From an uncultured Actinomycetes bacterium (GTDB lineage Bacteria > Actinomycetota > Coriobacteriia > Anaerosomatales > CAVRZR01), in assembly GCA_963817255.1 (NCBI GenBank), contig CAWFNT010000004.1, positions 168,001-232,000 on the forward strand: a stretch of DNA of 64,000 bases, in the 5' to 3' direction. The position numbers were made by a program, and so were the translations under genes. Positions within the stretch are counted from its first letter, which is position 1. Each line of letters begins with the position of its first letter. Positions 1 through 64,000 of this stretch are shown here, in pieces. Under the pieces are notes generated by a model. That model was not told where the DNA came from. It did no database searches and saw only the letters and a program-made list of their open reading frames with translations.

Positions 1-200
1 AGATCGCCTCGCTGGCTGGAGAGGACGCCGTCTGCATCGGCAGTGACTGGGGTTCGACCGGGATGGGCGAGCTTGGAGACACCGCGTCCCTTGACGGGTT
101 GGTGAGTGCCGTCGCCGGCAGCTTCGGTCCAGAGCTCGCCGAGAAGTTCGCTTTCGCCAACGCCGATGCATTCCTCCGTGATCACCTGCCCTCGCGGTAG
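1..200 (+). CDS. 3' end of a membrane dipeptidase (peptidase M19)-like gene, truncated by the window edge
   Basis: Frame 3 is open from the window edge to TAG at 198-200. The translation ..IGSDWGSTGMGELGDTASLDGLVSAV..FANADAFLRDHLPSR resembles the C-terminal GSDFDG region of renal-type dipeptidases. Confidence 0.45.
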   Translation, partial: IASLAGEDAVCIGSDWGSTGMGELGDTASLDGLVSAVAGSFGPELAEKFAFANADAFLRDHLPSR

Positions 201-287
201 CGGCGCACTGAGTCACACCAAGGCCGGATAGGCGCACGAGCGCGGGCCTTCCGCGCGTTCGGGGAAGAATCACAAGCACGACCAGCA

Positions 288-1538
288 ATGGTCCCCTTGG
301 AGGACACCATGCCCCCAGCCTCACCCACCGAGCCGCCAGGTGCTTGCAGTCCCGAACTCGGGCGAACGCCGACCGAGAACGCGCTGCTGCACCGTGTGAA
401 CGATCGTGTCCCCGGTTCATCGCACGTTGGCAATACGGCCGTCGTCTACTGCGAAGCGAACTTCGGCGCGATTGACGGCAAGACCGCCAACGGCCTGGTG
501 CGCTACTCCGAGAAGTACGAGATCCTCTCGGTGATCGACAGTGAGAAGTCGGGTCTCGATGCTGGAGAAGTGCTCGGCGACGAACCGAACGGGATTCCGA
601 TCTGCGCAAGTCTCGCCGACGCGATCGCACTGGCAGGGCGTGTTCCCGACTTCTTCGTCTTTGGGATGGCACCCTCGAGTGGAATGCTCTCGCCCCCCGA
701 GCGTCGGGTGATGCTCGAAGCCATCAGCCTCGGTATCAACATCGTCAACGGTCTTCACGAGTTCCTGAACGACGACCCGGAGTTCTCGGCGGCGGCCGAG
801 GCGCACAACGTGACGATTCTCGACATCCGTCGGCCGCACGAGAAGAAGAACCTCCGGATGTTCAGCGGCAGGATCGCGCAGGTCACGTGTCCACGCATCG
901 CGGTACTCGGCACCGACAGCGCGATCGGCAAGCGGACGACTGCGACGATACTCACGCGATCGCTCAACGATCGCGGAATCAAGGCGGTCCTGGTCGGCAC
1001 GGGCCAGACCGCCCTCATCCAGGGCGCCCGGTACGGCGTCGCGCTCGACGCCATCCCGTGCCAGTTCTGCTCGGGCGAGATCGAAGCCACTGTGGTGGAG
1101 GTCTTTCAGGCCGAGCACCCGGACGTGATCGTCATCGAAGGGCAGGGCGCGCTGAGTCATCCGGCCTATCTGTCATCGAGCTTCATCCTGCGAGGTAGCC
1201 AGCCCGACGCGGTCATCTTGCAGCATGCCCCGGCGCGTCAGTGTCTGAGCGACTTCCCCGCCCTGCCGATGCCGACTCCCGCGAGCGAGATCAACCTCAT
1301 CCAAACCTTCGTCGACACGAAGGTCGTTGGCCTTGCGATCAACCACGAGCACATGACCGACTCCGAGGTGACTGCGGCAATCGCACTCTACGAGTGCGAG
1401 CTGGGCATCCCTGCCACGGACGCCCTCACGAGATCACCGGATCGGTTGGTCGACATGGTGCTACGCGCCTTCCCCGAGCTCGAACCGAAGCCCGTCACAG
1501 GTGCGGCCCAACTGCCCAGACCGCACCACGGGCGCTAG
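288..1538 (+). CDS. DUF1611 family protein (DgcN-like N-acetyltransferase family)
   Basis: 416-aa ORF containing CEANFGAIDGKTANGLVRY and the P-loop-like IAVLGTDSAIGKRTTATIL typical of DUF1611. The true start may be GTG at 396, because the first ~35 aa are not family-like. Confidence 0.8.
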   Translation: MVPLEDTMPPASPTEPPGACSPELGRTPTENALLHRVNDRVPGSSHVGNTAVVYCEANFGAIDGKTANGLVRYSEKYEILSVIDSEKSGLDAGEVLGDEPNGIPICASLADAIALAGRVPDFFVFGMAPSSGMLSPPERRVMLEAISLGINIVNGLHEFLNDDPEFSAAAEAHNVTILDIRRPHEKKNLRMFSGRIAQVTCPRIAVLGTDSAIGKRTTATILTRSLNDRGIKAVLVGTGQTALIQGARYGVALDAIPCQFCSGEIEATVVEVFQAEHPDVIVIEGQGALSHPAYLSSSFILRGSQPDAVILQHAPARQCLSDFPALPMPTPASEINLIQTFVDTKVVGLAINHEHMTDSEVTAAIALYECELGIPATDALTRSPDRLVDMVLRAFPELEPKPVTGAAQLPRPHHGR

Positions 1539-1561
1539 AGGGATCCACGCTGAAGCGCCGG

Positions 1562-3091
1562 CTAGCGCGCGGTTCGCGCCGTCGTGGTCGCGCTCGTGTG
1601 TCCTGCGAAGGCGGGCATGTACAGCCGCCACTTGAGCGAGGAACCGCTGCGACTCATCATCGCCCGCGCCGTGAACGTGCCGTTGTCCTTGATCTCGAAG
1701 AAGCCGAGCGTCGTCCATTTGCCGCGCGAGTACGTCTGCATGCCGACGCTCGTGTCCTCGCCGTAGCGGCCCTTGTACCCCTTGACTCCTCGGGAGACCG
1801 ACGTGGGATTGACTCGCCCGTCGACGTAGAGCTGTCGCAATTTCCGGTCCTGAGGGTGCGTCCACATACGTGTCTTGGTCACCGCGATGCTGAACCGGCC
1901 CGAGCCGGTCGACTTCGACCAGTAGATGCGGTAGTTCTGGTTCGTTGTCGAGGCTGGGTCCCTTCGGCGAGCAGCCAGGTAGTACGTTCCGGCAGCACCG
2001 GCCGGCACCCTATACGTGAGTACGGGTGGATACCCGTAGGTCAGCGCCCCGTTGAACGCGTCGAAGATGAAGAACGGGAACGCCTTGCCCGCTTGGCGCG
2101 CCACCGGAGTCGTGGCAGGTGCGAATCCCGCACCCGGCTTGAAGAGCACGATCTCACGTTTCGTCGGGGCGACTGGTCCGGAACCGCTACTGCCTGTGGG
2201 CAGCCATGCCGAGATGACGTCGCCCACGGCGAGCGTCACTCGGTACGCCACCGAGTGGTCGAAGAGGTCGTACTGTGCCGATGAATCGCCATACGAGACC
2301 AGGCCCTGTTTGGTGAGTAGTGGGAGTCCGCTGTCGGGGTCGCCGTCGAGCTGCGCGTACTCCGTCGCGCTCGCGGTCACGGTCGTAGGCTCGCTGAACG
2401 TGCCTTCGGTGCTCTGGGCGAACAGGGTGTAGTAGTACCTTCGGTCGTTGGTGACCTTGGTGTCGACGAGCCGACCTGCCTTGCCCTCGTAAGCGAGCTG
2501 CTGGCCGGGCACGATGGCAGGGGAGGTCGCAAACGCAGCGGTCGACCTCAAGACACGCGTCGATTTGAAGTCGGCGTCGGGGGGATCGCCCCACGTGAGC
2601 TCGATGACGTGATCGCCCCCATCGACCGATGGCTGCTCGTTCACCCCTCCGATGCCCGGAGTGACCGATGCCATCGCGGGTCCGACCCAGCCCTCGCTCA
2701 TGCTGTCGGCGTTGATGACCGAGAAGAAGCCGGTGTAGTAGTAGGTCGTGCCGTTCTTGAGCCCCGTGTCCGTGATGATGCCTGAGTTTGACTGCCCCTC
2801 GAGATCGAGCTCGGTCTGCCCAGTCCCTCCCACGACAGATGCAGCGTATCCAAGCTCGGAGCGGAATATCTTGACCCCCGTGTACACACTTGCGTCATCC
2901 GGGGCGAAGTACCAGGAGACCTCTGCGGCATGCGATCCGCCGCGCGATGCTCTCAGCGAGAGCGTGGCCTCTGCTACAGCCTGTGAGGGGACGACGAGGG
3001 CGAGAACGGAGAAGGCCGCGGTCAGCGAGACCGCAAGTGCGACCGCGATTCCGCAAGCGGCCGCGAGCGGAGCAATCCGAGTACGTCGCAT
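1562..3091 (-). CDS. secreted protein with two FN3-like domains and a C-terminal beta-sandwich module
   Basis: ATG at 3091 is preceded by GGGAAGGGG. The signal peptide is MRRTRIAPLAAACGIAVALAVSLTAAFSVLALVVPSQAVA. FN3 hallmarks are GTTYYYTGF and DRRYYYTLF. The upstream part of the 660-aa ORF has no coding character. Confidence 0.75.
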   Translation of the reverse strand: MRRTRIAPLAAACGIAVALAVSLTAAFSVLALVVPSQAVAEATLSLRASRGGSHAAEVSWYFAPDDASVYTGVKIFRSELGYAASVVGGTGQTELDLEGQSNSGIITDTGLKNGTTYYYTGFFSVINADSMSEGWVGPAMASVTPGIGGVNEQPSVDGGDHVIELTWGDPPDADFKSTRVLRSTAAFATSPAIVPGQQLAYEGKAGRLVDTKVTNDRRYYYTLFAQSTEGTFSEPTTVTASATEYAQLDGDPDSGLPLLTKQGLVSYGDSSAQYDLFDHSVAYRVTLAVGDVISAWLPTGSSGSGPVAPTKREIVLFKPGAGFAPATTPVARQAGKAFPFFIFDAFNGALTYGYPPVLTYRVPAGAAGTYYLAARRRDPASTTNQNYRIYWSKSTGSGRFSIAVTKTRMWTHPQDRKLRQLYVDGRVNPTSVSRGVKGYKGRYGEDTSVGMQTYSRGKWTTLGFFEIKDNGTFTARAMMSRSGSSLKWRLYMPAFAGHTSATTTARTAR

Positions 3092-3468
3092 GTGGAACCC
3101 CTTCCCACCCCCGCAGCTCGTTCCTCCCGGAACCGAGGCGAGTTGGGTGCAGGGTGTTCCATCTTTGCTGGGGATGAGTGCGAGCATCCTGCACAGCTGT
3201 TTCGGCGAAGTGCCGTGTCGCCACTCTACTCCTAGCGGTCCTCGTAGCGAGCGCGCGCTACTCCATGCGATTCGGTCGAGGGCGCGGGGTGGGGCCCAGG
3301 ATTCGTCGATGCGGACACGGGCTGGGTGACCGGCTCCTTCGAACAGGATGAGAACTGGAACTACACCTACTACGTCCTCAAGACGCCAGCCGCGACCCCC
3401 ACAGTCGAGGCTTCGGTCCTTATCAGCCTCCCGCAAGATCAGGGCTTGGCCGACCGCGATGGGACCAC

Positions 3469-3966
3469 ATGTCATATCCTGTTCACGCGGATCCCCCTTG
3501 CCGTGTTGCCGGACACACTCCTGGAGGTCCTTTGCTTCGCACACTCATTCTGCTCACGACCGGAACGGCTCTCGCCCTCTACGCCCTCGCTCACTTCGTC
3601 TCTCCGCTCCTCGCCGAACGCCTCATAGACGCCTCGTCGATGGCGCGATTCGACAGCACTTCCTCGCTGCATACGATGGTGATCTTGGTCGCGTTCGGCG
3701 TGGTATTGATCGTCGCCGCAACGCTCGTTGCGCGTTCGACGAAGCTGCGTGGCTGGCGCGTCGCGTTGACGGCGGTGGTCGCGACAGTCGCTTCAGTCGC
3801 GGTGGCTGTCGGGGCGGACTGGCTGCTGAGCTTCTGGTCGGTCACTGAGGAGTCTGGCCTCTCGTCCGCGCCTGTCAGCATCGCTCTCGCCATCGTGTGG
3901 TCGGTCGCGCTCGTGTTCGTCTCGTGGCTCGTTGCGAGTGTCCTTGCAAGGTCGGCTGTGCGATGA
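3469..3966 (+). CDS. hypothetical integral membrane protein (about 4 TM helices)
   Basis: ORF with four hydrophobic stretches (LILLTTGTALALYALAHF, MVILVAFGVVLIVAATLV, VALTAVVATVASVAVAV, IALAIVWSVALVFVSWLVASVL). An alternative TTG start at 3532 follows GGAGG. Confidence 0.5.
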   Translation: MSYPVHADPPCRVAGHTPGGPLLRTLILLTTGTALALYALAHFVSPLLAERLIDASSMARFDSTSSLHTMVILVAFGVVLIVAATLVARSTKLRGWRVALTAVVATVASVAVAVGADWLLSFWSVTEESGLSSAPVSIALAIVWSVALVFVSWLVASVLARSAVR

Positions 3967-4236
3967 CTCAAGACTCGACCTCGACGCCGGTACACGGCGC
4001 AGGCACAGGCCCCGCGCTCTCGCGAGGGCTAGCGAACGCATGGACCGGCGGGTGGGCGGTCATGGCATCAGAAGCACCAGCAGACGAGTGTCGTCGATCG
4101 CTCCCCCACGGCGAACACGGGGACGTGTTGGGCTTGACCAGGGACGTGTTTCGGCCGATAAGGATTGAGTAAGATACACATTCGTGAATCGGTTCCGCCG
4201 GTCGCGTGGAAGCGGCTCCCGTGGAAGGGGTTTGCC

Positions 4237-5980
4237 ATGCGTCGTTATCGCACCCGCCGAACAATCAGTACTCTGCTGGTCCTTCTGCTCGCAACATCGC
4301 TCGCTTTCGGGGCCGTCGCGGCGTTTGCCGATCCCGCGGAGTCCACCCGAGCCGACGCCCCTGACGACAGACCGAATCCTCGTGAAGTTCTCACCGCAGG
4401 CCTCGGCGGCGGAGATCGGCTCCACGAACGTTCGCGAAGGCGCGCGAGAGCTGGGCCGGATCAATCGGCTGGGCGTGCGGATCATGTCGGTGCCGAAGGG
4501 CTACAGCGCCGAAGCGGCCGCTCGCGCCTACTCGGCTGACCCGAATGTCGTGTTCGCCGAGCCGGACTACAGGGTGCACGCGAGCCTCGTGCCCAACGAC
4601 CCCTACTACTCCTACGAGTGGGGTATGCCGAAGATCTCGGCGCCTACTGCTTGGAGCACGACCACCGGTTCGTCCGGGGTCACCATCGCGATCGTCGACA
4701 CGGGAGTCGACTCGAGCCAGCCCGACCTGGCCGGCCGGGTCGTCGCCGGGTATGACTTCGTGAATTCGGACGCCAATCCCGCCGACGACAACGGTCACGG
4801 GACCATGTGCGCCGGGGTCATTGGAGCCAATGGCAACAACGCTCGCGGAGTCGCGGGCATGGACTGGGCAGCTCGGCTGCTCGCGATCAAAGTGCTCGAC
4901 TCGACGGGCAGCGGCTACTTGAGCACTGTTGCGCAGGGGATCACGTATGCCGCCGACAGCGGCGCGCGGGTCATCAGCATGAGTCTTGGTGGGGCATCGG
5001 GCAGCACCACCCTCCAGAGCGCGGTCGACTACGCGTACGGCAAGGGGTGCCTGCTTGTCGCCGCTTCAGGCAACGACGGCAGGAGCACTCTCAGCTACCC
5101 CGCGGCATATCCCAGCGTCGTCGCCGTCGGGGCCACCGACAGGAATGACGCGCTGGCCTCGTTCTCGAACTACGGTGCCGCTCAAGATGTGGTGGCTCCG
5201 GGAGTCAGCATCGCCACCTCCGCCATGGGTGGGTCGTACGTGTACTTCTCGGGCACGTCCGCGGCGACACCGTTCGTCGCCGGCCTTGCCGGACTGCTTC
5301 TCGCGGCGAACCCCGCGCTAACGAACGCCGCGGTTGAGAGTGCGATTCGTGCGGGCGCAAAGGACCTCGGTTCTGCCGGCTGGGACTCGAGGTACGGGTG
5401 GGGACGGATCGACGCTGCACGCACGCTGGCGGCAATAGGGACGCCGGCGGATACCGTTACCATCTCGAGCGCTGGCGCGAGTCCGAACCCGGCGACCCTC
5501 GGCCAGAGCGTCACGTTCACCTCTTCGGCGAGTGACTCGCAGTCCCACGCGATCACCTACCAGTGGAGCGAGGGCGCGACGGTGCTCTCGAACGCGCAAT
5601 CGTTCTCGACTTCGCTGCTGACTGCTGGCACGCACACGGTCACGCTGAAAGCGACCTGCGCGAACGGCGCGAGTGCAACCCAGCCCGTGAGCGTGGTCGT
5701 CAACCCGGTCAGCACGGACGTCGTTACGGCGACGATCGTGTCGGTGAGCCCCAATCCCGCGAACTTGTGGAGGAATATCACCTTCACCGGCAGCGCCACC
5801 GACTCGGCCGGCCACGCTATCAATGCCTACGAGTGGAGCGAGGGCACTACGATCCTGTCCAGGTCTGCGAAGTTCAGCACGTTCACTCTGAGGCGAGGTA
5901 CTCACACCATCAGCTTCAGGGCGCGGTGCGCCAGTGGCGTGTGGTCCCCGAAGGTCAGCGTGAGCGTTGTCGTGAGGTAG
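4237..5980 (+). CDS. secreted subtilisin-like serine protease (S8) with I9 propeptide and two C-terminal PKD-like repeats; frameshifted in this assembly
   Basis: Catalytic motifs are VDTGVD, HGTMCAGVIGA and GTSAATPFVAG. The signal peptide MRRYRTRRTISTLLVLLLATSLAFGAVAAFA (ATG 4237 after GGAAGGGG) is in a different frame from the protease body. Deleting one C from the C-run at 4358-4361 joins them (..ADALTTDRILVKF..). There are two about 75-aa tandem repeats (PNPATLGQSVTFTSSASDS.. / PNPANLWRNITFTGSATDS..). Confidence 0.85.
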
Positions 5981-6274
5981 GCTCGGCCGGGGGCCATATG
6001 GAAGCGCGAGCACCACTCACGGCCATAGGCGCAGTAGCCGGGACGCTGCGCAGAAAGCGCGTCCGAGCGGCCTAGGCGCCGGAGGAGCGTTTGTCGGCCG
6101 CGACTGAGAGAAGCGAGACCAACTCAGGCGGTTCGAAACCCCTGGTGCCCACTTCGACGTCTGCGTGACTGAGCAGCGACTTCTCTCGAGATGGGGGCCT
6201 CGTCGCGCTGGCGGTCCGGCTCGGGTGTATCGTTGCTTTGTCCGGCGCTCGATCATCCCGTGAGGGGGAGGACC

Positions 6275-7486
6275 ATGAGCCATGACCGGAGTCGCTCGGC
6301 GAGGCGCGCGGCGCTCGCATCTCTTGTGGCTGTCGTGCTGGTGCTTCCCGGGTGGGCAGCCGCCCTGCCTCGCGTCGTCGCGGAGGTGGGCCCCACCAGC
6401 ATGCTCACCCTCAAGCAGGATGCGATTGACGACACGCCGCGCGACTGGTTGAACGCGTGGGGGCTGTCTGCGACCAACTACGGACCCGGGCTGTTCTCAC
6501 GTCCGCGCGTCACCCTGCAGACGCCCATGAACTTCATGGGGTTCATGCCTGACGACCCCGGTGTCTTCACCGCGCAGCCGTCACTCGGCACGTACACATG
6601 GGACTACGGGTCTCTCGAGGTCGCCGAGGGGTACTTCGTTGCGATGTCCGGCAAGCAAGCGACCTCGACGGCCGCCCCGGGGTTCTCCGCGTCCCGGACT
6701 GTGGATCCATCGCGACTGCTGGGGACCGTGACCACCCAGACCGTGACGGTGAACGTGAGATTCGAGGACGCCCTGCCGGAGGGTACGAACTTGGTTACCG
6801 TCGGAATAGGGCAGCCCGCGATGGCCTATGGCGGCCATTCGCTCGTGGCGAGTACCTTCGTGACCCAGAATCCCACCCCAGACTGGATCTCCACCGGCGG
6901 CGTCACAGCGGCGGGTTGGCTGGCCGACACAAGCCTGTTGAAGATCGGGGTGACGTACCGCTTCCAGGCGACGATCAGAATCACTCGGCTGCAACAGATC
7001 GCCGGCTCACCTCTGTGCGTCCCCGGCGCAACCATCGGCATGCGACGGATCGACAAAGGACCAGAGGCGACGAGTACCTTGCTTGCGTTCACGCATCCCG
7101 ACGGCCCTACCGGCACCTTCGAGGCGACCAGTCCGGTCAATTGGCAGACGAACTACGTCCGATACAACCGCATCTTCTGGTTCGGCGAACGCGTCTCACC
7201 CGTGGCCAGCACCGTGACCCTGAAGGCGTCGTCGGCCTTGCGGCGTCCCGGCCAGGTCGTCACGATCTCCGGTCGCGTCTCACCGGGGTCGGGCCGAATC
7301 GCGCGGCTGCAGGAGCGCATCAGGGGCGTCTGGAAGACGAGGTCGCAGCAACCGGTCAAGAACGGAGCGTTCACCTTCAAGCGCGCCGAGAAGACCGCGG
7401 GACTCCGCATGTATCGAGTCTTCGTCCCGGCATCCGCGTTCGCTCCGTCTGTCGCCTCGAGGCCGCTATCGATTCGCTGGCGCTAG
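6275..7486 (+). CDS. secreted hypothetical protein with C-terminal beta-sandwich module
   Basis: ATG at 6275 follows GAGGGGGAG. The signal peptide is MSHDRSRSARRAALASLVAVVLVLPGWAAALP. No recognisable catalytic motif. Confidence 0.6.
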   Translation: MSHDRSRSARRAALASLVAVVLVLPGWAAALPRVVAEVGPTSMLTLKQDAIDDTPRDWLNAWGLSATNYGPGLFSRPRVTLQTPMNFMGFMPDDPGVFTAQPSLGTYTWDYGSLEVAEGYFVAMSGKQATSTAAPGFSASRTVDPSRLLGTVTTQTVTVNVRFEDALPEGTNLVTVGIGQPAMAYGGHSLVASTFVTQNPTPDWISTGGVTAAGWLADTSLLKIGVTYRFQATIRITRLQQIAGSPLCVPGATIGMRRIDKGPEATSTLLAFTHPDGPTGTFEATSPVNWQTNYVRYNRIFWFGERVSPVASTVTLKASSALRRPGQVVTISGRVSPGSGRIARLQERIRGVWKTRSQQPVKNGAFTFKRAEKTAGLRMYRVFVPASAFAPSVASRPLSIRWR

Positions 7487-7503
7487 ACGCCTGACACGCC
7501 TAG

Positions 7504-7809
7504 CGAATCGGCGCGGTCGCGCGTCGGACATCGCAGTCGCTCGGCCGTACTGGATGGTTCACCCTCTCGGCCGTCATCAAGGGGTGGGGTTCCAAGCCGG
7601 CGGCAAGCCGCTACGTCTACTTGCGGACGTCGACGAACGGCAGGACCTGGACGAACAGCTTCAAGATCAAGACGAGTTCTACGGGGAAGGCCGCGAAAGT
7701 GTTCGCGGTCAGAACCAAGCAGGTGCGCTACTTCTGGTGGTACGTGTTGGCACAGAGTCAGGTGAACCTGATGACCTACGGCCCGACCACCAAGGTGACG
7801 GTCAAATAG
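7504..7809 (+). pseudogene. orphan copy of the beta-sandwich module with no start codon or signal peptide (gene remnant or detached domain)
   Basis: The frame is open from the TAG at 7501 to TAG at 7807-7809. It encodes ..GWFTLSAVIKGWGSKPAASRYVYLRTSTNGRTWTNSFKIKTSSTGKAAKVFAVRTKQVRYFWWYV..KVTVK. This matches the W/G/Y-spaced pattern of the terminal modules of neighbouring secreted proteins. Confidence 0.35.
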
Positions 7810-7830
7810 GGCGCGACTACAACCAACGTA

Positions 7831-9726
7831 CTACCGCGACAGGGCCACCGCGATGGTCGCCCGCACTGCCTCGTAGGGAGCAGGCGTGGTCGGATAGGCA
7901 GGGAACGTGGGCCGGCCCGACATGATGACTCGTCTTCGGCGCACCGATGATGCGTTTCACCTGACGCATGGCGGTCGCTTTGCCGCTTCTGCTTCTCGAG
8001 CAGCTTCACGTACTCGTAGTCCTCGAGCCCGTCGCGCAGCGCCTCGAGCCTCAGGCTTCCGACGGGCGGTGCGTTCGGCACGGTGAGACCCAGCGTCGGG
8101 TAGTACCCGGGATACGTGAGCGAACCCTCGCCGTTTGCGCCGTACACCAGGCCGTGGCTGTTCTGGACCATGGACAGCGGGTCCTTGTACGGGTCACGGC
8201 CGCCAGTCGATCCGAGAGGGGCTTTGGTCCACCGGTTGATGCTGAAGTACATGAGCCCGTCGGCGCCCGTGTGGTAGACGAACCATCCCTGAGCGCGCGA
8301 ATCCGTGAGGGGCTTGTCGATGAGGTACATCGGCACGCCGCCCTGATGGGGCGTCTGGTGGGAGTAGATCCAGACGGATTTGCCCGCTCTTCTTAGCGGC
8401 ACGATCCATTTGGAGTAGTCGCGGTAGAAGAAGTGCAGCTTGTTGACGTATATGTCGACGTTCTTGAGCGGCCGGAAGTCGAAGTTGCCAGGGTCGATGG
8501 TCACGAGGAACTTCGCGCCTGGAGCGTAGCGGTGCGCGAACGCGCCGTAGCGCTCGACGAAGGCCTTCTTCGAACGGGTCGGCTCGTCGACGGCGTACAC
8601 GTACGCCTTCGAAATCCAGGGTGCGAGTGCCGCACGCATCGTCTGGTAGTAGCGCGCAGCGCTGCTTTGAGCTGCGGCGCTGGAGAACGGGTTCGTGATG
8701 TAGCTGGGCCGCGATTCTTGTTCGGGCATCCGAATCGAGTCGAAGGCGTACCGCTCCCCGTCGAACGTCGTCGCCTTGCCGGTGCTCAGGCAGTCGGCGA
8801 GGAAGTCGGTGCGGGCACGCATCGCCCCGCTGTTGTCCGGGGGTCGCCAGTCGCCTCCTCTGTCCCACGCCGGGAAGGTCGTCTGAGGCGAGATACGGTG
8901 CTCGCTCATGAGCTTGAACCACGGGCGCCAGTCGCTGTACATCTCGACGCCCCACTTCATGGACACGCCGAAGGCGGTCTTGAGAGATCGCTTACGGATT
9001 GAGAAGGGGTAGACCGTCAGCCGGACCGGGACACGGACCGCCGGATACGCGCCGCCGCTACCGCGCGCGGTCAGCGTGAGCGTGCCCTCGTATATCCCTG
9101 GCGGGAGTGCGATCGGGGACGTTGAACAGCACGTAGAAGGGTTGCGTGCGCCCGGCGGCGATGCTGCGGAAGGTCGAGTCGGGGGTCGTTCCGCGACGCC
9201 AGCCGAGGCGCTCCCCATTCGAGAGCGTCATCGGGACAAGAGGATCCGGCTGCCACCCTTTGCGGGAGTACCCGTAGGAGGGTTTGCTGATGTAGACATC
9301 CTGGACCTTGTAGACAGAGATCGCCGACGTGGGAATGACACTCGGGCTCGAGGCGCCGCTCCGAAGCGTGAGCACCGATGGTTCGATCCAAAGATCGGTG
9401 ACCGTGCCCGACAGCGGACGGATCGCGACCTGGCGTCCCTCGTATTCGGCCTGCGCAGCGGATAGCTTCAAGGACCCCACCGGGGACGGCGAGGCCGACG
9501 AAGCGCGCCCGAAAGCGCTGGGGAGTCCGCTCGTGCGGTAGACCTTGTCCTGTGCGCGCGCGAACCAGTAGGCGTAGTCCTGCGCAAGGGCGCTGGGCAC
9601 GGCTGAGAACGCGAACGCCGCACAGAGAGCTGCGGCAGTGAATGCTAAACGGAACCGCCGAACCGGCACGTTGCTCCCCCCCGGCGCGAAATCGGGCAGC
9701 ACCCAGTATGACGGGGTGCACGACAT
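7831..9726 (-). CDS. secreted DUF4091 / glycoside-hydrolase-like protein; at least 3 frameshifts in this assembly
   Basis: The signal peptide is ..VPVRRFRLAFTAAALCAAFAFSAVPSALAQ. The family-like C-terminal region is DKPLTDSRAQGWFVYHTGADGLMYFSINRW..NGEGSLTYPGY..LRLEALRDGLEDYEYVKLL. Fragments 9058-9801 and 7776-9218 join if one G is removed from run 9115-9118 (..FNVPIALPPGIYEGTLTLTA..). Two more +1 shifts lie near 7979-7985 and 7916-7918, giving a TAG stop at 7831-7833. Confidence 0.7.
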
Positions 9727-9859
9727 GGCGGTCAAGTGCGACAGTCCGGCGCGTGACGCACCCGAAGGGCGTCGCCCGCTACGTGCGGCGTCGCGGTGCA
9801 CGGCTTGCTGTTAGTCTCGTCGTGAACTCAGATCAACTCTGAAGAGGCGAGACACCCCG

Positions 9860-10813
9860 ATGTACCACGACGTAGACCGGCCGAGCGCCACACGCATGGC
9901 GCTCACCTTCATGGGCATAGTCGCCGCAATCGTATTGGTGATCGCGGCGAGTTCATTCGCGCTCGGAAGTCTCGGGAAGTCGGACACACCTGCGGCCGTC
10001 GTCTCGCCGCCTCCTACTTCGTCCGCCGCCTCAACGGTCGCGCCTACGACGACGGCGAGTCCGTCCGCGACCTCCTCGGCGTCCGGAAGCCTCTCTTCCG
10101 CATCGGCGAAACCGAAGGCGGTTCCCTCGGCGAAGCCGGTCGCACCTGCGAATCCCGTCCCGCCGACCACTCAGATCGTCAGCTCGGGCGTCGTGGTGAT
10201 CGATGCCGGACACCAGGCACGGGCTGACACAAGCCTCGAACCCATCGGTCCCGGATCCACCGAGAAGAAGCCGAAGGTGGCTGGCGGTGCGACGGGAGTC
10301 GTGGCTCCCCGCGTGCCGGAAAGCGAAATCAACCTCGCGGTCGCGCTCAAGCTCCGGTCGGCGCTCGAGGCCGGCGGGGTGAAGGTCATCATGGTGCGCA
10401 CGAGCCAGGACGTGAACATCGCCAACTCCGAACGGGCGGCGGTCGCGAACGAGGCGGGCGCAGCTCTGTTCGTCCGACTGCATTGCGACGGCATCGACAA
10501 CAGCACGACGCACGGTCTCTCGACGCTCGTGCCGGCTCGTAATCAGTGGACGGGGCCGATCCTCGCCAAGAGCTCGAAGGCAGGTAAGCTCGTTCACGAG
10601 GCGGTGATCGCAGCGACCGGCGCGACCGACCGGGGTATCGTCGGCCGAAGCGACATGTCGGGCTTCAACTGGTCCAAGGTCCCGACGGTCCTCGTCGAAA
10701 TGGGCTTCATGTCGAACTCCGCCGAGGACAGGCTTCTGAACACCCCCTCCTACCAGCAGAAGCTCGCTGAGGGTTTGGCGCGCGGCATCGAGGAGTACCT
10801 CCGGACACAGTAG
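9860..10813 (+). CDS. N-acetylmuramoyl-L-alanine amidase (Amidase_3) with N-terminal membrane anchor and Ala/Ser/Pro linker
   Basis: Motifs are VVVIDAGHQ, ANEAGAALFVRLHCDG and VLVEMGFMSNSAED. The N-terminal TM is ALTFMGIVAAIVLVIAASSFALG. Confidence 0.85.
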   Translation: MYHDVDRPSATRMALTFMGIVAAIVLVIAASSFALGSLGKSDTPAAVVSPPPTSSAASTVAPTTTASPSATSSASGSLSSASAKPKAVPSAKPVAPANPVPPTTQIVSSGVVVIDAGHQARADTSLEPIGPGSTEKKPKVAGGATGVVAPRVPESEINLAVALKLRSALEAGGVKVIMVRTSQDVNIANSERAAVANEAGAALFVRLHCDGIDNSTTHGLSTLVPARNQWTGPILAKSSKAGKLVHEAVIAATGATDRGIVGRSDMSGFNWSKVPTVLVEMGFMSNSAEDRLLNTPSYQQKLAEGLARGIEEYLRTQ

Positions 10814-10978
10814 GTGCGCGATGTCTTGACGGGGTTCCGGGGGATGATAGGGGAGTACTCGACGGCGGGGGACGACGGACCGAGGTGGATTCCCAACGGC
10901 GAGCCGTGCCATGCTAGACGCTAGAGAACGCCCACGGTGCGCCCAGACCGGGCGCCTGCCGACAGATCGGACGCGATC

Positions 10979-12502
10979 TTGACTGTAGCCACCACACGAG
11001 CACGAGCCGCCCGCGGCTTCCTTGCTCGAGCCGCCCTGGTCGGCGCGCTCGTCCTGGCACTCGTACCCTCGGGTCCCTCTGCAGCCCACGGTTGAGGCAG
11101 CTCCGACGTGACACCGCCCGTGACGACGGTGCAGCTGAGTTCGGCGACGCAACAATGGTCGAGTGTGACAGTGACGACGGGACCTGCGGTGACAGTCTCG
11201 TCGGCCACGACCGTCACGGTGACACTGATTGCCTTCGATTCCGAGTGCGTACCGCAGATCTGGTACAGCCTGAACGGCGGGGATCTGATCAAGTACCAGA
11301 CTCCGTTCAACGTCGCCGCTCGGGGTGACACGCTCCTCACGTGCAAGTCTGCGGATCTTTCCAGCAACTGGGAGGTCGCTCAGTACGTGAAGATCAGGAT
11401 CAAGGATGCCGGCGGCACCGGTGGCGCCTCGGTGGACAAGGAACCGCCGAGGGTAGATGCGATCGTGTCACCGTCTGCGTGGTCCAAGGGCCCGGTCACC
11501 GTGACGATCAACGCTAGCGACGATGCGGGTCCGGTCACGGTCGTGTACGCGATAGGAAGTGCGCCGGCGAAGCCATACTCCGCGCCTTTCACCATCGATG
11601 CCGAAGGACGGACGGCTGTCACCTACACGGCTACCGACGCAGCCGGCCGCACGACGTCCGGTACGCTGATGGCGCTGATCGACAAGACGCCGCCAACGGT
11701 GTCCGCCGCCGATCCGGTGACCTCGACTGCAGGCGTATCCGTGGGCGCACGGACGGAGGATCTTCTCTCGGGTGTCGGCACGTTGTCGTACAGGGTTGAC
11801 TCGGGAGCGTGGGTCGAAGGGCCACACGTGCTCATCTCCGCCCCGGGTACTCACACCGTCACTTTCGAGGCTCGAGACCTCGCCGGGAATGTCGGTACTG
11901 CGGTGGCGACGGCAGTGCTCCCGACTCCGACGACCCTATCGATCGTGGGTCCGTCAGTGCCGGTGTCGTTTAGCAAGGGAGCGATCCTCTCCGGCGTCCT
12001 GACCGATACGGCTGGTGTCCCGACGGTAGGATCGACCATCGGTCTCGAACGACTCGTGGGGTCGAAGTGGCTCCCAGTCGCGGGCGCAAGGGCGACCACG
12101 GGCCGGGATGGCCGATGGGCGATCTCCGCGCGCCCGAGCTCGGTAACGCGCTATAGAGCGGTATTCGTCGGTGGCGGTGCGCTGCTCGCGTCCGGGAGTA
12201 CCGGCGCGCTCGTCAGGGTCGGCGCAGCCCTGAGCGTTCCGGTCGTGACCGGAAAGGGCCGAGTGTTCTCGGTTACCGGCAAGATGCTCCCGGCGCATGC
12301 GTCGACCGTGAAGATTGAGGTCTATCGCAGTGTCGGGCGCGGCTGGGCACTCTACCGCCGCTTCAACGCCAAGACGACTGCTGGGGGGAAGTACGCCTTG
12401 GGCCTGACTCTGCCGAAAGGGAAGTGGCGCGTCCGCGCCACTCACAGCGATGCAGGACACGCTCCCTCGAGCAGCGGGTTTCGCGAGGTAGTCGTCCGGT
12501 AG
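10979..12502 (+). CDS. secreted multi-Ig-like domain protein; signal peptide separated from the body by an in-frame TGA
   Basis: TTG at 10979 encodes LTVATTRARAARGFLARAALVGALVLALVPSGPSAAHG, followed by TGA at 11093-11095 in the same frame as ORF 11108-12502. The body has Ig-like repeats (PPRVDAIVSPSAWSKGPVTVTINASDDAG.., KTPPTVSAADPV..) and two terminal beta-sandwich modules. Confidence 0.6.
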
Positions 12503-12710
12503 CCGCCACGGTCGGGAATCACCCAACCGAGTCGGAGAGAGCTCGTGTCGCCCGCGGTCCCTGACGCGTGCCACCGCCCGCGGCGCAGTCGAGCGCTGAC
12601 CCCACGTGTTCGACGCTGACGGGAACGATTCGCCGGTCGGGCCGTATCCAATCGGCGAAGAATGGCATATAATCCCTGCTAGATGGCATGGCTTCTCGGG
12701 GGAGGGCATC

Positions 12711-13733
12711 ATGGCTGCAACACGCGTGCGCCGCTGTGCAGGTCGTCTGTCATTGGGGCTTCTCATCAGTCTTGCGCTGGTCGCGACGGCCGTCGTGCCG
12801 ACCGGCACGGCTGCGACACAAACGGTGCAAGGCGCGGCGTACGGGCATCTCACGAAGTTCGTGGGGCAGTACAACGCAGCCGGGTTCTCACGGGTGGTCA
12901 AGCTCGGAGACATGGCCATCTACCGCACGACGCTGAGCGGGTTAACCGTCAAGGTCGATCCCAAGCTTAAGCCGATCGCACAGTACGACCCAAAGACGAA
13001 CACGATCACGTTCTCAAAGGACCCGCGGAAGGTGACATCGGCCCAGTCGCTGGACTTTGGGGAGACCGTGTGGCACGAGCTCACTCACGCCATCGAAGAC
13101 GCGCGCGGTGACATAGGCGTGTTCGACAGCGAAGCCTACGCGGAGCGCAACATCGACTACATGACGTACATCGTGGGCAACGCGCTTCCGTTCCTGAAAA
13201 CGATGGAGGCGAAGGCGAAGGCCGGGGCGAAGGCGGCGACTCTTGAGGCCTACTGGCGGAAGTTCATGGCAAAGGTCGCGGCTGCCTCCACGCTACCCTC
13301 GGTCAAGCAGTACCCACCCAACTTCGAGACCATGCGGTTGTGGTTCGGCTTCAAGGTCAACCCTGAAGAGGTCAAACGGATGTACGCCACGAACAAGGCG
13401 TTCTCGTCCAAGACCTGGGCGCAAGTGCGACTCGCACTTAGGGGAGAGCCGCTCTCGTGGACCGGGGAATGGAACACCAATTGGGGCCTGATGAGCCTCA
13501 CGCAGAGCGGCTCCACGGTCACCGGGGCATACACGCACGACCGCGGCAAGATCGCTGCAACAGCCAACGGGCGAACGATAACGGGCCGCTGGTCCGAGTA
13601 TCCGAGTTACAAGGGGCCGACCGACGCAGGCACGATTTCGTTCACCATCTCAGCTGACGGCAAGACCTTCGCCGGGACGTGGACGTACGACGGCGGCGGC
13701 GGGGGAGGCTGGACCGGCACGCGCTTGAGGTAG
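12711..13733 (+). CDS. secreted HExxH protein (putative zinc metallopeptidase-like) with C-terminal beta-rich domain
   Basis: ATG at 12711 follows GGGGGAGGG. The signal peptide is MAATRVRRCAGRLSLGLLISLALVATAVVPTGTAAT. The motif is WHELTHAIED. The C-terminus is Gly-rich (..WTYDGGGGGGWTGTRLR). Confidence 0.6.
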   Translation: MAATRVRRCAGRLSLGLLISLALVATAVVPTGTAATQTVQGAAYGHLTKFVGQYNAAGFSRVVKLGDMAIYRTTLSGLTVKVDPKLKPIAQYDPKTNTITFSKDPRKVTSAQSLDFGETVWHELTHAIEDARGDIGVFDSEAYAERNIDYMTYIVGNALPFLKTMEAKAKAGAKAATLEAYWRKFMAKVAAASTLPSVKQYPPNFETMRLWFGFKVNPEEVKRMYATNKAFSSKTWAQVRLALRGEPLSWTGEWNTNWGLMSLTQSGSTVTGAYTHDRGKIAATANGRTITGRWSEYPSYKGPTDAGTISFTISADGKTFAGTWTYDGGGGGGWTGTRLR

Positions 13734-14017
13734 GCCGCCGCCCGGAACTGAGACGCGCGTCCGCGGCCATGAGGTCCGCGACAGTGCACGGCAACGACGT
13801 GCGCGCCGACGAGGAGAACGTCCTCTACGTCACTTCCGGCGACATGCCTGCTTTCGAGAGCCGACTTCACGTTATGGAGCGCGAAGAGGCACTCGGGTAG
13901 GGACGTCTGCAGTCCCGTTAGCGCCTCGCTCGCGACCGCTCGCTCGACAACCTCGCGCGCACGACCACGCGCACGTGTCGGTTCGGTCTTCACGCTATGC
14001 TGCGCACGGAGGTGCGC

Positions 14018-14749
14018 ATGATCGCGTTCCAGAGGGTCGAGATCGGTCACGGTGGACTGCCCGTGTGCGCGGGCTGCGCCGCGCTTTCGGCGCCCGAGAT
14101 GCGCTCGGCGGAAGGCGTGCTGGCGGACCTGAGCCGAGTCGCACGAACGTGGGCGACCGGTCCCGGGCCCAATGCCTGGCTGGCTGGCGCCGACGCCTTC
14201 GCGCACCCGGAACTGCCGCGCCTCGTCGACGAGGCCTCTCGCCTCGGCATCGAGCGGATCAAGGTCTCGACCGCCGGACCCGCACTCGCCCAAGGATCGA
14301 ACGCGGCGGGCTCCATCGAGGCTGGTATTCGGCACGTCGAGGTCGTGGTTCTCGGCGTCGAACAGTCACCAGACCGGCTGGCACACGTGCCTGCGTTCTC
14401 GGACGCCGTCGAAGGACTCTCGGCCTACCTCGCCGCGGCTCGGACCCTCGATGTCGCCGTGGCCGTCGTGGGTCGGGTCCGCGTCTGCGCTCACACGCAC
14501 GCCACCGTGCCCGCGACCGTCGCGGCTCTGGCGGCCGCGGGCGCTGTCGCCATCGCCGTGGAGGTGGCGGATAGCGCGCCTCGGCCGGACCCGGCTTGGC
14601 TTTCGGCGGTCGTCGATTCCGGCGTCGTCAACGGCGCATGGGTGCAGTTCGAAAGTCTTCAAGTGGACCAAAGCGCACCAGGAGGCCAGGTGGACGGTTC
14701 CACCGTCTCGGCGGCCCGAGCGTGGACCGACAGCGAGGCCGGCGCATGA
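14018..14749 (+). CDS. radical-SAM-like fold protein lacking the canonical CxxxCxxC triad
   Basis: The pattern ..AFAHPELPRLVDEASRLGIERIKVSTAG..IRHVEVVVLG.. resembles radical SAM core strands, but only CAGC is present near the N-terminus. The stop overlaps the next start (ATGA at 14746-14749). The start could be 13997 or 14018. Confidence 0.5.
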   Translation: MIAFQRVEIGHGGLPVCAGCAALSAPEMRSAEGVLADLSRVARTWATGPGPNAWLAGADAFAHPELPRLVDEASRLGIERIKVSTAGPALAQGSNAAGSIEAGIRHVEVVVLGVEQSPDRLAHVPAFSDAVEGLSAYLAAARTLDVAVAVVGRVRVCAHTHATVPATVAALAAAGAVAIAVEVADSAPRPDPAWLSAVVDSGVVNGAWVQFESLQVDQSAPGGQVDGSTVSAARAWTDSEAGA

Positions 14750-16081
14750 CACCTCCCGCGCTCAGAATCGCGCTGGTCGGTCTGAACTCCCCAGGCTATC
14801 GCTCGCTTGCGCTCGGATACCTCCGCGCGTACGCGCAGGCAGACGCGCGCCTTGACGGCGTTGCGTTCACGACTCTCGATCTCGACACGACGACCGACCC
14901 GTGGTGGATCGCGTACCGAGTCCTCGGCCTCGACCCGCAACCCGATGTCGTGGCTTTCTCCGTAGTCTGTTGGAATGCTCGGCAGGTTTACGAGGCGGCG
15001 CGCGTCATCAAACGGGCGCAGCCGGATCTATTCGTCGTGCTCGGCGGGCCGGAGGTCGGACCGATCGCCGAAGAAGTGCTTGCTTCGCAGCCGGGCCGTC
15101 GATGCCGTCGTGCGGGGCGAAGGCGAGGCCACGTTCGCGGACCTGCTCGCCCGGCTGGCCGAATCACGCAGCGGCGAGGACCCGCATGCCGCAACTGACC
15201 TCACAGACGTCGCCGGCGTCACGAGCCGGTCTGGAGACAGGATCGTCTCAGCGCCCGATCGCGAGCTCATCGAGGACCTCGACACAATCCCTTCGCCGTA
15301 CCTCACGGGAGTCACGGTTCCCATCGACGGGGCCACGTACCTCGAGACCTACCGCGGCTGCCCGCATCGCTGCGCGTACTGCTTCGAGGGCAAAGGCTAC
15401 GGGCGCATTCGCCGCTTCTCGGACGAGCGGATCGCCGCGGAGATCGACTTCGTCGCATCTCACCCCGACGTTCGCTCGTTCTCCTTCATCGATCCGGTCT
15501 TCAACCTCACGCCCGAACGTCTCGCATGGCTCTCGCGGCGTCTCGCGCCCCACGCCGAGCGCGGGGTCCGACTGCATACCATCGAGGTCGACATCGAGAG
15601 GATCGGACCCGCGGAGGCCGCGCTCATGCGTGCGGCAGGGGTTGCGACGTGGAGACCGGACCGCAGTCCGTCGGCGCGGCCGCGCTCGACACGTGCCACC
15701 GCGCGTTCGATCGAGATCGCTTCGCAGCCGGGTGTCAGAGCGCTCAAGACCGAAGGTATCTCGGTAGAGTGCGACCTCATCGTCGGTCTGCCCGGCGATG
15801 CGCCCTCCGACGTCGTGTCGGGTCTGGAATTCGCCATCGGGCTGGACCCGGGCGCGGTGCAGATCTCGACGCTGCGCGTGCTGCCCGGTACCGAGCTTTG
15901 GCAGCGCGCCGACGAGCTCGGTGTACGCTATGACCCCGCACCGCCTCACGAGGTCATCGCCACGGACCAGATGAGCTTCGGCGACCTGCGCCGGCTCGAG
16001 GCACTCGGCACCGCCGCCACCGCGATCTACAAGGCTCGCTCGTCGAGAGCGGCACGCGCACCTGATGGAGGACGTTCTTGA
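14746..16081 (+). CDS. B12-binding-domain radical SAM enzyme; three frameshifts in this assembly
   Basis: The N-terminal B12-binding-like part is MTPPALRIALVGLNSPGY..VVAFSVVCWN..LFVVLGGPEV. The radical SAM cluster motif is YRGCPHRCAYCFEG. Fragments join by removing a G at 15093-15095 and at 15730-15732, plus a 1-nt correction near 15637-15650 (..AAGV..VETGPQSVGAAALDTCHRAFDRDRFAAGVRALKTEGISVECDLIVGLPGD). Confidence 0.8.
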
Positions 16082-17236
16082 CCAACGTTTCGCGCCGCGC
16101 CCAGCTCATTCGGCCCTTCGTCGTCATGGACGTCGTGGCCCGCGCCAAGGAACTCGAGTCCGAAGGGCGCGACATCGTCCGTCTGGAGATCGGCGATCCG
16201 GACCTGCCCACCCCCGACGTCGTCAAGCACGCCGCCGAGGAGGCGATGGAGCACGGCGACACCGGCTACACGCAGTCGCTCGGCCTGCCGAGCCTGCGCG
16301 AGGCCATATCGCTCCACTTCGATACCGCGTACGGCGTCGACGTCGACCCCGAGCACATCGTCGTGAGCCAGGGCACGTCGCCGGCGATGCTGCTGCTCTT
16401 CGGCGCCCTGCTCGATCCGGGCGACGAGGTCGTCATCTCGGACCCCTGCTATCCGGCGTATCCCAACTACGTCGCATTCCTCGGCGGAGTGCCCGTGCCG
16501 GTGACGGTGCGTGCCGAGGACGCGTTCCGTTTCCGGCCGGACGAGGTGCGGGCCGCCATCACGCCGCGCACGCGCGGCATCGTCATCAACTCGCCGTCGA
16601 ATCCGATGGGCGCGGTGCTCCGCGAGCAGGACCTCCGCGAGCTCGCGTCCATCGCCGAGGAGGCAGGTATCTGGATCGTGAGCGACGAGATCTACCACGG
16701 TCTGGACTTCGTGGAGCGCGCCCACAGCATCCTCGAGTACACCGACCGGGCGTTCGTGCTGAACGGGTTCTCGAAGACCTACGCGATGACGGGTTGGCGT
16801 CTCGGCTACCTCATCGCGCCGGAGGAGTTCGTTCGCCCGTGCGAGAAGATCCAGCAGAACTTCTTCCTGTGCGCCAACCACTTCGTACAAGTGGCCGGCA
16901 TCGCAGCGCTCACGCAGGCGCAGGACGACGTCGCCGCGATGCGGGCGACCTACGACGAGCGCCGGACCTACCTCGTGCCCGCGCTGCGAGAGATCGGTCT
17001 GGGAGTCGCGTGCGAGCCCACCGGCGCCTTCTACGTCTTCGCCGATGCGAGGGCGTGGGGCGACGGACTCCTTGTCGCTGTCCGGACGACTGCTCGAGGA
17101 GGCCGGCGTCGCGACGGCGCCGGGTATCGACTTCGGCCCGGGAGGGGAGGGGTTCTTGCGCATCAGCTACGCGACGGACCTCTCTCGCCTCAAGGAAGGC
17201 GTGCGACGGCTGGGCGATTGGGCCTCTCGCCAGTAG
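16078..17236 (+). CDS. class I/II pyridoxal-phosphate aminotransferase (aspartate/aromatic type); frameshifted near the 3' end
   Basis: Motifs are LEIGDPDLPTP, SPSNPMGAV and FSKTYAMTGWRLGY (PLP lysine). The TTG start overlaps the upstream stop (TTGA). The C-terminus ..SLSLSGRLLEEAGVATAPGIDFGPGGEGFLRISYA.. is in ORF 17045-17236. Removing one G from run 17057-17060 joins them. The 743-aa ORF in the track is read-through. Confidence 0.85.
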
Positions 17237-17431
17237 CCGGCGGTGCCGATACTCCGCTTGTGGGCCGGTCGTCTGGCACGACACACCGTCTGTGGCCGGG
17301 CGCCGGGCAGCGGGGCGCGTCGCCAGCTGGATGCAACTGTCAGGTATGGCCTTTGCTCTACCCGGTCCGGGCGGGGAGTGGCTCGTCAGCGTGCAGTCTC
17401 ATCGCCGCGCAGCGGTTGGAAGGGGTACGGA

Positions 17432-18151
17432 GTGACGTCCGATATCTGGAGCAAGGCAGACCTGCATATCCACAGCCATCACAGCGACGGCCTCGCCTCC
17501 ATCCCCGAGATCATGGACTACGTCCAGAACGAGACGGATCTCAAGGTCATCGCCATCACCGACCACAACACGCTCGAAGGCTCGCTCATCGCCAAGGCGA
17601 TGGAGGACGAGTACGAGTTCGAGGTCATAGTCGCCGAGGAGGTCTCGTCGAAATCCGGTCACATCATCGGGTTGTTCCTCGAGAAGCCGATCCGGCAAGG
17701 CATGTCGGTCGTGGAAACGCTGGCGGCGATAGACGACCAGGGCGGCGTTGCCGTCATACCTCACCCATTCTCGAGCCGCGGGGTGTTCGGCCCCTTCGGC
17801 CGGAACGCCTTTGGCGCCGCCATCGGCGAACTCGCCTTCCACGCGCTCGAGGTCTACAACTCGATCCCGTACCTCGGCTGGGCGAACCGTGTGGCCGCGC
17901 AGATGTTCACGGGCGGCCAGGGCATCGCGGCCACCGGAGGCTCGGACGCTCACGTGCTCAAGGGCATCGGTACCGGGTGCACTGTGTTTCGCGGGACGAC
18001 CGCAGAGGATCTCAGGCAGAGCATCTGCCGTCTCGAGACCCGCGCCGAAAGCAATGCCGCGGGACTGAGCATGGCGTTGCGCTACGCGGTCAAGATCCCG
18101 CAGATACGGCGCCAGCAGGCGTGGAACTGGGAGCGCTGCAAGTCCGTCTAG
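17432..18151 (+). CDS. PHP-domain metal-dependent phosphoesterase
   Basis: GTG at 17432 follows GGAAGGGG. Motifs are ADLHIHSHHSDG, VIAITDHNT, IPHPF and GGSDAH. Confidence 0.8.
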   Translation: MTSDIWSKADLHIHSHHSDGLASIPEIMDYVQNETDLKVIAITDHNTLEGSLIAKAMEDEYEFEVIVAEEVSSKSGHIIGLFLEKPIRQGMSVVETLAAIDDQGGVAVIPHPFSSRGVFGPFGRNAFGAAIGELAFHALEVYNSIPYLGWANRVAAQMFTGGQGIAATGGSDAHVLKGIGTGCTVFRGTTAEDLRQSICRLETRAESNAAGLSMALRYAVKIPQIRRQQAWNWERCKSV

Positions 18152-19452
18152 GACGCTTCCGGCGCCACCTCATCGAACTCTCTCAGCGCATCGAGCGCTG
18201 CGGCGCGCAGCGCGTCGACGATCTCCGGCTCGTCGCGCCACGTCGAGAGCGTCACCACCGGGACGCTCGGCTCCACTCGGGACTGTCTGATCGCTATCGG
18301 CACGTCTAGCAGTGTCGAGATGCTGTCGAACGCGTAGCACGTCGGCGAGACGAGGATCCGAGCGCACCCAAGCGCCGCGAGATGACGGACCGTGGACGTG
18401 ATGTCCGGCTCTCGCCAGTCCGCCCACGCCAGGCGTACGTTGGCCGGCGTGACAGTGTCCTCTGTGAAGAGCATCTTGACCCGATTGACGAAGGCCGCCT
18501 CATCGTCGTCGAATCCCGGATTCAGCTCCGCCTGCGGGTCCGGCTGCCCGTGGGCGACCAAGATGACTCCCGTGCGATCCGGCGCGTCGAGCCCGACCTC
18601 GATCCGACGTGCCACGAGGGCGGCAATGGCGTCGGCAGCACCCAGCGCGGGTCCATACGCGACGCTGATGCCCGCGTCCTCCGGACGCCCACGATCCAGC
18701 AGGCTCTTCGCTCGGATCATCTCGAGCGACTCGGCGATCCCGAGTGGAAGGACCGCGACGCGAGCGTACCCGGCCTTCACCAGGTCCTCCACCTGATCAC
18801 GCAGCGTTTCCGGACCAGAGCACCAGGCGAGACCGAAGTAGTCGAACGCCGATCCGGCAAGCGACGACTCGACGGCCTCGAGGATCTCGCGCACTTGTCG
18901 TCGAGCCGGACTGATCCCGCCCACGGCGCGGTAGCGGGCTTTCTGGGCCGCGAAGAGGAACGGGGTCGCGACGATCCCGAGCCGCAGCACGTCGTCGTCT
19001 TGAAGCTGCACGAGCTCGAGCGCGGTCGCCGAGGGCGAGTACGTCTCGGGTTCGGCGTCGCTCAAGAGGAGCAGGGCCGTACGGTCACCCGTTCGCTTCG
19101 GCACAGGCCGTGGCTCCTGGGGATGCGCGGTTTGAGGGAGTATCGCCGAAGCGAGGGAGTACCCGCCGAAGAACGCCCCCATAGCCAACAGCGTCGCGAT
19201 CGCGGGGGCAGGTGAGCTCTGGTACTCGCCGATCAGACGTCCGAGCGACCAAGCGGCCACGATGACGCCGGCGATGCTCGCGATTCCGCCGACCGTGTCG
19301 CGTCCCGCGGGCAGGGACAGCGCAGCTACGGCGCCGAGGCCGCCCACCAGACCGCTAATCACGAGAGTGACCCAGAGCTCGTTAGTCACACAACCCTCCT
19401 CGGTGGCGATGATATCCTGACTGCGCTCCTGATTGACTGAGAAATACCCCAT
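18148..19452 (-). CDS. ferrochelatase-family protein with N-terminal transmembrane segments
   Basis: Ferrochelatase-like blocks are RYRAVGGISPARRQ, VAVLPLG, VILVAHGQP and WREPDITSTVRHLAALGCARILVSPTCYAFDSISTLLDV. They are preceded by three hydrophobic helices. The annotated ATG lies inside the palindrome at 19444-19459. Confidence 0.6.
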   Translation of the reverse strand: MGYFSVNQERSQDIIATEEGCVTNELWVTLVISGLVGGLGAVAALSLPAGRDTVGGIASIAGVIVAAWSLGRLIGEYQSSPAPAIATLLAMGAFFGGYSLASAILPQTAHPQEPRPVPKRTGDRTALLLLSDAEPETYSPSATALELVQLQDDDVLRLGIVATPFLFAAQKARYRAVGGISPARRQVREILEAVESSLAGSAFDYFGLAWCSGPETLRDQVEDLVKAGYARVAVLPLGIAESLEMIRAKSLLDRGRPEDAGISVAYGPALGAADAIAALVARRIEVGLDAPDRTGVILVAHGQPDPQAELNPGFDDDEAAFVNRVKMLFTEDTVTPANVRLAWADWREPDITSTVRHLAALGCARILVSPTCYAFDSISTLLDVPIAIRQSRVEPSVPVVTLSTWRDEPEIVDALRAAALDALREFDEVAPEAS

Positions 19453-19459
19453 GGGGTAT
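19444..19459. promoter_or_regulatory. candidate CsoR/RcnR-type operator (perfect 16-bp palindrome ATACCCCATGGGGTAT)
   Basis: Perfect inverted repeat with a central G/C tract flanked by ATA/TAT, 39 nt upstream of trxA. It closely matches the second site at 20880-20896 next to the csoR-like gene. Confidence 0.6.
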
Positions 19460-19497
19460 AACTACCTCTGTGGAGCGATCACCGAGAAGGGACACCC

Positions 19498-19821
19498 ATG
19501 AGTAATGCGCTGGACGTGACGAACGAGAACTTCGACTCCGAGGTACTCCAGGCCGAAGTGCCTGTTGTCGTGGATTTCTGGGCTCCGTGGTGCGGTCCGT
19601 GCCGCCTTGTGGGTCCCGAGATCGACAAGCTCGCCGCACGACTCGGCTCGAGCGTCAAGTTCGTGAAGGTGAATGTCGATGAGAATCGCGAACTCGCAAT
19701 GCGATACGGCGTGATGAGCATTCCGACCATCGTCAAGTTTGACGCGGGAGAGGTTGCCGGTCAGGTCGTGGGTGCGCGCGGAGCGGACGCGCTGGCCAAG
19801 GAATTCGGTCTGGGGGCCTAA
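19498..19821 (+). CDS. trxA: thioredoxin
   Basis: 107 aa with the WAPWCGPC active site and full-length thioredoxin pattern. Confidence 0.95.
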   Translation: MSNALDVTNENFDSEVLQAEVPVVVDFWAPWCGPCRLVGPEIDKLAARLGSSVKFVKVNVDENRELAMRYGVMSIPTIVKFDAGEVAGQVVGARGADALAKEFGLGA

Positions 19822-19823
19822 CG

Positions 19824-20021
19824 GTGCCGACGTATGATCTCACGTGCGATGCGTGCGGAGAGACCTTCGAGAAGTTCCTGACGCGGTTGCTCGCCGACGA
19901 CGACAGGATCTGCCCGAAGTGCGGTTCGCGCAACGTGAAGGCCGGGTTCGGAGGCGGCTTCCTCGGCGCGGGAACAACGCCCAGCGTATCCAGCGCCTGC
20001 CCGACGAGCCGATTCGGTTGA
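19824..20021 (+). CDS. FmdB-family zinc-ribbon protein
   Basis: MPTYDLTCDACGETFE..RICPKCGS (CxxC..CxxC), typical of the FmdB/CxxC_CxxC_SSSS family. GTG at 19824 lies 3 nt after the trxA stop. Confidence 0.8.
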   Translation: MPTYDLTCDACGETFEKFLTRLLADDDRICPKCGSRNVKAGFGGGFLGAGTTPSVSSACPTSRFG

Positions 20022-20083
20022 GCCTAGGGTCGCGTCCGGTCAGGGCGTGACGTTGCCGACGCGGAGCACGGGGGAGGATCGAC

Positions 20084-20477
20084 GTGCGGTTCGCCTACAA
20101 ACGGCAGATCAACGGCACTCTCGACGATGTCGTGCGGGCGGTCGCTGCTGCAGCGGATCGTAGAGGGTTCTCGGTCGTCGAATCCTACGATATCCAGGCC
20201 GCGCTCGCGGCCAAGGGCTTCTCCATCCGTCCGCTGCGCATCATCGAACTCGGTCTTACCAAGGACGGTCCTGACCCGCTCGTGTCGTTGCTGCTGCCGT
20301 TTCGACTGAACGTCTTCCAGGAGGGGAGAACACGTCGTCGTGGCCGCCCTCAGGCCCTCGCTATTCGTGGAGGTCTATCCGGAACAGGAGCTCGATCAGG
20401 CTGCGCAATCACTCGAGAAGGCGATCATCCGCGTGATCGACGAGGCCTGCGAGTCACTGGCGGCGGGTCCGAACTGA
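20084..20477 (+). CDS. DUF302 domain protein; frameshifted in this assembly
   Basis: The N-terminal part is in ORF 20084. Removing one G from run 20323-20326 gives ..LNVFQEGEHVVVAALRPSLFVEVYPEQELDQAAQSLEKAIIRVIDEACESLAAGPN with TGA at 20475-20477, a typical DUF302 C-terminus. Confidence 0.75.
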
Positions 20478-20498
20478 GGCGTTGGCGAGTGTCGCTCG

Positions 20499-20810
20499 CT
20501 ACTTCACACACGACGAGTACTTCATGAAGACCTGGATCGCCTCATCAATGAGTTGATCGCGGTCGGTCACCCGCTCGTCGATAAGGCATTCCTTCATGGC
20601 GTGACCGATCACGTGCATGCCGACCTGATTGAGCGCCGACTTTGCGGCGAGGATCTGTGTGAGAATGGCCTCGCATTCCTTTCCGGACTCGATCATCGAC
20701 TGAAGGCCGCGAATCTGGCCTTCGAGCCGCTTGAGTCGGTTCACGAGTTGTCGCTGCTCGTACAGGCGGTCCTCTGACAGCGCGCCTTGCGCAGGAATCG
20801 CTTCGGCCAT
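20499..20810 (-). CDS. CsoR/RcnR-family metal-sensing transcriptional repressor
   Basis: 103 aa with RLKRLEGQIRGLQSMIE..ECEAILTQILAAKSALNQVGMHVIGHAMKEC (DUF156 pattern with Cys/His ligands). AGGAG lies upstream of the ATG. Confidence 0.9.
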   Translation of the reverse strand: MAEAIPAQGALSEDRLYEQRQLVNRLKRLEGQIRGLQSMIESGKECEAILTQILAAKSALNQVGMHVIGHAMKECLIDERVTDRDQLIDEAIQVFMKYSSCVK

Positions 20811-20879
20811 ACCAGCTCCTCTGTTTCGCGTACGATATAGGCGAGGCGCCTACGGGGTCGTCCTCGTCGTCGAATCATG

Positions 20880-20896
20880 ATACCCCCTAGGGGTAT
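20880..20896. promoter_or_regulatory. candidate CsoR/RcnR-type operator (ATACCCC-CTA-GGGGTAT)
   Basis: 7-bp arms with perfect inverted symmetry, in the divergent csoR-like/CDF intergenic region, about 28 nt upstream of the CDF ATG. Confidence 0.65.
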
Positions 20897-20923
20897 TTGG
20901 GGCAACACGTTCGGAGGATGCAC

Positions 20924-21869
20924 ATGGGCTACTCGCGCCCGGCCAATGCAACCGAGAGCGGCGAGCGGATCCACCAGATCCGCGTCGTCCTGTGGGTCGT
21001 CTTGGCGCTCAACGTGTCCGTGGCGCTGGCGAAGATGGCTTGGGGCCTCATCTCGGGCTCTGTCGCCATGCTCGCCGACGGATTCCACTCCATGTTCGAC
21101 GGAGTATCGAACGTTGTGGGGCTCGTCGGCATGGGTATGGCCGCGCGACCCGCGGACCGAGACCATCCCTACGGGCACTCGAAGTACGAGACCTATGCTT
21201 CGGCGGCTATTGGCGCCATGCTCGTCTTCGCCGCGTACAAGGTCGGAAGCGCGGCCGTCGAACGGTTGCGCGGTGGTGGTGAACCGCCAACAGTGACGGC
21301 GATGTCGTTCGCGGTGATGCTCGGGACGCTTACGCGTCAACATCGCAGTCACTCTGTGGGAGCGAAGGGCGGGCAAACGGCTGAACAGCTCGATCCTGAT
21401 CGCGGACGCGAGCCACACGAGTTCTGATGTGCTCGTGAGCCTGGGCGTCATCGTCGGCCTGGTGCTCGTTCGCCTGGGCTATCCGAAAGCCGACGCCATC
21501 GTCGCTTTGTTCGTTTCGGGGGCGATCGTGTTCACCGCTTGGAAGGTATTCAAGGAAGCGAGCGTTACACTCTCCGATGCCGCCCGAATCCCCGCTGCCG
21601 AGATATGTGCGGTCGTGCTCGGGGTGCCTGGCGTCTTGGGCTGCCACAACATCCGCACGCGCGGTTCCGAGGCCGAGATCTATGTGGACATGCACGTCCA
21701 GGTCGATGCATCGAGGACCGTCGCCGACGGGCACCGTATCGTCGAGCTCACCGAGCGGGCCGTTGCGGAGCAATTCGACGCCGTCGCCGACGTGATCGCC
21801 CACCTCGAGCCGTACGATGAGTATCAGGCCGGCAAGACCAGCGAGGAGCAGAGGTCGGGGCTTGTCTGA
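20924..21869 (+). CDS. cation diffusion facilitator (CDF) metal efflux transporter; frameshifted in this assembly
   Basis: Motifs are SGSVAMLADGFHSMFD, ILIADASHTSSDVLVSLGVIVGL and the C-terminal cytoplasmic domain ..NIRTRGSEAEIYVDMHVQVD. ORFs 20897-21427 and 21429-21869 join with a 1-nt correction near 21323-21335. Confidence 0.85.
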
Positions 21870-22846
21870 GCGCTCCGCTCCGCTCGAGCGATCCAGCGAG
21901 CACCGCACCCGCGGCTACCTCCTCGTCGTTCTCGCGGCAGCGTGCTGGGCCACGGGTGGGCTCGCGGCCAAGTGGATGTTCACGCCCGCGGCAGACGTTC
22001 CGGCGGGGTGGCGGGTGCAGCCACTCGGCATACCGATGGACCCTGCGGTGTTGTCGGGTTGTCGCGCGCTCGCAGCCTTCGTGCTGCTAGGAGCCTACCT
22101 GCTCGTCTCGCGGCGGCAGGAGATCGGGGTCACGTTCCGAGCCCTTCCGTTTCTGGCGATCTTCGGAGTCGTCGGACTGGCCGGCGTGCACTACACCTAC
22201 TTCAAGACGATCTCTCTCACCAACGTCGCGACGGCGATCCTCCTCGAGTACCTCGCGCCCATCATCGTCCTGGCCGTGTCGGTGGTACTGTTCCATAAGC
22301 GTGTGACGTGGGTCCTTCCGGCCGGCGTCGCTCTGTCGGTACTGGGCTGCGGGCTGGTGGTCGGAGCCATCGGTGGCGACGGCCTGACCGTCTCCGCCGC
22401 CGGTATCGCATGGGGGCTCGCGTCGGCGGTCCTGTTCGCGACCTACTCCCTCATGGGCACGTACGCTGCGGGCCGGTTCTCCCCGTGGACGCTGCTCTTC
22501 TGGGGCCTCGGATTCGCGACCCTCTTCTGGCTCGTCCTCCTCGGATCGGACGACGTCGTCGCCGTCTTTGGTGACACAAAGGCGCTTACTTGCTGTCGTG
22601 TACGTTGCGGTCGTGAGCACGATCATCCCGTTCGGAGCGTTCCTGACGGCCCTGCACTACATCGAGCCCACCCAAGCGACGATCACGGCCACTCTCGAGC
22701 CGGTCCTTGCCGCGATCGCGGCCTTCGCGATCTTCGGCGAGAAGCTGTCTGTCGGCCAGATCCTCGGCGGGCTACTCGTTATCGCTGCCATCGTTCTCGT
22801 GCAGTCCCGTGGCGCCGAGGCGCCGTCGCTTCCCCCGCAGGACTAG
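21817..22846 (+). CDS. EamA/DMT-family transporter; frameshifted in this assembly
   Basis: About ten hydrophobic helices. ORFs 21817-22929 and 22568-22846 join near 22575-22590 (..VAVFGDT..LLAVVYVAVVSTIIPFGAFLTALHYIEP..). The start is uncertain (ATG 21817 or TTG 21862). Confidence 0.75.
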
Positions 22847-22976
22847 CGGTCGAGTCCCACGCGGGAACGCGCGTGGGCCGGTCCGCTGCCTGCATGAAAC
22901 CTCCACATCGGCGGTATACTATTTGCTAAGAGGCGCCCCTGTTCGGGGCGTGAGGATGCCCTCCCGAGGAGGGGAA

Positions 22977-24374
22977 ATGGAGCTCAGCCAGCGCCCTGAA
23001 ATGAGGCAGCGTGTCACGTTGTCTCCGCAGGTCTATCAGGGCCTCAACATCCTCGCGATGCCGATCGCAGATCTCCAGCAGATGGTCGAAGCTGAGATGC
23101 TCGAGAACCCTGTGCTCGAGCTGGACGAGACAGAGTCCGAGCCCGAAGAGCGTGACGAAGAAGCCCCCGAGACGCCCGAGGAAGAAGAGCGCTCGTGGGA
23201 CGAATGGCTCGACCACTACGACGACCTGGATTCGATGGAGCCTACCGCTCCAAGGGACCCGAATGCCGAGAGCACGAACACCGAGGAGTTCGTCGGCGGC
23301 GTACAGTCTTTCGACGACTACCTGCTCGATCAGCTCGCGATGCTCGATATCAGTGACGACGTGCGGCGCGCGGCCCAGGCCGTCGTAGGCTCTCTTGACG
23401 ACGACGGCTTCTTCCTCGCTTCGCTCAGGGAGGTCGCTGCGCTCGCTGGCGTGTCCGAAGAGGCGGCTCGCGAAGGTCTACGGGTGGTGCAACAGCTCGA
23501 CCCGCCCGGCGTCGGCGCGCGCAACCTTGCGGAGGCGCTGACGATCCAGATGGAGTACCTCAGTCTCGAGGAGCCGGTGCTCGAACGCATCGTGCAGGAG
23601 CACCTCGATGACATCGCAGCGAACCACTACCGCAAGGTGGCCAGAGCGCTCAAGATCGATGAGACCGAAGTCCGCCGTGTCGTGGAGATCCTGAGATCGC
23701 TGAACCCTCGGCCGGCCGGCGCCTTCTCGCCGGGCCCATCGCCCGGCTACATCATCCCGGACGTCACGCTTCGGCGGTTCGGAGAAGACTGGCTGATCAT
23801 CGCGAACAACGAGGCAATCCCGACGCTCAAGGTGAGCCCTCGTTATCGGGCGATGCTTCGAACCGGCTCCGACGCAGACGACGAGACCCGTCGCTACCTC
23901 AAGGACAAGATCCGCTCGGCTGAGTCATTCATCCGGAACGTCGATCGCCGCAAGGACACCGTGACCCGCATCACGCAGATCATCCTCGAGGTGCAGCGCG
24001 AGTTCTTCGAGGACGGCAAGGGGCTCTTGCGCCCGTTGCGTCTGGAGGACGTCGCGGTGGAGATCGGAGTGCATCTCTCGACCATCAGCCGCGGGGTCAC
24101 GGGCAAGTACATGGCCACGCCGTACGGTCTGTTCGAGCTCAAGCACTTCTTCTCGGGCGGCTATCGCACCACGACCGGTATGGATGTCGCGGCGACGAGC
24201 ATCAAGCAAAGGCTCCGCGAGCTCGTGAAGGAAGAGGATCCGATCAAACCGCTGTCTGATCAGCGTCTGGCGGAGTTGCTCTCGGAGGAGGGCGTGACGG
24301 TCGCGCGGAGAACGGTGGCGAAGTACCGAGAGGAACTCAGGATCGATCCCTCCTGGGCCAGGCGCCGCCGATGA
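22977..24374 (+). CDS. rpoN: RNA polymerase sigma-54 factor
   Basis: ATG at 22977 follows GAGGAGGGG. The N-terminal region is MELSQRPEMRQRVTLSPQVYQGLNILAMP, followed by an acidic region II and the C-terminal RpoN box ARRTVAKYR. Confidence 0.95.
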   Translation: MELSQRPEMRQRVTLSPQVYQGLNILAMPIADLQQMVEAEMLENPVLELDETESEPEERDEEAPETPEEEERSWDEWLDHYDDLDSMEPTAPRDPNAESTNTEEFVGGVQSFDDYLLDQLAMLDISDDVRRAAQAVVGSLDDDGFFLASLREVAALAGVSEEAAREGLRVVQQLDPPGVGARNLAEALTIQMEYLSLEEPVLERIVQEHLDDIAANHYRKVARALKIDETEVRRVVEILRSLNPRPAGAFSPGPSPGYIIPDVTLRRFGEDWLIIANNEAIPTLKVSPRYRAMLRTGSDADDETRRYLKDKIRSAESFIRNVDRRKDTVTRITQIILEVQREFFEDGKGLLRPLRLEDVAVEIGVHLSTISRGVTGKYMATPYGLFELKHFFSGGYRTTTGMDVAATSIKQRLRELVKEEDPIKPLSDQRLAELLSEEGVTVARRTVAKYREELRIDPSWARRRR

Positions 24375-25945
24375 CGCCACCGGAGGAATCGCAGCCCCGG
24401 CAGGCGAACGACAACACCGACGAACGTCGCGCCTATCGGGTTCGAGCAACGATGATCATCTCGGCGATGATCATCGCGATAACGCTCATTCCCATCTCTA
24501 CCGACGGGCCGAACTTCGGCCACTTCCTGCACGATCGGGACCTCGCGGTTGCGCTTCAGATGGCGTTGCAGCAGCTCTACCGTCGTGCCTTCTACATCCC
24601 TATCGTGTATGCGGCCTTCGTGTTCGGACGCCGAGGCGGCATCGTCACCGGAGCTGCCTGCTCGATCATCTTCCTGGTCTACGGCATCGTTCGGAACCCC
24701 ACCATGATTCCGGGCAGCCCCAACGAACTCCTCACCGGGATTGGGGCCTTTCTCGAGATAGGCATGTATCTGGCGATCGGCGCTGTCTTCGGGGCGCTCA
24801 GAGACAAGGAAGCGAACCGAACGGCAGACCTGAGCCAGGTCAGCCAGCAGCTCGAGGAGGCCTACAAGAAGCTGGAGGAGCGTGCGATCCAGCTCATCAA
24901 CATTCAGGACTACACCCAGTCGATCCTCCGCTCGATCACCTCCGGAGTGCTCACCGTCGGACCCGACGGGTCGGTCACCACAGCGAATCCCGCCGCAGAG
25001 CGGATGCTCGGCATGTCGGAGTTTGAGATGGTGCCCAAGCCCATCGGCGCGCTCTTCCGCGATGACGGAGGCATCAGTGCCGATGTGTCCAGGGTGCTTG
25101 CCGGCCGAGCGCCGCTCGCGCTGCGCGAGGTGACGCTCGTGACCGCAGGCGGGCGAACCGTTCACGCGCAGGCATCAACGTCGCGCATGCGCGCCGTTGG
25201 CGGACAGATACTCGGCGCGGTCGTGACGGTCGAGGACGTTTCGGACGTGAGGGCACTCACCGATCAACTGATACGTGCCGACAGGCTGGCAGCGATGGGC
25301 GAGCTTACCGCGGGTGTGGCACACGAGGTACGAAACCCCTTGGGCGTGATTCGAGCGTCCGTGCAGCTGCTTGAAGATGCGAAATGCGACGAAGCTCGTA
25401 TCCATGAGGCTGCCGGCATCATCAAGCAGGAGATCGATCGCCTCGACAGGGTCATCAAGGCGTTGCTGGATTTCGGCAGACCCAGCACGCCGACACTCGT
25501 TGCGACCGACGTCGAGTCCGTGCTGGACGACGTTCTCCTGTTCACCACGCGCTTTGCGACCCAGGCGAACGTCGAGATCGAGCGAGTCGTGCAAAGCGAC
25601 CTCCCTCGCGTGGTTGCCGATCCCGACCAGCTCAAACAGGTATTCCTGAATCTCGTCACGAACGCGGTTCAGGCGATGGAGGACACGGGCGGGCACATAA
25701 CGGTGTCCACGAGGAGTGAGGGCGAGTTCGTACAGGTCGACGTCGCGGACGACGGCCCGGGCATCGCGGCATCTGATCTGACCAAGGTCTTCGACCCCTT
25801 CTACTCTCGCCGTTCGGAGGGAACGGGTCTTGGCCTTACCATCGTCCACAGGATCGTGGACGAGCACGGAGGACACATCGAAGTGGAGAGCGGGCATATG
25901 GGTACTCTGTTCAGGGTGTCCCTTCCCGCGTTGATCGAGCAATGA
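24371..25945 (+). CDS. membrane-associated PAS sensor histidine kinase (NtrB/AtoS-like)
   Basis: The start overlaps the rpoN stop (ATGA). There is an N-terminal hydrophobic region, a PAS-like segment, the H-box HEVRNPLGVI, and N/G boxes (NLVTNAVQAM, DDGPGI, GTGLGL). Confidence 0.9.
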   Translation: MTPPEESQPRQANDNTDERRAYRVRATMIISAMIIAITLIPISTDGPNFGHFLHDRDLAVALQMALQQLYRRAFYIPIVYAAFVFGRRGGIVTGAACSIIFLVYGIVRNPTMIPGSPNELLTGIGAFLEIGMYLAIGAVFGALRDKEANRTADLSQVSQQLEEAYKKLEERAIQLINIQDYTQSILRSITSGVLTVGPDGSVTTANPAAERMLGMSEFEMVPKPIGALFRDDGGISADVSRVLAGRAPLALREVTLVTAGGRTVHAQASTSRMRAVGGQILGAVVTVEDVSDVRALTDQLIRADRLAAMGELTAGVAHEVRNPLGVIRASVQLLEDAKCDEARIHEAAGIIKQEIDRLDRVIKALLDFGRPSTPTLVATDVESVLDDVLLFTTRFATQANVEIERVVQSDLPRVVADPDQLKQVFLNLVTNAVQAMEDTGGHITVSTRSEGEFVQVDVADDGPGIAASDLTKVFDPFYSRRSEGTGLGLTIVHRIVDEHGGHIEVESGHMGTLFRVSLPALIEQ

Positions 25946-25961
25946 TCGAGAGGATCATGGG

Positions 25962-27311
<1,350 letters not shown>

Positions 27312-27346
27312 TCGTCCGCCGAACGTCTCGAAAACACCCGGCGCTC

Positions 27347-27362
27347 TGGCACATCGCTTGCA
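27347..27362 (+). promoter_or_regulatory. sigma-54 (-24/-12) promoter, TGGCAC-atcgc-TTGCA
   Basis: Exact match to the TGGCAC-N5-TTGCW consensus, 36 nt after the activator gene stop and 38 nt upstream of the GTG at 27400. Confidence 0.75.
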
Positions 27363-27399
27363 CGTTCGGGCAAAAGGCCTACGCGCACGGGAGCCCCAT

Positions 27400-27762
27400 G
27401 TGACCCGCAAGACTTTCATGAGACTAGCCTCGGCCGTCTTGGGCGGACTCGCCGTCGGCCTGGCGTTCCTCGCGGCCCTGCTGGTGCTCGATTCGGGCGG
27501 GAGTCTCGCCGGTTCCACGGCTGTCACCTCAACTGGCTTCCTCGTTCCCCTCTTGACGGGGGTAGTGGTGGCCGGCGTTGCATGGCTTCTTCTTGCCGAG
27601 GACGAGCCTGACCGCTCCGTTTCGTCGGACCGCGTCGCCCGTTGCGCGGGGTGTGGCCGTCTTGTGCCGACACAGAGAAGGCTCTGTCCGTTCTGCGGCG
27701 CGCAGGAAGGCGCGGAGACGAAAACGGTGTTCGCGTCGCCTTCCAAGGAGTCCGCTCTCTGA
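27400..27762 (+). CDS. small membrane protein with C-terminal zinc ribbon
   Basis: GTG at 27400 follows GGGAG. There are two or three TM helices (LASAVLGGLAVGLAFLAALLVL, FLVPLLTGVVVAGVAWLLLA), then CAGCGRLVPTQRRLCPFCG (CxxC-N10-CxxC). Confidence 0.6.
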   Translation: MTRKTFMRLASAVLGGLAVGLAFLAALLVLDSGGSLAGSTAVTSTGFLVPLLTGVVVAGVAWLLLAEDEPDRSVSSDRVARCAGCGRLVPTQRRLCPFCGAQEGAETKTVFASPSKESAL

Positions 27763-27879
27763 AGCTGACCCCGAGTACAACGCGGACTGAGGATAGGGTT
27801 CATCTGGTCGTTCGAGTGCGCTGAGGGTAGGCTGGCACGTGGCGTATCGGACGAGTGAGAATCAAGGCAGGGATGCATC

Positions 27880-28104
27880 ATGGCTGAGAATCCGGCGGGC
27901 GTCCGCCTCAAGACGGGCGGCATGCACTGCAGTTCGTGCTCAATGCTTGTGGACATGACGTTAAGCGATCTTCCGGGCGTCATTGAGTCGCGCACCGATC
28001 TCGCGAGCGGGATCACGCAGGTGGACTACGACCCCGATGCGGCATCGGTCGAGGACTTCATCGCGGCCATCCGGTCGGTCGGATACGAGGCAGAGCTGGC
28101 CTAG
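27880..28104 (+). CDS. copZ: heavy-metal-associated (HMA) domain metallochaperone, CopZ-like
   Basis: 74 aa with the GMHCSSC metal-binding motif and a ferredoxin-like fold pattern. Confidence 0.85.
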   Translation: MAENPAGVRLKTGGMHCSSCSMLVDMTLSDLPGVIESRTDLASGITQVDYDPDAASVEDFIAAIRSVGYEAELA

Positions 28105-28179
28105 ACCCACGGATTCGTTCGGCCCAGGGCCGAGCGCTACCGCCGGCTTCACCGCTACAGGCCGTTTTCGGAGGGGACA

Positions 28180-28911
28180 TTGGAAGGTTCGGTCGGGTTT
28201 CTCGCCGCGTTCGCCGCCGGCGTTGTGTCCTTCCTTTCGCCCTGCGTCCTCCCGGTCATACCCGGCTACCTGTCGTTCATGACCGGTCTTACGACGAGCC
28301 AGCTCGCCGACCTCGACGACCGTCCGCCGCTCTCGGTCGTGCTCATTCCGAGCCTGCTGTTCGTGTCCGGCTTTTCGCTCGTGTTCGTGGCGCTCGGCAT
28401 CTCGGCGTCCTACCTCGGCGGTCTGCTGATCGAGTACCGCGACATCGTGATGCGAGTCGCGGGTCTCCTGGTCTTCGCCTTTGGCCTGCTCCTGACTGGC
28501 GTGATCAAGGTCCCCTGGCTTTACGGGGAGGCCCGTGTCGGACTCGAACGCTCGCGCTCCTTCGGTCGCGGGGCGGCACTGGTCATGGGGATGGCGTTCG
28601 CCGCCGGGTGGACGCCGTGCGTTGGCCCCATTCTCGCCACGATCCTTGCGCTCGCGGCGAGCAGCGGAAATGCCGCGCGCGGCGCCGCACTCCTGTTCGC
28701 GTACTCGATGGGACTGGCCCTCCCGTTCGTACTGACAGCGGTCCTCTTCGGCCGCATGAGAGGGTTCCTGCGCTGGCTCAGCCGGCATTCTGTCGTGATC
28801 AATCGAGTCGCGGGCGCCACGCTCATGATCCTCGGCGTTCTGATCTTCGCCGGACAGCTCGGCCGACTGGCGGGCTGGCTCACTCGCGTTCTGCCCTCGG
28901 TCCGGGTCTAG
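28180..28911 (+). CDS. ccdA: cytochrome c biogenesis / thiol-disulfide transfer protein CcdA (DsbD family)
   Basis: FLSPCVLPVIPGYLSF and ..GWTPCVGPILATIL motifs, with six TM helices. TTG start follows GGAGGGG. Confidence 0.9.
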   Translation: MEGSVGFLAAFAAGVVSFLSPCVLPVIPGYLSFMTGLTTSQLADLDDRPPLSVVLIPSLLFVSGFSLVFVALGISASYLGGLLIEYRDIVMRVAGLLVFAFGLLLTGVIKVPWLYGEARVGLERSRSFGRGAALVMGMAFAAGWTPCVGPILATILALAASSGNAARGAALLFAYSMGLALPFVLTAVLFGRMRGFLRWLSRHSVVINRVAGATLMILGVLIFAGQLGRLAGWLTRVLPSVRV

Positions 28912-28993
28912 TATCCCCCCGCCGAGGCGCCGCCCCCGCGCCAGTGTTGCCTCGTCTTCGCCAGTGCCATCGGCGCCACTTCTTTGACGTACC

Positions 28994-31900
28994 ATGGAGA
29001 AGCGTTGGAGGAGGGAGGCCGCGATGCCGAAAGCGAGACGCACGTCCGGAAGCCTCGCCTCCGGCATAGTCAGGATCACCTTCATCGTTGGCAGCATCAC
29101 GGTCGCTGCCGCGCTCATGGTCACGATCGCCGAGTCCTACCGCCTCTCAGCGAGGCAGTCGCAGGAACGAATCGGCGCCTACCTTCAGGTAATGCGCTCC
29201 GAGGTGGCGGCACGGCTGTCCGCAGCGGTGACGCTCAATGATCACGCTGCGACGACCATTCAGGACACGTCCCCTGAACGTGTCACGACCCGCCTGTTGG
29301 CCTCGCAGTACATTGGTGCTGCCGACATGCTAGCGGGCCTCGTGCTTCTCAACGCCGATGGCACCGTCGCGGCCGCCTACCCTGCGCTTCGGAGCCCCTT
29401 TCCGACGGCGGCGGTGGAATTCGCGCGACGGGTCGGTGTGACACAGAGCGAGGTCGGCCACTCCGACAGACCGAACCGTTTGACGTCGGTATGGGTCGCT
29501 CGGCGACTTCGTCGATCCGGCGACACGAGCCAGACGCTCGTTTCGATCGTACGTACCGAGTTCCTCAGTTCCACCGTAAACCGTGTCGCCTCCCGCGCCG
29601 ATCGCCGGTCTGCGGTCGTGATCGATGCAGGCCGCCCCGTCGCCACGGGCGTGCGCGGCCCCATGCTCAGGCTCCCGACTGCCGTGTACGGCGAGCTGTC
29701 CGAAGACGACGTAGGGGCGGTACGCCTGCTCGCGCCCTCAGTCGGCCTCATGCGGGGGCTGTGGTCCCCGGTGGAAGTGCCGTTCGTCGGCGACTGGCGC
29801 CTATTGGTGGTCGAGCCTTCGCAAGCGACGATCCTCTCGTCGCTCCAGGCATCGATACCTACTTTCGTGGTACTGCTGGTCGGCGGAACCATCGCACTGG
29901 GCATCGCTTGGGTCGTCGCGAGGCGTCTCGTGTACCCGCTACGCGAGATCGAGGCAGCGAGCTACGAGGCCGCAAAAGGCGCGCATGTCTCGCCGCTCAG
30001 GCCGGGTCGAGACGACGAGGTGGGGAGGCTAGCCGAGGCCTTCAACGCGGTCGGCCTTCGCCTGAACGCGCTCCAGTACGTCTCGCGACTCCTGGCGGGC
30101 GCCTCGCGGGTCGATCAGGTCCTCGACGCGGTCATCGAGGCGATCGGACATCTTCTGGGGTCGGGTATGGTCGCGATCTACGTGACTGACGACACGGAGC
30201 AATCACTGCAGCTCGCCCGTTCGTCCGGAGGCTTCACACCTCCTCCGGGCCCGGTATTGCGGGCGCACTCAGGACCGTTCGCGCGCGCTCTCGCAACCGA
30301 GTCCGTCCAGACCCCCGCGCCGAACGATCTCCCGATGCATGGTTGGGACATAGACGAAACGCCCTGCCGAGTGCTTGTCGTCCCGCTTATCGCGGCCACC
30401 GAGCAGCTTGGTGTGATCGTCATACTGCAGCATGGGCGTTCGGAGTACTCCGACGCCGAGGTCGAGATGGTCGGTACGTTCGCATCCCAGGCATCCATCG
30501 GAATCACGAAGTCGCGCCTCTTCGAGCGCGAGATAGAGACGCGGCGCGTTGCGGAGCTGCTTCGCGATGTAGCCGAGGAACTCGTCGGTCCGGTGGCCTT
30601 CGGTGATGCACTGGACTCCGTCGGCGTTGTCGTTTCAGGCGCCTTAGCCGGGCGAACGGCGCTCTTCGCCTTCGAGGACCGCGACGCATTGGGGCTGCCC
30701 CCGGCCGAAGACCCGGAGTTGGAGCGGACGATCATCGAACTCGCGGACGCCGCGCTCGAGAGCGGCGGTAGCAGCCGGATCGTGGCACCTGGAACGTCCG
30801 AACAGGCCGACGGCCTTCTCGCTCGATTCGGGGCAGCGCAAGTCATACTCGCGCGCATCGAGCCAGACGAGCCGTATCGAGGTGCGTTCGCTGCGTTCTC
30901 GGCGGAGCCGTCCTTTGGATCGCGCGACGTCGAGGTCGTCGAGGGCATGACCAAGATCGTCACCCTGGCCATCGACAACGCGTACTTCTTCGAGCGTTCG
31001 AGAGTCCGGGCGCGCAACCTCGAGACCATCTTCCGGATCTCCCAAGCCGTCGGGTCATCGCTCGAACTCAACGTGGTCCTGAACCGCGTGCTCGACGTCG
31101 TCCAGATGATCTTCGCGGCGGATGCCGTATCGCTCATGATCTACGACAAGTCGAAACGCGTCGTCACGACCGCCATGGCACGTGGCGCAGTCTCGAACGA
31201 TATCCTCCACCTCGAGGTTGCGCCGGGAGCCGATCTTCCCGGCCGCGTGTTCTCCACGCGAGAGCCGATGATGTTGCGGGATCTCCGCCAGAACGACACC
31301 CCACTGGCGGGATCGGCACATGACCTCGGGCTCAACTCTCTGTTGTCCGTGCCCTTGCTGGCCCGCGGCAGCGCCGTCGGCGTCCTGACCGTCTTCTCGG
31401 AGGTCGCATCCGCGTTCGACGACGAGGACATGGGGCTGCTACAGACCTTCGCCTCTCAGGCCGCCTTGGCCATCGACACGGCGCGCCTGTACAGCAGGGA
31501 GCACGACGTAGCGGAGATCCTTCAGCGGAGCATCCTTCCAGACGAGGTCCCGGAGTTCGACGAGGTCGATGTGGCCACCGCATACCGACCCGCCGGCGAG
31601 GAGGCCGAGATCGGCGGGGACTACTACGACCTCTTCAGGGCGCCCGCAGGCGACATCGTGATCGCGGTCGCTGACGTGTGCGGCAAGGGGGTTGAGGCGG
31701 CGACCAAGACGTCCATGCTGAAGTACTCCGTACGAGCGCTCGTCATTGCAGGTTTCGGTCCGGCCGAGTGCCTGGATGAGGTGAATCGCATGGTTGCGAC
31801 CAAGGGCGACCCGAGCGATATCCTGTCCCTCTGGCTCGGCTTCCTCGACGCCAAGGCGGGCACGTTGCGCTGGGCGAACGGGGGTCACCCGCCGAGCCTC

Positions 31901-32233
31901 ATCTTGCACTCCGGCTCGCGCGAGATCGTCAGGCTCGAACCCACGGGCCCGATCCTCGGTGCGACGACGCAGGTCCGATTCGAGGAAGAGGCAGTCGACG
32001 TGGGTGCCGGCGACACGATCCTGCTCTACACCGACGGAGTCACGGAGACGCGAACGGGGAATAGGTTCTTCGGAGAGGGACGAGTGAGGCGCTCGCTCAG
32101 ATACGGCGGGAGCGCCGAGAACGTTGTGGCGCACCTGTTGGACGCCCTCAAGCGCTTCTATCCGGGCGAGTTGCGCGACGACGTGGCGATCGTTGCCGTG
32201 CGCGTGAAGGACGGCGAGCGTCGTGCAGAGTGA
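28994..32233 (+). CDS. membrane sensor with HAMP, multiple GAF domains and a C-terminal PP2C (SpoIIE/RsbU-type) phosphatase
   Basis: Two TM segments flank an about 230-aa extracytoplasmic region. The HAMP is ..DDEVGRLAEAFNAV... There are three GAF-like blocks. PP2C motifs are GGDYYDL, VADVCGKGVEAA and LLYTDGVTE. Confidence 0.9.
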   Translation: MEKRWRREAAMPKARRTSGSLASGIVRITFIVGSITVAAALMVTIAESYRLSARQSQERIGAYLQVMRSEVAARLSAAVTLNDHAATTIQDTSPERVTTRLLASQYIGAADMLAGLVLLNADGTVAAAYPALRSPFPTAAVEFARRVGVTQSEVGHSDRPNRLTSVWVARRLRRSGDTSQTLVSIVRTEFLSSTVNRVASRADRRSAVVIDAGRPVATGVRGPMLRLPTAVYGELSEDDVGAVRLLAPSVGLMRGLWSPVEVPFVGDWRLLVVEPSQATILSSLQASIPTFVVLLVGGTIALGIAWVVARRLVYPLREIEAASYEAAKGAHVSPLRPGRDDEVGRLAEAFNAVGLRLNALQYVSRLLAGASRVDQVLDAVIEAIGHLLGSGMVAIYVTDDTEQSLQLARSSGGFTPPPGPVLRAHSGPFARALATESVQTPAPNDLPMHGWDIDETPCRVLVVPLIAATEQLGVIVILQHGRSEYSDAEVEMVGTFASQASIGITKSRLFEREIETRRVAELLRDVAEELVGPVAFGDALDSVGVVVSGALAGRTALFAFEDRDALGLPPAEDPELERTIIELADAALESGGSSRIVAPGTSEQADGLLARFGAAQVILARIEPDEPYRGAFAAFSAEPSFGSRDVEVVEGMTKIVTLAIDNAYFFERSRVRARNLETIFRISQAVGSSLELNVVLNRVLDVVQMIFAADAVSLMIYDKSKRVVTTAMARGAVSNDILHLEVAPGADLPGRVFSTREPMMLRDLRQNDTPLAGSAHDLGLNSLLSVPLLARGSAVGVLTVFSEVASAFDDEDMGLLQTFASQAALAIDTARLYSREHDVAEILQRSILPDEVPEFDEVDVATAYRPAGEEAEIGGDYYDLFRAPAGDIVIAVADVCGKGVEAATKTSMLKYSVRALVIAGFGPAECLDEVNRMVATKGDPSDILSLWLGFLDAKAGTLRWANGGHPPSLILHSGSREIVRLEPTGPILGATTQVRFEEEAVDVGAGDTILLYTDGVTETRTGNRFFGEGRVRRSLRYGGSAENVVAHLLDALKRFYPGELRDDVAIVAVRVKDGERRAE

Positions 32234-33074
32234 CGAAGAGACGTTGCAGCACATGACGGTGAGATTGGGAAACATACAAAACATGCCGTACGAGATTCGA
32301 CTCGCCGAGGGACACGGTCCGAGGGCATGCGTCGCCGAGATCAGTGGCGATGTCGACACGAGCGTCGTGCCCGAGCTACGTGTTGCGCTCGGAGAGGCCC
32401 TGGACTCCGGGTGTCGTAACGTCATCCTTGACCTGAAGCGAGTGACGTACGCCGACAGTTCGGCGCTTAGCCTTCTTGTGTGGCTGGATCAGAAGCTTCG
32501 TCCGGTAAGCGGACGCATGGTTCTGACCGGGGCCAACAGGGATGTGACGCGAATCCTCGAGCTCTCCGGCCTCGTGCAGATTGCAGCGAGCGTCATGACC
32601 AGCCCGAACGTCACAGCGGCGCTCGAGGGGCTCGACCTTCCGCCCAAGGCGGTGGATCCGCTGTGGGTCGAGGAGTTGCCGATGCCGGCGAAGGTGGAAG
32701 CGCTCGCAGCCGCGCGCGAGCAGGTGGCGGCGCTCGTCTCCCGGCTGGGCTTGGGTGATGCGGCGCTCTTCGACATCAAGGTAGCGCTGGGGGAGGCCCT
32801 CGCGAACGCGGTCAGGCACGGTTCCCCATCCGACGGGGAGGGCGAGGTCGACATACGCGTGGAAGCCTACCCGGATCGCGTCGTGCTTAGAGTGATCGAC
32901 GCCGGCTGCGGCTTCGATGGCATTCATGCGTGCAGTGGCGATGTGTATGCGTCCGGTGGGCGGGGCGTCATGTTCATGCGAGCCCTCATGGACGGTGTGG
33001 AGTTCACCCCGTCCGAGACCGGCGGCACGACGGTGACACTGGTCAAGCATCGGAGTGCTGCCGCGGCCGAGTGA
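32223..33074 (+). CDS. fused STAS (anti-sigma antagonist-like) and HATPase (RsbW/SpoIIAB-like serine kinase) protein
   Basis: The N-terminal STAS has the phosphorylatable-Ser motif YADSSALSLL. The C-terminal half is ..ALGEALANAVRHG..VIDAGCGFD..GGRGVMFMRALMD.., typical of the anti-sigma kinase HATPase_c_2. It is a single open frame. The likely start is ATG at 32253 or 32283. Confidence 0.8.
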   Translation: MQSDEETLQHMTVRLGNIQNMPYEIRLAEGHGPRACVAEISGDVDTSVVPELRVALGEALDSGCRNVILDLKRVTYADSSALSLLVWLDQKLRPVSGRMVLTGANRDVTRILELSGLVQIAASVMTSPNVTAALEGLDLPPKAVDPLWVEELPMPAKVEALAAAREQVAALVSRLGLGDAALFDIKVALGEALANAVRHGSPSDGEGEVDIRVEAYPDRVVLRVIDAGCGFDGIHACSGDVYASGGRGVMFMRALMDGVEFTPSETGGTTVTLVKHRSAAAAE

Positions 33075-33137
33075 CCGGCCCGCTTCGGGCCCTGTCGTTT
33101 GCTGCTATGCTTCTCGCGGACGGCGAGGGGAGCCCAT

Positions 33138-33704
33138 GTGGAGTTTTCGGCAGTCATTGCGGCGCGCCATTCCGTTCGCGACTTCGCGGAAACACCCGTG
33201 GATCGCGACGTACTTCGGCGCGTCCTTGACGCTGCCTCTCTCGCGCCCTCGGCACTGAACGAACAGCCCTGGAAGTTCTACGTGGCCGAGGGCGAGACAC
33301 GTGCACAGGTAGGCCACGTCATGGCCCAGTCCACCGTGTACCTCGCGGACTATCTTGAGATCCTCGGCCCGGAGCGCGTCGAAGAGGCCACCGGCTGGTA
33401 CACGGATCTGGGTGGCGCGCCTGTCGTGATCGGCATCGCGATGCCCCCGGCGGACGACACTCCGACGCTCGTGAATCGCTGCCTTTCGGTGGGTGCCGCT
33501 ACGGAGAACCTGCTTCTCGCGGTGGTGGACGAAGGCCTTGGCGCGTGCATGGTCACCTTCTCCTACTGGGTGAGAGACGAGCTCGCCGAGGCGTTCGGAC
33601 TCGAGGAGGGCCTGGTCGTCGTCGGACTCGTGGTCGTGGGTCACCCGAGCAAAGAGGCCGAAGCCCCACCTCACTCGCACGACGTCGCCGTCTTTCGAGA
33701 GTAG
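33138..33704 (+). CDS. nitroreductase-family oxidoreductase
   Basis: GTG at 33138 follows GAGGGGAG. The sequence ..AARHSVRDFAETPVDRDVLRRVLDAASLAPSALNEQPWKFYV is the typical nitroreductase N-terminus. Confidence 0.85.
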   Translation: MEFSAVIAARHSVRDFAETPVDRDVLRRVLDAASLAPSALNEQPWKFYVAEGETRAQVGHVMAQSTVYLADYLEILGPERVEEATGWYTDLGGAPVVIGIAMPPADDTPTLVNRCLSVGAATENLLLAVVDEGLGACMVTFSYWVRDELAEAFGLEEGLVVVGLVVVGHPSKEAEAPPHSHDVAVFRE

Positions 33705-33706
33705 CG

Positions 33707-34417
33707 ATGCTTCGCGCCGTCTTCTTCGACGTCGGAAACACGCTGCTGTACCCCTATCCGAGTGTCGCAGAGGTCTGCCGCCAAGTACTGGCGGAGGCCG
33801 GTCACGAGCGAGAGCTCTCCGCGATAGACGAGTTCATGCCCCTGGTCGATCAGTACTACGAAGACCGCTACCGTGAGGACGACACGTTCTGGACCGACGA
33901 GGCCGAGACGTCCGCGGTCTGGGTGGGTATGTATGGGCTACTCTGCCGCAGACTGGGGATAGACGAAGATGCCGAGTACCTCGCTCGGCGCGTGTACGAT
34001 GAGTTCGGCGATGCCCGGCGGTGGCGCGCGTACGACGATGTCGAGCGTGCGTTCTCGCGCCTGAGATCGCGAGGACTGAGACTCGGCGTGATCTCGAATT
34101 GGGACAGCCGCCTCAAGCGCGTGATGGCGGGCCTAGGACTGGACGAGTACCTCGACGTGGTCGTGTCTTCGGCTGATGTCGGTCTGCACAAGCCGGATCC
34201 CAGGATCTTCGAACTCGCGTGTGAAAGCCTGTCAGTGTCGCCGAGCGACGCGGCGCATGTGGGAGATCATGAGTATGCGGATATCCTAGGGGCGAGGACC
34301 GCAGGCATGAAGGCTGTGCTCATCGCAAGGTTCAGCGGCGAGAGGCCGCCCGCGTCTACGTTTGTCCGCACGCTCGACGATGTGGACGCTGCGCTCGGGC
34401 TCAACAAGGAGGACTAG
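33707..34417 (+). CDS. HAD-superfamily hydrolase (subfamily IA)
   Basis: Motif I is FFDVGNTLL, motif II is GVISNWD, and motif IV is VGDHEYADILGARTAGM. Confidence 0.85.
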   Translation: MLRAVFFDVGNTLLYPYPSVAEVCRQVLAEAGHERELSAIDEFMPLVDQYYEDRYREDDTFWTDEAETSAVWVGMYGLLCRRLGIDEDAEYLARRVYDEFGDARRWRAYDDVERAFSRLRSRGLRLGVISNWDSRLKRVMAGLGLDEYLDVVVSSADVGLHKPDPRIFELACESLSVSPSDAAHVGDHEYADILGARTAGMKAVLIARFSGERPPASTFVRTLDDVDAALGLNKED

Positions 34418-36166
34418 GTGCGTCCACGCGGCTGGATAGACTGGCTGGTGCTCGGCGCGGTGGTCGCCCTGTGCGTCGCGACAGCTTTCGGCGCGTACAC
34501 GCTCGCGAACTACTCGTGGAACGCGATCGTCGACTACACCTCACCCTACGTCGAACTTGGCCTGCCGAAGGCCGTGGCCGGGTCGGAGATCTCGTCGACG
34601 ACCGTGCTGGTCATCGTCGATGGCCTGAACGAGGAGACGTCGCGACAGCTCGACGGACTCAACCTTCTGCGCCAGTACGGAACGGATCTCACACTGCTCG
34701 CGCCGCAGCCGTCGCTGTCCTATCCCAACTGGACGACGCTACTGTCCGGAGATCCGCCGTACGTCAGCGGCGTCACGACGAACTGGTACGAAGGAATGGT
34801 TCCGCCGGAAACCCTCCTCGACACGGCCGTTCGTGCCAAGGCTCCGACCGTCGTGGTAGGACCCGAGGAGATGAAGGCGCTCTACGGGACGGACCGTGCC
34901 ACTGCCACATTCTTGCGTAGCTATCCGACTACGTACTATGCGTCCACCGAACTCGTCGATGAGGCCATCAAGCTGGTCAAGGAGGTGCAGCCGCGTCTGG
35001 CGCTCGTCCACCTTCCAGACGTCGACAACGCAGGCCACCGGTCCGGAAGCGGGTCGGCAGAGTATCTCGAAACGGCGCACCGAGTGGACGTCGATCTGGA
35101 GCGGCTTGTGACGGCGCTTCAAGGCGACGGGACGACGTTCGTGATCGTCGCCGACCACGGGCATATCCCCGCCGGCGGTCACGGCGGCTGGGAGGCCAGC
35201 GTCGTCGAGGTGCCGGGGATCTTCTTCGGCCACGGCGTCTTGCTTGGCGAAGGCAACGCGAACCAAGAAGACGTAGCTCCCACCGTGGCGGTTATCGCGG
35301 GAATCCCCGTGCCGAAGCACTCGAAGGGCGACGTCCTCGACGGCGTGGTGGGTGAGGCGGGCAGCGCTCGCCTGAGACCGGCGTGGAGTCAGCGCCTGTG
35401 GTTCGCCACCGAGTACATCACGTATGTCTTGGATCCGACCGGCCAGAGCACGGACATACAGTTCGCGGAATACGAACACGGTGCGAGCATCACGCGCGCC
35501 ATGGACGACGCCGACTCGGCCCGTCTTGCCTACGATCGCAGAATCAGATTGTGGCAGGGTCTGGCGGCGCTCGGTATCGCGCTCGGCGTGCTTCTCGTCG
35601 TGGGTCTCGTCTCGTGGCGTGCGCTCGTGGCGGCTCTCTCGGGGACTCTGGCCTACTACCTCGTCTACAACGGCCTGTTCTTCGTCGTGCACGGCTACCG
35701 GTGGTCGCTCTCGTCCTTCAACGAAGAGACGATGGTGCAGTCGTTCTTCAACGTGCGCATGGTCGAGGCGTTGCTCGCCGGACTCGCCGCTGCCTTGGTG
35801 GCGGGAGTCGTGTACCCGTACCTCCGCGCGAAGGCGCAGGGGCCGTGGGGGAGCTACCTGCCGCGCTGGCTCACGCTCGGTCCCACTGCAGTGCTCGTCA
35901 TCCTAGTGACGCTCGCGATACAGGTTGCGTGGTTCGCATGGGCGTGGGGAATCGCGCCCACGTGGAACCTCCCCGATCTCAAGTGGGGATTCAAGTACGA
36001 CTTGGACCTCATCCAAGCCACTGCTCTTGGCGTTGCCGCGATGCTCGCGCCGCTGGTGACATACCTTGTCGGACGCTATCATCCGAAGACGCGTCGGGTG
36101 GCGCGGGACGAGTCCGGAGTCCGCCCGCCCCAAGAACCGATTCCAATCCCGACCACCGAGGAGTAG
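34418..36166 (+). CDS. membrane-bound alkaline-phosphatase-superfamily (nucleotide pyrophosphatase/phosphodiesterase-like) protein
   Basis: N-terminal TM. AlkP-core motifs are VLVIVDGLN, SLSYPNWTTLLSG, HLPDVDNAGH and VIVADHGH. The C-terminal region has about 5 TM helices. Confidence 0.7.
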   Translation: MRPRGWIDWLVLGAVVALCVATAFGAYTLANYSWNAIVDYTSPYVELGLPKAVAGSEISSTTVLVIVDGLNEETSRQLDGLNLLRQYGTDLTLLAPQPSLSYPNWTTLLSGDPPYVSGVTTNWYEGMVPPETLLDTAVRAKAPTVVVGPEEMKALYGTDRATATFLRSYPTTYYASTELVDEAIKLVKEVQPRLALVHLPDVDNAGHRSGSGSAEYLETAHRVDVDLERLVTALQGDGTTFVIVADHGHIPAGGHGGWEASVVEVPGIFFGHGVLLGEGNANQEDVAPTVAVIAGIPVPKHSKGDVLDGVVGEAGSARLRPAWSQRLWFATEYITYVLDPTGQSTDIQFAEYEHGASITRAMDDADSARLAYDRRIRLWQGLAALGIALGVLLVVGLVSWRALVAALSGTLAYYLVYNGLFFVVHGYRWSLSSFNEETMVQSFFNVRMVEALLAGLAAALVAGVVYPYLRAKAQGPWGSYLPRWLTLGPTAVLVILVTLAIQVAWFAWAWGIAPTWNLPDLKWGFKYDLDLIQATALGVAAMLAPLVTYLVGRYHPKTRRVARDESGVRPPQEPIPIPTTEE

Positions 36167-36173
36167 CCAATAC

Positions 36174-37673
36174 ATGGCACCGATGAACGACATCCGCCAG
36201 TTCATCGCGCTGCTCGAAAGCAAGGGGCAGCTGGTGCGCATCAGCGCAGAAGTCGATCCCAAGCTCGAGATCGGTGAGATTGCCGACCGCGTGAGCAAGG
36301 AGGTCGGCCCCGCCCTGTTGTTCGAGAACCCCATCGATCGCGACACCGGGCGACGCTATGACTTCCCGGTCGTGATCAATCTCATGGGCTCCTACGACCG
36401 CATGGCGTGGGCGCTCGGCGTGGACGCTGACACGGGCACGTGGCGCGACTTGGACGCAAAATCGCGCGAGCTCATGGAACTGCTCCCGCTCGACGCGCCG
36501 GCGTCGGTGCGCGACAAGCTGGGCATCCTGATGAACCTGAAGGATCTCGCCGGCGCAGGGGCCAAGGAGGTCAAACGAGGCAAGGCGCCATGCCAGCAGA
36601 TCGTCTGGCAGGGCGATGAGGTGGACCTACGCACGTTGCCCGTGCTCACGACATGGCCAGACGACGGCGGCCCCTTCATCACGTTACCGCTCGTGGTCAC
36701 CAAAGACCCGGCAAAGGGCCGTCTCAACGTCGGAATGTATCGACTGCAAGTCTTCGACGAGCGCACGACAGGCATGCACATTCACATCCACCATGACGGC
36801 GCGAAGAACCTGCGCGCCTGGAAGGCCGCGGGGCACGACCGCATGCCGGTGTCGGTGGCGCTCGGTGCGGACCCCGTCACGATCTTCTCGGCGACTGCGC
36901 CCGTCCCGCCGATCATCGACGAGTACCTGTTCAGCGGCATCTTGCGAGGAGAGCCGGTCGAGGTTGTGAGCTCGCTGACGAACGACTTGCTCGTTCCCGC
37001 ACACGCCGAGATCGTGCTCGAAGGCTACGTGCCCACCGACGAGACGCGGTGGGAGGGGCCTTTCGGCGATCACACCGGCTACTACTCGCTCGCCGACTTC
37101 TTCCCGGTCTTCCACGTCGAGGCGATCACCATGCGGCGCAACGCCATCTATCCGACGACCATCGTCGGCCAGCCGCCGATGGAGGACTGCTACATAGGCA
37201 AGGCGACCGAGCGGCTGTTCCTGCCGGCGATCCGGGCGATCATGCCCGAGATCGTCGACTACGACCTTCCGCTCGAGGGCGTCTTCCACAACTGCGCCAT
37301 CTTCCAGCTCAAGAAGGAGTTCCCGGGTCACGCCTTCCGGGTCATGAACTTCGCGTGGTCGATGGGCCAGATGATGTTCACGAAGTTCGTCATCGTCGTC
37401 GACGAGGACGTGGACTGTCACAACTACTCCGAGGTGGCGTGGCGCTGCTTCAACAATGTCGACCCCAGCCGCGACGTGCTCATCAGCAAAGGACCGCTCG
37501 ACCGGCTCGATCATTCGAGCAACTTCGAGTCGTTCGGCTTCAAGATGGGTATCGACGCCACGCGCCCGATCCCGGGTGAGGGGCACGAGCGCGAGTGGCC
37601 CGAGTCACTTGAGATGAGCCCCGAAGTCGTCAAGCGCGTCGACGAGATGTGGGGCGAGCTCGGGCTTGGGTAG
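36174..37673 (+). CDS. UbiD-family (prenylated-FMN-dependent) decarboxylase
   Basis: ATG at 36174. Full-length UbiD pattern (..GPALLFENP.., ..GMYRLQV.., ..HHDGA.., ..FGDHTGYYS..). Confidence 0.9.
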   Translation: MAPMNDIRQFIALLESKGQLVRISAEVDPKLEIGEIADRVSKEVGPALLFENPIDRDTGRRYDFPVVINLMGSYDRMAWALGVDADTGTWRDLDAKSRELMELLPLDAPASVRDKLGILMNLKDLAGAGAKEVKRGKAPCQQIVWQGDEVDLRTLPVLTTWPDDGGPFITLPLVVTKDPAKGRLNVGMYRLQVFDERTTGMHIHIHHDGAKNLRAWKAAGHDRMPVSVALGADPVTIFSATAPVPPIIDEYLFSGILRGEPVEVVSSLTNDLLVPAHAEIVLEGYVPTDETRWEGPFGDHTGYYSLADFFPVFHVEAITMRRNAIYPTTIVGQPPMEDCYIGKATERLFLPAIRAIMPEIVDYDLPLEGVFHNCAIFQLKKEFPGHAFRVMNFAWSMGQMMFTKFVIVVDEDVDCHNYSEVAWRCFNNVDPSRDVLISKGPLDRLDHSSNFESFGFKMGIDATRPIPGEGHEREWPESLEMSPEVVKRVDEMWGELGLG

Positions 37674-38653
37674 GGCCGCCGAGAAGACCCGCACCTTCCT
37701 TGAACTCGTCAAGTTCGAGCACTCTATCTTCGCTCTTCCGTACGCATACGTGGGTGCGTTGTACGGCGCGCTCGCCGTCATGCTGCCGGTCGATGATACG
37801 CCCGCTGTCCGACGTGCTCCCGTGGATTCCCAGTGCGTCAAGTCAGGGCGCTGCTGGTCGTGGGCGTCCACCCAGTGGGTCACCGACGAGTGGCTGGCCG
37901 ACCCAGTGGAGCGCGATTCTGTGGATCACGGTGGCTATGGTCGGCGCGCGATCGTTCGCGTTCGTGGTGAACAGAGCCGTCGACGCCGAGGTCGATGCGC
38001 GCAACCCGCGCACGGCGGGACGTGCGATACCAGCCGGGCGCCTGAAGAGCTGGGAGATCTGGGCGTTTGCGGCCGTCGTGCTGGCCGCCTACCTGTTCTC
38101 GGTCTGGCAGCTTGCCCCGATCACGCACGTGCTCTGGCCGATCCCGCTGGTGGCGTTCGTCGTATACCCCTACACGAAGCGCTTCACGCCCCTGTGCCAC
38201 TACTGGCTCGGCCTCTGCCTCGGTCTGGCTCCGCTTGGCGGTTGGGCCGCTGTTGGAGCCGATCTGGGCAACCCGGCTCCCTGGGTGCTCGGCATTGCAG
38301 TCCTGCTTTGGACTGCGGGATTCGACATCATCTACGCGACCCAGGACGTCGAGTGCGACGTACGCGACGGCATCCATTCGATGCCCGCGGACCACGGGAT
38401 CGCGGCGGCGCTCACGCAGACACGAGTCATACACGCGATCACGGTGGTCTTGCTCCTCGTGGGCGGCTACCTGGCGCTGGCGGGATGGCCCTGGTACGCG
38501 GGTGTTGGCGTGGCGGCTGCTCTTCTCGCATACGAGAACGCCATCGTGCACGCCGACGACCTCTCCCGCGTGAACGCCGCGTTCTTCACGGTAAACGGCA
38601 TCATCGCTATCGTCGTGTTTGCAGGCGCGCTCGCAGATCGCATCTTCGGATAG
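37666..38653 (+). CDS. UbiA-family aromatic prenyltransferase; frameshifted in this assembly
   Basis: The N-terminus ..FLELVKFEHSIFALPYAYVGAL is in frame B (ORF 37666). The remainder, with NRAVDAEVDARNPRTAGRAIPAG and ..DIIYATQDVECD.., is in frame A (ORF 37649-38653). The simplest repair is removing a C from run 37902-37904. Confidence 0.85.
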
Positions 38654-38666
38654 CAAGGGGCGAATC

Positions 38667-39263
38667 ATGGGACTCTACACGGTGGCGATAACGGGTGCGT
38701 CGGGAAGCGCGTACGGCCTGCGCCTGATCGAACAGCTCGTGTTGGCGGGTCACGAGGTGGCGGTGACCATGACCGATTCCGGTCGTGATGTGACCGCCTA
38801 CGAACTCGGGTTCGACCTGCCGATGGACGAGCCGGCGAACGGTCTGAAGCGCTATCTGGAACTCTCGACGGACGCCCCGCTCCGGTACGCCTGCTGCAAC
38901 GACCTGTTCGACCCGCTCGCTTCCGGCTCGCATCGCGTGGACGGCATGGTCGTGGTTCCTGCGTCGATGGGATTCATCGGCGCCCTCGCCGGAGGGCTCG
39001 CGAACAACTTGCCCGAGCGTGCCGCGGACGTGATGCTCAAGGAGCGCCGGCCGCTCGTGCTCGTTCCGCGCGAGACGCCACTCTCTCTCATCCATCTGCG
39101 GAACCTCACGGCGCTCGCCGAAGCTGGTGCGACGATCGTCCCGGCCTCGCCTGCGTTCTACCAGCGGCCGGAGAGCTTGGACGACCTCGTGAACTTCCTT
39201 GTCGGCAAGCTCCTCGACGTGCTCGGCGTCGAACACCAGCTCTTCGCTCGCTGGGGCGAGTAG
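38667..39263 (+). CDS. ubiX: UbiX-family flavin prenyltransferase
   Basis: ATG at 38667. Matches include MGLYTVAITGASGSAYGLRL, VVPASMGFIGALAGG and ERRPLVLVPRETPLS. Confidence 0.9.
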   Translation: MGLYTVAITGASGSAYGLRLIEQLVLAGHEVAVTMTDSGRDVTAYELGFDLPMDEPANGLKRYLELSTDAPLRYACCNDLFDPLASGSHRVDGMVVVPASMGFIGALAGGLANNLPERAADVMLKERRPLVLVPRETPLSLIHLRNLTALAEAGATIVPASPAFYQRPESLDDLVNFLVGKLLDVLGVEHQLFARWGE

Positions 39264-39453
39264 ACTCTCGCGGCGCCCTCGGGTCGCGTGAGTCAGCGCG
39301 ATGAGGGTTCGGGACTTCGTAACGGTTTCGCCTCGGACGAATCTCGTGCGTTGATGCTCCGCACGCGTGGGTGGACGCTTGGGTGGCTGGGCCGCACTCG
39401 GAGACACTCCTCGTCGCAAACGTTGCAGCAGAGATCGCAGCATAGGAGTCGCG

Positions 39454-39609
39454 ATGACCCTTTCGCAGGCGCGAAGGCGCTTTCCGTTCATACCCGCCGA
39501 GGTCGTCGATTGGGCCGTGCAGAACATCGACAACCCTGGCGCTCTAGAACGCTGTCTCAGGCAGCTGGACCAGTCGCGCCGCTTGCGCCTGAAGTACGCG
39601 AACGAGTAG
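39454..39609 (+). CDS. small hypothetical protein (51 aa)
   Basis: ATG at 39454 follows AGGAG. The sequence is MTLSQARRRFPFIPAEVVDWAVQNIDNPGALERCLRQLDQSRRLRLKYANE. No recognisable family. Confidence 0.4.
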   Translation: MTLSQARRRFPFIPAEVVDWAVQNIDNPGALERCLRQLDQSRRLRLKYANE

Positions 39610-39730
39610 GCGGAGCTGCCCGAGGCAAACGGCCTGGAGTGCACATCAGACCGCAACGTCCCACGGCGTGCCGCTCGGTGACGCGGGAGGAGACCTGTCA
39701 CTGGACTGCGTCAGGCACGGAAGGGACGAA

Positions 39731-39756
39731 GGGCCGCTCGGATAGCCGAGCGGCCC
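39731..39756. terminator. strong GC hairpin (11-bp stem GGGCCGCTCGG/CCGAGCGGCCC) between the small ORF and the tRNA-Cys 3' end
   Basis: Perfect 11-bp inverted repeat with a 4-nt loop and no clear U-tract. It is placed to terminate the minus-strand tRNA unit and/or plus-strand transcription. Confidence 0.5.
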
Positions 39757-39766
39757 TGTCACGCTC

Positions 39767-39840
39767 TGGAGGCGACGCCCAGATTCGAACTGGGGATAAG
39801 GGCTTTGCAGGCCCCTGCCTTGCCACTTGGCCACGTCGCC
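39767..39840 (-). tRNA. tRNA-Cys (GCA)
   Basis: The reverse complement GGCGACGTGGCCAAGTGGCAAGGCAGGGGCCTGCAAAGCCCTTATCCCCAGTTCGAATCTGGGCGTCGCCTCCA folds as a cloverleaf. The anticodon loop is CTGCAAA and CCA is encoded. Confidence 0.9.
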
Positions 39841-39928
39841 GTTGTCGGGCGCCGAAGCGCCTGTCAATGAAGAAGGCCGGTCGACCGGGCTGCCGAGCGA
39901 ACCCTGTGACCAGCCTTCGGACGATTCT

Positions 39929-40004
39929 TGGAGCGGACGACCGGATTCGAACCGGCGACCCCAACCTTGGCAAGGTTGTGCTCTACCAACTGAGCCACGT
40001 CCGC
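39929..40004 (-). tRNA. tRNA-Gly (GCC)
   Basis: The reverse complement is GCGGACGTGGCTCAGTTGGTAGAGCACAACCTTGCCAAGGTTGGGGTCGCCGGTTCGAATCCGGTCGTCCGCTCCA. The anticodon loop is TTGCCAA and CCA is encoded. Confidence 0.9.
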
Positions 40005-40132
40005 GCGCGAAGGGTAGTCTAGCAGCGGGTCATGGGGTGCGCAACCCGCTCGCCACGCGCCCAAATTGGGGGTACCGCACGTCAGCAGGGCTGGTACAAT
40101 ACCCTTCGCTGCGTCCCCTATGGCAGCAGATC

Positions 40133-40207
40133 GGGCGCTTAGCTCAGGGGGAGAGCACTTCCTTGACGCGGAAGGGGTCAGAGGTTCAAATCCTCTAGCG
40201 CCCACCA
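40133..40207 (+). tRNA. tRNA-Val (GAC)
   Basis: The sequence is GGGCGCTTAGCTCAGGGGGAGAGCACTTCCTTGACGCGGAAGGGGTCAGAGGTTCAAATCCTCTAGCGCCCACCA. The anticodon loop is TTGACGC and CCA is encoded. An extended -10-like TGGTACAAT lies about 30 nt upstream. Confidence 0.9.
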
Positions 40208-40246
40208 GCAACTTCGGAGGCCTCGGCGACATCGCCGGGGCCTCTT

Positions 40247-40510
40247 GTGTACTTGAACTGCCCACGGGCATCCAGTGGCTTCTCGTTTGCGGTGCGGTCG
40301 TCGGGCCGCTCGTGCTCATCGCCCTGGTTGTGGCCGTCTTGATTCGCGTCACAGGAGCGCCCCGTCCTGTCGCGGCTCCTCCGATCCCCCCCGGCTGGCT
40401 GGTTCAGAGACCCCTGGGGTCGGCATGAACAGCGCTATTGGGATGACACGGCTTGGACGTCGAAGGTGCGAGACGGCGGCGTGGAGACAGACGACCCTCC
40501 TGTAGGCTAG
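40247..40510 (+). CDS. small membrane protein with C-terminal DUF2510-like motif; frameshifted, start uncertain
   Basis: The TM helix WLLVCGAVVGPLVLIALVVAVLI is followed, after correcting the 7-C run at 40386-40392, by PPAGWFRDPWGRHEQRYWDDTAWTSKV.. (DUF2510 signature GW..DP.G....RYWDG..WT). TAG is at 40508-40510. Confidence 0.45.
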
Positions 40511-40745
40511 TCTCCCCGACCCCTCGACGAGATGCGCTTTCCTGCCCGCTCCGGGAGTCATGCGGTTCGAAACTCATCAACTATGGCCCACCAGCTCACA
40601 GGCCCCGTCCCAATCAATCGGGGCCGGGCTTCTCCGTTCGCATGCTCTTGGTGCGCGCCTGGGTGGCGGCAGCTAAAGACGAAATGTCAGTCTGAGTTGC
40701 GCCAGTACTGGAATATGCCAAAGAGAAGCCTACGAAGGGGGTCGG

Positions 40746-41057
40746 ATGTCCGAAGGCGTAGATACGTACCTCCTATTGGTCGACCCCGACACGCTGACCG
40801 TATTGTGGGCCAACGACAAGGTGGAAGAAGCGATCGCGAGTCGGACCGGGACTTCGGCTGTCGGGCAGAGGGTCGAAGACGTTGTCTACCTCGCCGAGCA
40901 GATTGGAGTGGTCGATCTGATCAGAGATGTCGGGAACAATGGTCTCACGCGTCACATCTCTGCGGTGACGTTCAGGCGGAGCAGAACGGACGCATCCCTG
41001 TATCGACTGCCTTCAGGTGAAGTCTTGGTTGCCAGCCAATGGGTCCAGATCCCCTAG
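40746..41057 (+). CDS. small cytoplasmic protein, possibly PAS-like fold
   Basis: ATG follows AAGGGGG. 103 aa, beginning LLLVDPDTLTVLWANDKVEEAI.. No cofactor motif recognised. Confidence 0.5.
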   Translation: MSEGVDTYLLLVDPDTLTVLWANDKVEEAIASRTGTSAVGQRVEDVVYLAEQIGVVDLIRDVGNNGLTRHISAVTFRRSRTDASLYRLPSGEVLVASQWVQIP

Positions 41058-41397
41058 CTGCCCACCCGTGCCTTGCTGAGGGCCGCGGGCGGGCAATGAA
41101 CGGTTCGAGAATCATCCACTGCGGCCCCCATGAGGTTGCGAACGGCCCGGAGGAGTCTAATTCGAGGACTACATAGGGGCCTGTGTGCTGGTAGGGGCCA
41201 TGTGATCGGTCTTCCGTCGGGTCATGATGTTGCGAGGGGCGATCTAGAACGTCGGCGACTCCGTCCAACGATCGCTCTCCTGTGATGCTGAGAACTGAGA
41301 GCGCGCGTCCTTGCCGCGTGGCCGGCAATGGACGTTACGTGTTGCATTCGCGCGGGGTCCTTGCTCCACACCCGCGTCCGACTTGGCACACGGTGGA

Positions 41398-41449
41398 TAT
41401 TGAGTTTATGAATATGGGTATTGAGTTTCATGAACATGCGCTCCAATAT
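41398..41449 (+). promoter_or_regulatory. tandem 21-bp direct repeat (TATTGAGTTT-n-ATGAA) overlapping a sigma-70-like promoter upstream of the ABC exporter
   Basis: TATTGAGTTT occurs at 41398-41407 and 41419-41428, exactly 21 nt apart, each followed by (C)ATGAA. TTGAGT (41421-41426), a 17-nt spacer and CAATAT (41444-41449) resemble -35/-10 boxes. This is the locally most AT-rich part of the window. Confidence 0.5.
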
Positions 41450-41574
41450 GAACGTCATAGTCAAGCGACAAGGCCCCGAGGGAACATGAATGGCATCCAT
41501 GGGTACGCAGGAGCAGAGCTCGGGGTAGTTCTCGCGTGGGTTAGGGAGCCTATTGCAGAAGGTAGAGACTAGCC

Positions 41575-42507
41575 ATGGAAGCAGCTATCGAAGTCAAATC
41601 GCTCACGAAGTCGTACAAGGACGTCTCAGTCCTGAAAGGCGTCAGTCTCAGCGTCAAGAAGGGGACGGTCTTCGCACTGCTGGGCAGCAATGGCGCCGGC
41701 AAGACTACGACGATCAACATACTGACGACACTCATCAGGGCCGATGGCGGCACCGCCACGGTGTCCGGCTACGACGTTGCCGCGCAGCCGGACAGGGTGC
41801 GCGAGGAGATCAGTCTTACCGGGCAGTTCGCTGCGGTGGACGATCGGTTGACCGGGCGCGAGAACTTGCTGCTGATCGGCGACTTGCGTCACGTTGCCGA
41901 TTCCGCGAAGACCGCTGAGGACCTTCTGCGGCGGTTTGCACTTGAAGAGGCGGCCGATCGCGGAGTGTCCACGTACTCCGGTGGCATGCGGCGCCGCCTC
42001 GACATTGCGATGAGCTTGATCGGCAATCCCTCGGTGATCTTCTTGGACGAGCCCACCACCGGATTCGACCCGGAGGGTCGCAACGAGATGTGGCGGACGA
42101 TCCGCACGCTTGCCCAAGGCGGAACGACGGTATTCCTCACGACGCAGTACCTCGATGAGGCGGACGAACTGGCCGACAACATCGCAGTCCTGGACCAAGG
42201 CAGAATCGTCGCCAGCGGAACAGCCACCGAGCTGAAGAAGCTCGTACCGGGTGGGCTCATCGAGCTGGCCTTCCAAGACGAAGAGACACGCGGTGCGGCA
42301 GCAAGGGCACTTGGCGACAGTCACACGTGTTTGGAAGGCGAGGGCGCGACGCTGCGAATCACCACCGACGGAACCGTGGCCGCGGTGGCGAGCGTCTTCG
42401 AGGAACTCCGCGACGCCGGCATCGAGCCGACGGAGTTCGCCCAGAAGGTGCCCACCCTTGACGACGTGTTCCTGAAGATCGTCGGCACGGACCGAAAGGA
42501 GGCGTGA
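41575..42507 (+). CDS. ABC transporter ATP-binding protein (DrrA/ABC-2 exporter type)
   Basis: Walker A is GSNGAGKTTT, the signature is YSGGMRRRL, and Walker B is VIFLDEPTTG. Confidence 0.9.
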   Translation: MEAAIEVKSLTKSYKDVSVLKGVSLSVKKGTVFALLGSNGAGKTTTINILTTLIRADGGTATVSGYDVAAQPDRVREEISLTGQFAAVDDRLTGRENLLLIGDLRHVADSAKTAEDLLRRFALEEAADRGVSTYSGGMRRRLDIAMSLIGNPSVIFLDEPTTGFDPEGRNEMWRTIRTLAQGGTTVFLTTQYLDEADELADNIAVLDQGRIVASGTATELKKLVPGGLIELAFQDEETRGAAARALGDSHTCLEGEGATLRITTDGTVAAVASVFEELRDAGIEPTEFAQKVPTLDDVFLKIVGTDRKEA

Positions 42508-43280
42508 TGCGCGCCATCTCGGATACCTGGACACTTGCCAAGCGCACTCTTCGCCACATCACACGAAGCCCAGACACGATCATCACGGTGCTCCTGATGC
42601 CGATCGCCTTCATGCTTCTGTTCGTCTACGTGTGGGGCGGGGCGCTGGAAACGCAGACGGGATCGATCAGCTACATCACCTTCATCGTGCCGGGAATCGT
42701 CGTCGTCACCGTGCTGAGCGGCATCTCGTATGCAGCAGTCCGCGTCAACATGGACATCCAGAGCGGCATCATCAACCGGTTCAGGACGATGCCGGTGGCA
42801 CCCTCGGCGATTCTGGGCGGGCACGTCGCGTCGTCCACACTCTCCAACCTTCTCTCGTCCTTGATAGTCCTGCTGGTGGCACTTCTGATGGGTTTCAGAT
42901 CGCACGCGGGGGTGTCGGGGTGGTTGGCCTTCGCCGGAATCGTCGTGTTGCTCACGCTTTCAACAACATGGTTGGCAATCTTCTTCGGGCTGCTCGCAAG
43001 CTCAGTGGAGGGGGCCGGCGCGTTCAGCTACATCCTGATCCTGCTCGTATTCGTAAGCTCCGCATTCGTGCCCACGAGCGCCATGACGCCGGCGTTGCGA
43101 GGCTTCGCCCAGAATCAGCCGATGACCCCTATCGTCGAGACCATGCGTTCACTCCTGATCACCGGGACGGCAGGTCCCGAACTCTGGACCGCGCTCGCGT
43201 GGATGCTGGGAAGTCTCGTGATCTTCTACGTCCTGTCCTTGGTGGTCTACAGACGCAGAGCGATCGTGGCTACCGGCTAG
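42504..43280 (+). CDS. ABC-2 type transporter permease
   Basis: The start overlaps the upstream stop (GTGATG). Six TM helices with an ABC-2 pattern. Confidence 0.85.
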   Translation: MMRAISDTWTLAKRTLRHITRSPDTIITVLLMPIAFMLLFVYVWGGALETQTGSISYITFIVPGIVVVTVLSGISYAAVRVNMDIQSGIINRFRTMPVAPSAILGGHVASSTLSNLLSSLIVLLVALLMGFRSHAGVSGWLAFAGIVVLLTLSTTWLAIFFGLLASSVEGAGAFSYILILLVFVSSAFVPTSAMTPALRGFAQNQPMTPIVETMRSLLITGTAGPELWTALAWMLGSLVIFYVLSLVVYRRRAIVATG

Positions 43281-43643
43281 ACCGGATCGCGCAAGGACCC
43301 GTGAGCGGTGGCTGTCTCGCTGCCGCTCCGGCGCACTTCGCGGGAAGACAGAACGCCACTCTGTACTGCGTGCAGGACCCGTTCCTCATCTGCTAGTATC
43401 TAGGCGCCTCTGCGACCGCACGGGGTAGTTCGAATGCGTTGGCAAGCGAAACGCGCGGTCGTGAGGCGGGGTCAGGGGGAATGCGGAAGTCGGTGTGTCC
43501 CGCGCCCACGTCAGGGATCGGCTGCACGACGTTCGCGCACCGGGCGGGAGCACGTAAGCCTGCTCGATACGCGCGTCGACGATTCCCGGTCGAGGTGGTG
43601 TCGAGCCGCACCCAGTGACCCGTGCGGAAAGGTGCTTGCCACG

Positions 43644-44654
43644 ATGAGACGCCTTCACAACTCCACGCTCGGCTGTGATGCGGGAGAGATCGTCTACCAG
43701 CAGGGCGACATCGGCAATGTCCTGTACATCATTCTCTCGGGCCGAGTCAGGATCACCCGTGAGGATAGCCACGGCGAGATCCTCTTGGCGACGCTGGGGC
43801 CGGGAGAGTTCTTCGGCGAGATGTCGCTGATCTCCGGAGGACGCCGCAGCGCGACCGTGACCGCCGAGACCGATCTCCAAGTCGAGGTCATCACCCGGAG
43901 TGTCTTCCTCGAGCACGTCCACGACCCGCTCGCGCAGAGGGTCCTCCTGGGTTTGAGCGACCGCCTTCGTGAGGTCGACTCGCTGCTCGAGTACCTTCAC
44001 GTCGAGCAGCACAAGATCCGACAGGACGCCCACGACCGGATCTACAACCGACTCGTCGCGCTGTCCCGGCTCGTTGAGGTTGCGGGTATGCGCGGTGGCG
44101 AACTCTGCGCCGACGGGGGCAACGACTGCATCAGCCTGCCGGAGATCGCATCCGAGATCAGAGATACGGTCACCGACCTGCAGCACATTCTCAGCGACCG
44201 AGCTTCCGTCAATCACGCGTCCATGCTCGAGCACGAAGAGGTTCTCGAAAAGCTCGAAGGAGTGTGCACGTCTCAGGGGGACATCTGGCAGATGGGAGTG
44301 AGCATCCAGTGCCCCGAGTTGCTCCCGCCAATTCCTCAGGCGATGTGCTGGGATCTGGAGTGCATCATAGAAGAGGCCCTCACGAACTCCGCCAAGCACG
44401 GCGAGGCGACGATGGTGTGGGTGGGCATCGGGGTGCTCGATCATGAGAATCCGGACACCCGCGCCCTCTCGATGTCGATCGTCGACGACGGCCGCGGGCT
44501 GCACCGCGTGCCTGACATCTCAGAGCTGCCCGAACACTCCAAAGGGCTGAGGGGCATGCACTCCCGCGTGCAGAGCTACGGTGGGCATCTCACGCTTGAT
44601 TCGTCACGAGAGGCTACAAAGCTGTCGGTCGTCATTCCCGTCAGCGCCAACTGA
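43644..44654 (+). CDS. cytoplasmic histidine kinase with N-terminal cyclic-nucleotide-binding domain and HisKA_3/HATPase core
   Basis: The cNMP-binding pattern is GDIGNVLYIILSGRVRI..GPGEFFGEMSLISGGRRSATV. The H-box-like segment is IRQDAHDRIYNRL. The HATPase is EEALTNSAKHG..DDGRGL..GLRGMHSRVQSYGG. No TM segment. Confidence 0.8.
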   Translation: MRRLHNSTLGCDAGEIVYQQGDIGNVLYIILSGRVRITREDSHGEILLATLGPGEFFGEMSLISGGRRSATVTAETDLQVEVITRSVFLEHVHDPLAQRVLLGLSDRLREVDSLLEYLHVEQHKIRQDAHDRIYNRLVALSRLVEVAGMRGGELCADGGNDCISLPEIASEIRDTVTDLQHILSDRASVNHASMLEHEEVLEKLEGVCTSQGDIWQMGVSIQCPELLPPIPQAMCWDLECIIEEALTNSAKHGEATMVWVGIGVLDHENPDTRALSMSIVDDGRGLHRVPDISELPEHSKGLRGMHSRVQSYGGHLTLDSSREATKLSVVIPVSAN

Positions 44655-44702
44655 CCGGCGGCTGGTCCGCATGCGGTTCCTCCAAGGAAGGGACGGGTCC
44701 GA

Positions 44703-45503
44703 ATGAGCGAGCAAGAGCCGCGGCGGCCAATGAGAGCCGCAGTCGACAAGATCCCGCACGAGTTCAAGGCCATCGCGGAGGATGCCGCGATACTGGTCCT
44801 CATCGTCATCGCGGCGAGCAGCGCTGACGTTGTGGCCGAGCGGTTCCTCGGCGAGCACATGTCTCCGATCATCCATGGGCTCCTGCAAGCATCACTCTGG
44901 GTTATGTGTGTGATCTATGCGATCGCTGTTCTCAACACCATGAAGAAGCTGGTCATGGGGCGGTTGATCGCGAACCAGGGCCGGGCGCCGAAACCTGCTG
45001 ACGGAAGCACTCGGCTGGGCAGAGCACTCGGAATACAGCCGCAGGTTGCTGCCCAGACTCAGACCTCCGGTGTGAATCCGCTCTCCGTGCTCGTGGTGGA
45101 TGACGATCGGCTCGCTTCTGCGGCCATCCGGTACGTGCTGGCCGAAGACCCCAGGATCGGAGCCGTCGCCACGGCGATCTCTCCTGACGCAGCGATCGCC
45201 AAGATCACTAGCGGTCCGGACAGCGAGGCCCCGGACGTGATCCTCCTGGATGTGAACTACACCGGACAAGACAAGACGGGTGTCGACTACCTGGCGGAGC
45301 TGCACCAATCAGCCCCTCGGTCGAAGCTTGTCGTCATGTCGGTCTGTCGCGAGTATGCGAAGGCGGCGGTTGCCGCCGACGCGGACGGATTCATCTGGAA
45401 GAACGAGTCCGCTGTGGATTTCGCTGAGGCCGTCGTCGGCGCGTCAAAGCACAGTTTCGTTGCGAGCAAGTCAGTCACGAGGGAGCTGCTCGGCACGGCG
45501 TAG
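44703..45503 (+). CDS. membrane-anchored receiver-domain protein lacking a DNA-binding output
   Basis: Two N-terminal TM helices (AAILVLIVIAASSADVV, LLQASLWVMCVIYAIAVL), a linker, then REC (LSVLVVDDD..DVILLDVNY..KLVVMS..GADGFIWK). It ends 25 aa after REC. No LuxR-type HTH appears in any frame downstream. Confidence 0.75.
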   Translation: MSEQEPRRPMRAAVDKIPHEFKAIAEDAAILVLIVIAASSADVVAERFLGEHMSPIIHGLLQASLWVMCVIYAIAVLNTMKKLVMGRLIANQGRAPKPADGSTRLGRALGIQPQVAAQTQTSGVNPLSVLVVDDDRLASAAIRYVLAEDPRIGAVATAISPDAAIAKITSGPDSEAPDVILLDVNYTGQDKTGVDYLAELHQSAPRSKLVVMSVCREYAKAAVAADADGFIWKNESAVDFAEAVVGASKHSFVASKSVTRELLGTA

Positions 45504-45752
45504 TACGCGACGCGATCTGGGGCTGTCCGCTCCTGTCGCCGGGGCTTCCGGCCGCGAGACCACAGGGAACGGCCCGTGGCCGAACGCGCACGTTCATATG
45601 GGACTACTTCGCCTGCACGCAGGCGCCCAGGCACGCCTAGGGGCCTGGGATTCCTAACCCGCCTTAACGATGCGGCTGAGCCGGCGGGGGAGTAGAATCA
45701 CGGGGTTGCCGCAGGTCCTCAGGGGGAGGACCCGGCGAGCGAAGGGGGACCC

Positions 45753-47630
45753 ATGAGCACCCAGGATCGCTACACGCGTCTGTACGCTGCTGTGCTGTGC
45801 GCCGTCACCCTAGTGCTGCTGCTCCCGGCAATCGCGGCGGGGGTCACCGTGGATGTCCCGGTCGGGGCGTATCCTTCCGCGGCGGTCGTGTATACCGGGA
45901 GCACGCCCGCGAAGATCTACGTGGCCGACTACTACGGCTACGACGTGTGCGTGATCGGCGGCGATACCGACGCCGAGATCGCCCCGAGGATCGGCGTTGG
46001 GCCCCAGCCGATGGCCATGGCGTGCGACCTGTCGCTTCAGGAGGTCTACGCGCTTCGGGCTGGCGGCATCTCCGACGTGACCGTGATTGATGCCGCGACT
46101 GATACGTGGAAGGACGACATCGGCCTCGCCGGGCAAGCCACAGATATCGCCGTCGACGACGCCCTCGATGACGTCTACGTCGCCACGTGGGGTCCAGACA
46201 ACAGCGTCGCGGTGATCCACCGACACGATCCCAGTCTGCCCCCTGACCTTGTCGCAGTGGGAACGAATCCCGGGAACCTCGTCGTCGACTCCGAGAAGCA
46301 CTGGGTCTACGTCGCGAACGCCGGAAGCAACGACGTGAGCGTCATCGATGGCGGCCAGGAACCCCCCGCCGTTGTCGCCACCATCAACACGGGAGGCCAG
46401 CCTGGCAAGATGGCCTTGGATCCGGCGAGCCACAAGGTCTACGTGGTCTGCTCCGGCAGCAATGAGGTGACCGTCATCGACGGGGGTGCCGACCGTCCCT
46501 CGGTACCCTCATTCGTCAAGAACATCGTCGTCGGCTCCCTTCCGAATTTCGTGGCGGTGGATTCCCTGCATCAGAAGGTGTACGTGACCAACGGAGGCGG
46601 CTACTACGCCTCTCATGACGTGAGCGTGATCGACAGCATGACCGATACGGAGATCCTGCCGAGGATTCACGCGGGGCCATATCCCTATGACGTGGCGGTC
46701 GATCCCGCGCTCAACCTGGTCTACGTGACCAACTACTTCACCAACAACATGACGGTGATCGACGCGGGAAACGGCAACACCACAACAGACGTGCCGGTCG
46801 GCGGGACGCCTGCAGTCGTCGAGCTTAACCCGCAAACCCACAAGGCGTACGTGCTGAACGGGACCAGTGACACGGTGACGGTGTATGCGCCGCCGCTGCC
46901 TCCAACCACGCACGTCATCAAGGCTACGGCCGGCCCGTTCGGCTCGATCACCCCGTCGGGAGACGTGCCGGTCGTCGATGGCGGCAGCCAGGCCTTCGTG
47001 ATTTCGCCGGACTTCGGCTACCACGTGGGCGCACTCACAGTGGACGGCGTCGTCGACAGCACCTTCGACCCGGCGGGCGGGTCCTATTCGTTCACGAACG
47101 TGACGACCGATCGCACGATTGCGGTGAGGTTCGATCCCAACGTCTACATGCTCACCTACGTCGCTCAGGCCGGCGGCGAAATCCTCGATATCGGTTTCGG
47201 CATCAGGACCAGCGTCTATCGGCTGCCCGTTCAGTACAACACCTACGGCCCGCCGATCCAGGCTCTGCCCAAGAACCCCAACGTTTCCTACTTCACCGGC
47301 TGGCTGGAGGACGGGTTCGGAGGTCCGTATCGCATTGACTTGGTGACGGGCGATGCGACCTACACCGCGACGTTCTCCAAGCCCAACAAGCAGCACTCCT
47401 TCAAGATCACGTACAAGTGTTCGCCGGGCGGAGCGGGTGTGATCGGGCCCTCAGGCGCCGAGACGCAGTTCGTCCTCCCAGGCCAAAACGGGATGGCGGT
47501 CACCGCTCTGCCGGCGAAGGCGGGGTGGGTATTCGACCATTGGAGCGACGGAAACACCTGTCCCGATCGGCAGGAATTCAACGTGAACGCGGACATGAAG
47601 TTTACGGCCATCTACGTGAAGAGTCCGTAG
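45753..47630 (+). CDS. secreted YVTN-family beta-propeller repeat protein with C-terminal InlB-B-repeat-like domains
   Basis: Signal peptide present. Repeated units are KVYVANAGSNDVSVID, KVYVVCSGSNEVTVID, KVYVTNGGG.. and LVYVTNYFTNNMTVID. The C-terminal repeats end ..YTATFS and ..FTAIYV. Confidence 0.8.
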   Translation: MSTQDRYTRLYAAVLCAVTLVLLLPAIAAGVTVDVPVGAYPSAAVVYTGSTPAKIYVADYYGYDVCVIGGDTDAEIAPRIGVGPQPMAMACDLSLQEVYALRAGGISDVTVIDAATDTWKDDIGLAGQATDIAVDDALDDVYVATWGPDNSVAVIHRHDPSLPPDLVAVGTNPGNLVVDSEKHWVYVANAGSNDVSVIDGGQEPPAVVATINTGGQPGKMALDPASHKVYVVCSGSNEVTVIDGGADRPSVPSFVKNIVVGSLPNFVAVDSLHQKVYVTNGGGYYASHDVSVIDSMTDTEILPRIHAGPYPYDVAVDPALNLVYVTNYFTNNMTVIDAGNGNTTTDVPVGGTPAVVELNPQTHKAYVLNGTSDTVTVYAPPLPPTTHVIKATAGPFGSITPSGDVPVVDGGSQAFVISPDFGYHVGALTVDGVVDSTFDPAGGSYSFTNVTTDRTIAVRFDPNVYMLTYVAQAGGEILDIGFGIRTSVYRLPVQYNTYGPPIQALPKNPNVSYFTGWLEDGFGGPYRIDLVTGDATYTATFSKPNKQHSFKITYKCSPGGAGVIGPSGAETQFVLPGQNGMAVTALPAKAGWVFDHWSDGNTCPDRQEFNVNADMKFTAIYVKSP

Positions 47631-47688
47631 GCGCAATCTCGGACGTCCCGCGGGGACTAGACAACCCTCTCGGCTCGCCAGCACTCAA

Positions 47689-47721
47689 GACGCCCGCTTC
47701 CCTTCGTGAGGAGCGGGCGTC
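47689..47721. terminator. bidirectional intrinsic-terminator-like hairpin between convergent genes
   Basis: GACGCCCGCTTCC-cttcgtga-GGAGCGGGCGTC (one bulge) followed by GCTCTTGC. It lies between the YVTN gene end and the permease gene end. Confidence 0.6.
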
Positions 47722-47859
47722 GCTCTTGCATCGAATACGGACGCGGGAGTGCGTCTGCATCTGCGCGAGGTGACCCCTTCGGGCGGTTCGAGACTCATCA
47801 ACCGTGGTCCAGCAGAAGATGACTCGCCCTGCGCGCAGACGCCGCCTGACCTCAGACGT

Positions 47860-48604
47860 CTACTCCCACCGGAAGAAGCGTGCGGCGAGCGCCGTGCACA
47901 CGATGAGCGTGCCCAGGAGCACCGCGGTTGCGAGCAGGTAGTCGCTCCACGGGTTGCCGAACCAGAGTCCTCTGAGCAGTTCCACTGCGTAGGTGAGCGG
48001 CAAGAACTGCGAGATCCGCCGAACCGACTCGGGCATGACCTCCGGGGGGATGAACACGCCCGACAGAAACATCATGGGATAGAGGATCAGCAAACCAACG
48101 ACGTTGGCGATCCGCGCGGTTGGTGCGAGGGCGGCGATCAAGTAGCCGATCGAGAACATCGCGAGCGCGCAGAGGACGATCGCGAACCCCACGAGGATCG
48201 CGCTCCCCTCGAAAACCGCACGATAGAAGACCCAGCCGGCCAAGACGAGCACCAGGATCCCGACGAACGCCATGAGCAGGTTGCTGATGACATCGGCGAC
48301 GATGAACGTGATCGGTCGCAGCGGCGTGCTGCGGAAGCGTCTGAGGACGCCCGATTCGCGGTAGCCACAGATGCTGACGGGGATCGACATGAAACCCACG
48401 ATACAGAGCACCATTGCGGCGTACGCAGGCATCGCGACGTCCATCGATCCAAGGCCTGCTGACAAGCGGGGAGGGCTTGTTGCCGAAGATCATGCCGTTC
48501 AGCACGACGAGAAGCGGCGCGAATGCGATCGTGAAGAAGATCGCGATGGGCTCTCGGAGGAACAGCCGGATGTCGGTCTTGGTGAGCCTCAGGAAGCCGC
48601 GCAT
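47860..48604 (-). CDS. ABC-2 type transporter permease; frameshifted in this assembly
   Basis: ORFs 47852-48604 (N-terminus MRGFLRLTKTDIRLFLREPIAIFFTIAFAPLLVVLNGMIFG) and 47860-48465 join if one G is removed from plus-strand run 48468-48471. Confidence 0.8.
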
Positions 48605-48606
48605 CG

Positions 48607-49518
48607 CTAGTCCCTCATCTCGCGGCCTGTGAGGGCAAGAAAGACGTCCTCGAGGTTGGGCTGCTCGGTGCGCAGATCCAGAAAGTCCGCGTGTGCGTCC
48701 TCGAGTGCGGCAACGACCGTGCTTGCGAAGCGGTCGCCCGTGCCGTACACGACGACCCGCGAGTCGGTCTGCTCGGTGCGCTCCACGACCGTCACCCCGT
48801 CGAATGAAGGAGTGGTCGCACCCTCTGGCAGCGTGAACGAGAGGCGGCGTTCCACGCCAAGGCTCTTTACCAGGGCCGCTGGGGTATCGAGCGCTACCAC
48901 GGTGCCATGGTCGACGATGAGGACGCGGTCGCAGAGTCGCTCGGCCTCCTCCATCGAGTGTGTCGTCATGACGACAGTGCAGCCGCCGTCGCGGATCTCA
49001 CGCACGAGGTCCCACATGGAGCGACGGGCCTGCGGATCGAGCCCGGTGGTCAACTCGTCGAAGAACACGACCTCGGGCATGCCCACGAGCGCAAGCGCGA
49101 TGAAGAGTCGCTGCTTCTGGCCTCCGGACAGCTTCGAGAATGCTGCCGACCGCTTGTCGGACAGCCCGAGCCGCTCGATAAGCTCGCCGACGTTGGCACT
49201 TCGCTCGTAGAACGAGGCGAAGAGCTCGAGCGCTTCCTCAACACGGACGTGAGTCGGCAGCGCGCTCTCCTGGAGCTGGACGCCGATCTTGTCGGCGAGT
49301 TTCGTGCGATTCGCGGGATCCTCGCCAAGGACTCGGATGCTGCCGCCATCCGGTTGCCGAAGTCCCTCGACGCACTCGATGGTGGTGGTCTTGCCCGCTC
49401 CGTTGGGCCCCACCATGCCGAAGACCTCTCCTTCTCGTACGTCGAAGGAGATGTCTGCGACGGCGATCACATCGTCGTAGTGTTTGCGAAGCTCGCGTAC
49501 CTGGATGACGCTAGACAC
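48607..49518 (-). CDS. ABC transporter ATP-binding protein (ABC-2 exporter type)
   Basis: Walker A is GPNGAGKTTT, the signature is LSGGQKQRL, and Walker B is VVFFDELTTGLD. Confidence 0.9.
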   Translation of the reverse strand: MSSVIQVRELRKHYDDVIAVADISFDVREGEVFGMVGPNGAGKTTTIECVEGLRQPDGGSIRVLGEDPANRTKLADKIGVQLQESALPTHVRVEEALELFASFYERSANVGELIERLGLSDKRSAAFSKLSGGQKQRLFIALALVGMPEVVFFDELTTGLDPQARRSMWDLVREIRDGGCTVVMTTHSMEEAERLCDRVLIVDHGTVVALDTPAALVKSLGVERRLSFTLPEGATTPSFDGVTVVERTEQTDSRVVVYGTGDRFASTVVAALEDAHADFLDLRTEQPNLEDVFLALTGREMRD

Positions 49519-49536
49519 GATCCCCCGATCGGCACA

Positions 49537-51021
49537 TCACCGCACGATGATTTCGGCAGAGCCTGCGGACCAGCTCGGAGCATGGGCCGCATCTGCGTGG
49601 TAAGCGCGGAGCTTCCACGAACCCTTGTAGCGGAGCTTCATCCGGACGGTGTACCTCGTGTAGGTGCGGTAGTTGGACGCTCGCGCCTTCACGAAGCCGT
49701 AGCTCTTCCACGCCCGCCCCACCTTCCTATAGAAGACCACCTTGACGGGGTAGGAGCCAGCGAGGTGTCTAGGCCGTAAGGCGCCGGTGACGGTGAACGC
49801 GACGTTCCGCCTGACGCTTCTCGGAGCGACGGGCGCGGACACAACAGCCTTCGGCCGAGCGGCGCTGGCCACGGTTGTAAACACCTCCGAGTCCGTGCCG
49901 ACGCCCAAGCCCCCCTGCCCGTGCCACACGATCCTGTTGCCCGAAACGCCGGACGCCGTGTCGAAGACGTCATTCCGAGTGATCTGTTGCACACCGGTTG
50001 TCGGCGTCCAAGAGAAGATCTCGTTGTCCGAGCCCTTGTCGGAGCCTCCCGGCGAATGCCATACGATCCGGTCACCCGAGACCCCGGCCGCGTAGTCTTC
50101 GACGACGTTCCTAGTGATCTGCGTCGTGCCTGCCGTGGGTGTCCACGTGAAGATCTCGCTGTCGAGGCCCTTGTCGCTCCCGCCCGGGCCGGTCCATACG
50201 ATCCGGTCGCCCGCTATCGTTCTGGCGTTGTCCCCAGTCGAGTTCTCCGTGAGCTGCTGGACACCACCTGCAGAAGTCCATGTGAACACCTCGCTGTCGG
50301 TGCCGCCGTCTGATCCGCCGGCGCCGGACCACAGCACTCTGTTCGCCGAAAGGCCCTGCGCGTACTCGTCGGTGTCGTTGGTGGTGAGCTGCTGAATCCC
50401 GGCCGCCGCCGTCCACAGGAAGATCTCGGTATCGATGCCCCCGTCGGTCCCGCCCTCGCCCGTCCACACGACTCGGTCGCCGGAGACACCGGCCACTGAG
50501 TCCCACGCGCCGTTGTGCGTGAGCTGCTCGGCGCCACCTGCCGGCGTCCAGGTGAAGACCTCGTCGTCCTCGCCACCCTCGGACAAGCCTGAAGCGTTCC
50601 AGACGACGCGGTCCCCAGATACGTCTTTCACGAGGTCGTCACTCGTATTGGTCGTGAGCTGACTGACGCCGCCGCCCGGCGTCCAGGTGAAGATCTCGGT
50701 GTCCGTTCCGCCATCTGAGCCGCCGGGGCCGTACCAGACGACCCGCTCCCCGGAGACCGCCTGTGCGTAGTCGTCGCCCGAGTTCTCGGTCAGCTGCACG
50801 ATGCCGCTGGTCGGCGCCCATGTGAAGACCTCGTGGTCGGCCCCCAAGTCGCTGCCGCCCGTGCCGTACCAGGCGATGCGGTTGCCCGAGACTTTGGGGA
50901 ACACGTCTTCGGTGGCGTTGCTGGTGATCTGTGTGCTCGTGCCGGCCACGGCCGAAGGGCAGCACGCCATCGCGACCGCGAGCGCGAGAGCGATAGAGGC
51001 GCTCGAGAGTCTTCCCGGCAT
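49537..51021 (-). CDS. secreted protein with eight tandem 45-aa repeats (probable beta-propeller) and a C-terminal beta-sandwich module
   Basis: ATG at 51021 follows GAGGAGGAG. The signal peptide is MPGRLSSASIALALAVAMACCPSAVAG. The repeats have the form SG[DN]R[IV]VW.G.GGSD.G.D.E[IV]FTWTP..G..QLT.N...D. Confidence 0.8.
   Translation of the reverse strand: MPGRLSSASIALALAVAMACCPSAVAGTSTQITSNATEDVFPKVSGNRIAWYGTGGSDLGADHEVFTWAPTSGIVQLTENSGDDYAQAVSGERVVWYGPGGSDGGTDTEIFTWTPGGGVSQLTTNTSDDLVKDVSGDRVVWNASGLSEGGEDDEVFTWTPAGGAEQLTHNGAWDSVAGVSGDRVVWTGEGGTDGGIDTEIFLWTAAAGIQQLTTNDTDEYAQGLSANRVLWSGAGGSDGGTDSEVFTWTSAGGVQQLTENSTGDNARTIAGDRIVWTGPGGSDKGLDSEIFTWTPTAGTTQITRNVVEDYAAGVSGDRIVWHSPGGSDKGSDNEIFSWTPTTGVQQITRNDVFDTASGVSGNRIVWHGQGGLGVGTDSEVFTTVASAARPKAVVSAPVAPRSVRRNVAFTVTGALRPRHLAGSYPVKVVFYRKVGRAWKSYGFVKARASNYRTYTRYTVRMKLRYKGSWKLRAYHADAAHAPSWSAGSAEIIVR
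49820..50890 (-). repeat. eight tandem about 135-bp coding repeats inside the propeller gene
   Basis: Eight consecutive 45-aa units are readable directly in the translation. This accounts for the many parallel ORFs on both strands here. Confidence 0.7.
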
Positions 51022-51177
51022 GAAGCTCCTCCTCAATCGGCATCGGCATGCTTGCAGGATCGAGCGGTTTGCCAGCGCCTCGTTGGGCAAGCACATATTC
51101 GCGCGCGTGCTCCCATCGGCATGCTACACCCCGTCCCATGCGCCGGCATGTGGAGCCGGCGGGGGAGTGTGCCCCGC

Positions 51178-51624
51178 CTACTCCTCGGCGCCGAAACACT
51201 CCTCGTAGCTGCTGCACCCGGCGCAGCTGGGATTCAGTCAAGCGCTGAAGCCGGACCACCCGCACATGCGCTTGTACAGGAACTTCTTCCAGCGCATGTC
51301 CTTGTCGTTCTCTGCCTCGAGAGCAGGGAAGTGGGTACGCATGATGCGCCGCACCTCGTCGCGGCTCTCGACGCCCATGGAACGCCAAAGATGCCCTGGC
51401 TCGAGCGCGGATGAGGCGATCCACTCCGCCGTTCTCTGCGTCTGGTTGTCGCGGATAGCCGCGTGCTCCATCAGCAGTTCGACGAGGCTCCTGTACTCGT
51501 CGACACGGTTCCCTGGGATGTCGCGTGGGCCGCTCACCTCTCGACGATAGCACGCGTGCCCGGCAGCCATTGCCGGCCGGTCGAGAAACCGCACCACGTG
51601 AAGGCTATACTGAGTTTTAGGCAA
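51178..51624 (-). CDS. NifQ-family protein with an in-frame TGA at the first Cys position of the Cx4Cx2Cx5C motif
   Basis: ..DMRWKKFLYKRMCGWSGFSA-[TGA 51238-51240]-LNPSCAGCSSYEECFGAEE-TAG (51178-51180), all in one frame. MRWKKF.Y..C and SC..C..Y..CFG.E are NifQ hallmarks. TTG start at 51624. Confidence 0.7.
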
Positions 51625-51635
51625 TACGGCCTTTT

Positions 51636-51650
51636 TGGCATTTGATGCGC
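51636..51650 (+). promoter_or_regulatory. possible sigma-54-type promoter (TGGCAT-ttgat-GCGC)
   Basis: GG at 51637-51638 and GC at 51649-51650 have the canonical 12-nt register, and the -24 half TTGGCAT is good. The -12 half lacks the TT. It sits in the divergent nifQ-like/lipoprotein intergenic region, 133 nt upstream of ATG 51783. Confidence 0.3.
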
Positions 51651-51782
51651 TTCCAGCGGGGAATGTTCTCTGACGTCACAGCTGCCGCAGTGCGACGCGA
51701 ACAGGCGGATGAGGAGCCCAGCGATCCGGCGCGGGTGTAAGGCCGATGGGTCATGGGATGAGTGCCGAGCGGGTGATGCGAG

Positions 51783-52445
51783 ATGAGGGCCTACTGGATG
51801 TGGTTCGTTCGCACAGCGATATCGGTGCTGGTCGCGCTAATTCTGGTGACGACTCCGGCGTGCAAGTCGAAGGACACTCCGAATGTCGAGAAGCGAGGAG
51901 CCGTACAGTCGACGGGGACGGTGCAAGCCCAGATGCCTTCGGCGACGACGGCAACGACCGACGCCACCGGATCGGTTGCTGCAACCGGCACTCCACCGCC
52001 GACCGGAAGCACCGGCACGACGCCTGGTCAGACGAAGCCTTCGGCACCGACCATCTGGCCGACGAAACTCGGCCAGTTCGCGCGGGTTGTGAACAGCCCG
52101 ATCTGGTATCCGAAGACGCTACCGGCCGGTTGGAAGCTCGATTCCGTCGACGTGATCGAACTCGACAAGGGCACAGGCCTCGTAGCCAACATCATCTTCC
52201 TGAAGGGCGACAAGGGGCTCGTGCTCACGCAGGGGAGCCCTAAGCAGCGGTCCTACGACATCGTTTCGGCTGGGAGGGTGCCCTGGGGCTCCGAGACCGC
52301 CGACGTCATACACCAAGACCCGTCGGACCCCTCGTCGCCAGTGATCATCGTCTACAACAAGGGCGGCAACTTCGCCGAACTGCAGGGCGATCCGAGCGCT
52401 GAGGAGCTCAAGGCCATAGCGAAGGGCATGGTGCTGGTGAGGTAG
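51783..52445 (+). CDS. putative lipoprotein (DUF4367-like C-terminal domain)
   Basis: The signal/lipobox-like sequence is ..ISVLVALILVTTPAC, followed by a Thr/Pro-rich linker, then ..IWYPKTLPAGWKLDSVDVI.., reminiscent of DUF4367. Confidence 0.55.
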   Translation: MRAYWMWFVRTAISVLVALILVTTPACKSKDTPNVEKRGAVQSTGTVQAQMPSATTATTDATGSVAATGTPPPTGSTGTTPGQTKPSAPTIWPTKLGQFARVVNSPIWYPKTLPAGWKLDSVDVIELDKGTGLVANIIFLKGDKGLVLTQGSPKQRSYDIVSAGRVPWGSETADVIHQDPSDPSSPVIIVYNKGGNFAELQGDPSAEELKAIAKGMVLVR

Positions 52446-52591
52446 GTGCGGCAGAAGCAGGGTGCGATCGTGCCGTTTCGTCGGCACGTTCCGATCCCGG
52501 AGCGACGTGAGGTCAAGTGATCGCATCTGCTCCGGGGACGAAGGGTTTGGCGGAATACCGTCCGGCCTTCAAAGCGAGGAAAGGAGCGAGT

Positions 52592-53827
52592 ATGCGACAC
52601 GCTAGGGGCAAGGTCAGTCTAAGGAGCGTAACGCTGCTTGTCGCGAGCATGGTGCTCGTGGCGGCGGTGTTCCCGGCGATCGCGGCGGCCGCGACGCCAA
52701 AGCCGCCGTTGGTGTTGAGCAAGACGGTCATGGTGAAGGCGGCGCCGTTCAAGATCTACGGCAAGATGAGCCCGTTGCTGAAGGGCAAGAAGGTCTCGGT
52801 CATGATCCGCAAGCCCGGTCGTACGTTCTGGACGACCGTCGGCACTCCGACGATCGGCAAGACCGGAACCTACAGTCTCACGTACACGCCGAAGCTGGGC
52901 GGGACATTCCTAGTGCAGTCGCAATACGGAAGCACGAAGCTGGGGCTCTCACGAGTAGCGACCATGAAGTGCCTCAAGGGTCCGGGCGTGAGGTACGAGC
53001 TCAAGATGTCCTCGACGACTTCGACGAGAGACTCGGGCTTGTGGGAGGCGTTGAAGGTCAACTTCATCCAGCAGTGCCCCGAGTATGCGACGAAGGCTCG
53101 GTTCGTCGGCACAGGTGCGGCGATCGCTGACGGCTGCAACGGGAACGCGGATGTCCTGCTGGTACACAGCCCCGTACAGGAAGTCGCCTTCATGAAGGGC
53201 ATCGCGGCGGACGGAAGCACGTGCGCGTACAAAGGCCTGACTCGCTTCAAGGTCATGTACAACGACTTCATTCTCGTGGGCCCGAAGACGGATCCCGCGG
53301 ACATCGGAATCAGCGACACCGCGAAGACCGCCTTCGGCAAGGTGGCGGCCAAGGAGTCGAAGTTCTGGTCCCGGAACGACAAGTCCGGCACCAACACCAA
53401 GGAGAAGGAGATCTGGAAGTCGATCGGCGATCCCCAGCTCACGGCAGCCGGCAAGCCTCAGGCGTGGTATCAGGCCTCCGGCACGATGGGCATGGCAGCA
53501 GCCCTGTCTGCTTGCGATCAGGGCAACGGCTACACGCTCTCAGACCGTGCGACGTGGATGAACTGGCTGAACCTTCAGGACTTCAAACCCGGCAGCACGA
53601 CGGAGAAGAACGTCAGCATCGAGATCGTCAACGAGGGCGATTCGACGTACTTCAACCAGTACAGCGTGATGGAAGTCGCAAAGGCGAAGAACTGGGAAGG
53701 CGCGCAGGACTTCCGGCGCTGGATCATGTCCTCGGCCGCGCAGGCCATCATCAGGCAGTACGGCGAAGACACCTTCGGAAAGGCACTGTTCATTCCGAAC
53801 GCCGGTAGCTACCCCGCCGGTAGCTAG
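52592..53827 (+). CDS. tungstate/molybdate-type ABC substrate-binding protein (TupA-like) with an N-terminal beta-sandwich module
   Basis: ATG at 52592 follows AGGAAAGGAG, with a signal peptide. An about 90-aa module (..FKIYGKMSPLLKGKKVSVMIRKPGRTFWTTVG..GTYSLTYTPKLGGTFLVQSQY) precedes the PBP core with SSTTSTRDSGL, characteristic of TupA-type binders. Confidence 0.75.
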   Translation: MRHARGKVSLRSVTLLVASMVLVAAVFPAIAAAATPKPPLVLSKTVMVKAAPFKIYGKMSPLLKGKKVSVMIRKPGRTFWTTVGTPTIGKTGTYSLTYTPKLGGTFLVQSQYGSTKLGLSRVATMKCLKGPGVRYELKMSSTTSTRDSGLWEALKVNFIQQCPEYATKARFVGTGAAIADGCNGNADVLLVHSPVQEVAFMKGIAADGSTCAYKGLTRFKVMYNDFILVGPKTDPADIGISDTAKTAFGKVAAKESKFWSRNDKSGTNTKEKEIWKSIGDPQLTAAGKPQAWYQASGTMGMAAALSACDQGNGYTLSDRATWMNWLNLQDFKPGSTTEKNVSIEIVNEGDSTYFNQYSVMEVAKAKNWEGAQDFRRWIMSSAAQAIIRQYGEDTFGKALFIPNAGSYPAGS

Positions 53828-53983
53828 CAGGTTTCGTGGTCTATGCATGCGCCCCGGTCGGCTGCTGCGGCGGTCGGCCGGGGCGCGCTGGGTTGTGAGA
53901 TGCTGTCTGCTGTGGGATTCCTCGCGTGCGTCACGAGGCGGGACGTGGGTCCGCGGCGTCATCGGTGAGGTGGCTGGAGAGAC

Positions 53984-54688
53984 ATGGATATCTACCTCAA
54001 TGCCGTTGGCGGTGCGTTCCGGCTGCTCACAAGCGGCGACACGGGTGTCTATCCGGTGGTCCTGCTGTCGCTCAAGGTCTCCGGCTCGGCCGTGATCATC
54101 GCAAGCCTGATCGGCATCCCGTTCGGCTACATGCTCGGCATGACGAGGTTCGGCGGTCGTGCCGCGATCATTCTGCTGATCAACACCGCGATGGGTTTTC
54201 CGCCCGTCGTGATAGGCCTCTTCGTCTACATGGCGCTGTCGCGAAACGGGCCTCTGGGATTCCTGGACCTGCTGTTCACACCCCAAGGAATGGTCATCGC
54301 TCAAGTCATCCTGGCCGTGCCGCTCGTCGTCGGAGTGACGACTGCCGCCGTGGCCGCCGTCGCTCGCGACCTGCGCCTCCAACTCCGGGCGCTCGGAGCT
54401 TCGCGTGTGCAGCTCGGAATCGCGGTCTTGAAAGAGGCGCGCGGCGGGGTGATGGTCTCGATTATCGCCGGATTCGGGGCGATCATCTCCGAGGTAGGCG
54501 CGGTGTCCATCGTCGGCGGTGGCATCGAGGGCTACACGGACGTGATGACCACCGCGATCCTCGCCAATGTGAACCGCGGAGACCTGACGACGGCCATGGC
54601 GTGGGCAATGGTTCTCATCGGCATCGCGCTCACGGTCAACATCGCTCTCACGACGCTCCAGAACACGGGGACCGCGTATGAGCGCTGA
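53984..54688 (+). CDS. ABC transporter permease (TupB-like)
   Basis: Five or six TM helices and the EAA-like loop region ..LRALGASRVQLGIAVLKEARG... Confidence 0.85.
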   Translation: MDIYLNAVGGAFRLLTSGDTGVYPVVLLSLKVSGSAVIIASLIGIPFGYMLGMTRFGGRAAIILLINTAMGFPPVVIGLFVYMALSRNGPLGFLDLLFTPQGMVIAQVILAVPLVVGVTTAAVAAVARDLRLQLRALGASRVQLGIAVLKEARGGVMVSIIAGFGAIISEVGAVSIVGGGIEGYTDVMTTAILANVNRGDLTTAMAWAMVLIGIALTVNIALTTLQNTGTAYER

Positions 54689-55841
54689 GTCGGCAGCGAC
54701 AGATGTGTCGCGGCCGTCCCGGGCGCCCTCGGTCCGCGGCGAAGGGCTGCGCGTCGAGTATCGGCGCAGGACCGTGTTGGACGTTGAGAGCATTACGCTC
54801 CCCGCCGGACAGACGTACGTTCTCCTCGGAGCGTCGGGAGCCGGCAAGTCCACGCTGCTACGTGTCTTGGGCATGCTCGAACGCCCGACTGCAGGGACGG
54901 TGTTCTTCGATGGCGTGGCGGTTGAGAAGCGCACACTGGCCGAACGCCGCCGGATCGCTGCGGTCTTCCAGAAGCCCTATCTGCTGCGCGGCAATGTCGG
55001 AGCCAATGTCGGATACGGTCTGAAGCTCCGTGGCGTACCCGCGGGCGAACGCGCAGAGCGCGTCGCGCAGGTCCTCGATCGAGTAGGCCTGTCGGGTTGG
55101 GAGCCACGCTCGGCGCTCACGCTATCGGGCGGCGAAGCGCAGCGTGTCGCCCTCGCCCGCGCCCTGGTGCTGGAGCCGCATCTGCTGCTGCTGGACGAGC
55201 CGCTGTCCTATATGGACCCGCTGCTCAAACGCAAACTGACGATCGAGTTTGCGGGGATCCTCGCTGGAGAGCACGTAACCACCCTCTACGTGACGCACGA
55301 TCAGGAGGAGGCTGCCGTAGTCGCCGACCGGATCGGCATCATGCGCGAGGGGAGGATCGTTTCCGATGGAGATCCCGCTACCGTCCTCACGCTCCCCGAG
55401 GATGAATGGGTCGCGTCGTTCGTCGGTACCGAGACACCTTTTGAGGGCGTGGTCGCGGAGCGCGAAGATGGCATTGTGCGGATCGACTGCGACGGGCAGT
55501 CGGTGTACGGGATCGGGGACCTCCCCGTGGGCGAGTCGGCGATCGCGGGCGTCCGGCCCGAAGACGTTGTCTTGTTCGAGCCGGACGTCGAGCTTCCAGC
55601 AACCTCGGCGCGGAACCAGATGGAGGGCGAGATCGTCGGGCTTACGCAGGACGGTTCGATGGTTCAGGTTGTGGTGGCGAGCGGTTGCGTGAGAGTGGCG
55701 TCCCGTGTCTCGAGACTCTCGGCGGCCTCGCTCGACCTTCGGATCGGATCGCGGGTGAAGGTCCTGTTCAAGGCGAGTGCGGTGCGTACGCGCCGAGCAG
55801 CGGGTCACACGGACCAGACGCGCGGCGATGGCGTCGGCTGA
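54678..55841 (+). CDS. ABC transporter ATP-binding protein with C-terminal TOBE-like domain (TupC/ModC-like)
   Basis: Walker A is GASGAGKST, the signature is LSGGEAQRV, and Walker B is LLLLDEPLS. The C-terminal about 130 aa is a beta-rich TOBE-like extension. The start overlaps the upstream gene. Confidence 0.9.
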   Translation: MSAESAATDVSRPSRAPSVRGEGLRVEYRRRTVLDVESITLPAGQTYVLLGASGAGKSTLLRVLGMLERPTAGTVFFDGVAVEKRTLAERRRIAAVFQKPYLLRGNVGANVGYGLKLRGVPAGERAERVAQVLDRVGLSGWEPRSALTLSGGEAQRVALARALVLEPHLLLLDEPLSYMDPLLKRKLTIEFAGILAGEHVTTLYVTHDQEEAAVVADRIGIMREGRIVSDGDPATVLTLPEDEWVASFVGTETPFEGVVAEREDGIVRIDCDGQSVYGIGDLPVGESAIAGVRPEDVVLFEPDVELPATSARNQMEGEIVGLTQDGSMVQVVVASGCVRVASRVSRLSAASLDLRIGSRVKVLFKASAVRTRRAAGHTDQTRGDGVG

Positions 55842-55991
55842 CGGTTGTCCGCTCGGCCTCCGTTTGGCTATACTTCCTGTGTGAGCCGACTGTGGCTCGC
55901 AGGTTCGCGGCGCGACGCCCCTCGGTGTCTGGCAAGTCGGGGACGGAGCGTCGCCTTTTTGTTGCCCTGCGGGGCGGAGAGTGAGTTTGGA

Positions 55992-56195
55992 ATGGCTGAA
56001 GGTACTGTGAAGTGGTTCAATCCGGACAAAGGCTATGGCTTCATCTCTCGCGAGGACGGCGAGGACCTCTTCGTCCATTTCTCCGAGATCAACATGGACG
56101 GCTTCAAGACCCTCGATGAGGGCCAGGCCGTCGTGTTCGAGGTGACAACCGGTCAGAACGGCAAGCTGCAGGCGAGCAACGTCCACAAGGCGTAG
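55992..56195 (+). CDS. cspA: cold-shock protein (CspA family)
   Basis: [33 protein letters not shown].. contains the RNP1/RNP2 motifs. A long 5' leader (about 150 nt) is typical of csp genes. Confidence 0.95.
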
Positions 56196-56217
56196 TTCGA
56201 ACCTCAGACGCAAGTGC

Positions 56218-56250
56218 GAGGGCGGCCCGGCGGGCCGCCCTCTTGCTTTC
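56218..56250. terminator. rho-independent terminator (bidirectional, between cspA and the convergent membrane protein gene)
   Basis: GAGGGCGGCCC-ggc-GGGCCGCCCTC is a perfect 11-bp stem, followed by TTGCTTTC. Confidence 0.8.
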
Positions 56251-56995
56251 AGCTCGTAACGACGACTGACGCGCCGGGGTCGAGCGGGTTCGTCCGCACG
56301 GCGAGCGAGAACAGGTGGGGATACTGCGTCTGCAGGTGGCGCATGTAGTCGAGCCACTCGAGGATGAGCAGCTCGTAGGCGCGTTTGGCGTCGAGCGCGA
56401 CGTGCCCCGCATCCGCTCCTACCAGGCACGAAACGTCGGGCCGTACCGCGAGTTCCTCGGCGAGGTGGAAGACGGCCCACAGCAGATCGGTGAACGTCTC
56501 GTGCTCGAGAAGGTTCTGGTTCTCGAGGAGACCTAGCAGGAATGAACGCTCGGCGAGAAGGAGCGTCTTGAGTGCTGGCAGGTCGCCGCACTCGAGCTCG
56601 ATGGTGAAGTCGAAACCGCGCAGGGTCGCCTTGGCGCGCGCGTAGTCCTCGGCGGTCCACGTGGGCTTCACGATCACGGCCGGACGGATCTGTTCGAAGT
56701 CGCTGTCGAATGACGCGATGACACCCATGAGCGTGGTACCGACCTCGGCGTAGAACGCGCCGATGACCATGTTGAGCTTCTGCTTCATCGACTCGAGTTC
56801 TATGCGCCTGATCACGCGGTCGATCACGAGCCAGACGATGAGCGCCTGGATGAGCAGGAAGGCGATGTCGTCCATGAGGTAGCGCAGCATCTCGTCGGTA
56901 TGATCGAAGATCGCCGCCCTCGCGGCGTAGGTGAGGACGGCGATGACGATAACGGCTATCGCTATCCGGATCTCAGTTCGCCGCTGGTTCTTCAT
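56249..56995 (-). CDS. hypothetical membrane protein (2 N-terminal TM helices plus a cytoplasmic domain)
   Basis: 248-aa ORF with good coding periodicity, IAIAVIVIAVLTYAARAAIF and IAFLLIQALIVWLVI helices, and no recognised family. Confidence 0.55.
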   Translation of the reverse strand: MKNQRRTEIRIAIAVIVIAVLTYAARAAIFDHTDEMLRYLMDDIAFLLIQALIVWLVIDRVIRRIELESMKQKLNMVIGAFYAEVGTTLMGVIASFDSDFEQIRPAVIVKPTWTAEDYARAKATLRGFDFTIELECGDLPALKTLLLAERSFLLGLLENQNLLEHETFTDLLWAVFHLAEELAVRPDVSCLVGADAGHVALDAKRAYELLILEWLDYMRHLQTQYPHLFSLAVRTNPLDPGASVVVTS

Positions 56996-57046
56996 GCGTG
57001 CGCTGCTCCCGGGCCCGCGGATTGGGGCGTCTCAGGTAGAGTTGCC

Positions 57047-57403
57047 ATGAACCAAGTCTACCCGTCCCGGCCGGCGAGGAGAGGAAGGCGTGTGCTCTTT
57101 CGAATCCGCAGAGCAGGCGTCGCGCTCGCTCTCACCGTGTCACTGGGTGCTGTCGCCGCCGGGTGTGCCGCGTCATCGGGGAGCGGAGGGGCGTCCGGTC
57201 AACCCCCGTCCGGTGCGGCCGCGGAAGCAGGGCGCGAGCTGGTCGCCACCAAGTGCGTGAGATGTCACACCCTCGACCGCGTCCAGAGGGCTCGACGGAA
57301 CCGGGCCGCCTGGCAGCTCACGATATCGAGAATGCGCGCGCACGGCCTCATTCTGAGCGCGGACGACGAGCAGAAGGTGCTCGACTACCTCGAAAGCAAG
57401 TAG
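57047..57403 (+). CDS. small lipoprotein with a single CxxCH haem-binding motif (putative monohaem c-type cytochrome)
   Basis: The signal/lipobox is ..ALALTVSLGAVAAGC. The motif is KCVRCH, followed by ..AAWQLTISRMRAHGLILS..VLDYLESK. Confidence 0.55.
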   Translation: MNQVYPSRPARRGRRVLFRIRRAGVALALTVSLGAVAAGCAASSGSGGASGQPPSGAAAEAGRELVATKCVRCHTLDRVQRARRNRAAWQLTISRMRAHGLILSADDEQKVLDYLESK

Positions 57404-57420
57404 CGCGGCTCGCGACCGTT

Positions 57421-58449
57421 CTAGCGCACGAGACCGCGCGGACGGCCTCCGCCGTTGCCGCCCTTGAAGGCTCGCTCGGTCGCCTCGGGCACCAGGAGGT
57501 GGGCGGCGCCCGGCAGGACTCGCACGCCGAAGGGGGTCGTGAACTCGACGGCTTCGCCGTCGTACTGGAGTCGCAATGGGGGGTCGGACTCCACGAGGAT
57601 CTCGCGCGCGGACTCGATCTCGAGCGGGCCGCGCTCCGGGCGCTGGACCACCCGGTCCAAGATCGCGTCCCAAAGCGCCGGCAGCAATCCCACCGCCGTT
57701 CGCGAGCGGAGCAGAGCGACCTCGAGGCAGCCATCGGTGGGGTTGGAGTCATGCGTGATCGAGAGATCGAACTGCAGCCGGCTGATGTTGACGACCAGGA
57801 CTGCGATGCCCTCGGTGGACATCTCCCGTCCGTCGAGCACCACCCGGAATGCCGCGCGGGTGGGTGTGAGGTTCTGCATGACCGCGGCGAAGTACGCGAG
57901 CACTCCCATCGCGGGCTTCAGGGCCTGAGCCGCCTCCATGAGCGAGGCGTCGAAGCCGGCGCCCGCTGCGACCATGAAGCCTCTGCGCTCGTGAGGCTCG
58001 AGCGGTTCTGAACTGCCGAGGTGCGTGAGCTCGCCGATGTCCAGATCCAGACAGCGGCCCGACAGCGTGATATCCGCGAGTGCCTGGGGATCGGCCGGCA
58101 TACGCAGGTTCGATGCGATGAGGTTCGCAGTCCCGCTCGGATAGAGGAGGAGGGGAGTCCGACACTCCCTGAGCGCGTACGCCAGCGCCGAAGCCGTGCC
58201 GTCGCCGCCTCCGGCGACGACGCGGTCGAATGCCTCGGCGTCGTGTACCAAGTCGGCAAGGCGCCCTCGGCCGTTGAAGTAGCGAAGCACGACTTCGCAA
58301 TCGCGCTGGCCCAGTGCGTGGACGAGATCGTAGATGCCCGCGTCTCCGTACCCGGCCAGCACGTTGCTCACGACAAGTACGCGCACCGGATCCTCCGCGG
58401 TCGTTCCCGTTTGTTCGCGTGCCGTCCCCTCGGCTAAGGTACTCATCAT
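57421..58449 (-). CDS. diacylglycerol-kinase-family lipid kinase (YegS/BmrU type)
   Basis: ..RVLVVSNVLAGYG.., VVAGGGDGTASALAYAL and LLLYPSGTANLIASNL. Start at one of two adjacent ATGs (58449/58446). Confidence 0.85.
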   Translation of the reverse strand: MMSTLAEGTAREQTGTTAEDPVRVLVVSNVLAGYGDAGIYDLVHALGQRDCEVVLRYFNGRGRLADLVHDAEAFDRVVAGGGDGTASALAYALRECRTPLLLYPSGTANLIASNLRMPADPQALADITLSGRCLDLDIGELTHLGSSEPLEPHERRGFMVAAGAGFDASLMEAAQALKPAMGVLAYFAAVMQNLTPTRAAFRVVLDGREMSTEGIAVLVVNISRLQFDLSITHDSNPTDGCLEVALLRSRTAVGLLPALWDAILDRVVQRPERGPLEIESAREILVESDPPLRLQYDGEAVEFTTPFGVRVLPGAAHLLVPEATERAFKGGNGGGRPRGLVR

Positions 58450-58504
58450 ACCGATTCGAGGATGGACGGTCTGCGGCACGAGCGCCGCAGTGCGAGGAGC
58501 CCGG

Positions 58505-59647
58505 GTGCTCACTACCACGACAGAGATCGCCGAGTTCGCCGAAAGGGCGCGAAGATCGACCGCCATGGGCATGGACACGGAGTTCATGCGCGAACGCACG
58601 TACTACACGCGTTTGTGCCTCATCCAGTGCTCCCTTGCCGAAGAGACGGTGATCATCGATCCGTTCACGGTGGAGGACCTGACTCCGCTGTTCGAGATCT
58701 TGTGCGACGCGAATGTCGTGAAGGTGTTCCACGCAGGCACGCAGGACCTCGAGATCTTCTACAGGCTGATGGGGGAGACCACCGCGCCGGTCTTCGACAC
58801 GCAACTTGCCGCCAACCTCGCCGGATTCCCGCAGCAGACCGGGTATGCGGCGCTCGTCAAGGACCTGATGGGCGTGCAGCTGGACAAGGCCGACACGTTC
58901 ACTGACTGGGCGCGACGACCGCTCACGAAGGCGCAGACCGAGTACGCGCACGACGATGTTCGCTACCTGCTTCCCATCTACGAGAAGCTCCTTCGCGCGC
59001 TCGAGAGGGATGAGAGGATCGAGTGGCTGGAGAAGGACTTCGCACGCCTCGCGGATCCTTCCTTCTACGACGTCGTGCCAGAAGAGCAGTGGCGGCGCGT
59101 CAAGCGAGTCTCGGCGCTGAATCGACGTCAGCTCGCCGTCGCCCGCGAGGTGGCAGCCTGGCGCGAGCGCGAGGCGCAGGAACGGGACATGCCCAAGCGC
59201 TGGGTACTCTCGGACGAGAGCTTGATCGAGGTATCCCGCCGGATGCCGGCGACCGAGGAGGACCTGGGCGGCATACGCGGGGTGAAGGACAAGCTTCCTC
59301 GGCGGAAGTACATCGGCGTGCTCGAAGCTGTCGCGCTGGGGCGGGCGGTCCCCGAGGATCTGCTGCCGGTGCTCGACCGCCGTCGTCGACGCGCCGCTCA
59401 GGACACCGACGCAGCGGTCGACCTCATGGTGGCGCTCGTCCGCATGCGCGCCCGCGAACACGGCGTCGCCATGCCCATTCTCGCCTCCCGCGACGATCTC
59501 GAACGGCTCGCTTCCGGAGATCGGGAGGCGCATGCACTCCTCGAAGGGTGGCGACGGGAGATCGTCGGCGAGGAGCTGCTCGCGCTCCTCGAGGGACGTA
59601 TCGGTCTGGCGCTGAAGGACGGCGTACTGGTGGTAGAAGAGCGGTAG
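58505..59647 (+). CDS. rnd: ribonuclease D
   Basis: DEDD exonuclease motifs are MGMDTEF, VKVFHAGTQDLE and YAHDDVRYL, followed by an HRDC-like region. GTG start at 58505. Confidence 0.85.
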   Translation: MLTTTTEIAEFAERARRSTAMGMDTEFMRERTYYTRLCLIQCSLAEETVIIDPFTVEDLTPLFEILCDANVVKVFHAGTQDLEIFYRLMGETTAPVFDTQLAANLAGFPQQTGYAALVKDLMGVQLDKADTFTDWARRPLTKAQTEYAHDDVRYLLPIYEKLLRALERDERIEWLEKDFARLADPSFYDVVPEEQWRRVKRVSALNRRQLAVAREVAAWREREAQERDMPKRWVLSDESLIEVSRRMPATEEDLGGIRGVKDKLPRRKYIGVLEAVALGRAVPEDLLPVLDRRRRRAAQDTDAAVDLMVALVRMRAREHGVAMPILASRDDLERLASGDREAHALLEGWRREIVGEELLALLEGRIGLALKDGVLVVEER

Positions 59648-59713
59648 GGTGTTTGCTCGTACACGAGTGACGAGGGCTTATGGAAGCCTCGGCGCCGCAC
59701 TATCAAGGAGGTC

Positions 59714-60403
59714 GTGTTCGTGATCTACGGATTCAATCCGGCGTGGCTGCTACTCATGGTCGTGTCGACGATCCTTGGTTTGATCACGCAGGGTTACGTG
59801 AAGTCCACGTACAGGAAGTGGAGCAAGGTACCTCTCGCATCAGGTCTCAGCGGAGCTCAAGTGGCCCGCAACATCCTGGACGCGGACGGATTGCGCCAGG
59901 TCGGTATCGCGGAGATAGCGGGCAACCTCACTGACAACTACGACCCGAGAGTGCGCAAGCTCTCTCTGTCCCAGGGCGTGTACGGTGGCGCGAGCGTCGC
60001 GGCGGCGGGGGTCGCGGCGCACGAGAGCGGTCACGCGCTTCAGCACGCCCACGGGTACAGTTGGGCAGCCGTTCGGAGCGCGATCGTGCCGGTCGCGAAC
60101 ATCGGGTCCGGCATCTCGTGGATTCTCATCTTCGTGGGATTCTGGCTGAACATCGGTGGTCTCATCTACCTCGGGATCGCCTTCTACGCAGCAGCCGTGC
60201 TGTTCACGATCGTGACGCTGCCGGTCGAGTTCGACGCGTCCAAGAGGGCACTCGTCCAGCTCGAGACCGTAGGTGGCTTGCCTCCGGAGCAGGTCTCGGG
60301 CGCCCGGCAGGTGCTCACAGCGGCCGCCATGACGTATGTCGCGGCGGCGCTCATCGCGGCACTGCAGCTGCTCTACTTCCTCTTGCTGGCCCGGGATCGC
60401 TAG
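59714..60403 (+). CDS. putative neutral zinc metallopeptidase (Zn_peptidase_2 family), membrane protein
   Basis: GTG follows AAGGAGG. The HESGHALQH motif is present with four TM helices. Confidence 0.85.
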   Translation: MFVIYGFNPAWLLLMVVSTILGLITQGYVKSTYRKWSKVPLASGLSGAQVARNILDADGLRQVGIAEIAGNLTDNYDPRVRKLSLSQGVYGGASVAAAGVAAHESGHALQHAHGYSWAAVRSAIVPVANIGSGISWILIFVGFWLNIGGLIYLGIAFYAAAVLFTIVTLPVEFDASKRALVQLETVGGLPPEQVSGARQVLTAAAMTYVAAALIAALQLLYFLLLARDR

Positions 60404-60511
60404 GGCCGTCGGGGTGGCCGCACGTAGCGGCGAGATCGCGTCTTCTTGGTGCGAGTCGGCATGCGTGGATGTCGGGGCTGACTGCTAGAATCCGCCCCGA
60501 GGAGGGATGCA

Positions 60512-61816
60512 GTGCCTGACGACCGCGCCCTGAGTGTCACTGAAGCCATGAGCGCCGCGAAGCGCGCGCTCGAGGGCGTGCAGCTGCGCGTCATCGGCGA
60601 GGTCTCGGAGTTCAACGACAAGCCCGGATACAAGGCCGCCTACTTCTCCGTCTGCGACAGGGGCGCCTCGATGCCCTGCATGATGTGGCGAGACGACTAC
60701 CGCGACTCCGGCACTACCCTGGAGTGCGGCATGCTCGTCGAGCTTGCCGGCTACTTCTCGGCATACGTGCCCAAGGGCAGGATGCAGTTCATGGTCCGCT
60801 CGCTCACGGCCGCGGGGGAAGGCAAGCTCCGCCTGCAGGTCGCGGCGCTCGCGCGAGCCCTTGAGGCCGAGGGACTCATGCGACCGGAGCGCAAACGCCC
60901 GCTGCCCCCGTTCCCCGAGCGGATCGCTGTGGTCACTTCGCCGCGGGGCAAGGCGGTCCACGATGTGGTACGCACGCTGCACCGCAGATACCCGCTGGCC
61001 GAGCTGCTCGTCGCAGGCGTTCAGGTGGAGGGGGCGGATGCGCCCGCCGAGATCGTCGAGGGGCTGCGGGCTGCCGCCGCAGCGGCACCTGACGTCGTGT
61101 TGCTGGTTCGCGGGGGCGGCAGCTACGAAGACCTCATGCCGTTCAACAGCGAGCAGGTCGCGCGTGCGGTGGCGGCCATGCCCATGCCGGTCGTCACGGG
61201 GGTAGGCCACGAGCCGGACACTTCGATCGCGGACATGGTGGCCGACGTGCGCGCCTCGACGCCGACAGCGGCGGCCGAAGCGGTCGCTCCGGACCTGGGA
61301 GACGTGAGGGCGCGTCTCGGGCAGGAGGCGAGGGCACTGGGGCGGTCGCTTGCCCACCAACTTCAAAGCGCCGTGCACCGTGTGACCCGCTGCGCCGAGA
61401 GGCCGGTCTTCTCCGAGCCCCGAGTGCTGCTCGGTCCGGCGTCGCAGACGCTCGACATCCTCGAGACCGCACTCAGGCGGGCGATCCCGGCACGCCTGGA
61501 ACGAGACGCGCGCGTCCTTGCGGTCCAGCGCGACCGTCTCGCCGGCGTTGGTGCACGCGTCCTGGAACGGCCCAGTGCGGCCTTTCGACTGGCTGCGGCG
61601 CGTCTGGACGACCTCTCGCCGCTGGCCATCCTTGGCAGAGGGTATGCGGTGTGCTTCGCCGAGGACGGCCGTACGATCATTCGAAGCACGGCAGCAGTAG
61701 CTCGCGACGACCGTCTGCGGGTGCGTGTGGCCGACGGGTCGATCAACTGCCGAGTCGACGATACGGAGAGAGTCGCGGGCGATCACGGTCGCGCGGACGG
61801 GATGGAGGGAGTGTAG
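60512..61816 (+). CDS. xseA: exodeoxyribonuclease VII large subunit
   Basis: N-terminal OB-fold (..VIGEVSEF..), ..IAVVTSPRGKAVHDV.. and ..RGGGSYEDLMPFN.., typical of XseA. Confidence 0.9.
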   Translation: MPDDRALSVTEAMSAAKRALEGVQLRVIGEVSEFNDKPGYKAAYFSVCDRGASMPCMMWRDDYRDSGTTLECGMLVELAGYFSAYVPKGRMQFMVRSLTAAGEGKLRLQVAALARALEAEGLMRPERKRPLPPFPERIAVVTSPRGKAVHDVVRTLHRRYPLAELLVAGVQVEGADAPAEIVEGLRAAAAAAPDVVLLVRGGGSYEDLMPFNSEQVARAVAAMPMPVVTGVGHEPDTSIADMVADVRASTPTAAAEAVAPDLGDVRARLGQEARALGRSLAHQLQSAVHRVTRCAERPVFSEPRVLLGPASQTLDILETALRRAIPARLERDARVLAVQRDRLAGVGARVLERPSAAFRLAAARLDDLSPLAILGRGYAVCFAEDGRTIIRSTAAVARDDRLRVRVADGSINCRVDDTERVAGDHGRADGMEGV

Positions 61817-62071
61817 ATGGGCGAAGCCACAGTGCTGCCGGAGGACCTGTCTTTCGGCGAGGCGCTTCAGGAGCTCGAATCGATCGTCGCCGCGCTCGAG
61901 GGCGGACAGCTCGAGCTCGAAGAGAGCCTGACGAGATACGAACGCGGAGTCGCGCTGCTGCGCGCGTTGCAGACGAGGCTTGCCGACGCGCAACAGAAGG
62001 TGACGGTGCTCATCGGCGAGCTGGAGTCAGAGGCGGGAGACACCGAGACTTCCGGGCCCGCCGCGGAGTAG
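61817..62071 (+). CDS. xseB: exodeoxyribonuclease VII small subunit
   Basis: ..FGEALQELESIVAALEGGQLELEESLTRYERGVALLRALQTRL.. is the XseB pattern. It starts 1 nt after the xseA stop. Confidence 0.9.
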   Translation: MGEATVLPEDLSFGEALQELESIVAALEGGQLELEESLTRYERGVALLRALQTRLADAQQKVTVLIGELESEAGDTETSGPAAE

Positions 62072-62235
62072 GAGCCCGACCTCGCGAGGGGTTCGGCAGT
62101 TGCTCCGCGGATGAGCCGGCGGGCGGCAGTCGCGCAGTGGTGTTCGCGCCGCTTGCGCTACCATCGCAGACGACGCGAGACGCGGTCGAGGGCTCGTCGA
62201 GCCCACGTCTCCCGCCTGCGAGTGATCTCAGACAC

Positions 62236-62598
62236 GTGGAGGCCGAGTTGGAGGACTGCATCTTCTGCAAGATCGGTCGGGGCGAGGCCGAGGCGGCGAT
62301 CGTGTATGAGGACGACCTCGTCATCGCGTTTGACGACATCTGGCCGCAGGCGCCCGTGCACACACTCATCATCCCGCGCGCCCACTATGAGAGTCCGGGC
62401 GACGGACTGCCCGCCGACCTGATGGCTGCCCTGTGCGCCGCCATCCCCGTCGTCGCCGAGGCCAAGGGCGTGACCCATACCGGCTATCGGATCATCGTGA
62501 ACGTGGGTCGCGACGCGCGGCAGAGCGTGCCGCACATGCACATACACGTCCTCGGCGGGAAGGCCATGACACACGGCATGGTCAACTTCGCCGAATGA
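62236..62598 (+). CDS. HIT (histidine triad) family protein
   Basis: GTG at 62236. Motifs are CIFCKI, ..APVHTLIIPR.. and the histidine triad HMHIHVLGG. Confidence 0.9.
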   Translation: MEAELEDCIFCKIGRGEAEAAIVYEDDLVIAFDDIWPQAPVHTLIIPRAHYESPGDGLPADLMAALCAAIPVVAEAKGVTHTGYRIIVNVGRDARQSVPHMHIHVLGGKAMTHGMVNFAE

Positions 62599-62620
62599 GA
62601 CCCGGGTAACGGAGTCAGCG

Positions 62621-64000
62621 GTGCCCGAGACAGTACCGGTCGGGTTCGAACCCGACCTGACGACGGTGTGGGTCGAGCGTGGATCGACCGTCCTCGATGG
62701 CCGCAAGGCTGGCCGGGCGCCGCATCGACGCCCCCTGCGCAGGCCGTGGCGTGTGCGGCGGCTGCGGTGTGAGGGTGTTGGAGGGCTCGCTCGCTCCGCC
62801 CGACGAGGCGGAGATGGCCGGGCTGCGCGTGGCCCCGAGCGGAATTCGGCTTGCGTGCCGGGCCACGATCGACGGTCCCGTAGTCGTCCGACCCATCGTG
62901 GCCCGTACGGCCCGCGCGGTACCGCGGCCGTCGGGCACCAAGTTCGCCGCAGGCAGGCCTGCCGAGGGCAAGCCCACCGTTGCGGGAGTGGACCTGGGCA
63001 CGAGCACGCTTGCCGCTACCGTGGTGGAATCGGAAAGCCGCATCGAGATCGGGCGTGGCGGCGTCTCCAATAGGCAGTCCATGTGGGGCGCCGACGTGCT
63101 GAGCAGGGTCTCCGCCGCGCAATCCGGAGACGCCGAGGCCTTGAGGCAGGCCGCCGAGGAGAGCGTTCTCGACGTTCTCGCGTCCGCGTGCTTCGAGGAG
63201 GGTCTGTGCCTGAGGAGCATCGAGCGGCTCGTCATCGCCGGCAATTCAGCGATGGCGGGGTTGCTGCTCGGGCTGGATGTCTCGGGACTCGGCGCCCACC
63301 CGTTCACCGCTCCCTACGCGGGCGTGCGGTCGTTGCCGGAGGGCAGCTCGGTGACGAAGGCGCTCGCACAAGGGGCGCAAGCCGTTGTGTTGCCGCCACT
63401 GGCAGGCTTCGTAGGTGGCGACGTGCTCGCAGGCCTCGTTGCCGAGGGTTTTGGCGCCGGCCGCGGCGGACTCTATCTCGACCTCGGCACGAATGCGGAA
63501 GTCGTCCGGTCGACAGGCAGCGGAGGGCTCGTTGTCGCTTCGGCAGCTGCCGGGCCCGCCTTCGAGGCAGGCGGGATCTCCAGCGGCGGTCCGGCCGCCG
63601 AGGGAGCGATCCAGCGCGTGTCCTACGATGCAGCGCGGGGGCTGGAACTCGACGTGATCGGGGGAGTCGAGCCCGGCTGGCTCTGCGGAAGCGGCCTGGT
63701 GTCGGCTATCGCGCTGCTGCGTCGCCTCGGCCATCTTGCCGATGACGGGTTGCTCTCGAGCTCAGGACCGCTCGAGGAGCTGTTCTTCGACGACCACGGA
63801 GTCCGATCGCTTCGGCTCGCCGGGTCGGAGATGGGGAGCGCAACCCGCGAGCGCCGCGGGTCGTCGCCGACAGCGCCGCGTCAGTCGACGGAGCGGATGC
63901 GCGTCACGCTGACACAGCTCGACGTGAGGGCGTTCCAGCTCGCGAAGGCGGCCGTTCGGTCCGCGATCGAGTCGGTGTCGCGCGATGCGGCCGCTGGAGC
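62621..64000 (+). CDS. 2Fe-2S ferredoxin-domain / ASKHA (DUF4445, RACo-like) protein; frameshifted near the 5' end and truncated by the window edge
   Basis: GTG at 62621 encodes ..VGFEPDLTTVWVERGSTVLD. Removing one G at 62699-62700 continues as AARLAGRRIDAPCAGRGVCGGCGVRV (plant-type ferredoxin Cys pattern). This is followed by ASKHA blocks GVDLGTSTLAA, VIAGNSAM and LDLGTNAEV. The frame stays open to the window end. Confidence 0.75.

Follow-up and report, generated by a model that had tools for sequence, protein, structure and literature searches.

In Rhodobacter capsulatus, expression of rpoN from nifU2-rpoN is sigma-54-dependent. Autoregulation of rpoN has also been predicted in several classes (PMC12316311), and the regulator operon of the ZraS/ZraR-zraP system of Escherichia coli and Salmonella, which responds to metal and envelope stress, is autoregulated (PMC12316311). 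CorSR-curA places a multi-gene copper-tolerance cluster of Myxococcus xanthus under two-component control (PMC3707914). Heat-shock repression in Streptomyces and Mycobacterium uses HspR and the HAIR operator, whose consensus is CTTGAGT-N7-ACTCAAG (PMC6102357). Two surveys state that Actinomycetota have no working sigma-54, and one of the two proposes that high GC makes sigma-54 promoters unreadable (PMC3162934; PMC12316311). Set beside those surveys, the compact actinobacterial arrangement described here is as unusual as a first-pass annotation of this DNA had called it.

The locus resides in a 64-kb stretch of DNA (the window) from the 1.64-Mb MAG of an Anaerosomatales-type member of the Coriobacteriia (Table 1). 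Within this order, rpoN is found in 88 of 92 genomes, versus 8 of 108 other Coriobacteriia. The window's genome and five near-complete relatives each carry a single rpoN and a single true activator gene, which are adjacent, and in each of them the activator is the single strong PF00158 match.

Table 1. Features of the sigma-54 locus, with positions in the window
Feature	Position	Strand	Basis
P1, sigma-54-type site cGGTAT-actat-TTGCT	22912..22927	+	pattern scan, conservation
GC-rich hairpin in rpoN leader, GCGCCCC-tgttc-GGGGCGt	22933..22951	+	seen in sequence
rpoN (sigma-54), 465 aa	22977..24374	+	Pfam AID, CBD, DBD; TIGR02395; RpoN box
Sensor histidine kinase (TM helices, then PAS, HisKA, HATPase)	24371..25945	+	Pfam, hydropathy
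NtrC-family enhancer-binding response regulator (REC, AAA+ with GAFTGA, HTH_8)	25962..27311	+	Pfam
P2, sigma-54 promoter TGGCAC-atcgc-TTGCA	27347..27362	+	exact consensus, conservation, top matrix score
120-aa membrane protein (two TM helices, acidic linker, cytoplasmic zinc ribbon)	27400..27762	+	hydropathy, AlphaFold, homologues
CopZ-like HMA metallochaperone	27880..28104	+	Pfam HMA
CcdA/DsbD-type thiol-disulfide membrane transporter	28180..28911	+	Pfam DsbD_TM, DsbD_2; syntenic in relatives
Membrane HAMP-GAF-GAF-PP2C (SpoIIE-type) phosphatase	28994..32233	+	Pfam; syntenic in relatives
STAS / RsbW-type kinase fusion, last gene of the conserved block	32223..33074	+	Pfam (STAS-HATPase_c_2), synteny
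Terminator-like hairpin GGCCCGCTTCGGGCC with T-rich tail	33077..33091	+	consensus scan

Judged by sequence, rpoN, an intramembrane/PAS kinase and an NtrC-type activator make up one tight operon; the first-pass annotation had read them as one unit, and both the Pfam matches and the translations agree. RpoN has the features that define the sigma-54 family, namely an activator-interacting, a core-binding and a DNA-binding domain with an RpoN box (ARRTVAKYR), with matches to PF00309 (2e-12), PF04963 (2e-52) and PF04552 (2e-56) and a TIGR02395 score of 409 bits (cut-off 277). The ATG of the kinase gene overlaps the rpoN TGA (ATGA), and hydropathy indicates that the membrane part of the kinase consists of 3-4 TM helices joined by short loops. 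The activator is of NtrC type, with a receiver, an AAA+ domain bearing the GAFTGA loop and a C-terminal Fis-type HTH (PF00072, PF00158 at 6e-72, PF25601 and PF02954); its translation contains both GAFTGA and GESGTGKE.

P2 begins 35 nt past ntrC, whose stop codon is at 27309-27311, and ends 37 nt short of the GTG at 27400, where the small ORF opens with GGGAG ahead of it. Its GG and GC are ten bases apart, and its orientation and upstream placement are also those of a sigma-54 promoter; the transcript is predicted to start near 27373. The annotation's observation that P2 is an exact match to TGGCAC-N5-TTGCW, unique in the window, agrees with our consensus scan (0.02 matches expected from shuffles), and P2 is still the sole match when one mismatch is allowed (1.2 expected). 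A genome-wide scan with a sigma-54 matrix, which the annotation had proposed, ranks P2 first in the genome, at 26.8 bits where shuffles reach at most 21.7, and the site before clpC second; other than P2, no single site tops the best score from shuffled genomes.

The interval from ntrC to the small gene contains TGGCAY-N5-TTGCA in 20 of 20 loci examined across the order, and the P2 site also occurs in all 35 further loci that reach this position, although the adjacent bases are unconserved. Gene order and P2 are intact in each relative's locus that spans them, with the exception of one natural deletion, whereas the flanks diverge freely. This comparison supports the earlier proposal that the sigma-54 cassette is self-contained and that its genuine target promoter follows directly after the activator gene. 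The cassette is not confined to P2: sigma-54-type sites also precede rpoN itself and, elsewhere in the genome, clpC, and all three sites are conserved across many families.

The activator retains its HTH domain. The first-pass annotation had suggested that inverted repeats in 27150-27340 might serve as activator UAS sites, but our search of that interval found none. Perfect palindromes and 8-mers were sought ahead of both P1 and P2, inverted repeats ahead of P1, and k-mers common to the regions preceding P1, P2 and the clpC site within 15 genomes; these searches gave no convincing enhancer, and no palindrome or k-mer is shared by the regions. The palindrome AGGTCGA-ac-TCGACCT (27187-27202) is explained by a conserved peptide, EVELDL, together with codon bias, and the last 90 ntrC codons exhibit no synonymous-site constraint.

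The small gene downstream of P2 is present in 37 of 41 relatives. Its product had been described as having two or three TM helices and a zinc ribbon. The ribbon is confirmed, and the TM count is two: the protein has two hydrophobic helices, which AlphaFold places at residues 3-32 and 44-66. The ribbon cysteines (C82-x2-C85-x10-C96-x2-C99, within the pattern CxxCG-x7-(W)RLCPxCG) are invariant across 30 homologues, as are P97 and G100. A zinc ribbon is marked by two CxxC knuckles on a small beta hairpin; AlphaFold places strands at 79-81 and 88-90, and pLDDT is about 88 across the ribbon and 75 overall. For the Pfam zinc-ribbon families (Zn_Ribbon_1, Zn_ribbon_3, DZR), the window's protein scores under the thresholds, one homologue matches PF13248 and PF13240, and homologues are annotated only as 'zinc ribbon domain-containing' or 'hypothetical'.

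The small gene is the only certain target; copZ has a CsoR-type operator of its own in several relatives. The genes that follow are CopZ, CcdA and the large GAF-PP2C protein, as first annotated and in agreement with Pfam, and the STAS-kinase gene comes next. The 117-nt gap ahead of copZ has no terminator-like site in the consensus scan, and copZ is probably co-transcribed from P2. A TGGCAC at 27832 lacks a -12 element and was rejected as a second sigma-54 promoter before copZ; among the relatives, a sigma-54 site before copZ was found in one locus only (L039). In one relative, ntrC leads straight into copZ-PP2C-STAS, with P2 lost and copZ fused to ntrC, which ties the copZ, PP2C and STAS genes to the operon. 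Some relatives carry DsbD_2-cupredoxin and CopA ATPase genes inserted in the P2 unit, and CsoR-type operators flank the module. Transcription from P2 may end at the hairpin GGCCCGCTTCGGGCC; terminator-like sites in the region are not more numerous than expected by chance.

The site upstream of rpoN, P1, has its GG at 22913-14 and its GC at 22925-26, and carries T rather than C after GG, so that it doubles as an extended -10 box; the housekeeping-type -10 box TATACT that it overlaps occupies 22915-22920. In the whole window, P1 alone matches YGGTAY-N5-TTGCW, where 0.06 matches would be expected. Homologous [TC]GGTAY-N5-TTGCW sites are found 50-77 nt upstream of rpoN in 37 of 39 relatives, where they likewise overlap or abut a housekeeping -10 box. 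This location points to autoregulation of the rpoN operon through P1. The leader hairpin has equivalents of different sequence after P1 in most relatives, and the fold z-score over 22927-22980 is only -1.7. Another sequence upstream of P1, AAYCTCCRC, was rejected as a promoter element, as it occurs in 12 of 45 loci and at variable distance.

The third conserved sigma-54-type site lies before clpC in 26 of 29 relatives, plus two TCGC variants. The site suggests sigma-54 control of clpC in the Anaerosomatales-type lineage. A TGAGT-N7-ACTCA element also occurs before clpC in 21 of 29 relatives, and an hspR-like MerR gene is located in the dnaK...clpB cluster; before dnaK, the window's genome has a degenerate copy only of the HAIR operator. 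Three other sigma-54-like sites (G000 C2:173513, 174889 and 175764) were set aside, as the coding signal around them is weak and they are unconserved within the genus; Pfam searches around them returned nothing beyond a heme motif.

Metallochaperone, thiol-disulfide transporter and ClpC genes, together with the copper ATPase and cupredoxin outputs of relatives, suggest a response to copper, thiol or protein damage, although the nature of the inducing signal is a guess based solely on the neighbouring genes. We consider it likely that one sigma-54 and one activator, acting at P2, P1 and the clpC promoter, constitute a self-controlled module for such a response throughout the Anaerosomatales-type order, and it is probably a minimal stress regulon of this kind. 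The housekeeping promoter would supply basal sigma-54, kinase and activator. Upon a membrane, redox or metal signal, the kinase would phosphorylate the activator, whose ATPase would then open closed complexes of RNA polymerase and sigma-54 at P2, the clpC site and P1. Bound, unactivated holoenzyme at P1 would be expected to block the overlapping housekeeping promoter, and the rpoN operon would thereby be repressed at rest and self-amplified upon induction. Quite improbable, though conceivable, is a doubly self-gating switch. Holoenzyme parked at P1 would shut the housekeeping promoter, so that additional sigma-54, kinase and activator are produced only once the activator fires, and the zinc-ribbon protein, as the first product of the P2 transcript, would feed back on the loop-less intramembrane kinase, linking copper or thiol damage in the membrane to ClpC proteolysis in a phylum supposed to lack sigma-54. 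The small protein MgrB, which acts on PhoQ, would be the model for the latter interaction.

Self-control through P1 has a competitor, since in most loci P1 could equally be taken for nothing more than a housekeeping promoter. P2 would then be real, but P1 would be an extended -10 promoter (TGGTATACT) for sigma-A, its TTGC would belong to the initial transcribed or leader sequence, and rpoN would not be self-controlled. In 34 of 45 loci a good TATAMT box falls on the -24 element, a GGGTATACT-type box likewise serves clpC, and two loci without P1, in two lineages, retain the -10 box (GGGGATAAT) alone. Moreover, the predicted sigma-54 start sits within the leader hairpin, which is whole only if the transcript starts further upstream. 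Against this, 11 loci have a separate -10 box 3-5 nt upstream of P1, and there the -24 element, TGGTAC-G/C-rich, has ceased to be a -10 box, yet TGG-N9-TTGC is kept at exact spacing; the GG-N10-GC spacing of P1 is thus maintained even where the overlapping box has moved. The solitary occurrence of the pattern in the window, far above expectation, also argues against a housekeeping promoter alone, which we regard as unlikely.

It is very unlikely that P2 is conserved yet silent or marginal, with the small gene and copZ-ccdA expressed mainly by transcripts that continue from the rpoN operon or by housekeeping promoters under CsoR control. The gap between ntrC and P2 is short and contains no terminator-like hairpin, one relative dispenses with P2 altogether, and seven relatives have a CsoR-type operator ahead of copZ. 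However, persistence of a 16-nt consensus over about 25 families amid unconserved flanks implies selection, and a full sigma-54 and activator are maintained for which P2 is the only consensus-grade site. Least probable, and in our view highly unlikely, is that the module senses nitrogen or carbon status like classical NtrBC or AtoSC and that its copper-gene neighbours are coincidental. Within NCBIfam, the kinase and regulator do match AtoS/AtoC and NtrC best, but all these matches lie far under the equivalog cut-offs: AtoS scores 351 bits against 646 and AtoC 496 against 714 (NF008469 / NF008468), and the scores for NtrBC are likewise under cut-off. The matrix scan of the genome detected no sigma-54 site before nitrogen or acetoacetate genes, and the conserved targets are instead the membrane zinc-ribbon protein, copZ-ccdA and clpC.

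With sigma factor, sensor and activator on one transcript and few targets, the favoured reading of a self-controlled module would describe about the smallest sigma-54 regulon, and a convenient natural model for regulon specificity, for self-control of a sigma factor and for sigma-54 and housekeeping promoters that share DNA. It also puts membrane zinc-ribbon proteins of an uncharacterised family into a regulatory setting.

Among described systems, ZraS/ZraR-zraP likewise combines a membrane kinase with an NtrC-family activator in a metal-handling context, and there too the small envelope-associated protein encoded beside the regulator genes is expressed from a sigma-54 promoter. The proteins here do not belong to the Zra families (NF007689 / NF007688), as ZraR scores 408 against a cut-off of 760 and ZraS 210 against 479. 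The Zra operon also lacks rpoN, which is inside the operon here; its target is periplasmic ZraP rather than a two-TM zinc-ribbon protein; and the kinase here has no periplasmic sensor domain. CorSR-curA resembles our locus in that several promoters and regulator types act on one operon (PMC3707914), whereas in M. xanthus rpoN is separate and activators are numerous. The sigma-54-dependent rpoN systems have in common with P1 a sigma-54-type promoter upstream of rpoN and feedback on its own synthesis, but here the site overlaps a housekeeping -10 box, and rpoN, present in a single copy, shares its transcript with the kinase and activator. The TGAGT-N7-ACTCA element and the hspR-like gene recall HspR/HAIR, although the operator here abuts a sigma-54-type promoter and not a housekeeping one.

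In economy, the closest parallels are Rrp2-RpoN-RpoS of Borrelia and CtcB/CtcC of Chlamydia, which likewise run a very small regulon with a single sigma-54 and a single activator (Francke 2011, PMC3162934). Their hosts are small-genome pathogens, whereas the bacteria here are free-living, GC-rich actinobacteria whose activator has kept its HTH. To our knowledge, rpoN in the two pathogens lies outside the kinase-activator operon, with no sigma-54 site described before it. That an actinobacterial order of 66% GC keeps sigma-54, one activator and three conserved promoters indicates that the high-GC explanation for the absence of sigma-54 is not general.

The cassette consists of an operon of rpoN, a kinase gene and an activator gene, followed by a candidate sigma-54 promoter (P2), a gene for a small membrane zinc-ribbon protein, copZ, ccdA, and genes for GAF-PP2C and STAS-kinase proteins. 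Taken as a whole, it is likely to be a minimal, self-controlled sigma-54 stress regulon that is conserved across Anaerosomatales, an order within Coriobacteriia (Actinomycetota). The source assembly has four contigs (1.64 Mb, 66% GC, completeness estimate 62%), and the window corresponds to C4:168001-232000.

Pfam confirms the genes called in the first-pass annotation, namely rpoN, a PAS kinase, a GAFTGA-containing activator, CopZ, CcdA and GAF-PP2C. RpoN also scores 409 bits on its NCBI equivalog model, above the cut-off of 277, and the activator translation contains a Walker A motif in addition to GAFTGA. All matches of the kinase and activator to the AtoS/AtoC, NtrC and ZraR models fall below those models' cut-offs, and these identities were rejected. 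Very short loops join the 3-4 transmembrane helices of the kinase, whose PAS domain is cytoplasmic; the kinase is therefore an intramembrane or cytoplasmic sensor.

Features of the cassette and associated regions (window positions, or contig C2 of the source genome where marked)
Feature	Position	Description
EamA-family gene	21817-22929, 22568-22846	ORFs in two frames, upstream of rpoN
AAYCTCCRC copy	22899-22908	upstream of P1
P1	22912-22927	cGGTATactatTTGCT, candidate sigma-54 site before rpoN
GC-rich hairpin	22933-22951	follows P1
CCCTCC-cga-GGAGGG	22958-22974	perfect 6-bp hairpin including rpoN ribosome-binding site
rpoN	22977-24374	all three sigma-54 domains (Pfam)
Kinase	24371-25945	PAS, HisKA, HATPase_c (Pfam); ATG overlaps rpoN TGA
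Activator	25962-27311	receiver, Sigma54_activat (6e-72), AAA lid, HTH_8 (Pfam)
P2	27347-27362	ggcgctcTGGCACATCGCTTGCAcgttcggg, candidate sigma-54 promoter; starts 35 nt past activator stop, ends 37 nt before small-gene GTG
Small gene	27400-27762	GTG preceded by GGGAG, opens 120-codon frame
Lone TGGCAC	27832-27837	43 nt before copZ; no TTGC at -12 position
Genes 3' of small gene		HMA/CopZ, CcdA/DsbD-type transporter, HAMP-GAF-PP2C, STAS-kinase fusion (Pfam)
Terminator-like hairpin	33077-33091	after STAS-kinase gene
clpC upstream region	C2:208469-208560	HAIR-like repeat, sigma-54-type site, -10 box, in that order; also L120-L149

The gene order CDF, EamA, rpoN, kinase, activator, small gene, copZ, ccdA, GAF-PP2C, STAS-kinase, nitroreductase is kept in 20 fetched loci. 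In the window the EamA-family transporter gene seems split over two frames; relatives' proteins match frame one to about residue 250 and then frame two, and the split reflects either a frameshift or a misassembly in this metagenome-assembled genome. The small protein is present in 37 of 41 related genomes, spanning 25 families, and its database homologues come from this clade only, under the names "zinc ribbon domain-containing" or "hypothetical". It had been described as having two or three transmembrane helices and a CxxC-N10-CxxC ribbon. There are two helices, followed by an acidic linker and the C-terminal ribbon, whose cysteines (C82, C85, C96, C99) are invariant, as are P97 and G100, in the motif CxxCG-x7-WRLCPxCG.

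On both strands of the 64-kb window, P2 is the sole exact match to TGGCAC-N5-TTGCW, as first claimed, where shuffled sequences give 0.02; with one mismatch permitted it remains the sole match, versus 1.2 expected. TGGCAY-N5-TTGCA lies between activator and small gene in all 20 fetched loci, and a set of loci fetched independently shows the motif in all 35 that reach that far. Alignment of the loci on the motif leaves the neighbouring bases essentially without conservation, the pattern that marks a short functional site. In the whole-genome scan proposed by the first-pass annotation, using a position matrix built from relatives' sites with those of the source genome left out, P2 ranks first (26.8 bits, versus 21.7 for the best hit in three shuffled genomes). 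P2 taken alone is very probably a functional sigma-54 promoter. The lone TGGCAC before copZ may be a decayed promoter or a chance occurrence.

P1 is likewise the only match of its kind in the window (0.06 expected), and of the 39 loci with sequence upstream of rpoN, 37 carry [TC]GGTAY-N5-TTGCW at 50-77 nt from the start of the gene. The Klebsiella nifH promoter has a -24 element with T after GG. P1 might be set aside as a sigma-A promoter, since 34 distinct loci have a good housekeeping -10 box (TATACT, TATAAT or TATATA) that overlaps the element. However, in 11 loci the -24 element reads TGGTAC with G/C-rich bases after it and makes no -10 box; these loci keep the exact TGG-N9-TTGC spacing, and a separate CATAAT/TATACT box stands 3-5 nt upstream. 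Two lineages without the sigma-54 element retain a GGGGATAAT box. These split and box-only loci therefore argue for two independent conserved elements, and the P1 region is a conserved housekeeping -10 box plus a predicted sigma-54 site, overlapping or abutting. A sigma-54 closed complex on P1 would cover the housekeeping box and start site, from which we infer repression at rest and activator-dependent self-amplification upon induction.

Transcription from the sigma-54 site is predicted to start near 22938, within the 5' arm of the GC-rich hairpin, and the hairpin would therefore form only in the housekeeping transcript. The second hairpin could mask rpoN translation initiation. The fold z-score of the rpoN leader is only -1.7. 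The sequence AAYCTCCRC, which includes the anti-Shine-Dalgarno CCTCC, precedes P1 by 14-48 nt in 12 of 45 loci (the window, L033, L041 with two copies, L051, L052, L057, L064, L065, L077, L080, L083 and L118); it is absent at P2 and occurs once at clpC.

No palindrome or k-mer that might serve as an enhancer was found in common among the regions upstream of the sigma-54-type sites. Nor was synonymous-site constraint found in the 3' end of the activator gene, the only place for an enhancer of P2.

The genome holds three exact TGGCAC-N5-TTGCW matches including P2. The second (C2:208494) lies outside the window, 113 nt before clpC, and 26 of 29 relatives carry TGGCAY-N5-TTGCT at the same position, with a TCGC variant in two more. 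A GGGTATACT housekeeping -10 box follows about 45 nt downstream in every locus, and TGAGT-N7-ACTCA lies just upstream in 21 of 29. This repeat agrees with the core of CTTGAGT-N7-ACTCAAG, the consensus for HspR operators (PMC6102357), and an hspR-like MerR gene sits between dnaK and clpB. The arrangement suggests that clpC may be under combined HspR, sigma-54 and sigma-A control. The repeat was ruled out as the activator's enhancer because it is missing at P1 and P2. The clpC site would extend the regulon past the cassette, in the direction of protein-damage stress. The third exact match (C2:175764) and near matches at 173513 and 174889 lie on one strand within 2.3 kb (L150), downstream of multi-heme cytochrome gene fragments; this stretch has weak coding signal and is unconserved within the genus, and the site at 175764 precedes an ORF with a signal-peptide-like start.

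Among genes of the P2 unit, only the small gene is a certain target of the predicted promoter. A terminator consensus scan found no terminator-like site between it and copZ; one follows the STAS-kinase gene, and such sites are as numerous as chance predicts. In a natural deletion variant (L117, G011:C7, 6560-6720), P2, the zinc-ribbon gene and ccdA are missing; copZ comes 29 nt past the activator gene, has a ribosome-binding site of its own and leads on to the PP2C and STAS genes. The downstream genes are thereby tied functionally to the operon.

In some relatives, genes for a CopA ATPase with three HMA domains and for a DsbD_2-cupredoxin fusion are inserted between small gene and ccdA. The csoR/CDF region 2 kb upstream carries CsoR-type operators (TACCCC...GGGGTA) in every locus. 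Operators of this type (TACCC-N-GGGTA) also precede copZ in seven relatives (L031, L038, L041, L043, L044, L116, L119), about 600-1370 nt after P2, and two lineages have one upstream of rpoN (L039, at -93 from P1, and L085:5864-5879); none was found in the window's gap between small gene and copZ. Control by copper-responsive CsoR thus intersects with the sigma-54 circuit. Together, gene neighbours and clpC point to copper, thiol or proteotoxic stress as the likely signal.

The view of the cassette as self-contained is supported by the source genome, whose one rpoN adjoins its one strong Sigma54_activat match (remaining matches are weak AAA+), and by five near-complete relatives (two of them single contigs) with exactly one activator each, next to rpoN. 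We detected rpoN in 88 of the order's 92 other genomes, against only 8 of 108 Coriobacteriia outside it, and in 12 of 401 genomes sampled evenly across the phylum. Outside Coriobacteriia, Sigma54_DBD matches occur in five Actinomycetota genomes of the phylum sample, from three families (G267, G268, G270, G281, G459), so sigma-54 is rare but scattered in the phylum. In another Coriobacteriia family (L155, G147:C1:3328000-3346000), rpoN is directly followed by the only activator, a 680-aa protein with no receiver domain and with an N-terminal half that has no assignment; genes for electron-transfer flavoprotein (ETF) adjoin. Sigma-54 in this class is therefore organised in compact cassettes of sigma factor and activator. 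Actinobacteria were described as lacking a sigma-54 system by Francke et al. 2011 (PMC3162934), who report sigma-54 with one activator in Borrelia and Chlamydia. A second survey (PMC12316311) likewise describes Actinomycetota as having no working sigma-54. Among the 15 matches listed, out of 1,166, by a full-text literature search, no paper paired Anaerosomatales or OPB41 with a sigma-54 term.

Autoregulation of rpoN has been predicted in several other classes, and that of ZraR has been noted (PMC12316311). The cassette would work similarly to ZraSR-zraP and to M. xanthus CorSR (PMC3707914), yet it lies outside the Zra, Ato and Ntr equivalog families. Unlike all of these systems, it has rpoN inside the kinase-activator operon, a putative sigma-54 site on the operon's own housekeeping promoter, and a single activator.

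Follow-up and report, generated by a model that had tools for sequence, protein, structure and literature searches.

The window analysed here is a 64,000-nt stretch of DNA from an uncultured Actinomycetes bacterium (assembly GCA_963817255.1, contig CAWFNT010000004.1, positions 168,001 to 232,000), and its features of interest are a small gene of the NifQ family on the minus strand and, divergent to it, an operon for an oxyanion transporter (Table 1). The nifQ-like gene reads ...DMRWKKFLYKRMCGWSGFSA-TGA-LNPSCAGCSSYEECFGAEE-TAG in one frame, with the TGA placed exactly where the first of the four metal-binding cysteines of the family should be. With Cys substituted for the stop, the translation matches the Pfam NifQ profile (PF04891) at 129.7 bits against a gathering score of 27 (E=1.7e-37), and the match runs through the TGA to the last profile position (50-159 of 159). 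The C-terminal Cx4Cx2Cx5C spacing, described as the Mo-binding motif region (PMC4417242), is exact if the UGA is read as selenocysteine (Sec) or Cys, although a literal four-Cys motif is not present. Gene callers and public records stop at the TGA and list products of 77-128 aa.

Table 1. Features of the nifQ-like locus and the divergent operon (window positions).
Positions	Strand	Feature	Description
51178..51537	-	nifQ-like gene, interpreted as a selenoprotein gene	119 codons: GTG start, 99 codons, UGA (Sec100), 19 codons, TAG; product 119 aa with the motif C92-x7-U100-x4-C105-x2-C108-x5-C114; upstream in-frame TTG 51624 and ATG 51570 are alternative starts
51238..51240	-	In-frame UGA, interpreted as selenocysteine	Aligned to the first Cys of the NifQ Cx4Cx2Cx5C motif
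51241..51241	-	Conserved U immediately 5' of the UGA	Third base of the rare Ala codon GCU
51207..51228	-	SECIS-like hairpin	AGCUGCGC/CGGGU/GC-A-GCAGCU; 8 bp with a bulged A and apical loop CGGGU (51220-51216); starts at the 10th nt after the UGA; 17 nt between the UGA and the loop; alternative 7-bp stem at 51227-51211 with loop CGG
51181..51237	-	19 codons downstream of the UGA	LNPSCAGCSSYEECFGAEE; encodes the remaining three Cys of the cluster motif
51178..51180	-	True terminator	TAG
51603..51621	-	Conserved upstream element (candidate promoter or operator)	CCTAAAACTCAGTATAGCC; in the nifQ/transporter divergent region
51783..52445	+	Protein of unknown function	220 aa; lipoprotein-like N-terminus; first gene of the divergent operon
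52517..55841	+	Tup-like Mo/W oxyanion ABC transporter	Substrate-binding protein (52517-53827), permease (53984-54688) and ATPase with a C-terminal TOBE domain (54678-55841)

The sequence-only reading of this DNA had proposed that the in-frame TGA encodes selenocysteine in a Mo/W-handling protein, and that a hairpin downstream of the UGA has the geometry of a bacterial SECIS; comparative analysis supports that proposal, with one correction. The reading gave a product of 148 aa, but the likely start is the GTG at 51537, which was chosen by alignment to 99-aa homologues and coincides with the MSDTRDIP-type starts of the homologues. The pattern itself is far beyond chance. Of 39 database homologues (pre-annotated PF04891), 35 end at exactly this column and the 4 most distant continue with C-RAPSCxxCSSYEECF; a further 5-6 clusters at 50% identity also end there. 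At the DNA level, 20/20 distinct Sec-type genes (34-81% identical, from independent nanopore and Illumina assemblies, all of them MAGs or metagenomes) carry TGA at this column, never TAA or TAG, while 13/13 Cys-type homologues carry TGC. With the Sec/Cys column masked, the Sec-type genes form one clade.

The segment downstream of the UGA is conserved as protein in all Sec-type genes, with an xxPxCxxCxxxxECF tail in which P+3, C+5, C+8, E+13, C+14 and F+15 are nearly invariant, and synonymous variation occurs outside the hairpin, for example at G+16, E+13 and C+14. Every homologue terminates 18-22 codons after the UGA/UGC column with TAG or TGA. The base immediately before the UGA is U in 20/20 Sec-type genes (GCU, GGU, AGU, CAU) against 0/13 Cys-type genes (Fisher p=1.7e-9); GCU makes up 7% and GGU 14% of their codon families in this lineage. 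This U is a simple and so far unexplained context signal that could improve the prediction of Sec codons in this lineage.

The hairpin was recovered by RNAfold, which also gives an equally good 7-bp alternative (GCUGCGC-CGG-GUGCAGC), and with an energy of -9.5 to -11.6 kcal/mol in the window it fits the published bSECIS model. A hairpin at the same place (9-13 nt after the UGA) was found in all 18 Sec-type genes tested and is weak or absent in Cys-type genes, the mean energies being -9.5 and -3.1 kcal/mol respectively (Mann-Whitney p=8e-5). The bSECIS criteria are satisfied by 17/18 Sec-type genes against 6/13 Cys-type genes (p=0.004), the latter figure showing that the generic model is permissive in GC-rich DNA. 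Subgroups use different stems at the same site (GCUCGG/CCGAGC, GUUCGG/CCGAAC, UGCGGCG/CGUCGCA), and because their registers are shifted RNAalifold recovers only 4 pairs of a single consensus structure; pair counts give 85% paired against 21-61% in slid registers, with a covariation score of 0.30 against at most 0.105. For the window's own subgroup the hairpin is no more stable than synonymous resamples of the same peptide (fraction at or below observed about 0.3), because the peptide S-C-A-G-C-S-S itself favours pairing. As this comparison of folding energies is only weakly discriminating, we examined synonymous sites instead: in the window's subgroup, 5/5 degenerate codons inside the hairpin are invariant while 21/21 elsewhere vary (Fisher p=1.5e-5), and only the two Cys codons toggle UGC/UGU, which keeps G-U pairing. 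No SECIS or other Rfam family matched at the gathering threshold or at permissive thresholds.

The genomic context is consistent with Mo/W handling, and is stronger than the Tup-type transporter noted in the sequence-only reading. In three of the loci retrieved for Sec-type relatives (L008, L009 and L022) the gene is the first of a nifH-nifD-nifK(-nifEN-nifX) operon, and elsewhere relatives sit next to Mod/Tup transporters, TOBE/Mop proteins and PBP_like regulators. No nif genes were found in the 64-kb window itself. The best NCBIfam hits of the divergent operon are TupA (147 bits, cut-off 400), TupB (158 bits, cut-off 320) and, for the ATPase, WtpC (236 bits, cut-off 440), and Pfam finds PBP_like_2, BPD_transp_1 and ABC_tran+TOBE; as all scores fall below the equivalog cut-offs, the transporter is Tup-like and its substrate (W or Mo) is not assigned. 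The same arrangement occurs in the retrieved loci L002, L003/4, L007 and L026. The 220-aa protein, which has only a weak DUF4245 hit, is conserved next to nifQ in L002, L003, L005 and L007, and the upstream element is shared by the window, L002 and L003 in otherwise diverged intergenic DNA.

Taken together, we consider it very likely that this is a functional selenoprotein gene: a NifQ-family Fe-S/Mo(W) carrier in which the first cysteine of the C-terminal cluster motif is replaced by selenocysteine. Sequence comparison shows that the UGA at codon 100 is conserved, that the 19 codons after it are translated and under protein-level selection, and that the mRNA hairpin 9 nt downstream is under RNA-level selection. 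By inference from the established bacterial Sec pathway, SelB-GTP carrying Sec-tRNA(Sec) binds that hairpin as the ribosome reaches the UGA and inserts Sec, and translation continues to the TAG; when selenium is short, a 99-aa product lacking the cluster motif would be released instead. The conclusion stops short of certainty chiefly because the Sec machinery was not demonstrated: no tRNA-Sec was detected by tRNA scans of the window and 15 loci, and tblastn with E. coli SelA, SelB and SelD found nothing in the window or in any retrieved locus, but these are small slices of each genome and leave the question undecided (a further SelD search returned only Enterobacterales). Two scans for ORF-TGA-ORF arrangements in the window and about 400 kb of lineage loci gave no credible second selenoprotein gene, and there is no isolate, proteomic or 75Se evidence.

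Other readings of the UGA are much less likely. The comparative data show that the UGA is read through and that a hairpin is selected, but do not identify the inserted residue, so that Cys could be inserted by a tRNA(Cys) that mimics tRNA(Sec) and uses SelB and the hairpin, or Trp/Cys by near-cognate read-through that the hairpin stimulates. Sec-mimicking tRNA(Cys) opal suppressors have been described in delta-proteobacteria (PMC5389517), but such tRNAs are not reported for Actinomycetota, and the window's only tRNA-Cys has a normal GCA anticodon. Moreover, a UGA kept for this long at a Cys-ligand position, with a SECIS-type hairpin, is the classical Sec/Cys signature, and an ordinary UGC, as used by the sister clade, would be simpler if Cys were the product; we regard this alternative as unlikely. 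It is less likely still that translation really ends at the UGA to give a 99-aa NifQ core, with the downstream conservation reflecting a separate small peptide or an RNA element such as a terminator or attenuator. Public records annotate exactly this truncated product, and the hairpin could in principle act as another kind of RNA signal; however, the downstream segment stays in the same frame in 20/20 genes, has no start codon of its own, reproduces the family's xxPxCxxCx5C spacing and C-terminus, and varies synonymously at conserved amino acids. Only TGA is used at this column, whereas the true terminators vary between TAG and TGA, and a NifQ without its cluster motif has no known function.

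The base-call error or private nonsense mutation that the sequence-only reading had raised as alternatives, and likewise a decaying pseudogene, are refuted by the comparative data: the window appears to come from a long-read MAG with indel errors, and split genes are seen in related nanopore loci, but the same TGA is present in 20 distinct sequences from independent samples and sequencing platforms, with both flanks under purifying selection. Genome-wide reassignment of UGA to a sense codon (as in translation tables 4 or 25) is effectively refuted as well. TGA is a minority stop in the window, with TAG unusually dominant, yet 13 of 41 genes, all well formed, end with it, including ATGA start/stop overlaps at 24371-24374 and 42504-42507; long ORFs are intact under table 11 with complete Pfam domains, and the genome is 65% GC, unlike known UGA-reassigned lineages.

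The role of the selenocysteine is a matter of inference. From A. vinelandii NifQ, which binds a [3Fe-4S]/[Mo-3Fe-4S] cluster and donates Mo (PMC11605450), we infer that the U-x4-C-x2-C-x5-C tail, plus the invariant Cys 8 residues upstream, holds a [3Fe-4S] precursor that takes up Mo (or W) to form a [Mo-3Fe-4S]-type group and hands it on. The selenolate, which has a lower pKa and is a better nucleophile and leaving group than a thiolate, would be one ligand of that cluster. In relatives where the gene is first in a nifHDK(EN) operon the acceptor would be FeMo-co assembly, while in the window the gene is paired with a Tup-like Mo/W uptake system and so probably receives the imported oxyanion. 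An AF2 model of a Cys-type homologue gave a confident helical core but a low-confidence Cys tail (pLDDT 46-59), and no PDB relative was found by sequence or by fold. A more speculative possibility, which we hold only tentatively, is that the Sec residue is the direct ligand of molybdenum (or tungsten). If so, a lineage of anaerobic, high-GC, Actinomycetota-labelled bacteria would make Mo delivery to nitrogenase FeMo-co, and in the window's subclade Mo/W handling after Tup-type uptake, dependent on selenium; it would be the first selenoprotein in metallocluster trafficking, and a natural Se label marking which residue of the motif does the chemistry, a step whose mechanism is still described as unknown (PMC11605450).

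If the Sec assignment holds, the protein links Se, Mo/W and Fe-S in one small trafficking protein, and in some members places a selenium requirement at the entry point of Mo into nitrogenase cofactor synthesis, which bears on trace-metal limitation of N2 fixation in anoxic soils, sediments and groundwater. A natural Sec at one defined ligand position also singles out that residue as chemically special, and offers a spectroscopic handle (Se K-edge EXAFS, 77Se NMR) on whether it binds Mo or Fe.

NifQ is absent from all 119 families and subfamilies of the 2026 catalogue of prokaryotic selenoproteins (PMC13188914), no NCBIfam model matches the protein, and no accessible paper was found to link NifQ to selenocysteine, although a prior listing among unvalidated candidates cannot be excluded. 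The catalogue includes other small proteins in which Sec replaces a Cys in a metal- or cluster-binding motif, likewise predicted from Sec/Cys pairs, such as the (2Fe-2S)-binding CopZ-family forms, the Fe-S cluster domain protein (UxxC) and HesB-like proteins, but none of them belongs to PF04891. In the formate dehydrogenase alpha subunit (FdhA) and FwdB, selenium is also associated with Mo/W chemistry, and decoding uses a bacterial UGA plus a downstream in-frame SECIS; in FdhA, however, Sec ligates the Mo/W of a pterin cofactor in a catalytic site, whereas here it would lie in the inferred Fe-S/Mo cluster-binding tail of a small trafficking protein, and the folds are unrelated. A precedent within the nif system is the Sec-containing NifD of three Group III nitrogenases (PMC3760896), in which a conserved cluster-ligand Cys (alpha-Sec62, a P-cluster ligand) is replaced by Sec, as identified by the same criteria (in-frame stop codon, bSECIS). 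NifD is the catalytic subunit and not the Mo donor, and the cluster is different; selA/B/D were confirmed in those genomes but not here, and the NifD genes in the nif operons of L008, L009 and L022 are uninterrupted. The NifQ of Azotobacter vinelandii and Klebsiella, a monomeric Fe-S molybdoprotein that donates Mo for FeMo-co synthesis, shares with the present protein the conserved core, the C-x7-[C/U]-x4-C-x2-C-x5-C spacing and the C-terminus; clade members sit at the head of nifHDKEN operons, and linkage to molybdate-type transport and TOBE proteins fits a Mo-handling role. By contrast, the first Cys of the motif is here encoded by UGA, the protein is short (119 aa against about 190) and lacks roughly the first 50 profile positions, the window copy lies next to a Tup-like (tungstate-type) transporter and not next to nif genes, and the gene occurs in anaerobic, Actinomycetota-labelled MAGs rather than in Proteobacteria, of which NifQ is said to be characteristic (PMC11605450).

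On the minus strand of the window, which has 65% G+C, one frame reads ...DMRWKKFLYKRMCGWSGFSA-TGA-LNPSCAGCSSYEECFGAEE-TAG. With the TGA replaced by Cys, the protein matches Pfam NifQ (PF04891) at 129.7 bits (E=1.7e-37), and the match runs across the TGA to the last position of the profile; no NCBIfam model matches. The start is most likely a GTG codon, as judged by alignment with homologues that start MSDTRDIP..., giving 119 codons with the UGA at codon 100, whereas the mechanical ORF list gives a 128-aa product from an upstream TTG. Coordinates of these and other features, in the window and in the fetched loci of related genomes and metagenomes (designated L001, L002 and so on), are collected in the table.

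Features of the window and of related nifQ loci
Locus	Coordinates	Strand	Feature
Window	51537		Most likely start codon (GTG) of nifQ
Window	51624		Start (TTG) of the product in the mechanical ORF list
Window	51241		U immediately 5' of the UGA (equivalent position in 19 other loci)
Window	51240-51238	minus	In-frame TGA
Window	51228-51207		SECIS-like hairpin
Window	51180-51178	minus	TAG
Window	51603-51621	minus	Conserved element upstream of nifQ (also in L002 and L003)
Window	49537-51096	minus	519-aa secreted-looking repeat protein
Window	22707-27311		rpoN (sigma-54), PAS histidine kinase and sigma-54-dependent response regulator
Window	39767-40207		tRNA-Cys(GCA)/tRNA-Gly(GCC)/tRNA-Val(GAC) cluster
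L002	17903-18345		tRNA-Cys(GCA)/tRNA-Gly(GCC)/tRNA-Val(GAC) cluster
L007	12701-13140		tRNA-Cys(GCA)/tRNA-Gly(GCC)/tRNA-Val(GAC) cluster
L008	9971-17546		Mo-nitrogenase operon headed by nifQ[UGA]
L009	1346-4300		Mo-nitrogenase operon headed by nifQ[UGA]
L022	5980-12348		Mo-nitrogenase operon headed by nifQ[UGA]
L001	10403-17676		MotA_ExbB-DUF2149 cluster
L042	8680-16351		MotA_ExbB-DUF2149 cluster
L044	800-7999		MotA_ExbB-DUF2149 cluster
L046	1166-5865		MotA_ExbB-DUF2149 cluster
L007	about 9790-9995		Small TOBE/Mop-type molbindin gene
L001	9752-9958		Small TOBE/Mop-type molbindin gene
L046	5659-5865		Small TOBE/Mop-type molbindin gene
L048	813-1022		Small TOBE/Mop-type molbindin gene
L023	6378-8285		NifA-type activator beside nifQ
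L042	4851-7189		Split nrdD
L043	1-824		Split nrdD

A word-indexed search of 5.8 billion proteins returned 39 homologues. Of these, 35 (45-78% identical) end at exactly ...CGW(S/A/P/E)GF(S/T/H)(A/G), the residue before the window's TGA, while the four most distant, from Coriobacteriia MAGs, read straight on with C-RAPSCxxCSSYEECFxPE. We fetched DNA for these and for further relatives from GTDB genomes, JGI metagenomes, ENA and Logan assemblies. All 20 distinct Sec-type sequences have TGA at this column, never TAA or TAG, and each is followed by 18-22 in-frame codons with the pattern x-x-P-x-C-x-x-C-x-x-x-x-E-C-F and then a true stop (TAG or TGA); by contrast, all 13 Cys-type homologues (from Proteobacteria, Sorangium and some Coriobacteriia MAGs) have TGC. 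An exhaustive HMMER search of 1.84 billion cluster representatives found 391 NifQ representatives, of which about six or seven end at the Sec column, including very divergent ones; two of these, the proteins P0043 and P0084 (34-40% identical), were confirmed on DNA. Downstream of the UGA, the amino acids P+3, C+5, C+8, E+13, C+14 and F+15 are nearly invariant, while codons such as G+16, E+13 and C+14 vary synonymously, which is the signature of selection on a protein product in this frame.

The published bacterial SECIS model (PMC13188914) requires a 3-9 nt apical loop with a G in its first two positions, a stem of at least 4 bp, 16-37 nt between the UGA and the loop, and an MFE of -7.5 kcal/mol or lower. 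The window hairpin, with an 8-bp stem plus a bulged A, loop CGGGU and 17 nt of spacing, meets all four requirements. Of the 18 Sec-type genes tested, 17 pass the model, but so do 6 of 13 Cys-type controls (p=0.004), so that the model alone is weak evidence. More specifically, a hairpin with its loop 16-20 nt after the UGA exists in every Sec-type gene, with a mean energy of -9.5 kcal/mol against -3.1 in Cys-type genes, six of which have none (Mann-Whitney p=8e-5). Different subgroups build this hairpin from different sequences in slightly shifted registers, namely AGCUGCGC/GCAGCAGCU, GCUCGG/CCGAGC, GUUCGG/CCGAAC and UGCGGCG/CGUCGCA, and the differences include paired changes and Ser codon-family switches. 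On the fixed alignment, the 7-bp core helix is paired in 85% of cells, against 21-61% for slid registers; the covariation score is 0.30, against at most 0.105 for slid registers, and no shuffle out of 500 reached the observed value.

For the window's subgroup, the hairpin is no more stable than synonymous resamples of the same peptide, and there the evidence rests on frozen sites rather than on energy. In the eight sequences of this subgroup that were analysed, all five 4- to 6-fold degenerate codons inside the hairpin are invariant (Ser AGC, Ala GCC, Gly GGG, Ser AGC, Ser AGC), with a joint expectation of about 0.001 under lineage codon usage, whereas all 21 comparable codons elsewhere vary, with pairwise synonymous differences of 0.25-0.82 (Fisher p=1.5e-5). 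Only the two Cys codons toggle UGC/UGU, which preserves G-U pairs. Unexpectedly, the base before the UGA is U in 20/20 Sec-type genes, supplied by codons that are rare in this lineage (GCU, GGU, AGU and CAU), but in 0/13 Cys-type genes (p=1.7e-9); it may be a decoding-context signal.

With the Sec/Cys column masked, a neighbour-joining tree places all 20 Sec-type proteins in one clade, whose sister group is the Cys-type proteins of Coriobacteriia MAGs, consistent with one ancient switch followed by long retention.

In the window, nifQ is divergent from an operon that encodes a lipoprotein-like ORF and an ABC transporter, whose best matches are TupA, TupB and a TOBE-domain ATPase, all below the equivalog cut-offs. 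The same arrangement recurs in L002, L003, L007 and L026. The conserved element CCTAAAACTCAGTATAGCC lies in the otherwise diverged nifQ/transporter intergenic region, and a second conserved stretch, GTGCTATCGTCGAG, sits just before the start codon in the window and L002 (possibly a -10 box of a leaderless transcript). Directly downstream of nifQ, the secreted-looking protein is made of about 9 repeats of '...SGDR(I/V)VW..GGSD.G.D.E(I/V)F.WTP..G..Q(L/I)T'; it has no Pfam match and is conserved at 63% in L002. The tRNA cluster is syntenic near nifQ in three genomes, and no tRNA-Sec is present. The 64-kb window contains rpoN and a sigma-54 activator, in a genome whose relatives are labelled Actinomycetes/Coriobacteriia, but no nif genes, no Mo/W enzyme genes and no selenium genes.

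Other members lie next to one or more of small TOBE/Mop proteins, HTH-PBP_like regulators, modA/modB-like genes together with a NifA-type activator, and a recurring MotA_ExbB-DUF2149 cluster. The small molbindin gene (about 68 aa) is immediately adjacent to Sec-type nifQ in four loci, which reinforces the Mo/W link. The recurring cluster comprises an HTH-PBP_like (PF12727) regulator, large DUF5648/NHL proteins, several unknown ORFs, MotA_ExbB (PF01618), DUF2149 (PF09919) and an unknown protein of about 240 aa, and may be an uncharacterised proton-motive-force-driven Mo/W-related system. Just upstream of nrdG and nifQ in L042 and L043, the anaerobic ribonucleotide reductase NrdD is split into a 711-aa ORF and a 63-aa ORF that are out of frame by 11 nt, identically in two independent Illumina assemblies. 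In L008, L009 and L022 the Sec-type nifQ is the first gene of nifH-nifD-nifK(-nifEN-nifX-PII) operons, and the Sec form is therefore used by genuine diazotrophs. These operons occur in high-GC MAGs labelled 'Eubacteriales', 'actinobacterium' or unlabelled, whose NifQ clusters with Coriobacteriia/Actinomycetes MAGs, suggesting possibly under-appreciated diazotrophy in this lineage.

The TGA is neither an error nor the mark of a pseudogene, as it recurs in nanopore and Illumina assemblies of unrelated samples. A genome-wide reassignment is likewise excluded, because TGA is an ordinary stop elsewhere in the window, where 13 of 41 called genes end with it, including ATGA start/stop overlaps. (The remaining genes end with TAG, 27, or TAA, 1; TAG dominance is unusual for a 65% GC bacterium, where TGA normally predominates.) An exotic alternative, that Cys is inserted at the UGA by a tRNA(Cys) that mimics tRNA(Sec), as proposed for delta-proteobacteria (PMC5389517), cannot be excluded computationally. 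The Sec trait is documented in several Actinobacteria (PMC5029168), which makes it plausible for the lineage but proves nothing about these genomes. Without a survey of the Sec-insertion machinery in these genomes, we consider it very likely, though not proven, that the UGA encodes Sec, and the gene is best classed as a new selenoprotein family, Sec-containing NifQ, that uses the known UGA/SECIS mechanism. The sequence-only reading, which had proposed a selenocysteine-containing, NifQ-like Mo/W-handling protein with a SECIS-like hairpin, is supported.

SelB-dependent insertion of Sec at codon 100, directed by the in-frame hairpin, is inferred from the canonical bacterial pathway. From NifQ biochemistry we further infer, with much lower confidence, that the selenolate would serve as one ligand of the Fe-S/Mo(W) cluster held by U100, C105, C108 and C114, plus the invariant C92. 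The AF2 model of a Cys-type homologue is confident for the helical core but unreliable for the tail, and no NifQ structure or structural relative exists in the PDB.

Full-text searches found no paper combining NifQ with selenoprotein, and only one, unrelated, combining NifQ with selenocysteine; nor do deep-Sep and BSepDB mention NifQ, although the unvalidated candidates of Deng et al. 2026 lie outside this comparison. Public records annotate these genes as truncated NifQ or leave them unnamed. Among characterized proteins, A. vinelandii NifQ is a monomeric Fe-S molybdoprotein that builds a [Mo-3Fe-4S] group from a [3Fe-4S] precursor and donates Mo for FeMo-co, by a mechanism of Mo insertion that is unknown (PMC11605450), and Cx4Cx2Cx5C is regarded as its Mo-binding motif (PMC4417242). 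The May 2026 catalogue of 119 prokaryotic selenoprotein families does not list NifQ but does list Sec-NifD, in which there is a precedent for Sec as a cluster ligand (PMC3760896).
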